From a virus (Duplodnaviria > Caudoviricetes): a stretch of DNA of 33,990 bases. The notes beneath the pieces were generated by a model. It worked only from the letters and a program-made list of their open reading frames with translations. It had not been told where the DNA came from and did not search any database. The stretch is from positions 1 to 33,990 of IMG/VR virus record IMGVR_UViG_3300037631_003346; one strand, written 5' to 3'. The position numbers and the translations under genes are program-made. Of the stretch, positions 1 to 33,990 are shown piece after piece (positions within the stretch are counted from its first letter, which is position 1; each line of letters starts with the position of its first letter).

Positions 1-66
1 CATCAAAAAAAAGACATATCAAGGATAGATATGAATGCTATAAAAGATAAAAGGAACGATAAATAA
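1..66 (+). CDS. 3' end of a truncated upstream gene (HQKKDISRIDMNAIKDKRNDK*)
   Basis: Frame 1 is open from the window edge to TAA 64-66, which overlaps the next ATG (TAATG coupling). Confidence 0.5.
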   Translation, partial: HQKKDISRIDMNAIKDKRNDK

Positions 67-536
67 TGAATAGAATAAGTAAACATATAACTTATAAAGA
101 AGCTACTAGAAGTGCAACAGCTTTACGCTTAGGTATAGATAATAAACCTAATGAGTATGAGCTTCAGAATATGGAGATGGTAGCTAAGAAAGTATTTGAA
201 CCACTTAGAGAAGCTGTTAATGCACCAATTAAAATAAACTCATTTTATAGATGTGAAGAACTTAATAAAGCTATTGGAGGCAGCAGTAAAAGCCAACATT
301 GTCAAGGACGTGCTATTGATATTGATGATGTTTATGGTAATGTTAGTAATGCTTTTATGTATTATTATATTAAAGATAATCTCGACTTTGACCAACTTAT
401 TTGGGAGTTTGGCACAAATGATAGTCCTGATTGGGTTCACGTTAGCTATGTAGATGGTGACTCAAACAGAAAAAGATGTCTTAGGGCTATAAAAGAAAAT
501 GGTAAAACTAAATATATAGATATAACTAATGGATAA
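66..536 (+). CDS. Endolysin, peptidase M15A family (Zn D-Ala-D-Ala/L-Ala-D-Glu peptidase)
   Basis: SFYRC..LN.AIGG, SQHCQGRAIDI (SxHxxGxAxD) and WVHVS supply the Arg and the His/Asp/His Zn ligands; near a holin gene. Confidence 0.9.
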   Translation: MNRISKHITYKEATRSATALRLGIDNKPNEYELQNMEMVAKKVFEPLREAVNAPIKINSFYRCEELNKAIGGSSKSQHCQGRAIDIDDVYGNVSNAFMYYYIKDNLDFDQLIWEFGTNDSPDWVHVSYVDGDSNRKRCLRAIKENGKTKYIDITNG

Positions 537-687
537 TTTAACAATAGGTTTCGGAGAAACATTTTCTACTGGCCCTTTAGTGGGTTTTTCTTCTTATCCA
601 GAAGATGAGCAAAATGAATTCAATGAATTAAATATATACTTATTGTTTGTATTTATTCATATAAAATGGAAGTCAAATTATGAGTAA
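529..687 (+). CDS. Small hypothetical protein, 52 aa (MDNLTIGFGETFSTGPLVGF...IYLLFVFIHIKWKSNYE)
   Basis: Manual translation; fills the endolysin-holin gap with overlaps at both ends; hydrophobic C-terminal stretch. Confidence 0.6.
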   Translation: MDNLTIGFGETFSTGPLVGFSSYPEDEQNEFNELNIYLLFVFIHIKWKSNYE

Positions 688-1075
688 GATATTAGCAAAG
701 CTATTCGGATCTGCGGGATCCGGAATAGCAGATAAGATTTCAGGTATAATAGATAAACATACTTTTAGTAAACAAGAAAAGGCACAGATAAAAAAAGAAA
801 TGGATCAAATATGGATTGATGCTGAAGCTGATATGCAAAAGAATGTTACTGAAAGATGGAAGACTGATATGAGTAGTGATTCCTGGTTATCTAAAAATGT
901 TAGACCTTTAGTTTTAATATTTCTTGTGGTGTCTACGGTGCTTATGGTATTTATTGATGCAGGCGTTATATCGTTTGAAGTTAAGGCTAATTGGATTGAC
1001 TTATTACAATTAGTGCTTATAACGGTCATAGGAGCTTATTTTGGGGGCCGTAGCGCAGAGAAATTTAAAAAGTAA
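680..1075 (+). CDS. Holin (3TM/GTA-holin-like)
   Basis: ERWKTDMSSDSWLSKNVRP, two hydrophobic helices and a C-terminal AYFGGRSAEK motif typical of this family; in the lysis cassette. Confidence 0.8.
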   Translation: MSKILAKLFGSAGSGIADKISGIIDKHTFSKQEKAQIKKEMDQIWIDAEADMQKNVTERWKTDMSSDSWLSKNVRPLVLIFLVVSTVLMVFIDAGVISFEVKANWIDLLQLVLITVIGAYFGGRSAEKFKK

Positions 1076-1200
1076 TGGCAAAGCTAGTCATAAGCAATTA
1101 TCGTGCGTCTAATCGCACTAAAAGGCCCGGTGTGCATTCTAAAAATGCATCACCAGGGCAAAATAAATATAAAAAGAAATATAGAGGTCAAGGTCGTTAA
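1075..1200 (+). CDS. Small basic protein ending YRGQGR, 41 aa
   Basis: Manual translation MAKLVISNYRASNRTKRPGVHSKNASPGQNKYKKKYRGQGR; TAATG overlap with the holin stop; a C-terminal YRGQG motif recurs in small phage proteins. Confidence 0.75.
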   Translation: MAKLVISNYRASNRTKRPGVHSKNASPGQNKYKKKYRGQGR

Positions 1201-1205
1201 ACACA

Positions 1206-1604
1206 GTGATTACAGAACTTAAATATTTTACATTCGAAGATTTTGACTGTCCTTATTCTAGGTTTCCTGATACAGGATTCAAGTATATGGATAGAGAATT
1301 CTTGTCTATGTTACACGAAGCTAGAAGACTATGTAAGATAAAATTCAAGATAATTAAAGGATATGTTTCACCGGATGGTGTATTAATGGCCAATGAACTC
1401 AGTAACTCTTCTCACTTAATAGGTCGAGCTTGCGAGATCTGGTGTAAAGATAATTATAAGAGATATAGGATAATTACAGCTTTACTTGAAGTTGGTTTCA
1501 CTAGAATAGGTTTTTCAGACGATAGAATCTATGTAGATAATGATGATATGAAACCAGACTCAATATGGCATTTTAAAAGAAAATTAGCAAAAAGGTTTAT
1601 ATAA
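1206..1604 (+). CDS. Second M15A-like peptidase with a degenerate active site
   Basis: LKYFT..DFDC, SSHLIGRACEI and GFTRIG fit the short M15A subfamily, but ligand positions are altered. Confidence 0.7.
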   Translation: MITELKYFTFEDFDCPYSRFPDTGFKYMDREFLSMLHEARRLCKIKFKIIKGYVSPDGVLMANELSNSSHLIGRACEIWCKDNYKRYRIITALLEVGFTRIGFSDDRIYVDNDDMKPDSIWHFKRKLAKRFI

Positions 1605-1732
1605 TATAGTATATTATATATATTATATATTATATTATAATTATTATATTATATATTATAATGTATTATATATAATATTATATATATTACAATACAACTA
1701 TAAAGTTGTATTGTATATATAATATAAAATAT
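1605..1732. repeat. Extremely AT-rich low-complexity tract with a 12-bp perfect inverted repeat
   Basis: TATAT/TATTA iterations; TACAATACAACT (1688-1699) ATAA AGTTGTATTGTA (1704-1715). Confidence 0.8.
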
Positions 1733-1740
1733 TATATTTG
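1733..1740 (+). promoter_or_regulatory. Bacteroidota sigma70-type -7 box TATATTTG
   Basis: Matches TAnnTTTG; TTG lies 19 nt upstream (1711-1713); ATG at 1754. Confidence 0.7.
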
Positions 1741-1753
1741 TAAAAAACAAAAT

Positions 1754-2026
1754 ATGAAAATAGACACAGAAAACCAATACTACCAGGACTTTGACGAACT
1801 ATCTAATTTCTTAAGAAGACCTATAAGAAATCCAGAAACAAGAAAGATTGATTTGCTTCAAGGCTGTTTAGTTAGGGTAGGAGCTTTTAATGCAGAATTA
1901 TCTATGAAGATCCAACAAGTAGAACTTGTAAACAACAAACTTAATAAAGATATTCTACATCTAAAAAAAGAACTAGAAAACAGTATTCAGGACATAGAAA
2001 TAAAAAAGTATTTTGATTCTATCTAA
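1754..2026 (+). CDS. Hypothetical coiled-coil protein (MKIDTENQ...)
   Basis: ORF 1706..2026; ATG 1754 preferred because it lies downstream of the promoter box. Confidence 0.65.
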   Translation: MKIDTENQYYQDFDELSNFLRRPIRNPETRKIDLLQGCLVRVGAFNAELSMKIQQVELVNNKLNKDILHLKKELENSIQDIEIKKYFDSI

Positions 2027-2042
2027 ATATATTATATATTTG
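2012..2042 (+). promoter_or_regulatory. Bacteroidota promoter TTTG-N19-TATATTTG
   Basis: TTTG 2012-2015 and TATATTTG 2035-2042, canonical spacing; ATG at 2047 implies a nearly leaderless transcript. Confidence 0.75.
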
Positions 2043-2046
2043 AAAT

Positions 2047-2595
2047 ATGAAATCATTACACGAAAAATTGGCGGCTGTTCAAGGGAGACTGAAAGCGCCT
2101 AAAAATCAAAGAAACAATTTTGGTAAATACAATTACCGATCTTGTGAAGACATCTTAGAGGCTGTAAAACCTCTATTAAATGAGTACGGGTTAGTGTTAA
2201 CATTAACAGATAAAGTACATTCATTATTCGATTCATCATATGTGGAAGCTACAGCGACTGTATCAGATGGTAAAGATCAAATCCAGGTTTCTGCTCAAGC
2301 AGGAATAAATCCTAATAAAAAAGGAATGGATATAGCTCAATCATTTGGTAGTTCTAGTTCTTATGCTAGAAAATACAGTCTTAATGGATTATTCCTTATT
2401 GATGACACGAAAGATGCTGATGCAACAAACACTCACGGAAAAACATCAGTAGCAACAAAGAAAGAATTACTTACTCCTAAACATCCTAAATTTAAGAATG
2501 TAAAGAATTATATTCTAGGTGGTGGTAATCTTAAACAGGTTGAAGATAAATATACAATATCTGATGCCGCAAAAATTCAATTAGTAAACTCTTAA
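2047..2595 (+). CDS. erf: ERF-family single-strand annealing recombinase
   Basis: LKAPKNQRNNFGKYNYRSCEDILEAVKPLL and AQSFGSSSSYARKYSLNGLF are hallmark ERF motifs. Confidence 0.92.
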   Translation: MKSLHEKLAAVQGRLKAPKNQRNNFGKYNYRSCEDILEAVKPLLNEYGLVLTLTDKVHSLFDSSYVEATATVSDGKDQIQVSAQAGINPNKKGMDIAQSFGSSSSYARKYSLNGLFLIDDTKDADATNTHGKTSVATKKELLTPKHPKFKNVKNYILGGGNLKQVEDKYTISDAAKIQLVNS

Positions 2596-2606
2596 TTTTT
2601 ATTTAT

Positions 2607-2882
2607 ATGGCAAGTATATCAGCAATTTCAATAGACGTCAAAAAGATTGACAAGTCTAAATTAAACAAAGGACAATATCTTAATATAGATATTGCCACAA
2701 GAGATGAAACAAATCAGTATAATCAAAATGTTTCAGTATATTATTCTCAAACACCAGAAGAAAGAAAGGCAAAAGAACCTAAAGTATATTTAGGTAATGG
2801 TAGAGTTGTTTGGACTGATGGAAACATTAATAAAGCTGAATTTGTGAAAGCAAACACCACTGAGGAGATGGTGGATTTTTAG
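2607..2882 (+). CDS. Putative ssDNA-binding protein (Bacteroidota phage type)
   Basis: Follows ERF; IDVKKIDK, QYNQN, EERKAKEPKVYLGNG motifs; acidic/aromatic C-terminus EEMVDF. Confidence 0.55.
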   Translation: MASISAISIDVKKIDKSKLNKGQYLNIDIATRDETNQYNQNVSVYYSQTPEERKAKEPKVYLGNGRVVWTDGNINKAEFVKANTTEEMVDF

Positions 2883-2901
2883 TGTTTTGTTTTTGATTTG
2901 G

Positions 2902-2934
2902 AAAAGTGGGTTGTAAAATACCCACTTTTTTTTT
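2902..2934 (+). terminator. Intrinsic terminator
   Basis: AAAAGTGGGT / ACCCACTTTT stem followed by a T run. Confidence 0.85.
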
Positions 2935-2959
2935 ATATTTATTAACCTAAAACAATGCT

Positions 2960-3784
2960 ATGCAAGATAAGTTTAACCTCCTCAGTAATAAAACTTATGT
3001 AGATCCAAAAGAATCTATAGAATATCCTCCAGTTGCCTTATCATATGGGCAATACAAAATAAAAGACAATTATTATCCTATACCTATAGGAACATATGGT
3101 AATTTCAGTTTCATTCAAGCCGCTCCTAAAAGTAAAAAAACATTCCTAGTATCAATGTTATGTGCTGTTTATTTAGCTGATAAAACTAAATTAACCGGCA
3201 ATATTAAAGGCCACAGAAGAAACCTTAGACTTGTTCATTTTGATACTGAACAAGGTCGGTTTCACGCTCAAAAAGTGTTTAAAAGAGTTCTGGACATATC
3301 TAGAAACAATAATGAAATGTACGATACTTATGCATTAAGAGTATTATCTGTACAAGAAAGAGTAGATTTTATAGAATTATATTTACAAAGATATGGATCT
3401 GAATTAGGAATGATGGTTATTGATGGAGTTGCTGATTTAGTTATGGATGTAAACGACATAAAAGAATCTAGTGACATTGTACAAAGAATATTAAGATGGT
3501 CTGAGTTTTATGATATTCATATTATATGTGTAATACACACTAACTTTAATTCAAATAAAGCTACCGGACATTTAGGATCCCACTTAGAAAAAAAGACGGA
3601 GACTCAAATACAATTAAACGTAAGTGAAGAAAATGAAGATATAGTAAAAGTTACTTGCAAAAGATCCAGGAGCTTTGCCTTTGAAGAGTTTAACTTTGAA
3701 GTAACAAAAAATGGTATCCCTATAGTATTAGATAAAATAGATGACATATTAAAATTAAACAATGGAACTAACTTTAAGTTTTGA
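2960..3784 (+). CDS. RecA-like AAA ATPase/helicase (AAA_25/RepA-like)
   Basis: Walker A variant AAPKSKKT, HFDTEQG, Walker B VIDGVAD, CVIH and GHLGS motifs. Confidence 0.8.
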   Translation: MQDKFNLLSNKTYVDPKESIEYPPVALSYGQYKIKDNYYPIPIGTYGNFSFIQAAPKSKKTFLVSMLCAVYLADKTKLTGNIKGHRRNLRLVHFDTEQGRFHAQKVFKRVLDISRNNNEMYDTYALRVLSVQERVDFIELYLQRYGSELGMMVIDGVADLVMDVNDIKESSDIVQRILRWSEFYDIHIICVIHTNFNSNKATGHLGSHLEKKTETQIQLNVSEENEDIVKVTCKRSRSFAFEEFNFEVTKNGIPIVLDKIDDILKLNNGTNFKF

Positions 3785-4172
3785 TATAAGACCACAAGCT
3801 CACCAGTCTGTTAGGATGGGTAGAAACGGTATAGCTTATACACCTAAAAAGATAAAAGACTACAAAAGAGCCGTAATGATATTAGCCAGGAAACAACTAC
3901 CTAAAGACTTTGAAATGATTCCTGCCGGAACTCCAATTACTGTAGAATATTTACATTATATATTTCAATATAATAAGTCTACTCCAAAAAAAAGAAGAAC
4001 TTATCAACTAGACAAAACAACTAAACCTGATTTATTAGACAACATTAATAAAGCTTTTATAGATGCCTTAGAAGGAATTGTATTTGCTCAGGATCAAAAT
4101 ATCATAAGAGTAAAGGAGTTAAGAAAATTTTACGGAGAAAGCAATAAAATAGAAATAAAATTATTATATTAA
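3762..4172 (+). CDS. rusA: RusA-like Holliday junction resolvase
   Basis: KPDLLDNINKAFIDAL.GIVF..D..I signature and N-terminal AYTPKK. Confidence 0.85.
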   Translation: MELTLSFDIRPQAHQSVRMGRNGIAYTPKKIKDYKRAVMILARKQLPKDFEMIPAGTPITVEYLHYIFQYNKSTPKKRRTYQLDKTTKPDLLDNINKAFIDALEGIVFAQDQNIIRVKELRKFYGESNKIEIKLLY

Positions 4173-4182
4173 GAAACAAATT

Positions 4183-4518
4183 ATGAATAACACAGAATTC
4201 AATAAGTTAAAGAAAGAATTGTTAGATGAATGTCAATCTATTATGGATGCTAAACAACCAGAATATACTAATAAAAATATTGATGTTCTGTATAATTTTA
4301 AAAGTACAGGCGATCATATAGGTATTAAACCTGCTGAGGTTTGGGCTGTATTCTTTCATAAACACATACAAGCTATTTTAAGCCACGCTAATAATCCAGA
4401 TATGCCTCAAGCAGAACCAATAGAAAGTAGATATGCAGATGCTATAAACTATTTATTCCTAGGTTATGCCTTAATGAATGATAAACCTAAAAAAGATATA
4501 ATATCCGGAACTGAATGA
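4183..4518 (+). CDS. Helical protein resembling nucleotide-modification-associated/MazG-like domains
   Basis: AKQPEYT...VLYNF...KH...EPIESRYADAINY pattern. Confidence 0.5.
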   Translation: MNNTEFNKLKKELLDECQSIMDAKQPEYTNKNIDVLYNFKSTGDHIGIKPAEVWAVFFHKHIQAILSHANNPDMPQAEPIESRYADAINYLFLGYALMNDKPKKDIISGTE

Positions 4519-5093
4519 TACTTCAAGAATTGTCTAAGCGAAATAAGGAATGGTTAAAAATTGCACTTTCTATTTGCAAAGATGAATCCCTATCTAAAGA
4601 GTTAGTTCAGGAGATGTATTTAAGACTTAATAAATACATTAATAATATAGATCGTATAACAGTAGACGGCAAAATTAGTTCCCTATATATATATGTGACT
4701 ATCAGGAACTTATATTACAAGCATCAGAATAAGAGAAAAAAGAACATAATCTTTCAATATAAAGATTATGATTCTTTTGATGATGGGTTAAATATAAATG
4801 ATAATTTTAAATCTTCTATAGATAATGATATAGAATTATCTAATATGGAAGAGGCACATAAAAAGATTATGGATAATATATTAAAAGAGGTTTCTACTTG
4901 GCATTGGTATGATGAGAAGTTATTCAAACTGTATTTCTTTACAGATAAAAGTTTAAGAAACATAGCTTCTGAAACTAAAATATCTTTAACAAGTATATAT
5001 AACTCTTGTAAGAATTATAAACAAATACTCATCGAAAAGTTTGGTGAGGATGTAACAGACTTTTTTAACAAAGATTATTACCAAATAAAATGA
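4515..5093 (+). CDS. Phage-encoded ECF-like RNA polymerase sigma factor
   Basis: Region-2-like ELVQEMYLRL...IRNLY and region-4 HTH SLRNIASETKISLTSIYNS. Confidence 0.8.
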   Translation: MILQELSKRNKEWLKIALSICKDESLSKELVQEMYLRLNKYINNIDRITVDGKISSLYIYVTIRNLYYKHQNKRKKNIIFQYKDYDSFDDGLNINDNFKSSIDNDIELSNMEEAHKKIMDNILKEVSTWHWYDEKLFKLYFFTDKSLRNIASETKISLTSIYNSCKNYKQILIEKFGEDVTDFFNKDYYQIK

Positions 5094-5512
5094 AAGAACC
5101 AAAAGACAAAAGAACAAAGGCATATAAAGAATGGAAAAAGAAGTTCGATGCCGCAAATGAAAACAAGTCTGAAGGACTTGGAGATACTATTGAAAAGATT
5201 ACTAAAGCTACAGGAATTAAAAAAGCAGTTAAGTTTTTAGCTGGTGAAGATTGCGGGTGTGATGAAAGAAAGAAATTGCTTAATGATATGTTTAGATATA
5301 ATAAGCCTTTATGTTTAAACGAAGAAGAATATAACTTCTTAACAGATGTATTTACTACAAAGGGAAGTATTATATCTTCTAGTAGAGTAGTTAGATGTAT
5401 TAATATATTCAATAGAATATTTAATGCAAAGCAAAAAGCAACGAGTTGTAGCTCGTGCTTTGTGGCTAATGTATATAATCCTCTTAAAAAGGTTTATGAA
5501 GCCTATAAATAA
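5090..5512 (+). CDS. Conserved phage hypothetical protein (GLGDT...DCGC motif, Cys-rich)
   Basis: EGLGDTIEKITKATGIK...EDCGCDERK and SCSSC; ATGA coupling. Confidence 0.7.
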   Translation: MKEPKDKRTKAYKEWKKKFDAANENKSEGLGDTIEKITKATGIKKAVKFLAGEDCGCDERKKLLNDMFRYNKPLCLNEEEYNFLTDVFTTKGSIISSSRVVRCINIFNRIFNAKQKATSCSSCFVANVYNPLKKVYEAYK

Positions 5513-5894
5513 AGAGGAGGATTTATTTAAACATTTAAAATTAACAGTTTATCCAGACTTAGTTAAAGCAAGAGGTAAGCTGTCTAGATGGGATTGTTAT
5601 TCTGTAGACAAAGCTCATAGAATAGAATTAAAATGCAGAAAGACTCATTACGATACTTTGCTCATTGAGAAAAAGAAATTTGATGCAATGATTCAAGTTT
5701 GTGATAAATATCTCGATATTCCTTATTATATTTGTAGTACACCAAAAGGTATATATTCTTTTAATTTATATGAAGTATATCCTGAGTGGGAAATAAACTA
5801 TAAAAATCCTGCTACTACTCAATTTAGTAATAGGGGAAGGATTTTAAAAGAAGTTGCTTATTTAAACATAAATGATGCCAAATGGATACAATAA
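5496..5894 (+). CDS. PD-(D/E)XK-type nuclease-like protein
   Basis: SRWDC...IELKCR motif; ATG 5496 chosen within ORF 5424..5894. Confidence 0.6.
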   Translation: MKPINKEEDLFKHLKLTVYPDLVKARGKLSRWDCYSVDKAHRIELKCRKTHYDTLLIEKKKFDAMIQVCDKYLDIPYYICSTPKGIYSFNLYEVYPEWEINYKNPATTQFSNRGRILKEVAYLNINDAKWIQ

Positions 5895-6622
5895 AATTAC
5901 TTGACGGATCAGAATGGAATGTTAAGGAGATCTTAGAAAAAATGGAAGACAATAACTTCTATTATGGTTTCTTAGGTAAAAACACTTTATCTTCTTCTGT
6001 AGCTAAAAAACTTATGGTAAGTGCTGATGATTATATACAAGATATCAATAACCCAAAAGATTCAAACATAAAGCCGTTTAGGGATGGTAGATTGATTCAC
6101 GTTTCAATACTTGAAAGTGATAAGATAAATGATTATTATGATTTTGTTGATGTTCCAACAAGAAGAAATAAAGAATTTAAATTAGCTGCTGAAAACTCAA
6201 AAGGTAAAGAAGTTATGCTTGAAAAAGAAAGGGTTTGGGCAGATGGATTAAAAGAAGTTGTTTTACAAGATCCTGAAATAAAAGAATACATAACAAAAGG
6301 AGAATGTGAGAAGTCTGGAATAGGATATATAATGGGCCTGCCTTTTAGAGGCAAGGCCGATTGTTTGTATGAAGATAAAATAATTGATCTAAAAACTACT
6401 TCAGATATTGATAATTGGGAATATAATAGTTATTTTTATGGTTATGATATACAGAGTTATATTTACACACAATTATTTAACAAGGATGAGTTTGTTTTTG
6501 TTATCATAGACAAGAGGAATAATAAATTAAAAACACATAAAGCTACAGATGATTTTATCAGTTCAGGAAAGAGAAAACTTAGAAGAGCAGTTGAGAATTA
6601 TATCGGACACTTTGGATTTTAA
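5882..6622 (+). CDS. RecE/exonuclease VIII-like PD-(D/E)XK exonuclease
   Basis: LSSS, G..IH, FRGKAD...IIDLKTT, YGYDIQSYIY motifs. Confidence 0.85.
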   Translation: MDTIKLLDGSEWNVKEILEKMEDNNFYYGFLGKNTLSSSVAKKLMVSADDYIQDINNPKDSNIKPFRDGRLIHVSILESDKINDYYDFVDVPTRRNKEFKLAAENSKGKEVMLEKERVWADGLKEVVLQDPEIKEYITKGECEKSGIGYIMGLPFRGKADCLYEDKIIDLKTTSDIDNWEYNSYFYGYDIQSYIYTQLFNKDEFVFVIIDKRNNKLKTHKATDDFISSGKRKLRRAVENYIGHFGF

Positions 6623-6818
6623 AAGTTCTGTTAGTTTACTTTATTTTAATTTAACAGTAGATGATTTTATGGCTGGAGCTTCAATCAGGCAAATACAATC
6701 TAGCTTAAAGTTCTATGAAGAACTAGAATTGTACGATGAATGTCAGGGAATATTTATGGCAATTAAATATTATAAAATAATAATGAGAACCTTTATAAAT
6801 AAAAGATATGAAGATTAA
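6549..6818 (+). CDS. Hypothetical protein (YEELELYDECQGI motif)
   Basis: ORF track; start codon uncertain. Confidence 0.6.
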   Translation: MILSVQERENLEEQLRIISDTLDFKSSVSLLYFNLTVDDFMAGASIRQIQSSLKFYEELELYDECQGIFMAIKYYKIIMRTFINKRYED

Positions 6819-7362
6819 AGAAGTAAGAAGTTTTATAGAAGATAAAACTCAATTAGATATAGGCAAGAAATCAAGAAGAAGAGACTATGTATATGCAAGA
6901 GCTATGTTCTTTTATTTATCTAAAAAATATGCTAGAGCAACTTACCAAGCTATGGCGAAAGAAGTTAAATGTAATCACGCAAGTGTAATCTATTCTATAA
7001 GACATACTGTACCAGTAATATTTAGAGAAGAGCCTCAATTAAAAAGATTGTGTGATCACTTTGTTTCTTTATTTACAGAAGAGATCGTATCAGATACTAA
7101 AAGTAAATCAGATATTATTTCTGAAAACATAGATCTTAAAATAAGATTATCTAGATACCAGGACGCTGAAGCTAAAGATAATAAACTTAAGGTTACTCAA
7201 AACACAATAGACTCTAGGTTTGCAAAATTAATAGAGCAAACTCCTGAAGACAAAATAGATAACTTGTATATCAGAATGGAGGCTATAGTTAGAATGTTAA
7301 ATACTGAATGGAAAGATAAGATAACTGTATATTCAAGCTATGAAACAGTTAATGGTTATTAA
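6808..7362 (+). CDS. DNA-binding protein with a DnaA C-terminal-like HTH
   Basis: KSRRRDYVYARAMFFYL...TYQAMAKEVKCNHASVIYSIR resembles the DnaA domain IV pattern (R....V.AR..AMYL...IG....RDHTTV.H). Confidence 0.7.
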   Translation: MKIKEVRSFIEDKTQLDIGKKSRRRDYVYARAMFFYLSKKYARATYQAMAKEVKCNHASVIYSIRHTVPVIFREEPQLKRLCDHFVSLFTEEIVSDTKSKSDIISENIDLKIRLSRYQDAEAKDNKLKVTQNTIDSRFAKLIEQTPEDKIDNLYIRMEAIVRMLNTEWKDKITVYSSYETVNGY

Positions 7363-7601
7363 TGGCCAGGAAGAGAAAAATAAAGAAAAGAGTCGTCTAT
7401 GATCCTAAAATAATAAGCTGGTGTATTAATAAAGGTTATAAACTCTATCCAGTTCCTGAAGGAAAAGAATACAGGATAGTTTTAGAATATAAAGGGATGA
7501 AAAAGAAATCAGAACTTTTATATAATAAAAAGAAATGGAGCGAAAGAATATGGGAAGTATATGGATTAATATACAATAAAGAATGCCAAGAAAAAAAGTA
7601 G
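7362..7601 (+). CDS. Hypothetical basic protein
   Basis: ORF track; TAATG coupling; WCINKGYKLYPVP motif. Confidence 0.65.
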   Translation: MARKRKIKKRVVYDPKIISWCINKGYKLYPVPEGKEYRIVLEYKGMKKKSELLYNKKKWSERIWEVYGLIYNKECQEKK

Positions 7602-7987
7602 AAAGAAAATATATGAAGAAGACCGATGGTCGAAAGAACAACGGTCAAAAGAAAGGAGACGCCGTTCTTAGAAGAACTATGGCTACTCCTGCTAATATAA
7701 ATAAAGCAAAGAAGAATAGATCTAAAATGCTTGCTACTGGTGCTATTAAAGAGGTTTATGGATCTGAAGAAGCTTTCTGGGTTATGGTAGCAGAAAACGC
7801 TAAAGATTCTCAGTTTGATAGAAAAATGATATTAGAATATATTTATGGTAAAGCTAGAGATAATGTAGATGCTTCTTCTGCTAATGATAAAGTAGATATC
7901 TCTATTATGAATTTCTTTCAAGGCACTCCAAAGATAGAAGAGAACACAATTGATATAGAATCAGAAGATGAAGACACCGAAGCTTAA
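7583..7987 (+). CDS. Putative terminase small subunit
   Basis: Directly upstream of and overlapping terL; DGRKNNG and LEYIYGK motifs; acidic tail. Confidence 0.55.
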   Translation: MPRKKVERKYMKKTDGRKNNGQKKGDAVLRRTMATPANINKAKKNRSKMLATGAIKEVYGSEEAFWVMVAENAKDSQFDRKMILEYIYGKARDNVDASSANDKVDISIMNFFQGTPKIEENTIDIESEDEDTEA

Positions 7988-9179
7988 TCATAAATACCAG
8001 GCCTTTGGAAATGATTCAAGATACTTTATTGTAACAGGAGGTAGAGGATCCGGTAAATCTTTTGCTGCTAACGTATTCTTATTGTTGTTAACTTATGAAA
8101 GAGGACACAAGATTCTATTTACAAGATATACAATGGTATCCGCAGCTTCATCTATTATTCCAGAATTTATAGAGAAGTTAGAAATTATGGGTGTGGTCGA
8201 AGACTTTAGAATAACTAAAGACGAGATCACAAACATTAAAACAGGATCTAGTATTTTATTTAAAGGTATTAGAACAGCATCAGGAAATCAAACAGCAGCT
8301 TTAAAATCATTAAATGCTATTACTACATTCGTTTTAGATGAAGCAGAAGAATTAACAAATGAAGATGACTTTGATAAAATTGATCAGTCTGTTAGGGTAA
8401 GGACTAAACAGAATAGATGTGTTCTTATATTAAATCCAACTACTAAAGAACATTGGATCTACAATAGATTTTATGAGAATAGAGAAATACCAGACGGCTA
8501 CAATGGAATGAAGAATAGTATTACCTATATACACACAACCTATAAAGATAATGTAGATAATCTATCTATATCATTCTTAAATCAAATACAAGACATAAGA
8601 AGAAGAAGACCGGAAAAATATACTCATCAGATCCTTGGAGGCTGGTTAGAAAAACAGGAAGGGGTTATCTTTAAAAATTGGAGAATAGGAGAGTTCAATG
8701 AGAACTATGATATATATTATGGGCAAGACTTTGGATTCTCAATAGATCCAACAGTCTTGACTAAATTAAGTATTGATAGAAGAGGTAGAAGAATATATTG
8801 TAAAGTAATGTATTGTAAGCCTGGGCTTTCTACAACTCAGATAGCAGACTATAATATAAGATATGCAGGCCCACATTTAATTATTTGTGACTCAGCTGAA
8901 CCTAGGCTTATAAATGAAGTTAAACTCAAAGGGGTTAACATAAGACCTACAATAAAAAGAAAAGGATCTATATTATCTGGTATTGCTCTTCTACAAGACT
9001 TTGATTTAATTGTTGATCCTGATTCAACAGAATTAGTTAAAGAATTAAATAATTATGTTTGGGCCACCAAAGGCCAAACAAAACCAGTTGATCGTTGGAA
9101 TCATTGTATTGACTCAATCCGCTATGCGGCTCAATACGCTTTAGAAGGATTCTCTAAAGGAAGTTACTCAATTCGTTAA
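7968..9179 (+). CDS. terL: Terminase large subunit, PBSX/SPP1-like
   Basis: Walker A GGRGSGKS, Walker B VLDEAEE, LNP coupling motif, GQDFGFSIDP nuclease motif, NHCIDSIRYA. Confidence 0.95.
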   Translation: MKTPKLNHKYQAFGNDSRYFIVTGGRGSGKSFAANVFLLLLTYERGHKILFTRYTMVSAASSIIPEFIEKLEIMGVVEDFRITKDEITNIKTGSSILFKGIRTASGNQTAALKSLNAITTFVLDEAEELTNEDDFDKIDQSVRVRTKQNRCVLILNPTTKEHWIYNRFYENREIPDGYNGMKNSITYIHTTYKDNVDNLSISFLNQIQDIRRRRPEKYTHQILGGWLEKQEGVIFKNWRIGEFNENYDIYYGQDFGFSIDPTVLTKLSIDRRGRRIYCKVMYCKPGLSTTQIADYNIRYAGPHLIICDSAEPRLINEVKLKGVNIRPTIKRKGSILSGIALLQDFDLIVDPDSTELVKELNNYVWATKGQTKPVDRWNHCIDSIRYAAQYALEGFSKGSYSIR

Positions 9180-9216
9180 ACGCAGTAGGGTTAGACTCTT
9201 AAACGCAGTAGGGTTA
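9176..9216 (+). repeat. Repeat cluster 1: two TTAAACGCAGTAGGGTTA copies (9176, 9199; 23-bp period)
   Basis: Read directly; the first copy contains the terL stop codon. Confidence 0.95.
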
Positions 9217-9221
9217 AGATC

Positions 9222-9362
9222 TTAGTTAACTTCGTTACCTTTGGAATCAATAACCTTGTAGTTATTATCTTTTAAAAGTTTTACTGCATCATCTATTGTC
9301 TTTTGAGTTTTCCTAAAGTGATCAAAGATTTGATTTTCAAATGCATTATTTTTTATGTACAT
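9222..9362 (-). CDS. Small hypothetical protein, 46 aa (MYIKNNAFENQIFDHFRKTQKTIDDAVKLLKDNNYKVIDSKGNEVN)
   Basis: Manual minus-strand translation; AT-rich leader; upstream minus-strand TAACTTTG box. Confidence 0.75.
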   Translation of the reverse strand: MYIKNNAFENQIFDHFRKTQKTIDDAVKLLKDNNYKVIDSKGNEVN

Positions 9363-9389
9363 ATCTATTAATTTTATTAAGTTTACTTC

Positions 9390-9450
9390 TTAAACATAGT
9401 AGGGTTTAGTTCTTAAACGCAGTAGGCTTCCCGCTGAACTCAGTAGGCTT
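9390..9450 (+). repeat. Repeat cluster 2: TTAAACATAGTAGGGTT (9390), TTAAACGCAGTAGGCTT (9413), CTGAACTCAGTAGGCTT (9434)
   Basis: Read directly; one near-exact and two degenerate copies. Confidence 0.9.
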
Positions 9451-9507
9451 CCAGATCCATCTCTGGAATTTCCTCTGTTGCCTCGAAGTAGATCTCTGTT
9501 CATACTT

Positions 9508-9515
9508 CAAAGTTA
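9508..9515 (-). promoter_or_regulatory. Minus-strand TAnnTTTG promoter box (TAACTTTG)
   Basis: CAAAGTTA on the + strand; points toward the 9362..9222 gene. Confidence 0.6.
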
Positions 9516-9579
9516 AGAAAATTTTAACATATTCTTAACATTAATTTAACATTAGACAAAAAAATAGTTTGTAGTATTG
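9513..9579 (+). promoter_or_regulatory. 11-bp-periodic TTAACA array (9513 TTAAGA, 9524, 9535, 9546) plus TAGTATTG -7-like box (9572)
   Basis: Exact 11-bp spacing seen in the sequence; lies upstream of ORF 9603. Confidence 0.75.
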
Positions 9580-9602
9580 TATCAAACATTAAAAATAATT
9601 AT

Positions 9603-9866
9603 ATGGAAAAAGTTGAAAAGTTTATCGAAGAGACTTCTAACGGGAAGATCTTCAGCGCAACATTCGTAAAAAAGAATGGTACTATCAGAACTATTCATTG
9701 TCGCAGAGGCGTCAAGAAAGGTCTGACTGGTAAAGGTATGGCCTATGATCCTGGATCTAGAGGCCTATTAGTTGTCTATGATTTATCTAAAAAGAATTAT
9801 CGTATGATAAATTTAGCTAAATTAATTGAAGCTAAAGTTAATGGTTTAATCTATAAATTTATTTAA
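9603..9866 (+). CDS. Small SH3/Sm-like beta-barrel protein (WYL_2-like)
   Basis: FSATFVKKNGTIRTI...LLVVYDLSKKNYRMIN fits the F.K.dG..R / V.D.....R.. pattern. Confidence 0.6.
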   Translation: MEKVEKFIEETSNGKIFSATFVKKNGTIRTIHCRRGVKKGLTGKGMAYDPGSRGLLVVYDLSKKNYRMINLAKLIEAKVNGLIYKFI

Positions 9867-9867
9867 T

Positions 9868-10350
9868 ATGAAAGAACCTTATAAAAAAGTGATAGAGTTC
9901 TACAAGAACTCATCACCTAAACAACATCAATACTTTTTAAATCTGATTAGTGATCAAATGACATTCTTTAATCAAGAGACTAGAGAGCAATTTGATATAG
10001 ACAATGATCGCTTAATTGAATTTAATGGCATATTTCATCAGTTAAATTTAAAAGGTAGTTACGACAGCACTTTCGTGAAAGATCCCAGTATTGAATCTCT
10101 AATCGATTATGAAAGACAATCTGTTGGTTATGCTGAGTCAGATGCTAGTAGTGACGAAGATATTCTAGCTAGTTTAATTTCTAAATATTGTGAATGGGAT
10201 GGGGCTTTTATTTACAGATTAGCAAGAGAATGTTTTACAGAATGTAATCATCATACTTTTAACAAAGCTTTTGAGAAGCTTTGGGAAAAGGAAATACTTA
10301 AAACAGATCACATAAATAAAAAAGATAAAAATGAAAACGATAATAAATAA
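9868..10350 (+). CDS. Hypothetical early protein
   Basis: ORF track, 160 aa, in operon. Confidence 0.7.
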   Translation: MKEPYKKVIEFYKNSSPKQHQYFLNLISDQMTFFNQETREQFDIDNDRLIEFNGIFHQLNLKGSYDSTFVKDPSIESLIDYERQSVGYAESDASSDEDILASLISKYCEWDGAFIYRLARECFTECNHHTFNKAFEKLWEKEILKTDHINKKDKNENDNK

Positions 10351-10627
10351 AATTAAACAATACAATCGCAAGTCAATGCGAAATGTTAAGAACACTAGAG
10401 AAGAAATTGATAACTATATAAAAATTGAAGTTGTTTCATCCTGGACGATTAAGGGCGATGCTAAAGAACATAGAGATACCTTAGCAAACCTAGAAATATA
10501 TTCCTGGACTATCACATCACAAGAGTTAGAATTACTTGTAGAGGCGCTTAAATGCGTTTATTCAAATCATCCGGATGGGGAGGTTAAAATGGAAGTCACA
10601 CATAATCACGAATACTTAAATTGTTAA
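10331..10627 (+). CDS. Hypothetical early protein
   Basis: ORF track, 98 aa. Confidence 0.65.
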   Translation: MKTIINKIKQYNRKSMRNVKNTREEIDNYIKIEVVSSWTIKGDAKEHRDTLANLEIYSWTITSQELELLVEALKCVYSNHPDGEVKMEVTHNHEYLNC

Positions 10628-10628
10628 T

Positions 10629-10763
10629 ATGATAAAGTGTAATAAATGTTCATCAGAAATTGTAAAGAAAGGCGGAGTCTTTTTCTGTTACAATTGCAAG
10701 GGTTATAAAATGTCTTATGAGACATATAAGTTTAATTCATTAATAAATAGTTATGATAAATAA
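10629..10763 (+). CDS. Small zinc-ribbon protein, 44 aa (MIKCNKCSSEIVKKGGVFFCYNCKG...)
   Basis: Manual translation; CxxC-x12-CxxC; fills an operon gap. Confidence 0.7.
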   Translation: MIKCNKCSSEIVKKGGVFFCYNCKGYKMSYETYKFNSLINSYDK

Positions 10764-10968
10764 TAAAATTAAAATAGTTAGACCAATGAGAGTTTGGTTC
10801 AGGAGCTTCTGGATCCTAATGAATGATATATTCAATCCAAAAGTAGCAACACATAAATGGACTAGATATCCAATGTATGCTAAAGATCAAAAAGAAAAAG
10901 ATCTTATCATTGCAAGTAAAGTAGAAACGTTAAACCAGAATATTAAAATTAAGAATTATGACTTATAG
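10753..10968 (+). CDS. Hypothetical early protein
   Basis: ORF track, 71 aa. Confidence 0.6.
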   Translation: MINNKIKIVRPMRVWFRSFWILMNDIFNPKVATHKWTRYPMYAKDQKEKDLIIASKVETLNQNIKIKNYDL

Positions 10969-11152
10969 TGAAGACATCCAGAGAATTGAATCTCAACACC
11001 TGAGATTAATTCTCAATAAGCAAGCAGATACAATAGACGAATTGAGAATAGAAGTTGTTACACTTCATTCAAGAATAGAAGTCTTGTTAGCAAAAATAGA
11101 AGTCCTGGAACAAAAAGTTGAACAGGATATAATTAATAATAAATTAAATTAA
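10958..11152 (+). CDS. Hypothetical coiled-coil protein
   Basis: ORF track; heptad pattern. Confidence 0.65.
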   Translation: MTYSEDIQRIESQHLRLILNKQADTIDELRIEVVTLHSRIEVLLAKIEVLEQKVEQDIINNKLN

Positions 11153-11160
11153 ATAAAGTT

Positions 11161-11391
11161 ATGAGTAAAAATAATCACACTTACGTTCACAGTATTGATG
11201 GGATCCACGGATCTGACGGAGAGGTTTACGTTAGTTATGGGAAAGATAAAGAGCTAACAATAGAATCTGAAAGCCTTTGGTTTTTCCTTCCGGATTTAAT
11301 TAAGATAGCAATACAGCAAAAGAAAGTTTCTAATGAGATCCAGAACTTGCACATTGAATCGGCTGTTAAATTATTAAAGGATACACTATGA
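11161..11391 (+). CDS. Hypothetical early protein
   Basis: ORF track, 76 aa. Confidence 0.65.
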   Translation: MSKNNHTYVHSIDGIHGSDGEVYVSYGKDKELTIESESLWFFLPDLIKIAIQQKKVSNEIQNLHIESAVKLLKDTL

Positions 11392-11534
11392 AAAGAAAAG
11401 ATTTTATAAAGACATATATTTTGCCATATGAAGAAGACTCTTCAATTATAAAATATTTAGAAGGTTCAATGGATTATGATGATGACTATTTAGAAGAAGT
11501 TGCAAGTAATATTAATGTTAAAATAAAACACTGA
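11388..11534 (+). CDS. Small acidic protein, 48 aa (MKRKDFIKTYILPYEEDSSIIKYLEGSMDYDDDYLEEVASNINVKIKH)
   Basis: Manual translation; ATGA overlap with the upstream stop. Confidence 0.65.
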   Translation: MKRKDFIKTYILPYEEDSSIIKYLEGSMDYDDDYLEEVASNINVKIKH

Positions 11535-11537
11535 TTC

Positions 11538-11630
11538 TTAAACGCAATAGGGTTGCCAACTTCATTAAACGCAATGGGGTTGGCAATTTCTTAAACGCAG
11601 TAGGGTTTCTTTCTTAAACGCAGTGGGGTT
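11538..11630 (+). repeat. Repeat cluster 3: four TTAAACGCARTRGGGTT copies (11538, 11565, 11591, 11614)
   Basis: Read directly; spacers 10, 9 and 6 nt. Confidence 0.95.
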
Positions 11631-11647
11631 AGCCCTCCAAAATCAAA

Positions 11648-11811
11648 TGTTAAAATTCTGTTAAAATTTTGGTAGATTAAAATATTTTTTGTATTGGCAA
11701 ATTTTCGGGCTTGATTCATTTGCGCAATTTAGAAACGTTTTAAATAATTTAGATAGCGTCAAATGTTAACAATTCGTTAACATTAGCAAACCAATTTTAA
11801 ATATATATTTG
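11648..11811 (+). promoter_or_regulatory. TTAACA pairs (inverted at 11648/11659; forward at 11766/11777) plus TATATTTG -7 box (11804-11811)
   Basis: Both pairs have 11-bp spacing; perfect TAnnTTTG box upstream of ATG 11835. Confidence 0.75.
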
Positions 11812-11834
11812 TGATTCACTTTAAAAAAATAAAT

Positions 11835-12632
11835 ATGTCAAATTTTCAAACTACATTAAAAAGAACTATTAATGAGATTAACGGGTTTCAGGTTCCTAAA
11901 AAATTATTAAGCCAGGGAACGACGAACGCAAAAACAAAAAAGAATAAGTTAAAAACTTTTATTCTTTATTTAGCGCCTTATAACCAAAACAGTAAAGGGG
12001 TTAACATTTGCCCGCACGCCTCCAAAGGATGCGCGGTCTCTTGTCTGTTTTCAGCTGGCCGGGGTAAATTCTCAAACGTTGTAAAATCCAGGATAAATAA
12101 AACCGAATATTTTCTTAGGGATAAAAAGAATTTTTTGCACCAATTACATAAGGAAATAATACAAGAATATTACAAAGCAAAAAAAGGTAATTATAAAATT
12201 GCGATCAGATTAAACGGAACTTCAGACCTTGATTTTTTACACTTATTGCGGGTTAACTTTGGTTTCTGTTCAGAAAGTTACGCCGATAATATGGTTTTTT
12301 ATGATTATACAAAAGACATCAGAAGAGCAATAAAGTACAAAGATTTTAATGAGTATAATTATAAATTAACCTTTTCACATTCTGAATCTAACTCATTAAA
12401 TTGTGATCTAGCCATAAGAAACAAAATAAACGTTGCTGTAGTTTTTGAACAGATGCCAATAAAATATTTAGATACCTGGGTTATTAACGGGGATCAAAGC
12501 GATGATATTATGCTGGATCACTCGGGCGTTATTTTGGGCCTCAAGGCCAAAGGCGACGCGCGAACAGATCAAAGCGGTTTTGTAATTAAAAAAGATAATA
12601 AATATATAGAATATGATGTTTTACCCTTCTAG
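11835..12632 (+). CDS. GP88-like (mycobacteriophage gene 88 family) Cys-cluster protein
   Basis: ILYLAP, NICPHASKGCAVSCL..AGRG, IRLNGTSD, FYDYTK, GLKAKG motifs; ATG 11835 preferred over GTG 11811. Confidence 0.8.
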   Translation: MSNFQTTLKRTINEINGFQVPKKLLSQGTTNAKTKKNKLKTFILYLAPYNQNSKGVNICPHASKGCAVSCLFSAGRGKFSNVVKSRINKTEYFLRDKKNFLHQLHKEIIQEYYKAKKGNYKIAIRLNGTSDLDFLHLLRVNFGFCSESYADNMVFYDYTKDIRRAIKYKDFNEYNYKLTFSHSESNSLNCDLAIRNKINVAVVFEQMPIKYLDTWVINGDQSDDIMLDHSGVILGLKAKGDARTDQSGFVIKKDNKYIEYDVLPF

Positions 12633-12750
12633 TTATTACGATCCACCCAGCCAGGATCCGCCGAACTTTTGCGCATTCTGTGAAAAAGAGATCCCCGACA
12701 ATAAAGTTTATTGCTCCAGCTCTTGCCTGGTTAATGATTCAGAACTTTAA
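12613..12750 (+). CDS. Small treble-clef-type Zn finger protein, 45 aa (…FCAFCEKEIPDNKVYCSSSCL…)
   Basis: Manual translation; CxxC...YCSxxC. Confidence 0.7.
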   Translation: MMFYPSSYYDPPSQDPPNFCAFCEKEIPDNKVYCSSSCLVNDSEL

Positions 12751-12801
12751 ACGCAATAGGCCTCATTAAACGCAGTGGGCCCCATTAAACGCAGTGGGCC
12801 C
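12747..12801 (+). repeat. Repeat cluster 4: three TTAAACGCARTRGGCC copies (12747, 12766, 12785; 19-bp period)
   Basis: Read directly; the first copy contains the stop codon of 12613..12750; T7 run at 12808-12814. Confidence 0.95.
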
Positions 12802-12837
12802 GCCTGCTTTTTTTCAGGTTTCAGAGCTCCCAAAATT

Positions 12838-12894
12838 TTAACAAAACTTTAACATTTCTTTAACATTTATTTAACATTTTGCGCCTTATATTAG
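12838..12894 (+). promoter_or_regulatory. Four TTAACA boxes at exact 11-bp period (12838, 12849, 12860, 12871) plus TATATTAG -7-like box (12887)
   Basis: Read directly; upstream of ORF 12936. Confidence 0.8.
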
Positions 12895-12935
12895 CAGTAT
12901 TAAAATAATTAATTAATCTAACAAACATTAAAATT

Positions 12936-13208
12936 ATGAGTAAACAAAAAAATTTATTTCAATTGCTTAAACCAGAAGCAAAAAAAAGCCTGGTAAGAAA
13001 CAGAATACAATTTGAGGTCGTTATAGATATGATCATTGAAAACTTAAAAAGGAATTACAACGTTTCAGATTTAACGATTAGACAAGTTAATAATATTTAT
13101 TTATTTTCTGACATTGACTATCCACAAAGCCCGGTTGAGGCGATGTATTGTGAACCTTTATTTTTTAAAAATGATGAAGAATTAACTTTCCAGGACGATG
13201 AAAAATAA
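12936..13208 (+). CDS. Hypothetical early protein (NLFQLLKPE motif)
   Basis: ORF track, 90 aa; AT-rich leader. Confidence 0.7.
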   Translation: MSKQKNLFQLLKPEAKKSLVRNRIQFEVVIDMIIENLKRNYNVSDLTIRQVNNIYLFSDIDYPQSPVEAMYCEPLFFKNDEELTFQDDEK

Positions 13209-13302
13209 ACTAATAAAAATAATTGAGGCGGTATTTTTAACCGCCTCAATTATTCAATTAACTTTAATTTTTTTACTAATTATAAAACTAATAACAGAAT
13301 GA
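13198..13302 (+). CDS. Small membrane peptide, 34 aa (MKNKLIKIIEAVFLTASIIQLTLIFLLIIKLITE)
   Basis: Manual translation; one hydrophobic helix; ATGA coupling to the next gene. Confidence 0.5.
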   Translation: MKNKLIKIIEAVFLTASIIQLTLIFLLIIKLITE

Positions 13303-13586
13303 ATAATATTTTAACAGACAACAAAACAATTAAAAATTTTACTAACGTGGAATTTATTAACCATATTATGCAAACATCACATATTCACCAGGTCGCAAGC
13401 CTTAAAGTTTTTGAGCTGGGAATGAAATCTATTTTAAGCGAAAAAGAACAACTATTGAAAGAATATGAGGAACACCAGGAAAAACTAAAAAAAGAAAATA
13501 AAGTTTCTATAGCTTTTCATATTCCTACAATGATGAGAATAATTGAAGAAATGCAAACCGCGTTTAATCTAAAATATAATAACTAA
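13299..13586 (+). CDS. Hypothetical early protein
   Basis: ORF track, 95 aa. Confidence 0.7.
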   Translation: MNNILTDNKTIKNFTNVEFINHIMQTSHIHQVASLKVFELGMKSILSEKEQLLKEYEEHQEKLKKENKVSIAFHIPTMMRIIEEMQTAFNLKYNN

Positions 13587-13741
13587 TGACAGTAATTGAA
13601 CTAATTAACGAACTAAAAAAACATCCTGAAAATTCGGATGTTATAACAGATAATATTGCACCAAATAAAGAAAGGGAATTTGTTTTTGGAACTTTTATGA
13701 ATGAAGACGGAGACACAATTTTATCAACTTATTTAAAATAA
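13586..13741 (+). CDS. Small hypothetical protein, 51 aa (MTVIELINELKKHPENSDV...)
   Basis: Manual translation; MTV.ELI..L N-terminus is common in small phage proteins; TAATG coupling. Confidence 0.7.
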   Translation: MTVIELINELKKHPENSDVITDNIAPNKEREFVFGTFMNEDGDTILSTYLK

Positions 13742-13772
13742 ATAGTTTGTTTTGTTTGATCCTAGTAAATAT

Positions 13773-13805
13773 ATAACCCTCTATTTTTCAAGGGGGTTAT
13801 TATTT
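13773..13805 (+). terminator. Possible intrinsic terminator
   Basis: ATAACCCTCT / AGGGGGTTAT stem with one G-U pair; weak T tail. Confidence 0.5.
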
Positions 13806-13848
13806 GCGGGAATAAATAAACTCTTTTATCAAATCAAATCTTAAAAAT

Positions 13849-13962
13849 ATGAATGAAATAATCTCAAATTGTTGCGGAGCTTCGCCCTGGTTAAATGAGT
13901 CCAGGTACTTAAGATGCTCAGACTGTTTGGAACATTGCGAATTCATCGAGCTGGACGAATAA
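13849..13962 (+). CDS. Small Cys-rich protein, 37 aa (MNEIISNCCGASPWLNESRYLRCSDCLEHCEFIELDE)
   Basis: Manual translation; the SxCCGA...CxxCxEHC pattern recurs in phage early genes. Confidence 0.75.
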   Translation: MNEIISNCCGASPWLNESRYLRCSDCLEHCEFIELDE

Positions 13963-14142
13963 TTTTTAAACTGGATATCCAGACAGAGAAAAATTAACGT
14001 AAAACGGAAGGTCTATACACCACTATACTAAGTTTAACCAAATCAACCCAAAACAGGTTTAATAGTTTAGAAAAATAAAGTTGTTTACGGGTGTATCTGA
14101 GAAAAGAATATAGTTACCCCAAAACCTCTCTTTATGTATTAA

Positions 14143-14239
14143 TATATTTGATATTGAAATTTAAATCTCGTTAGAGGAGCATATCCGAGTATCGTTATGG
14201 ACGATCCTCGTCTATTGACATATAGACAATCATTTTTTT
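14143..14239 (+). ncRNA. Candidate small RNA (TATATTTG promoter, structured ~85 nt, hairpin plus U tract)
   Basis: Promoter box 14143-14150 with no downstream + strand ORF; stems ATCGT/ACGAT, GAGG/CCTC, GTCTAT/ATAGAC, then T7. Confidence 0.35.
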
Positions 14240-14282
14240 ATCATTTTGTTTGCCTTTTTGTTTATTATTTTCAATAAAGTTA

Positions 14283-14780
14283 TTAACAAACTTTCTTTAA
14301 TATGTAGTGCAAAGCTGATGAGCTACTAATATCAAACTCTTGCATAGTTAACTTATAAGACCTTGTTTTATTATAATAAGACTTTACTTTGTCATAGTCA
14401 TATTTTTTAGTAAATGAAGAAGCATATAGAGCGTTCTTTAAAACGCTTTCTCTATCTCTATCAGCGACATTTTGTTTATTAGTTCCTAATGCAATATTGG
14501 AATATGAGTTATCTTGTTTGTTGTTGTTAAGATGCCTTACTTGTAATCCTTTTTGGTATATCTTCTCACCATACTTTTGATAAGCCTGAAGTCTATGTGC
14601 ATTAACAGAAAATCTTTTCATTTTATTTTGTAAGCTAAACTTAACATATCCGCTTGAATGAATATATCCAATATGTTTTCCGCTTGGACTTTGAAGAAAT
14701 CCATCTTCAGTTACTCTGTACCCAATCTCATAGGCATAAATTTCATTTCTAGAGTATTTTAAATTATTGTGTGTTTCCAT
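14283..14780 (-). CDS. HNH homing endonuclease
   Basis: HRLQAYQKYG...VRHLNNNKQDNSYSNIALGT HNH core plus C-terminal HTH-like segment; ATG 14780 follows a minus-strand TATATTAG box; the only large minus-strand gene. Confidence 0.85.
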   Translation of the reverse strand: METHNNLKYSRNEIYAYEIGYRVTEDGFLQSPSGKHIGYIHSSGYVKFSLQNKMKRFSVNAHRLQAYQKYGEKIYQKGLQVRHLNNNKQDNSYSNIALGTNKQNVADRDRESVLKNALYASSFTKKYDYDKVKSYYNKTRSYKLTMQEFDISSSSALHYILKKVC

Positions 14781-14805
14781 AAATCTAATATACAAAATTC
14801 TATTG

Positions 14806-14833
14806 ATACACTTTATGCTATTTAAGATTAACT
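14806..14833 (+). promoter_or_regulatory. Candidate late promoter ATACA-N16-ATTAACT
   Basis: The same spaced motif occurs before 22822, 24732 and 26966. Confidence 0.6.
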
Positions 14834-14839
14834 GTATAT

Positions 14840-15550
14840 ATGGAGAAAACATTTAAATTAAAAGTACCGGTTTCTTTAAACGATATTAGTTTAAAAGATT
14901 ATCAGAAATATGTAAAAGTATCTGAAGAGACAAAGGACAATGAAGATCAGGACTTTCTTACATTAAAGATATTAAGCATATTTTGCGGAATAACTATGAA
15001 GGAGGCATACGAACTTCCTATAACAAAATTTGATTCCATCATAACACACTTGGCAGCATTGCTTTCTACAAAAAGCAAGCTGTCAACAAGATTTAGTATG
15101 ACAGATCCAAAAGGAGATACTATTGAATTTGGATTTATGCCAAACTTAGATAAAATGACTTTAGGTGAATACATAGATGCAGAAAAGTATATGAGTAGTT
15201 GGGAAACTATGCATCAAGCTATGGCTGTATTTTACAGGCCTATCATTTCAGGAAATAAAGACTTCTATAAAATAGAAAAATATGAAGGCAGTAGTAAGTA
15301 CAGTTCTATAATGAAAGATGCTCCGGCTTCTGTTGCTATTGGTGCAATGCTTTTTTTTTTGAATTTAGGGATCGAGTTGTCGAAAACTACGATGGACTCT
15401 TTACGGCCACAAGCTCAGACATTGAACAAGGAACATACACCCAAGGATTTGGAAAAAAATGGGGATGGTATCAATCAATATATTCACTTGCAAAAGGAGA
15501 TGTCAGAAAAATTGATGAAATTACAAGAATTAATATCCACAAAGCAATGA
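14840..15550 (+). CDS. Putative tail assembly chaperone (0-frame product)
   Basis: FGFMPNLDKMTLGEYID...MAVFYRP motifs; contains a T10 slippery site at 15351-15360. Confidence 0.6.
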   Translation: MEKTFKLKVPVSLNDISLKDYQKYVKVSEETKDNEDQDFLTLKILSIFCGITMKEAYELPITKFDSIITHLAALLSTKSKLSTRFSMTDPKGDTIEFGFMPNLDKMTLGEYIDAEKYMSSWETMHQAMAVFYRPIISGNKDFYKIEKYEGSSKYSSIMKDAPASVAIGAMLFFLNLGIELSKTTMDSLRPQAQTLNKEHTPKDLEKNGDGINQYIHLQKEMSEKLMKLQELISTKQ

Positions 15551-15621
15551 TGTGGTTAGAATTTGAAAAAGAGAAAAACGAAATAGAATCCAGAATGATA
15601 AAACAAGCTTATAAAAGATGA
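15358..15621 (+). CDS. -1 frameshift extension of the 14840 gene (…FEFRDRVVENYDGLF…FGKKWGWYQSIYSLAKGD…KQAYKR*)
   Basis: The -1 frame is open for 87 codons from the T10 run to TGA 15619-15621, which overlaps the next ATG. Confidence 0.8.
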   Translation, partial: FEFRDRVVENYDGLFTATSSDIEQGTYTQGFGKKWGWYQSIYSLAKGDVRKIDEITRINIHKAMMWLEFEKEKNEIESRMIKQAYKR

Positions 15622-16079
15622 TAGCAGTATACGAAACATTAAACAAGATTAAAGATAATCTAAGATCTAATCCTAGCATCCAGACGGTCACTTTTGGTGA
15701 CCTTATGGAAGTAGACTTAGCAAAGACAACTATATTTCCTTTAGCACACGTTCAAATAGGGGATGTATCATTTCAAGATCATATTATAGTTATGAATGTC
15801 TCAGTATTGTTTTTAGACATAATAGACGATAACAGAGAAGTAAATGATTCTGATCAATTTTATGGTAACAACAATTTAATAGACGTCCTAAACACTCAAT
15901 TGGCGGCAGCCAATGTTTTACAGGGTGATATGAGACGTGGAGCATCATATAATGATTTATTTCAGATTAGAGGAAATATCTCTGCTAAACCTTTCTTAGA
16001 TAGATTTGAGAATCAATTAGCAGGATGGGGAATAGATTTAGTAATAGAATTACCTAACAAAACAACAAGCGTTTGCTAG
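15618..16079 (+). CDS. Putative tail terminator/completion protein
   Basis: VTFGD..EVDL..TTIFPLAH and PF.DRFEN.LAGW motifs; size and position. Confidence 0.5.
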   Translation: MIAVYETLNKIKDNLRSNPSIQTVTFGDLMEVDLAKTTIFPLAHVQIGDVSFQDHIIVMNVSVLFLDIIDDNREVNDSDQFYGNNNLIDVLNTQLAAANVLQGDMRRGASYNDLFQIRGNISAKPFLDRFENQLAGWGIDLVIELPNKTTSVC

Positions 16080-16080
16080 T

Positions 16081-16578
16081 ATGGCTATAGACATAAAAAC
16101 AATATTGGAAGAAATAGGAGAGGAGATTATAGCTGAAATGCAAGATAATCTTAAAAAAAATAAACCGGGAAGATCCTGGAATTCTATGGCTTCAGAAAAT
16201 TTGTATGGTAGCTTTGGTTCACAAGTAAAAAATAATGTATTAGAAATACAAAGCTCTGCTGAATATTCTGGGAATGTAGATTTAGGTAGACGACCAGGAG
16301 GTATGCCACCAATAAGTAGTATAGCACAATGGATACAAGATAAAGGAATTAGCATAAGAGATTATAGTAGTGGAAAATTTATGAGCAGAGAAGGAGCTAA
16401 TTTAAATAGAGTATCTTATTTGATAGCTAGAAAAATACAAAGAGAGGGTTATCAAGGAATAAACTATGTTTTAAATACTTTTACTGAATTAAAAGATTAT
16501 ATAGAAGAAACTACAGCTAAGAAATATGCTGAACAAATAGAAAAAACATTAGAACAAAACATATCAAAAAGAATGTAA
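16081..16578 (+). CDS. Putative neck/tail-completion protein (HK97 gp10-like)
   Basis: VDLGRRPGGMPPISSIAQWI...LIARKI..EG motif. Confidence 0.55.
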   Translation: MAIDIKTILEEIGEEIIAEMQDNLKKNKPGRSWNSMASENLYGSFGSQVKNNVLEIQSSAEYSGNVDLGRRPGGMPPISSIAQWIQDKGISIRDYSSGKFMSREGANLNRVSYLIARKIQREGYQGINYVLNTFTELKDYIEETTAKKYAEQIEKTLEQNISKRM

Positions 16579-16579
16579 T

Positions 16580-18352
16580 ATGGCAACACCACAATTATCA
16601 AGAAGTCCTATATTTTATAAGTCTGCTGCCGCTTTAGGAGAAAAATTTACTTATGAAATATTTATTTATACAGGACTTTATACAACTAACAAACCTGCTT
16701 CTGCAACTTATACTATTACAAAAGATAGAATACAAGATGTTGTTGAAGTTGGCACAACAACTTCTACAACTGCTAATAAATTAGTAGATGCAGTAAAACA
16801 ATTCTCTTCAACAGTAGAGGTTGGTGATTTAGTTTACAATACAACAGACAATACAATTGCATTGGTTAGCGCCGTAGACAGCAACACAACTTTATCTTTA
16901 GATACCGATATAATTGTTTCTGGAGAAGGGTATAAAATATTTAGTAAAACTTCTGCAAGCATAGAAATAGCGGAGATAATAAGAGATTACTTTAAAACTG
17001 AATATTATAATTTTGCAACAGATGCGGTTTGGGTAAATATAAGTACAAGTGTACAAGTAACGTCTGGAACAGTTACTACTGTTACAACAGATAAGTTAGT
17101 AGATAGTGCGCAACAATTTATAAGAAAACTATTACCTTCTTCAACTACAGTTACCGTAAACAACACAACGGATTCTACAAGCGCTACAGTTAGCGCTGTA
17201 GATGATGATACAACACTTTCAATAAGTAGTGATATATTTCCTGATACAGGTGATTCATATACGATTACAGTTCCTGCAACAGCAACAAATAATACACCTT
17301 GGTTAGTTCTAGATGGTTACGGATTCTTTAAAGAAGGGTTAAATCCAGGAAATAGCGTTGTTTCTGAAAGACAAGCTTTAATTAGTAATAGTACAATGTA
17401 CTTTATTCCTGGAAAAGATATTATTATTCCTGTTTATGCTCCTTTACAATCTACATTAAGCTTTGATGTTCAGGGCCAAGTTGCTACTGTATTTTGGAAT
17501 GCTGTAGATGAGTTTTGGGATAGTTATAAAGTAGGATGGGGTAATACAGTTAGTGACATAAAGGTTACAGACGGATCTGTACTAGACTCCGGAACAGCAG
17601 ACGGGACATCTACTTATAAATTAGTAGATAGTTCTCAAAATTTTACTTCTACTGTAAAAATAGGTAATATAGTGTATAATACTACAGACGAGAGTTTTGC
17701 TAATGTTACTGCTGTAGATAGTGATACGCAATTGACTTTAGATGCAGATATAATGGCTTCTGGAGAAGATTATGAAATACAAAATGCTTCTAGTAACGAT
17801 AAAATACAATATGTAGTTATAAGTCAAACCGCCGACTTTACAGGAGGTACTGTAACTATAACTGATGGTTTAGGTTTGTCTTTAACTCAAACAATAGAAC
17901 TTAAGGAGCTTTGTAACATAAAGTATACTCCTTATAGAGTTATATTCTATAATAGATATGGTGTTCTCCAGGATATTATATTTAACAAAAAATCTAGTGT
18001 AAGTATGGAAACTACTTCTGATAAATATAAAAGAAGTACAGTTAATTTTAACTTAAGTGATTTTAGCTACGATACTTATAAAGCTCAAAAACAAAGAATA
18101 GATATTCAAGGTAATGAAAGCTTAATATTAAACACAGACTTTTTATCAGAAGACATTAATGATCCTATAAAAGAATTATTATTAAGTCAACAGATTTGGG
18201 TAGATAAAGGAATAGGTAATAGTAATTCTACTATCTTTCCTGTAGTTATAAAAAGTAGCTCAATAGAAGAGAAGACAGGTGTAAATAATAAATTAATAAA
18301 TTACACTATAGAGTTTGAATTAGCATTTGATAAAATACAAAATATTAGATAA
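16580..18352 (+). CDS. Tail/baseplate structural protein with three inserted ~65-aa beta repeats
   Basis: C-terminal F.NRYG..Q...LNTDF...KELLLSQQIW...LINYTIEF core; three KLVD..F....YNTTD....V.AVD repeats. Confidence 0.7.
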   Translation: MATPQLSRSPIFYKSAAALGEKFTYEIFIYTGLYTTNKPASATYTITKDRIQDVVEVGTTTSTTANKLVDAVKQFSSTVEVGDLVYNTTDNTIALVSAVDSNTTLSLDTDIIVSGEGYKIFSKTSASIEIAEIIRDYFKTEYYNFATDAVWVNISTSVQVTSGTVTTVTTDKLVDSAQQFIRKLLPSSTTVTVNNTTDSTSATVSAVDDDTTLSISSDIFPDTGDSYTITVPATATNNTPWLVLDGYGFFKEGLNPGNSVVSERQALISNSTMYFIPGKDIIIPVYAPLQSTLSFDVQGQVATVFWNAVDEFWDSYKVGWGNTVSDIKVTDGSVLDSGTADGTSTYKLVDSSQNFTSTVKIGNIVYNTTDESFANVTAVDSDTQLTLDADIMASGEDYEIQNASSNDKIQYVVISQTADFTGGTVTITDGLGLSLTQTIELKELCNIKYTPYRVIFYNRYGVLQDIIFNKKSSVSMETTSDKYKRSTVNFNLSDFSYDTYKAQKQRIDIQGNESLILNTDFLSEDINDPIKELLLSQQIWVDKGIGNSNSTIFPVVIKSSSIEEKTGVNNKLINYTIEFELAFDKIQNIR

Positions 18353-20460
18353 TGTTTACAATACAATTATTCATATTAGATAATGATGGCTCACATAAAA
18401 GAGTTGATATGTTTAAGGATGAGTCTGTGTCTATCACACAGACCATCCAGAACGTAAAAGACATTTCTAAAGTTTTTACTGATTTTACTAAAACTTTTAA
18501 TTTACCAGCTTCATCTACTAATAATAAATTATTCAAACATTATTATAATTCAGATATTGTTAATGCAGATAATAATTTAATTAGTGACTTTGACGCAAGA
18601 AAAAGAAGGGATGCTATCATTGAACTTAATCATATGCCATTTAAGAAAGGTAAAATAAGATTAGATGGTGTTGATATGAAAAACAATAAACCTTATACAT
18701 ATAAGGTAACTTTCTTTGGTGATACAGTAAACTTAAGTACTTTATTAGGAGATGATGATTTATCTAATCTAGATACAGAATTAGAAGATTATAATCAAAC
18801 ATATTCTACAACTCAATTAAGAGGTAAGCTTGTTGCTCCAATAAGTGATGTTATAGCTCCTTTAATTACTCACACTAGAAGACTTATTTATGATGCTAGC
18901 GATCCTTCTGCTTATAATGGATCTACAAACTTAGATCCTGAAGCTTCAACAACTTTAGGTAAAAAAATAGACAATGTTCATTATAATGCTTCTGGACTAC
19001 AAGGTTTATTATTAACAGAATTAAAATATGCATTAAGAGTTCATAAAATTATAGAAGCTATAGAATCTAAATATACTACTGAAACAAACCGTCTAAAATT
19101 TTCTGATGATTTCTTTAATACAACAAATGAACCTTATTATAATTTATTTTTATGGCTTCATAGAAAAAAGGGAGGAATAGAAGATCCTGTTAGTTTACCT
19201 AGTTATTCTGAATTTGTAGAATTTGGTTTAGATACTACTATGACTAATGTTTCTGCCCAAGGTCAAAATATAATAGTTACCGGACATACAACAACTAATA
19301 AATTAGTAACTACATTAACCGTTAGACCGAATAGTGGCTATTCAGGTACTTATAATGTTTTAGTGACAAAGGACGGGAATGATTTTGCTTCAGGCTCAGC
19401 AACCAATAGTGATTTACAATTAGATATGAGATTGAGTAATGGTACTTATAAGATTCTAATTACTGTTAGTGAACAATTTACTTTTGGAGAATCAGGAGTA
19501 GAAAATGCAGTAGATTGGGAATTTGCAGATTTACTGGTTCCTGAGTCTCATACATTTGATGTCTCTGAGTTTGATATAGATGCAATATTTGAATTTATAA
19601 TATCTAGAGAGATTCCAGAAATGAAAGTCATAGACTTTCTTACTGGTATATTTAAAATATTTAATTTAACAGCATATGTAGAGGATGATGGAACAATTAA
19701 AGTACAGACTTTAGATGATTTTTACTCTACAGGTCTTGAATACGATATAACAGATTATGTTGACATAACAAAATCTCAGATAAATACTTCTTTACCATAC
19801 AAACAAATAGATTTTAGATTTGAAGGTAGAGAAACATTTTTTGCAGCTACTCACGAACAGTTATTCAATAAAGAATGGGGTACTATAAAATTTGGTGCTG
19901 TAGAAAAGCTAGATGGGCCTACTTTTAATTTGTCAGTTCCTTTTGAACATATGAAGTTTGAAAAATTATATGATCTAAACGATAGTTCTGGTGCTACTCC
20001 AACAGATATACAATGGGGATGGTGTGCTGATGATGATCAAGAATCGTTTATAGGTAAACCTATACTGTTTTATCCTATAAGAATAACAGGAGGTGATATT
20101 TTAGGAATGAGAACTTCCACAACTACAGTTGCTGGAAGTGCTAACTATATAATACCTGCAAACACTACAGATTTAAGTGTAGATGCTCAAACATTAAACT
20201 TTGAATCAGAACCAGATGAATATAATAATGTAGAACTTGAAAATACATTGTTTGAAACGTATTATAAGACGTATATAAGCGATGTTTTTGACTCTAAGAA
20301 TAGATTGACTAAGATATCTGCTTTTCTGCCTGCTAAACTGCTTATAAAGCTTACTTTGGCCGACAGATTAATAATAAATGAAAAAAAATATAAAATAAAC
20401 TCAATAACCACTAATATGAAGAACGGTAAAAGTGAAATTGAGTTACTAAATGATTTTTAA
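18352..20460 (+). CDS. Tail protein (baseplate hub/Tal-like)
   Basis: QTIQNVKDISKVFTDFTKTFNLPAS..NNK.FKHYY N-terminus; IPEMKVIDFL.GIFK.FNL; KINSI...ELLN C-terminus. Confidence 0.7.
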   Translation: MFTIQLFILDNDGSHKRVDMFKDESVSITQTIQNVKDISKVFTDFTKTFNLPASSTNNKLFKHYYNSDIVNADNNLISDFDARKRRDAIIELNHMPFKKGKIRLDGVDMKNNKPYTYKVTFFGDTVNLSTLLGDDDLSNLDTELEDYNQTYSTTQLRGKLVAPISDVIAPLITHTRRLIYDASDPSAYNGSTNLDPEASTTLGKKIDNVHYNASGLQGLLLTELKYALRVHKIIEAIESKYTTETNRLKFSDDFFNTTNEPYYNLFLWLHRKKGGIEDPVSLPSYSEFVEFGLDTTMTNVSAQGQNIIVTGHTTTNKLVTTLTVRPNSGYSGTYNVLVTKDGNDFASGSATNSDLQLDMRLSNGTYKILITVSEQFTFGESGVENAVDWEFADLLVPESHTFDVSEFDIDAIFEFIISREIPEMKVIDFLTGIFKIFNLTAYVEDDGTIKVQTLDDFYSTGLEYDITDYVDITKSQINTSLPYKQIDFRFEGRETFFAATHEQLFNKEWGTIKFGAVEKLDGPTFNLSVPFEHMKFEKLYDLNDSSGATPTDIQWGWCADDDQESFIGKPILFYPIRITGGDILGMRTSTTTVAGSANYIIPANTTDLSVDAQTLNFESEPDEYNNVELENTLFETYYKTYISDVFDSKNRLTKISAFLPAKLLIKLTLADRLIINEKKYKINSITTNMKNGKSEIELLNDF

Positions 20461-20606
20461 TGTTAAAGAATATACTAGACTTACTGAAATTAGATGATTA
20501 TTATAAGGTTTCACCTTATATAGATATAGCAAAGGGTAAATATGAAGCTCCTGAAACTATTAAAGAAGCAATAAATAAAAGAAAACGATTTAATATAAAA
20601 TACTAA
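20460..20606 (+). CDS. Small hypothetical protein, 48 aa (MLKNILDLLKLDDYYKVSPYIDIAKGKYEAPETIKEA...)
   Basis: Manual translation; TAATG coupling at both ends. Confidence 0.7.
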   Translation: MLKNILDLLKLDDYYKVSPYIDIAKGKYEAPETIKEAINKRKRFNIKY

Positions 20607-22789
20607 TGGCACAGAATCTCCTTATTGAAATACAAATACAAGACAATCAAGTAAGAGCTAAAATTGATGGCTTACAGAATTCTTTTGATACCTTAGAAAA
20701 CACCATAAAGACAGCTAAAAATGCATTAGCCGAAATGAATGCTACTTCTCAGGGAACTGTAAAGGGATATTCTGAACAAATAAGAGCTTTAGAAGAGTTA
20801 AGAGATAAAACTGCTAAAACAAATGAGCAATATAGAGCGCAAACTGAAGAAATACAGAAACTTAAAGATGCTCAAAACGCTATAAGCGGGCCAATGAAAG
20901 GATCTGTTGGTGATTTAATGCAGCAAAGAAATGCATTAATAGCTCAACAAAAAGCAACTTCTAGAACAGCACAAGAATTTAACAAATACCAAAAAAGAAT
21001 TATAGAGGTTCAGGGTAAAATAGATGTACTATCTGGATCTACAATAAAAAACGTAAAAGTAAATGAGGACTTAATATCTAATGCTGGTTTAGCGGGAGCA
21101 ACTTTAACGGAGGTTGGTAGAACTCTATCTGATTTACCTTATGGAATCAGAGGTGTGGCGAACAACCTTTCTCAATTGTCCACTTTATTTGTAACATTAA
21201 TATCTAAAACAGATAGTGCTAAAAATGCTTTTGCTTTATTAGGAAACCAATTAAAAGGCCCGTTAGGACTTATACTGGCTTTTCAAGCTGTTCTTGCTGC
21301 TTTAGATTATTTTGCAGGCTCAACTAAAAAAGCTGAAGAAGCAACAGATGATTTGTCAGATGCTATTGCAACTCAAACACAGAGATTAAAAGAATTAGCT
21401 TATCAGGAAGGTCAAATTGAATACATTAGGAGAAGAAATGGGGTTGTTATAAAAAGAAGAATAAAAGAAACTGGAGAAGAATTAAGGAATACTGTTGAAG
21501 TATTAAGGACGGAATTTTCAGAATTCAATAAAATGTTTGAAAATTTAACGGATTTGTCAGATGAATCTGTAAACCAATTAATTAATGACTTTCGCACACT
21601 ATTACAAAATCAAGAAACACAAACTAAGGTAGAGAAAGCATTGGTTGAAAATAGAAAAAAGGGTATTGATGCTGAAGGCAAGGTCTTACACGAAAGAAAT
21701 AAATTACAAAAATCATTAAATAAGATTATATTAGAAAGTAATGAAATAAGGAAAAAATACTCACAAGATGCTATTGATTTTACAGAGCAAGAAATTGAAG
21801 TAACCGATGACTTAACTCAAGCTAATAAAGAGTTCTTTCAATCGCTAAAAGACATAGAAGAATTAAGACAATTACTTGATAAAACTTTATTAATCCCTGA
21901 GCTTAGAGAAGATGCTTTTGATGCTGATCAATTTATTGATCAAATAGTTGATTTTAATAGATTCAGAACTCAATTTACTTCATTAACAGAATCTCAAATA
22001 ATAGATATACAGGAACAATCAGCACTTGAACAATTTGGAATTCTGACTCAAGGATTAGAAAACGTTATAGATATAGAAACAGAGAAGCAAAAAATATTAG
22101 ACTTCTTTGCACAAAAAAGAAAAGAGCTTCGTAATTCCGAACTACAACAAGCTTTATCAGAAGTTCAAGAACTTATTAATGGTATGTCTGATACTATGGC
22201 AATGTTAAGTGATGCTGAATTATCTAGAGAAGAAAGAAAAACAACAATGCTTAACAATGAATTAAAAGAAAGACTAAGAAATGAGAATTTATCTGCTAAA
22301 GAAAGGGAAAAAATAAATAAACAAATAGAAGCTAATGAATTGGCATTACAAAAGAGAAGAGATGAAATAGCTGAAAGAAACTTTAGGTTACAGAAAGCAT
22401 TTGCTATAGCTCAAGCTGCTATAAATACAGCTCTTGCTGTAAGTGATGTGTTAAGAAGAGAAGAAGGCGGCTTTATAAAGAAAAGTATTGCTGCAATAGC
22501 AATAGGTGTTTTAGGGGCGGCTCAAATTGCCGCAATAGCAAGCACTAAATTTGTACCTACAGCAACAAGTGTTCCTTCTGGAGCAGGAGGTATTTCTGGA
22601 GGAGGAGCAGGAGCGCCAGCACAACAAGAACCCGTATTCAACATAGTAGGCACAGGAACTCAAATGCAATTAGCTGAAACTGTGGCTCAAAGAACAGGTG
22701 AACCAGTAAAAGCTTTTGTAGTCAGTAATGATATAACTACAGCACAAGAATTAGACAGAAATATTATAACAGGTTCTGCTATAGGATAA
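20606..22789 (+). CDS. Tape measure protein
   Basis: 727 aa, coiled-coil rich; SDLPYGIRGVANNLSQL plus hydrophobic segments; AIAQAAINTA...AQIAAI; C-terminal PVKAFVVS.DIT.AQ. Confidence 0.85.
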   Translation: MAQNLLIEIQIQDNQVRAKIDGLQNSFDTLENTIKTAKNALAEMNATSQGTVKGYSEQIRALEELRDKTAKTNEQYRAQTEEIQKLKDAQNAISGPMKGSVGDLMQQRNALIAQQKATSRTAQEFNKYQKRIIEVQGKIDVLSGSTIKNVKVNEDLISNAGLAGATLTEVGRTLSDLPYGIRGVANNLSQLSTLFVTLISKTDSAKNAFALLGNQLKGPLGLILAFQAVLAALDYFAGSTKKAEEATDDLSDAIATQTQRLKELAYQEGQIEYIRRRNGVVIKRRIKETGEELRNTVEVLRTEFSEFNKMFENLTDLSDESVNQLINDFRTLLQNQETQTKVEKALVENRKKGIDAEGKVLHERNKLQKSLNKIILESNEIRKKYSQDAIDFTEQEIEVTDDLTQANKEFFQSLKDIEELRQLLDKTLLIPELREDAFDADQFIDQIVDFNRFRTQFTSLTESQIIDIQEQSALEQFGILTQGLENVIDIETEKQKILDFFAQKRKELRNSELQQALSEVQELINGMSDTMAMLSDAELSREERKTTMLNNELKERLRNENLSAKEREKINKQIEANELALQKRRDEIAERNFRLQKAFAIAQAAINTALAVSDVLRREEGGFIKKSIAAIAIGVLGAAQIAAIASTKFVPTATSVPSGAGGISGGGAGAPAQQEPVFNIVGTGTQMQLAETVAQRTGEPVKAFVVSNDITTAQELDRNIITGSAIG

Positions 22790-22817
22790 AAACAAAATAC
22801 TAAAAAAAAGATTTACT
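22790..22817 (+). promoter_or_regulatory. Candidate late promoter AAACA-N16-ATTTACT
   Basis: Shared spaced motif. Confidence 0.6.
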
Positions 22818-22821
22818 TATT

Positions 22822-24306
22822 ATGGAAGAAGCACAAATAATAGAATTAATTATCGACGAAGAAAGTGATATTGCCGGGATACAGGCAATATCAATAGTTG
22901 ATAACCCTGCAATAGAAGAAGATTTTATTGCTCTTAAGTCTCAAGAGGTAAAATTAGCTGAAGTAGACAAGGATAAAAAAATAATAATGGGGCCAGCTTT
23001 AATACCTAATAAAAAGATATTTAGAAAGTTCGGTGAACAAGAATATTTTATTTATTTTAGTGAAGACACCGTCAAGAAAGCCTCAGAGCTTTTCTTGACT
23101 AAAGGTAATCAAAATAATTCTACTTTAGAACACGAGATTAAACTTAATGGGCTTTCCGTTGTCGAGTCTTGGATAATAGAAGATGAGAAACAAGACAAGT
23201 CTAATAAGTATGGGTTTAATTTGCCTGTAGGTACTTGGATGGTATCTATGAAAGTAAATAATGATGATGTATGGAATAATTATGTTAAGTCTGGTAAGGT
23301 AAAAGGGTTTTCTATTGAAGGTCATTTTATAGATGCAATTAAGTATGAACAAGATCAAGAGTTACAAGCTTTATCTATTATAGAAGAATTAACTGATATA
23401 TTAGAAGTAGATATGGCTACTTATAGTGACTATGGATCTGGAGTTAGAAACAATGCTAAAAGAGGTATTGAACTTAACAAGAAAGTAAATAATAAATGCG
23501 CTACTTCCGTAGGGAAAGTTAGAGCGCAACAATTAGCAAGAGGAGAGAAACTTTCTGTATCTACTATAAAAAGAATGTATAGTTATTTAAGTAGAGCAGA
23601 AACTTATTATGATCCTAGTGATAGCAAAGCTTGTGGAACTATATCTTATTTATTATGGGGAGGTAAAGCCGGATTAAATTGGTCAAGAGGCAAGTTAAGA
23701 GAACTTGGCGAATTAGAATTAAAATCTGTAACAGTAGACGAAGAATTTGCAATAATAAATAATAGATTAGCTTATTCTAGTAAAGAAGCGGCTGAAAGTG
23801 CTGCTTTAGATCTAGGGTGTAAAGGATCTCACGAACACGATTTTGAAGGTAAAATTTGGTATATGCCTTGTGAACAACACAAGTTAGCTGAAGTAGGCCC
23901 AAAAGGAGGCATAAGAAAAAGCCCTAAGGCCCCTAAGTCTGATACGCCTAATAAGAATCCAAAAGGAAAAGGAACAGCAAAGGGAGATGCTTCAGGAAAA
24001 ACAGGAGCAAAAGTATCTGCTAAAGATAGAGCTTCGCTCAATAAAAAGGCTGATGAATTTAATAAAAAGTATAAAGAAAAGTTAGGTTATGGTATAACTG
24101 TTGGTATGCTGGCTTCTGTATTCCAAAGAGGACTTGGTGCATTCAACACAAGTCATTCACCAAATGTAAAATCACCTTCACAATGGGCGCACGCTAGAGT
24201 AAATGCTTTTATGTATTTAGTAAGAAATGGAAGACCAGAAAATGCTAAATATACTACTGATTATGATTTATTACCAACTAAACATCCTAAAAGCAGTAAA
24301 AAATGA
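22822..24306 (+). CDS. Prohead protease (XkdF-like serine protease) with C-terminal accessory domains
   Basis: AISIVDNPAIE, GPALIPNK.I.R, TLEH, VESW, PVGTW, VKGFSIEG. Confidence 0.85.
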   Translation: MEEAQIIELIIDEESDIAGIQAISIVDNPAIEEDFIALKSQEVKLAEVDKDKKIIMGPALIPNKKIFRKFGEQEYFIYFSEDTVKKASELFLTKGNQNNSTLEHEIKLNGLSVVESWIIEDEKQDKSNKYGFNLPVGTWMVSMKVNNDDVWNNYVKSGKVKGFSIEGHFIDAIKYEQDQELQALSIIEELTDILEVDMATYSDYGSGVRNNAKRGIELNKKVNNKCATSVGKVRAQQLARGEKLSVSTIKRMYSYLSRAETYYDPSDSKACGTISYLLWGGKAGLNWSRGKLRELGELELKSVTVDEEFAIINNRLAYSSKEAAESAALDLGCKGSHEHDFEGKIWYMPCEQHKLAEVGPKGGIRKSPKAPKSDTPNKNPKGKGTAKGDASGKTGAKVSAKDRASLNKKADEFNKKYKEKLGYGITVGMLASVFQRGLGAFNTSHSPNVKSPSQWAHARVNAFMYLVRNGRPENAKYTTDYDLLPTKHPKSSKK

Positions 24307-24677
24307 TAAAAAGATTTAAAACTCCAGGAAGAGCAACTCCAAGATCTAATAGAAGAGGATGTTTATGTGCTAATGGTACTTATTCAATAAAGTGTTGTGA
24401 TGGATCATTACAGGCTCAAGGAATAGGTAAAACAAAAGGAGAAAGTCCTTCTGGAGATGAGTACTATTATAGGGTACAAAGATGTGGTCATAATATGAAG
24501 AAAGAGATTCATTTACACGATACCCAACTTGTAGTTGGTAACGTGTACTATTTAGAGTTTGAGAATTCAGGTCACAGCAATTGTTATACTGTACTCAATG
24601 TTTCTGCTAGCGGACAACATCATATAGAGTCAGCTACTTTATATGATGATTGTGATGCTTGTAATGCTGCTAACTAA
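24303..24677 (+). CDS. Cys-rich hypothetical protein (RRGCLC..GTYSIKCCDGSLQAQGIG)
   Basis: ORF track; head-module position. Confidence 0.65.
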   Translation: MIKRFKTPGRATPRSNRRGCLCANGTYSIKCCDGSLQAQGIGKTKGESPSGDEYYYRVQRCGHNMKKEIHLHDTQLVVGNVYYLEFENSGHSNCYTVLNVSASGQHHIESATLYDDCDACNAAN

Positions 24678-24686
24678 CCAAAAATA

Positions 24687-24714
24687 CAACAGACAGGTAA
24701 CTAATTAATTAACT
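24687..24714 (+). promoter_or_regulatory. Candidate late promoter CAACA-N16-ATTAACT
   Basis: Shared spaced motif, followed by ATATAT. Confidence 0.6.
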
Positions 24715-24731
24715 ATATATAAAATTTTATT

Positions 24732-25235
24732 ATGAAAGCAAGTGAAATCGTAGAAAAATTCAAGAACGTCCTTCTTAGTGAAGAAGACAGTTCTAAAGCC
24801 CCTGAAATGGAGGTAAAAAGTGAAGCTTCTGAAATAGAAGTAAAAGAACAAGAAGTTGTTTTAAGTGAAGAAGTCAAAGAAGTAGAAAATACTGAATCAG
24901 AAACTCAATTATCTGAAGAAGTTGATGCTTCTTATGGTGACAAAAAAGAATTAGAAGAGGGTGAAATTATTGAAAAGGTAAAAGAAGATCCTATGTCTAA
25001 ATACGCAACAAAAGAAGATCTAGAAAAAGGTATGGCAGAAATGAAAGCCTTAATAGATAGTCTTAAAATGCAAGAAGATATGCCTGAAGTTCCAGAACAA
25101 TTATCTTCTCAAGAACCAGCAGTTGAACCGATCGCACACGATCCTGAATCTTCTGTAGAGAAAAAGAGTTTAAATCTTTATGCTCAAAATAGAACTAGAA
25201 CTCTAATGGATAGAGTTCTAAGTAAAATATCGTAA
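24732..25235 (+). CDS. Capsid scaffolding protein
   Basis: Highly acidic; YATKE, PAVEPIAHDPE and T.MDRVL motifs; directly upstream of the capsid gene. Confidence 0.7.
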   Translation: MKASEIVEKFKNVLLSEEDSSKAPEMEVKSEASEIEVKEQEVVLSEEVKEVENTESETQLSEEVDASYGDKKELEEGEIIEKVKEDPMSKYATKEDLEKGMAEMKALIDSLKMQEDMPEVPEQLSSQEPAVEPIAHDPESSVEKKSLNLYAQNRTRTLMDRVLSKIS

Positions 25236-25260
25236 ATAATTAAAATTAAATAAATAAAAA

Positions 25261-26208
25261 ATGGCTACTACTACATCAATTACAAGTACTTATGCTGGCG
25301 AATTTGCAGGTAAGTACATTTCTGCTGCTTTATTATCAGGTGCTACACTTGACAAAGGAAGCATTGAGATTAAACCAAATGTAAAATACAAAGAAGTAAT
25401 TAAGAAAGTTGCAACAGACGCAAACTTAATTAAAGATGCTTCTTGTGATTTTACAGACACAGGCGCAATTACATTAACTGAAAGAATCCTTCAACCAGAA
25501 GAATTCCAAGTAAACATAGAGCTTTGTAAAAAAGACTTTAGATCTGACTGGGAAGCTATTCAAATGGGATATTCTTCATTTGATAAATTACCTCCTAAAT
25601 TTAGTGACTTCCTAATTTCTCACGTTGCTTCTAAAGTTGCTGAGAAAACTGAGCAAAATATTTGGGGCGGTGTAAACGGAAACGCTGGTGAATTTGACGG
25701 ATTTACAGTTCTTATGGGAGCTGATGGAGACGTTAACGATGCTTCTAACGGATCTGAAACTTCATTTACTTCTTCTAATATTGTTTCTTTATTAAGTAAC
25801 GTTGTTGACTCTATTCCTAACGCAGTTTACGGAAAAGAAGATTTAAAATTATTTGTACCACCAGTTGCTTACCAAGCTTACATCAGACACTTAGGTGGGT
25901 ATGGTGCTAACGGATTAGGTGCTGCTGGTTACAAGGCTGAAGGAAACCAATGGTATAACAACAATGCTTCATTATCTTTTGAAGGTATCGAAGTTGTTTA
26001 TACTCCAGGTATGCCAATTGATCACATTGTTGCAGGTGAAAAATCTAACTTATTCTTTGGAACAGGATTATTATCTGATCACAACGAAGTAAAAGTTATC
26101 GATATGGCTGATCTTGATGGATCTCAAAACGTAAGAATAGTTATGAGATTTACAAGTGGAGTTCAATATGGTATTGGAAGTGACTTAGCATTACTTACAC
26201 TAGCATAA
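25261..26208 (+). CDS. Major capsid protein
   Basis: MATTTSITSTYAGEFAGKYISAALLS, ERILQPEEFQVN..LCKKDF, NLFFGTGLLSD.NEVKVIDM; follows the scaffold; terminator downstream. Confidence 0.85.
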   Translation: MATTTSITSTYAGEFAGKYISAALLSGATLDKGSIEIKPNVKYKEVIKKVATDANLIKDASCDFTDTGAITLTERILQPEEFQVNIELCKKDFRSDWEAIQMGYSSFDKLPPKFSDFLISHVASKVAEKTEQNIWGGVNGNAGEFDGFTVLMGADGDVNDASNGSETSFTSSNIVSLLSNVVDSIPNAVYGKEDLKLFVPPVAYQAYIRHLGGYGANGLGAAGYKAEGNQWYNNNASLSFEGIEVVYTPGMPIDHIVAGEKSNLFFGTGLLSDHNEVKVIDMADLDGSQNVRIVMRFTSGVQYGIGSDLALLTLA

Positions 26209-26230
26209 TAAATAAAATAGATGTTTAACA

Positions 26231-26255
26231 AAAGGGCGGCTAACGCCGCCTTTTT
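26231..26255 (+). terminator. Intrinsic terminator after the capsid gene
   Basis: GGCGGC-TAAC-GCCGCC followed by TTTTT. Confidence 0.85.
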
Positions 26256-26274
26256 AATATAAAAAAATAATAAT

Positions 26275-26880
26275 ATGAGTTGCGATTTAACACAAGGAAG
26301 ACAAAGACCGTGTAAGGACTCAGTAGGAGGTATAAAAGCCGTTTATTTCATTAACTATGGTACAACTGACGTTACTTATGATGGTAGTAATGCAGATGAA
26401 ATTGATGGGCTTGGATCTGGACTTTCTGCTTACAGATACGATCTTAAAGGCAATTCTAATTTAGAACAAACAATTAATTCTTCTACTGATACTGGAGGAA
26501 CATTCTTTGAGCAAGTTCTAACATTAGTTTTACCTAAATTAACACTAAAAGACCATAAAGAAATTAAATTATTGTCTTTTGGAAGACCACACATTATTGT
26601 AAAAGATAATAACGATAATTATTTCTATGTAGGTAATGAACACGGAGCTGATGTAACTGGTGGAACTATTTCTACTGGATCTGCAATGGGAGATCTAAGT
26701 GGATACAATTTAACTTTATCTGCTCAAGAAAGACAACCTGCTAACTTTATTTCAGTTTCTGCTGAAACAGATACTGAATTAACTTTAGGAGACTCAAGTA
26801 CAATTACTGTTGTACCTGGAGTTGCTAGTGATGTAGATGTTGATGATGATCCATCAGGAATACCAGGAGGAGGAAACTAA
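26275..26880 (+). CDS. Major tail (tube) protein
   Basis: MSCDLTQGR..PCKDSVGGIK, GTFFEQ.L, G.AMGDLSGY.LT motifs. Confidence 0.7.
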   Translation: MSCDLTQGRQRPCKDSVGGIKAVYFINYGTTDVTYDGSNADEIDGLGSGLSAYRYDLKGNSNLEQTINSSTDTGGTFFEQVLTLVLPKLTLKDHKEIKLLSFGRPHIIVKDNNDNYFYVGNEHGADVTGGTISTGSAMGDLSGYNLTLSAQERQPANFISVSAETDTELTLGDSSTITVVPGVASDVDVDDDPSGIPGGGN

Positions 26881-26898
26881 TCAATCCTTAATTTGTAT

Positions 26899-26928
26899 AA
26901 AAGCCTCACTTTTTAGTGGGGCTTTTTT
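26899..26928 (+). terminator. Intrinsic terminator
   Basis: AAAAGCCTCACT-TTTT-AGTGGGGCTTTT followed by a T run. Confidence 0.85.
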
Positions 26929-26933
26929 ATTTA

Positions 26934-26961
26934 AAACAGAATAGGTTTTTTTTGATTATCT
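26934..26961 (+). promoter_or_regulatory. Candidate late promoter AAACA-N16-ATTATCT
   Basis: Shared spaced motif directly after a terminator, where re-initiation is needed. Confidence 0.65.
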
Positions 26962-26965
26962 ATAT

Positions 26966-27322
26966 ATGATAATACTATTACCGATATCAACTTCACAAAC
27001 AATTAAAATTGTACCTAGATCTTACTTAGAAGACAGTAATGTACAGTTGAAAATTACCGAAGATGGTACTAGAAAAACAGAAACACTAACAGGCCTAACA
27101 GCAACGTATAGTGGAAACTTTATAGAAATACCTTGTACTTTTAGTATTTTATCTGAAAGTAAAATGTATTATATAGAGGTTACAAGATCAGGAAGTTTAT
27201 TATACAGAGATAAGGCATATTGTACAGCTCAAACAGACAGAACTATTCCTCATACATTAAACACAGGAAAGTATGATGAGCATACCGCTTCCCCTTCAGG
27301 ACAAAAATATATAACAATATAA
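26966..27322 (+). CDS. Hypothetical structural protein
   Basis: ORF track; LLYRDKAYCTAQ motif; precedes the portal gene. Confidence 0.65.
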   Translation: MIILLPISTSQTIKIVPRSYLEDSNVQLKITEDGTRKTETLTGLTATYSGNFIEIPCTFSILSESKMYYIEVTRSGSLLYRDKAYCTAQTDRTIPHTLNTGKYDEHTASPSGQKYITI

Positions 27323-27323
27323 T

Positions 27324-28556
27324 ATGAGTAGAAAGAAAACATATAAAAATAATATTAGAGTTGTTAATCTACAGGGTTATACTACACCAGAAATAAAAGA
27401 ACATTATAATAAAGAGTGGGTAACTTATGGAGAAAACAATGATTATTTTGACAACTTAATAAACCTTTACTTAAGTAGTCCAACAAATTCCTGTTGTATA
27501 AATGGTATTGTAGATATGATCTACGGTAGAGGTATAGATGCTACAGATAATCAGGAGAAACCTGAAATGTATGCTAGAATGAAAGACCTTGTAAAAGGAG
27601 ACCAGGTAAAAAGAATCGTAAATGACTATAAATTACTTGGACAGGCTGCAATGCAAATTGTTTATAATAAATCTAAAACGGCTATAACGAGTGTTACTCA
27701 TTTTCCAATGGAAACTATTAGAGCTGAAAAAGCAGATAAAGGACAAATAAAAGCTTACTACTATCATCCTAAATGGGCTGATATGAAAACAAGCGATAAA
27801 CCTAAAAGGATTCCTGCTTTTGGTTACGGAAGTAAAAGCGAATACAGAGAGCTTTACGTCATTAAACCTTATAGGTCTGGATTCTATTACTATGCTCCAG
27901 TTGATTATCACGGATCCTTACAGTACTCTTCTTTAGAAGAAGAAGTATCTAATTATCATATTAATAATATTAAAAATGGTTTACAGCCAAGTTTACTTAT
28001 TAATTTTAATAATGGTGTTCCGGATGAAGAAGCTCAGCAATTAATAGAAGGTAAGATCCAGGATAAATTTGGAGGAACTTCTAATTCAGGTAAATTTATA
28101 TTAGCCTTTAATGAAGATCCAGAAAGAAAAGCAGATATAGAACCAATACATTTACCAGATGCTCACGCACAATATCAGTTCTTAGCAGATGAGGCTAGAG
28201 AAAAGATAATGTTGGGCCATAGAATTGTATCGCCAATATTGCTTGGTATTAAAGACAATACAGGCTTTGGGAATAACGCAGAAGAGCTTAGAACAGCTTC
28301 TATCCTTATGGACAACATAGTTATTAGGCCATTCCAAGAACAGCTCTTAGAATGCTTTAATAAGCTTTTAGAGTTTAACGGCATATATTTAAATCTTTAT
28401 TTTGTAACTCTTCAGCCAATTGAGTTTACTGAACTTGATAACATTGAGACTAAAATCAAAAGAGAAGAAGAGACTGGGGAAAAATTATCTGCCATAGAAA
28501 GAGTTAAATCAATATTTAAAAAGAAAAAAGATGAAAGCACTATTCATAACGACTGA
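27324..28556 (+). CDS. Portal protein
   Basis: WVTYGENNDY, SPTN..CI.G..DMIYGRG, NNIKNGLQPS, KFGGTSNSGKF, HRIVSPILLGI, GNNAEEL. Confidence 0.9.
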   Translation: MSRKKTYKNNIRVVNLQGYTTPEIKEHYNKEWVTYGENNDYFDNLINLYLSSPTNSCCINGIVDMIYGRGIDATDNQEKPEMYARMKDLVKGDQVKRIVNDYKLLGQAAMQIVYNKSKTAITSVTHFPMETIRAEKADKGQIKAYYYHPKWADMKTSDKPKRIPAFGYGSKSEYRELYVIKPYRSGFYYYAPVDYHGSLQYSSLEEEVSNYHINNIKNGLQPSLLINFNNGVPDEEAQQLIEGKIQDKFGGTSNSGKFILAFNEDPERKADIEPIHLPDAHAQYQFLADEAREKIMLGHRIVSPILLGIKDNTGFGNNAEELRTASILMDNIVIRPFQEQLLECFNKLLEFNGIYLNLYFVTLQPIEFTELDNIETKIKREEETGEKLSAIERVKSIFKKKKDESTIHND

Positions 28557-29040
28557 TGATTTAAGAAGAAAATCCATAATTGGAGGTGCTGTAGATGCTG
28601 ATAAATTTATTCAGTTTATTGAAGTAGCTCAGGACATTCATATTCAGAATTATTTAGGAACTAAACTATATAATAAAATATCAACATTAATAATAAATGA
28701 TACTATTGATGATTCTGGTAATGCAGTATATAAAACACTCCTAAACGACTACTTAACACCAATGCTAATCTGGTTTGCACAAAGTGACTATTATATGTTT
28801 GCTTCATATCAAGTTAGTAATGGAGGTGTCTTTAGACATCGAAGTGAGTCTTCAGAGACTCCTTCGATGCAAGAAATTAAATCTTTAGTAGACAGCTCTA
28901 GAGATAAGGCTGAATTTTATGTTAGAAGATTTTTAGATTATATGGATAACAATAGTAACTCATATCCGGAATATAATGATGTTAATGAAGATGGAATGTA
29001 TCCTGATAAGAATGAGAATTTCAATGGATGGGTTTTATGA
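28531..29040 (+). CDS. Head-tail connector/adaptor protein
   Basis: VDADKF..FI..AQDIHIQNYLGTKLY motif; follows the portal gene. Confidence 0.6.
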   Translation: MKALFITTDDLRRKSIIGGAVDADKFIQFIEVAQDIHIQNYLGTKLYNKISTLIINDTIDDSGNAVYKTLLNDYLTPMLIWFAQSDYYMFASYQVSNGGVFRHRSESSETPSMQEIKSLVDSSRDKAEFYVRRFLDYMDNNSNSYPEYNDVNEDGMYPDKNENFNGWVL

Positions 29041-29141
29041 TAAGTAAAAAAAATACTTATAAACCTAAACAGGAGAATGTAGTTAAATTAAAAGTATTTA
29101 TTGATAAAATACTTAATAAACAAAACAATAAAAACAAATAG
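29037..29141 (+). CDS. Small basic protein, 34 aa (MISKKNTYKPKQENVVKLKVFIDK...)
   Basis: Manual translation; ATGA overlap. Confidence 0.55.
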   Translation: MISKKNTYKPKQENVVKLKVFIDKILNKQNNKNK

Positions 29142-29147
29142 ATATTT

Positions 29148-32100
29148 ATGGGAACGACTTTAACAGGAACTAGAATATCTGATACTTATGATTCACTTTT
29201 AAAGGCAACTGATAATGGAATCATAACATCTAGTGCTAAACAGATTACAGATGGTGTAGGAAATAATACACCTTTATATATATCAACAACTAGAATAGGT
29301 ATAGGAGTTTCACCTACTACTACATTCCAAGTTGCTGGTAATTCTAAAATAGGAGGAGATCTAACCGTAACAGGTGATTTACTTGTTGAAGGAACTACTA
29401 CTACTGTGGATACTGACACCTTAAGTGTCAAGGATCCACTAATTATAGTAGGAAATGATAATAATACTTCTGATCTTGTTGATCTAGGTTTTTATGGCCT
29501 ATATGATACTTCAGGATCTCAGGATTTATATGCTGGACTTTATAGAAGTGCTTCAGATACTAAATTTCATTTATTTAAAGACTTACAAGAAGAACCTACT
29601 ACAACAGTAAATACAAGTGGAACAGGATATGCAGTAGCTAGTTTAGTTGCTAATTTAGAAGGTAATGTAACAGGTAATCTTACTGGTAATGTTACAGGTG
29701 GAACGATATCAGGTACTACTGGAACATTTAGTGGGGATGTAGATATTGACGGAACATTAGATGTAGATGATGTAATAAGTGTTGAAGGTTCTGCTTTTGG
29801 TAGAATAGAAATAGGTGGAGCTTCAGGTGGTTATATAGATTTAAAAGCACCTAACTCTGATGATTATGATTTTAGAATAATTACAAGTTCTGGTGGCAAT
29901 GAAATAACTACAGCTACAGGAGACTTAATATTTAATACAGCAGAAACATTAGCGTTAACGATAGACACTTCACAAGATGCTACTTTTGCAGGAGGTGTAA
30001 GTGCTACAACAGGAACATTTAGCGGAGATGTAAATGTTAATTCTAATCTTATTGTAACAACAGGAACAACAATATCTGGCTCAGCTAATGGTTCTAATGT
30101 TATAGCAAAAATAGATTCATCAGCAGGAACTGATTCTGGTGGGTTAGAAATACATACTGGTGACAATAATGGAGATGAAGCTGCTTTATTACACACAAAT
30201 TATAATGGAGATGAGGCATTTAGAATATCATCTTTAGGTCATATTGTTTCTACTGGAAGTGCAAGTTTTGTAGGTCAGGTAACTATTCCAGAAACTCCTA
30301 CAGCAGATACTCACGCAGCATCTAAAGGTTATGTAGATGCAGCAGTAGAAGGACAAGATACCTTAGCTGAAATACTTGCAATAGGTAATACTTCAGGCGG
30401 AACGTCAATGATTATTAGTAATGGAGATGACCTTACAGTAAACACAAGTACGCTTAAAGTAGATTCAACTAATAGTCAAGTAGGAATTAATAATGCAAGT
30501 CCTTCAGGTTTTACAAGTGACGCAAATGATTTAATTATTGGTGACGGTACTGGAAATAGAGGACTGACAATATATTCTTCTAGTACGGCTTATGGTCACT
30601 TATTTTTTCAAGATGCTGAATCTAGTAGTAGTACAAACGGAGGTTTTATTGCTTACACACACGTTGGTGATGGTTTTGAAATTGGTGTTGGTGGAGCAGG
30701 ACTAGGAGCAGGTAGTTTAAGTATAGGTTCTCGAGTATATACAAGAAAAGATTTTGTAGTTAATGCCACATACACAAATCAATTTGATACTCTTACTGTG
30801 GATGCTTCAGCTGCAAAATTAGGAATAAGAAATGATGCTCCTGCATACCCATTAGATGTTAATGGAGAAGCAAATATCACTTCAAATTTAATAGTAGACA
30901 CAGACACTTTGTTTGTAGATGCTTCAGAAGATAACGTAGGAATCGGAACTACTTCGCCTGATGCTAAATTAAGTTTATATCACGCAACAGATAATGTCTC
31001 AATAAATGTAAATACTGGAACAGGTGGTTCTTATCCTAAAAAAACAGGTATATCTTTTGGTGCTACATCCACAAGTTTAGGAGGAGATTCTGAATTTAAA
31101 GGTGGTGCTGGAATACAAGCTATAAATACTGCTTCAAGTAATAATCCAACTGATTTAGCTTTTTGGACAACAAGTGGTGGTTCACCAACAGAAAGAATGC
31201 GTATTGATTCTGCAGGAAACGTAGGAATTAATGATACTGTTTCAGGTAACTTTACTACAAACTATGATACAAAATTATTAGTAGGAGGAGAAATAACTGC
31301 AAGAAGTTTAACAGCGAGTGCATCAATGATTTCAATAGGTGGTGATTCTACTTCTGCATTTATTAAAGTAGGTAAACAAGATGGTTCTCAAACAGCAAGA
31401 CCATTAAGAATAAAGGTAGGCACATCTGAAGCAATGCGTATAGACAGTAACGGCACATTATTAGTTGGAGGTACTGATTCTCCATCAACTTCTTGGAAAG
31501 GTACTGCTGTTTTTGGTCAACAAGGAACAAGAAAAGTTATTATAGGTTATTTGAGTGCATTTAGCGAAAATGTAGTAGGTGGTCATAATTCTGCTTTAGA
31601 TGCTTGGGATTCACTTTCTTTTGCAGCTACTGATTTTAAGTTCAGAACTGGTTCTGGTGCAACTGATACATCTATGGTTATAGACAGTTCAGGAAACGTA
31701 GGGATTGGAATTGACCCTTCATACAAACTTGAAATTAAAAGTTCTGGTGCAGGAAACTATATACAACATTTTGTTTCAAGCGATGGTGCTTCTTTGGGTG
31801 GGTTTTATGAAAATGCAGATACAGATGCTTTGTTCTTTTTGAAAAATGCTTCTGGAGCTATAAAAGTTGAAATTGATAGTGATGGGGATAGTTATTTTAA
31901 TGGAGGAAACGTAGGGATTACAGCATCAGCTTCATTAAGATTTAATGGAGTAGCTGATAATACACACGCAGTAGGTTATGATTCAGTAATTGATGGTTCT
32001 TTTTTACGAGGACAACTTGGAATGAGGTTTTTAACTGGAACTGGTGGTGGTTCAGAAAGAATGCGTATAGATAGTTCTGGTAACACAACTTTTACAGGAA

Positions 32101-32903
32101 ATGTAATATCTTTAGATACTTTTTATTTGCAAAATAGTAGTGGTAAAAGATGGCAACAATTATTTGACGGCAATAACTGGAATTTAAGATATTACAATGG
32201 AAGTAGTTGGAGTGCATATGCTTTAGCAATAGATACATCAAATAACGCAACTTTTTCAGGAAACGTAGGAATCGGAACTGATTCGCCTTCTGAAATTTTA
32301 CAAACAAATAAAAATAGTGCAGGAAATATTGTAGGTGGTTATTTTACAAACTCACAAGCTAACACAGGTGCTGAATCAGTAAGTTTAGCTTTTGGATTAA
32401 ATAGAAGTGGTGGAGATTTTGTAAGACAAGTAAAAGCAATAACTTTTGGTGCAGAACAACAATGGACAGGAACTCCAAGTACAGTTGACAGCTATTTAGC
32501 ATTTAGTACAATTTCAAACGAAACTGTTGCAGAAAGAATGCGTATAACATCTGGGGGAGACTTACACGTTGATGGAGATGTTGTTGCTTATTCTACAACT
32601 ATATCTGATAAAAGATTAAAAGATAATGTAAAGCCATTAGAAAGTTCTTTAGATAAAGTAATGAATCTAAAAGGTGTTGAGTATGTATGGAACAATGGAA
32701 GTAGAAAAGGACAAAAAGATATAGGATTTATTGCACAAGAAGTAGAAGATGTTATACCAGAAATAGTAAGAGAAAAACAAGTAATATTTGATAAACAAGA
32801 AAAATATAAAACAGTAGATTATGAAAAGATTACAGCAGTATTAGTAGAGGCTGTAAAAGAATTAACTGCTAAAGTAGAAAGATTAGAAAATAAATGTAAA
32901 TAA
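29148..32903 (+). CDS. Long tail fibre with a C-terminal intramolecular chaperone (peptidase S74-like)
   Basis: Repeated ERMRIDSSGNVGIG-type units; C-terminal SDKRLKDNV...GFIAQEVE...VDY..LVEAVKEL. Confidence 0.92.
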   Translation: MGTTLTGTRISDTYDSLLKATDNGIITSSAKQITDGVGNNTPLYISTTRIGIGVSPTTTFQVAGNSKIGGDLTVTGDLLVEGTTTTVDTDTLSVKDPLIIVGNDNNTSDLVDLGFYGLYDTSGSQDLYAGLYRSASDTKFHLFKDLQEEPTTTVNTSGTGYAVASLVANLEGNVTGNLTGNVTGGTISGTTGTFSGDVDIDGTLDVDDVISVEGSAFGRIEIGGASGGYIDLKAPNSDDYDFRIITSSGGNEITTATGDLIFNTAETLALTIDTSQDATFAGGVSATTGTFSGDVNVNSNLIVTTGTTISGSANGSNVIAKIDSSAGTDSGGLEIHTGDNNGDEAALLHTNYNGDEAFRISSLGHIVSTGSASFVGQVTIPETPTADTHAASKGYVDAAVEGQDTLAEILAIGNTSGGTSMIISNGDDLTVNTSTLKVDSTNSQVGINNASPSGFTSDANDLIIGDGTGNRGLTIYSSSTAYGHLFFQDAESSSSTNGGFIAYTHVGDGFEIGVGGAGLGAGSLSIGSRVYTRKDFVVNATYTNQFDTLTVDASAAKLGIRNDAPAYPLDVNGEANITSNLIVDTDTLFVDASEDNVGIGTTSPDAKLSLYHATDNVSINVNTGTGGSYPKKTGISFGATSTSLGGDSEFKGGAGIQAINTASSNNPTDLAFWTTSGGSPTERMRIDSAGNVGINDTVSGNFTTNYDTKLLVGGEITARSLTASASMISIGGDSTSAFIKVGKQDGSQTARPLRIKVGTSEAMRIDSNGTLLVGGTDSPSTSWKGTAVFGQQGTRKVIIGYLSAFSENVVGGHNSALDAWDSLSFAATDFKFRTGSGATDTSMVIDSSGNVGIGIDPSYKLEIKSSGAGNYIQHFVSSDGASLGGFYENADTDALFFLKNASGAIKVEIDSDGDSYFNGGNVGITASASLRFNGVADNTHAVGYDSVIDGSFLRGQLGMRFLTGTGGGSERMRIDSSGNTTFTGNVISLDTFYLQNSSGKRWQQLFDGNNWNLRYYNGSSWSAYALAIDTSNNATFSGNVGIGTDSPSEILQTNKNSAGNIVGGYFTNSQANTGAESVSLAFGLNRSGGDFVRQVKAITFGAEQQWTGTPSTVDSYLAFSTISNETVAERMRITSGGDLHVDGDVVAYSTTISDKRLKDNVKPLESSLDKVMNLKGVEYVWNNGSRKGQKDIGFIAQEVEDVIPEIVREKQVIFDKQEKYKTVDYEKITAVLVEAVKELTAKVERLENKCK

Positions 32904-33385
32904 TGGCATTACCAAGTTCAGGAGAAATAAAGGCAAGTCAAATAAACACAGAAGCAGGTAGAAGCTCTAATGCTGAAGCACCTTTGTCTGGTAGTAGTTC
33001 TACTCCACAAGCAGGTTCTTTAGTAAAGATATATGAAGGTGCAGGTGTAGACCAATCTGCTCCTCATAGCTATTCTGAGTTTCACGGAATAGCATTTTCA
33101 TTAGAATTAACTAACTTGTTTGTAGAAGATTCCCCTCTTTTTAGTGGTTATTATGATGGTTCTATTGGTGATGCTTCAAATTTATCAGTAGGAGACGTTA
33201 TTTATTCTGACTCATCTTTAACAACTAAACTTTATGATAATCCAGGAGGTTCAGACCAAACTTACAATCAATGGGGAACTGCATCAACAACAACACATTG
33301 TCCTGTGGGAACTGGATATTTAATGAGAATGGATTTAAACGCAACAACATCAGAAATAGAATTAATACAATGTGACTTAGTTTAA
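32903..33385 (+). CDS. Tail-fibre-associated protein (MALPSSGEI... family)
   Basis: The MAL..SG.I....IN.E N-terminus is commonly found after S74-type fibres. Confidence 0.6.
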   Translation: MALPSSGEIKASQINTEAGRSSNAEAPLSGSSSTPQAGSLVKIYEGAGVDQSAPHSYSEFHGIAFSLELTNLFVEDSPLFSGYYDGSIGDASNLSVGDVIYSDSSLTTKLYDNPGGSDQTYNQWGTASTTTHCPVGTGYLMRMDLNATTSEIELIQCDLV

Positions 33386-33401
33386 AAATAAATAAATAAA
33401 T

Positions 33402-33728
33402 ATGGCAAATACTTATAATTGGAGAATAAACGCATTAGATGCTAAAATCAACAAAGACGACTTAGACAATGTAATTTATACAGTACATTGGTCTTTTACA
33501 GGTCAAGATGATTCAGAAGAACCTGTATCAGCAAGTTCAATAGGTGCTTTAGGAGTACAATACAATCCTGAAGAACCATTTATAGAATATGCTGATTTAA
33601 CTAAAGAAGATGTAGTTGGATGGTTAGAAGCTAGATTAGATGTTGACAGTATGAAAGAAAACATAGACAAACAAATAGAACTAAAAAAGAATCCTGTAGA
33701 CGAAACATTAAGACCTGACTGGGATTAA
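33402..33728 (+). CDS. Conserved phage protein, possibly fibre assembly
   Basis: TYNW.I...VIYTVHW...FIEYADLT..DVVGW motifs. Confidence 0.6.
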   Translation: MANTYNWRINALDAKINKDDLDNVIYTVHWSFTGQDDSEEPVSASSIGALGVQYNPEEPFIEYADLTKEDVVGWLEARLDVDSMKENIDKQIELKKNPVDETLRPDWD

Positions 33729-33733
33729 TTTAA

Positions 33734-33741
33734 TATATTTG
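33734..33741 (+). promoter_or_regulatory. TATATTTG -7 box
   Basis: Matches TAnnTTTG upstream of ATG 33766. Confidence 0.55.
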
Positions 33742-33765
33742 TAATATAACTATAAATTTAATAAA

Positions 33766-33990
33766 ATGTCAAAAATTAGTAAAGAAGAATTAGAATCATT
33801 ATTAGAATCAGAAAAGAAAGTTTCTGCTATTAAACACGACTTAGGTACACTAGATGAGCAAAAGCATAATCTATTACACGCTTTAAGTCAAGTTAGAGAA
33901 GAATCTAACAAAGTAAAGAAAGAACTAGAAGAAAAGTATGGTAAAATAAATATCAACTTGCAAGATGGTTCTTATGAAGAAATAAAAGAA
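33766..33990 (+). CDS. Coiled-coil hypothetical protein, truncated at the window end (MSKISKEELE...LEEKYGKININLQDG...)
   Basis: Manual translation; 75 open codons to the edge. Confidence 0.7.
   Translation, partial: MSKISKEELESLLESEKKVSAIKHDLGTLDEQKHNLLHALSQVREESNKVKKELEEKYGKININLQDGSYEEIKE

Follow-up and report, generated by a model that had tools for sequence, protein, structure and literature searches.

An odd-spaced, strand-fixed 14-bp repeat after the large terminase gene of marine Flavobacteria phages, shared with host satellites: a possible packaging signal

We analyzed a 33,990-nt stretch of a tailed phage genome (positions 1 to 33,990 of IMG/VR record IMGVR_UViG_3300037631_003346, hereafter the window), in which a 14-bp repeat (the 14-mer) is clustered after the large terminase gene (terL) and along the early island, and a second cis element (E2) lies at the far end of that island. 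The relevant features are as follows.

1197..1210, + strand: degenerate 14-mer copy (3 mismatches) containing the GTG start of 1206..1604
2960..3784, + strand: AAA_25 helicase without a primase domain, rival candidate reader
6808..7362, + strand: DnaA-C HTH protein with a variable recognition helix, candidate reader of an earlier note
7583..7987, + strand: probable small terminase (TerS), by position and basic N-terminal arm, candidate reader
7968..9179, + strand: large terminase (TerL; Terminase_3/Terminase_3C), candidate reader
9176..9212, + strand: cluster 1, the conserved cluster; exact copies at 9176 and 9199, period 23
9222..9362, - strand: 46-codon ORF separating clusters 1 and 2; some close relatives have lost it between motif copies
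9390..9447, + strand: cluster 2; copies at 9390 (degenerate), 9413 (exact) and 9434 (degenerate), periods 23 and 21
9524..9551, + strand: three TTAACA boxes repeated every 11 bp, ahead of the first early promoter region
9603..9866, + strand: WYL_2 Sm-like protein, candidate reader of the earlier note
11538..11627, + strand: cluster 3; exact copies at 11538, 11565, 11591 and 11614, periods 27, 26 and 23
11727..11745, no strand assigned: palindrome resembling a Fur box (it differs from the Riemerella consensus at 3 positions), ahead of the GP88 gene (11835..12632)
12747..12798, + strand: cluster 4; exact copies at 12747, 12766 and 12785, periods 19 and 19
13997..14045, + strand: E2, a 49-bp unit, ACGTAAAAYGRA-N~24-TTTAAWMAAATCA, placed where the early island ends far from terL and also carried by the satellites described below

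Twelve co-oriented repeats in four clusters had been described in the earlier note on this DNA, and this was confirmed: ten copies are exact and two are degenerate (two mismatches at 9390, which has the lineage-B form with AT at positions 7-8, and three at 9434), all on the + strand. With up to three mismatches allowed, the window contains 27 matches, compared with a shuffle mean of 8.8, and 27 was reached in 0 of 100 shuffles. No exact copy lies in the window outside the four clusters, as had been stated, with the addition that the site of the 3-mismatch copy at 1197 holds a full 14-mer pair in relatives. The linkers of 2-10 nt given in the note presuppose a repeat extended by three 5' flanking bases; between 14-mers they are 5-13 nt. 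The reported link to stop codons also stood: the TAA of the first copy is the stop codon of terL (9177-9179) in cluster 1 and of 12613..12750 in cluster 4, and cluster 3 starts 4 nt past the TGA of 11388..11534. The last copy of cluster 4 overlaps a terminator-like hairpin (12793-12815). Seven of the eight periods within clusters are odd, the sole even one being the 26-bp period of cluster 3, a regularity absent from the note. Runs similar to the TTAACA boxes at 9524..9551, whose arrangement is of OmpR/PhoB-type geometry, were also seen at 11648-11664 (reverse), 11766-11782 and 12838-12876.

When related phages and hosts were scanned for the motif, as the note had proposed, a cluster was found in all 73 relatives selected by terL, at most 200 nt from the end of that gene, and lineage variants of the 14-mer are clustered at the same place in distant phages with 56-66% terL identity. 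Exact copies have one orientation (289 versus 0 opposite, in 61 sequences), as do the clusters of distant relatives (70 versus 0 opposite, in 80 loci). Each genome contains 0-15 exact-pattern copies, and 157 of 202 copies lie within 4 kb after terL. The 14-mer is preserved under selection even within terL codons, single copies inside genes also occur, and several genomes have a pair on the tail-tube stop codon, directly before an intrinsic terminator. No copy was found in two phage genomes that lack the early island and have a short TerS. Because several near-complete genomes carry just one cluster, after terL, the earlier picture of clusters punctuating the early region does not describe the conserved core. 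Host chromosomes are not enriched in the motif: one of 401 genomes had a match, which is a satellite, hits were near the control level, and counts were 3-9 per strand, both strands alike. A host Chi/KOPS-type signal was rejected since the 14-mer is neither over-represented nor strand-skewed in the host chromosome. Being conserved, lineage-specific, strand-fixed, held within terL codons and not host-enriched, the motif supports the note's proposal of a repeated binding site for a phage factor.

The closest known phages include Nonlabens phage P12024L and EVG group 1 of the Flavobacteriaceae phages (PMC5332604, PMC7198788). Of the isolates, P12024L is nearest (50% in terL, 29% in the capsid protein) and has the same gene order; unlike the window, it lacks arrays, E2 and an early island behind terL. 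The accessible text of the EVG group 1, P12024L and VEIME papers mentions no such repeat (PMC5332604, PMC7198788, PMC9618062), and the motif string had no match in the literature text that was searched.

Among adjacent 14-mer copies, 133 of 149 spacings are odd and 16 are even. The observed periods are 17, 19, 21, 23, 25, 27, 29 and 33, and the spacing rule is one of odd versus even, not of helical phase; the TTAACA boxes, used as a control, show spacing peaks at 11 and 22. Parity is not kept over long range between clusters (29 of 46 distances odd). Four-copy clusters too have mostly odd gaps, which exceeds what the presence of both registers requires.

Several known identities were examined. 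The copies do not show the helical phasing, at multiples of 11 or 21-22 bp, expected of an iteron origin, and an integron attC site is rejected since the GTT after the motif is not conserved and the window has no integrase; a cI-type repressor gene was likewise not found there. That the motif is not a CRISPR array, as previously noted, was borne out by linkers of mostly 3-19 nt instead of spacers of 25-40 nt and by the lack of a cas gene in the window. Likenesses of the 14-mer to REP/GTAG, ops, boxA, a serine-recombinase site and a G-quadruplex do not hold, owing either to its AT and CC variants or to the lack of inverted pairs. The 14-mer also resembles the DnaA box consensus, with two mismatches, but this identity was dropped in view of the variable helix of the HTH protein and of the one lineage that has no gene for it.

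Four distinct PICI-like satellites of the hosts (L159, L236/L292, L289/L298 and L291) contain exactly two 14-mer copies, 17 bp apart, and also carry E2. Their integration features are those of PICIs and VEIMEs: L159 has a tyrosine integrase, an excisionase-like HTH protein and a tRNA-end insertion with duplicated att, and L298 is inserted beside mnmE. Among the blastn matches listed, the pair is the only phage-shared DNA besides tRNA in L159 and L292, where it was kept although its flanks have drifted to 77-79% identity. The pair was not found in 19 regions around the small gene of other satellites of the family, nor in the G437 satellite. This small gene gave no significant profile or fold match as a TerS (hhalign probability 0.1-0.2); it has a weak match (E 0.6) to a gene directly before a terL, and its nearest named Atlas clusters are small terminases (0.78-0.82), which is a lead. 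For both this small protein and the phage TerS, fold predictions had low confidence and no match, and no locus related to the satellite genes was recovered from viral contigs. All seven satellite E2 units best match phages G450, G465 and G466 (34-41 of 49 nt, median 24-28), a clade whose 14-mer clusters use the same 17-bp linker as the satellite pair. Marine VEIMEs include elements integrated in Flavobacteria whose helpers are reported as still to be identified; the shared cis sites tie chromosomal satellites to a specific helper clade, a pairing that the accessible part of that report leaves open (PMC9618062). Read depth steps up by 10-20% near 13.6-14 kb in four runs, which may reflect strain splitting and was not counted as evidence.

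With regard to the reader, the long form of the probable small terminase (7583..7987), which in the window has no Pfam or PHROG match, is confined to motif-bearing phages. All 29 motif-bearing genomes encode the AAA_25 helicase, and neither of the 2 island-less ones does; an origin-binding domain was searched for in it and not found. The motif types map on the TerL and TerS trees with six changes, the minimum, and the AAA_25 helicase, ERF and an SSB-like gene fit them as well, so the gene trees do not separate the terminase from the helicase. Both partners previously suggested fit poorly: WYL_2 (9603) occurs in 14 of the 29 motif-bearing genomes and is absent from 15, and the DnaA-C HTH gene (6808) is missing in one lineage (G477/L409 and L408), which has variant arrays, while its recognition helix varies and the motif is constant.

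In our judgment, there is about an even chance of a packaging role, in which the 14-mer would be a polar pac-type signal that the phage terminase reads and satellites mimic. It is a short directional site linked to terminase genes, and it is mimicked by satellites of the same host group; the tandem clusters after terL together with the satellite copying argue for this role. The reader would be TerS/TerL, and the terminase motor would meet the 14-mer in 2-bp steps. An odd gap would place neighboring copies in opposite registers, so that a 2-bp-stepping ring ATPase would find one in frame; alternatively, cuts in a 2-bp register might keep rewriting linkers to odd lengths. The 14-mer may act jointly with E2 at the far end of the early island, one as the packaging start and the other as a pause or cut, and satellites would retain the pair so that the terminase of the helper cuts and packs their DNA. 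T4/lambda-type motors take an exact 2-bp step. Packaging ATPase subunits contact DNA about every 2 bp (PMC8104870), but the steps measured for phi29, 2.5 bp falling to 2.3 bp (PMC7617512, PMC8104870), would not keep parity, which speaks against packaging. Also counting against it are the equal fit of the helicase, ERF and SSB-like genes, the 16 even spacings, by which parity is not absolute, the absence of the pair from most satellites of the family, the weak case for the satellite small gene as a TerS, and the tail-tube pair before a terminator, which suits a transcription role. Read depth over the early island is not doubled (e.g., 371-410 in X1 versus 438-455 in late genes), which makes it less likely that most molecules carry the island as a long terminal repeat. 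In G454, terL is repeated at both contig ends with differing copy number, possibly an assembly product, and was left out of the evidence. Literature searches found nothing combining terminase, the P22 pac site and 2-bp intervals, and nothing on marine Bacteroidetes phage satellites with a terminase small subunit.

Possible, but clearly less probable, is a replication signal, with E2 as origin and the 14-mer pairs as a loading site or one-way fork barrier for the AAA_25 (SF4-type) hexameric helicase; that satellites copy both elements for replication by the helper has a similarly modest chance. SF4-type hexameric helicases step about 2 nt per subunit. The distribution of AAA_25 and a tree that fits the motif types with minimum changes favor this reading, as do L159, L291 and L389, which carry E2 with the primase absent or broken, and the G437 satellite, which keeps its primase and has neither element. 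Moreover, the satellite pair sits where PICIs keep their ori, after pri (PMC6092414). The pri-rep module (DUF6371, AAA_25+HTH) is broken in L291 and absent in L159, but it is present in L292 and L298, which still carry both elements; as each of these two encodes a primase and L298 also a helicase, the need for a helper is plainer for packaging than for replication. Near E2, the negative GC skew at fourfold sites gives way to values around zero or above, but the skew is weak and driven by single genes, and the negative skew continues through terL and the middle genes, whereas a fork barrier at cluster 1 predicts a change. In addition, no initiator fully co-occurs (DnaA-C is absent in G477), and the copies, unlike iterons, are not in helical phase.

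It is unlikely that the 14-mer is a polar transcription roadblock or a factor-dependent termination or antitermination site (stoperator-like) that closes transcription units and insulates host-regulated early promoters. Its asymmetry, its co-orientation with all genes and its frequent position on stop codons (terL, 12613..12750, tail-tube) would suit such a site, and copies are found immediately ahead of terminators, or ahead of Fur and TTAACA boxes; of 70 Fur-like boxes that have a copy upstream, 41 are 20-43 nt from it. L5-type stoperators are likewise asymmetric and oriented (PMC9283540). Against this, the pair is antisense to the int/xis/pri/terS-like genes in all four satellites, at no fixed distance to a promoter; neither of the two readers suggested in the earlier note occurs in every motif-bearing phage; there is no shared RNA fold; and a DNA-bound repressor does not account for parity. 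A stoperator proper was rejected on copy number (0-15 per genome versus >20), the lack of integrase and cI, and the absence of the DnaA-C HTH in G477.

Quite improbable is that satellite copies are decoys or sensors by which islands soak up or detect the reader of a phage site serving ejection or end protection: the pair is in only some satellites and the islands bear cargo typical of defence hot spots, but a decoy would need neither fixed orientation to island genes nor a matching E2, and four motif-bearing genomes lack ExoVIII, the enzyme most expected to process ends. Least probable of all are the recombination points for module swapping of the earlier note, here considered as PeSL- or attC-like hot spots with ERF-type annealing keeping the arrays: four contigs have lost a 164-bp segment flanked by copies of clusters 1 and 2, a common deletion stops 4 nt short of cluster 3, and L291 and L298 diverge directly 5' of the pair, but in 32 close relatives most gains and losses lie away from the clusters, at gene junctions (e.g., 9867, 10646-10752, 11812-11850, 12984-13201, 13581-13739), several single-cluster genomes have a variable island, no hairpin or site-specific recombinase is present, and selection within terL codons and satellite carriage are left unexplained. 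A PeSL cassette was also rejected on its fold z-scores (-0.3, 0.8, -2.3, -2.1; no shared fold, no Rfam match of note) and on its breakpoints, with one deletion between copies, one ending beside cluster 3 and other junctions elsewhere.

The 14-mer and E2 probably serve as signals for DNA processing in an abundant marine Flavobacteria phage family that is nearly all uncultured. We tentatively propose, with less confidence than the packaging role itself, a new cis signal in which a two-base-step ring motor reads an asymmetric 14-mer in one register, odd spacing is the code, and the 14-mer plus the 49-bp unit form a barcode that matches uncultured marine satellites to their lytic helper clade. The odd-spacing rule offers a simple way to ask how a moving terminase or helicase reads sequence (31-bp pair, one versus two bases).

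As far as the accessible portions of the cited papers go, PeSL cassettes of T4-type phages are similar in having repeats in a variable early region beside host-type promoters (PMC2839356); here, the repeat has no promoter-plus-stem-loop and swaps are mostly elsewhere. L5-type stoperators are also asymmetric 13-14-mers, co-oriented with transcription in short intergenic spaces (PMC9283540), but they are >20 dispersed single sites, unlike the tandem clusters described here, which have no temperate module and are antisense in satellites. SPP1 pacL/pacC/pacR, P22 and lambda cosQ/cosN/cosB are, like the 14-mer, short directional sites beside terminase genes (PMC7617512, PMC6092414); headful pac/cos systems likewise have a two-part signal common to islands, PICIs carry the helper cosN or pac (PMC6092414), and SPP1-type phages have the same TerL family (Terminase_3) as the window. 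Unlike in those systems, the site here follows terL instead of lying in or before terS and has no cohesive-end palindrome, and the accessible text describes no parity rule for them (PMC7617512, PMC6092414). PLE satellites carry 14 bp identical to the ICP1 pac site, needed for transduction (10.1101/2024.04.22.590561). The present, putative case differs in its tandem copies with odd spacing, its up to four clusters plus single in-gene copies and its second 49-bp unit; as in ICP1/PLE, the satellite has almost no DNA in common with its lytic-looking helper except an identical 14-bp site, and it encodes candidate packaging proteins of its own.

The window holds a 34-kb tailed phage with every core gene on the + strand, and no integrase was found in it. 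Among isolates, Nonlabens phage P12024L comes closest (terL identity 50%), so the phage probably belongs to Flavobacteriaceae EVG group 1, as that group is described in PMC5332604 and PMC7198788. A long, nearly pure A/T repeat tract (1579-1755) separates lysis from replication genes. The elements considered here are as follows:

Gene order: lysis genes, ERF, AAA_25 helicase, RusA, ECF-type sigma, ExoVIII, DnaA-C HTH, probable terS, terL
9.2-14.8 kb: early island, 3' of terL, followed by tail and head genes
9176, 9199; 9390, 9413, 9434; 11538, 11565, 11591, 11614; 12747, 12766, 12785 (+): starts of the polar 14-mer copies, by cluster
13997-14045: E2, a second cis element, a 49-bp unit at the island's far end

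The twelve co-oriented copies described in the earlier note were all recovered: 9390 differs from the motif at two positions, 9434 at three, and the other ten are exact. A scan of 37 of the 64 parts of viral_contigs returned 165 stretches matching the tandem pattern. With 17 overlapping loci left out, each of the 60 non-redundant long loci proved to be related to the window and to have the motif on the same strand as its genes; exact copies are split 289 versus 0 by strand. The motif is kept in relatives chosen by terL alone: a copy lies ≤200 nt from the terL end in 73 of 73 loci (80 were returned; seven ending at or in terL were excluded). At 56-66% terL identity, the place equivalent to the cluster 3' of terL is taken by the variants TTAAACATAGTAGG, TTTAACATAGTA(GG/CC), TTTAAYATTAT(GG/CC), and TTTAACATGAGGG, whose clusters are split 70 versus 0 by strand in 80 distant loci. 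A set of 31 near-complete genomes contains 202 pattern matches, of which 157 are ≤4 kb 3' of terL; the first cluster is the sole one in several of these genomes. No clear array was found in some island-bearing loci (L413, L454, and L455), and phages in which the first tail gene directly follows terL have none.

Alleles coding K-R-S-G inside terL use exactly the motif-spelling codons in 26 of 27 cases (background shares: CGC 0.08, AGT 0.18, GGG 0.14). The motif is therefore under selection as DNA or RNA. Separately, tiny antisense ORFs lie between clusters 1 and 2 (9222-9362 on the - strand in the window; similar-size spacers in L001, L029, and L034), and the stop codon of the window ORF falls where a motif copy would begin.

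The observed start-to-start periods are 17, 19, 21, 23, 25, 27, 29, and 33. Distinct linkers comprise 199 odd and 31 even lengths (an unrelated gut array contributes six of the even ones); counted by family, 45 are odd and 17 even (p = 5e-4). Odd values account for 133 of 149 adjacent spacings in the near-complete genomes, and both parities are present in 68 of 70 clusters versus 49.8 expected. The rule is present in each motif lineage, these relatives being non-independent. As a control, TTAACA boxes beside the clusters show spacing peaks of 11 and 22 bp.

Phage genes are absent from twenty pattern loci: six are integrated elements, five are short fragments of islands, and nine are gut contigs whose array repeats every 22 bp. 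The gut contigs (L157, L237, L240, L271, L282, L283, L294, L296, and L305; GC 0.46-0.49, Prevotella-like genes) carry, between convergent genes, a variable array of up to 12 or more units containing the 14-mer itself; its period is even, phage genes are absent, and the shared word is likely a coincidence. Two copies 17 bp apart (the pair) occur in four distinct PICI-like satellites (L159, L236/L292, L289/L298, and L291). The first lies in a Flavobacteriaceae genome between tRNA-Arg and a partial copy of that tRNA-Arg:

L159: integrase, excisionase-like HTH, cargo, RHH gene, small terS-like gene

L292 and L298 additionally contain a DUF6371 primase, and L298 an AAA_25-HTH helicase. The pair is always antisense to the element's own genes and directed away from the terS-like gene, just as phage copies are directed away from terS; it persists although the flanks have diverged or been exchanged. 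Members of the terS-like family are present in 32 of 48 genomes from the genus of G001, the pair is absent from most elements with this gene, and the assignment of the gene as TerS is weakly supported.

E2, frequently doubled with a 49-bp period, is found in 28 of the 29 motif-bearing genomes, the remaining one starting at the first late gene, and in neither of two island-less genomes. A profile search found it in satellites L159, L291 (twice), L292, L298, L389, and L396. It shares the strand of the pair, which L389 and L396 lack. The best match of all seven satellite units was G450, G465, or G466, from the clade with the 17-bp linker.

Further observations concern the islands. Satellite-like islands integrated at tRNA or mnmE form a large family (G001, 32 of 48 genomes from the same genus, L159, L388-L406), several per genome; one end bears a small terS-like gene, and the replication modules vary between primase-helicase and rolling-circle Rep types. 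A phage tRNA-Arg stretch in G477 (~26590-26644) is 80% like the L159 attachment site. A primase-type island without the pair, L566 (G437), has a different 11-bp tandem repeat with a motif-like beginning upstream of its RHH gene (~1290-1330).

Other sites were also noted. TTAACA boxes with an 11-bp period occur 5' of early promoter regions (9524-9551, 11648-11664, 11766-11782, and 12838-12876) and in many relatives, a geometry typical of OmpR/PhoB-family sites; early genes may be under a host two-component regulator, e.g., the phosphate one. In L058 (~7550), an early promoter region contains, 3' of a cluster, a parS-like palindrome, and a GTAGG-N6-CCTAC palindrome pair lies close by in L028 and L058. 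Palindromes matching the Riemerella Fur box (PMC5609570) were seen at 11727-11745, preceding GP88, a Cys-rich protein, and in L020, L028, L034, L058, and others; of the 70 with a motif copy upstream, 41 follow it at a distance of 20-43 nt, and host iron regulation may govern the phage early genes. A conserved GGTACA...GTTAT word ~30 nt 5' of the first late gene, near the start codon (G450, G451, G452, G457, G469, and G474), is a candidate phage sigma-factor promoter.

With regard to readers, the motif is not enriched in host chromosomes. Neither partner proposed earlier fits well: the WYL_2 gene (9603) is present in only 14 of 29 motif-bearing genomes, and DnaA-C HTH (6808), although present in all 51 type A loci, has a variable recognition helix and is absent from G477/L409 and L408. 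ExoVIII is absent from four of the 29. Long TerS, AAA_25, and the 6549 protein are distributed as the motif is. In FastTree gene trees of 39-44 rows, which discriminate weakly, the motif types map with the minimum number of changes on TerL, TerS, AAA_25, ERF, and the SSB-like gene; one or two extra changes are required for sigma, 5090, 6549, 7362, and DnaA-C.

The polar cis signal is real and apparently undescribed, its string having no match in a literature search whose scope excluded supplements. Since it follows the phage lineage, adjoins terL, is polar, and is kept minimally by islands with their own replication genes, the 14-mer is most simply read as a packaging signal, resembling a pac-type site with satellite mimicry; this is the leading reading, at about even odds. 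Given parity without helical phase, its reader would advance in two-base steps. Packaging ATPase subunits are described as contacting DNA about every 2 bp (PMC8104870), although the measured phi29 step is reported as 2.5 bp (PMC7617512). A replication signal read by the helicase would account for parity equally well and would suit the weak skew change near E2 and primase loss in some E2-bearing islands; we consider it rather unlikely. A transcription roadblock would fit where the motif overlaps stop codons and terminators (in several genomes a pair sits on the tail-tube stop), but it does not fit the antisense satellite pairs; we consider it quite improbable. Recombination, also suggested earlier, has at most a minor role.

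For the packaging reading, a direct precedent for the pair in these islands is PLE, described as holding a 14-bp copy of the ICP1 pac site (10.1101/2024.04.22.590561), and a further one is provided by PICIs, which are reported to hold helper cos and pac sites (PMC6092414).
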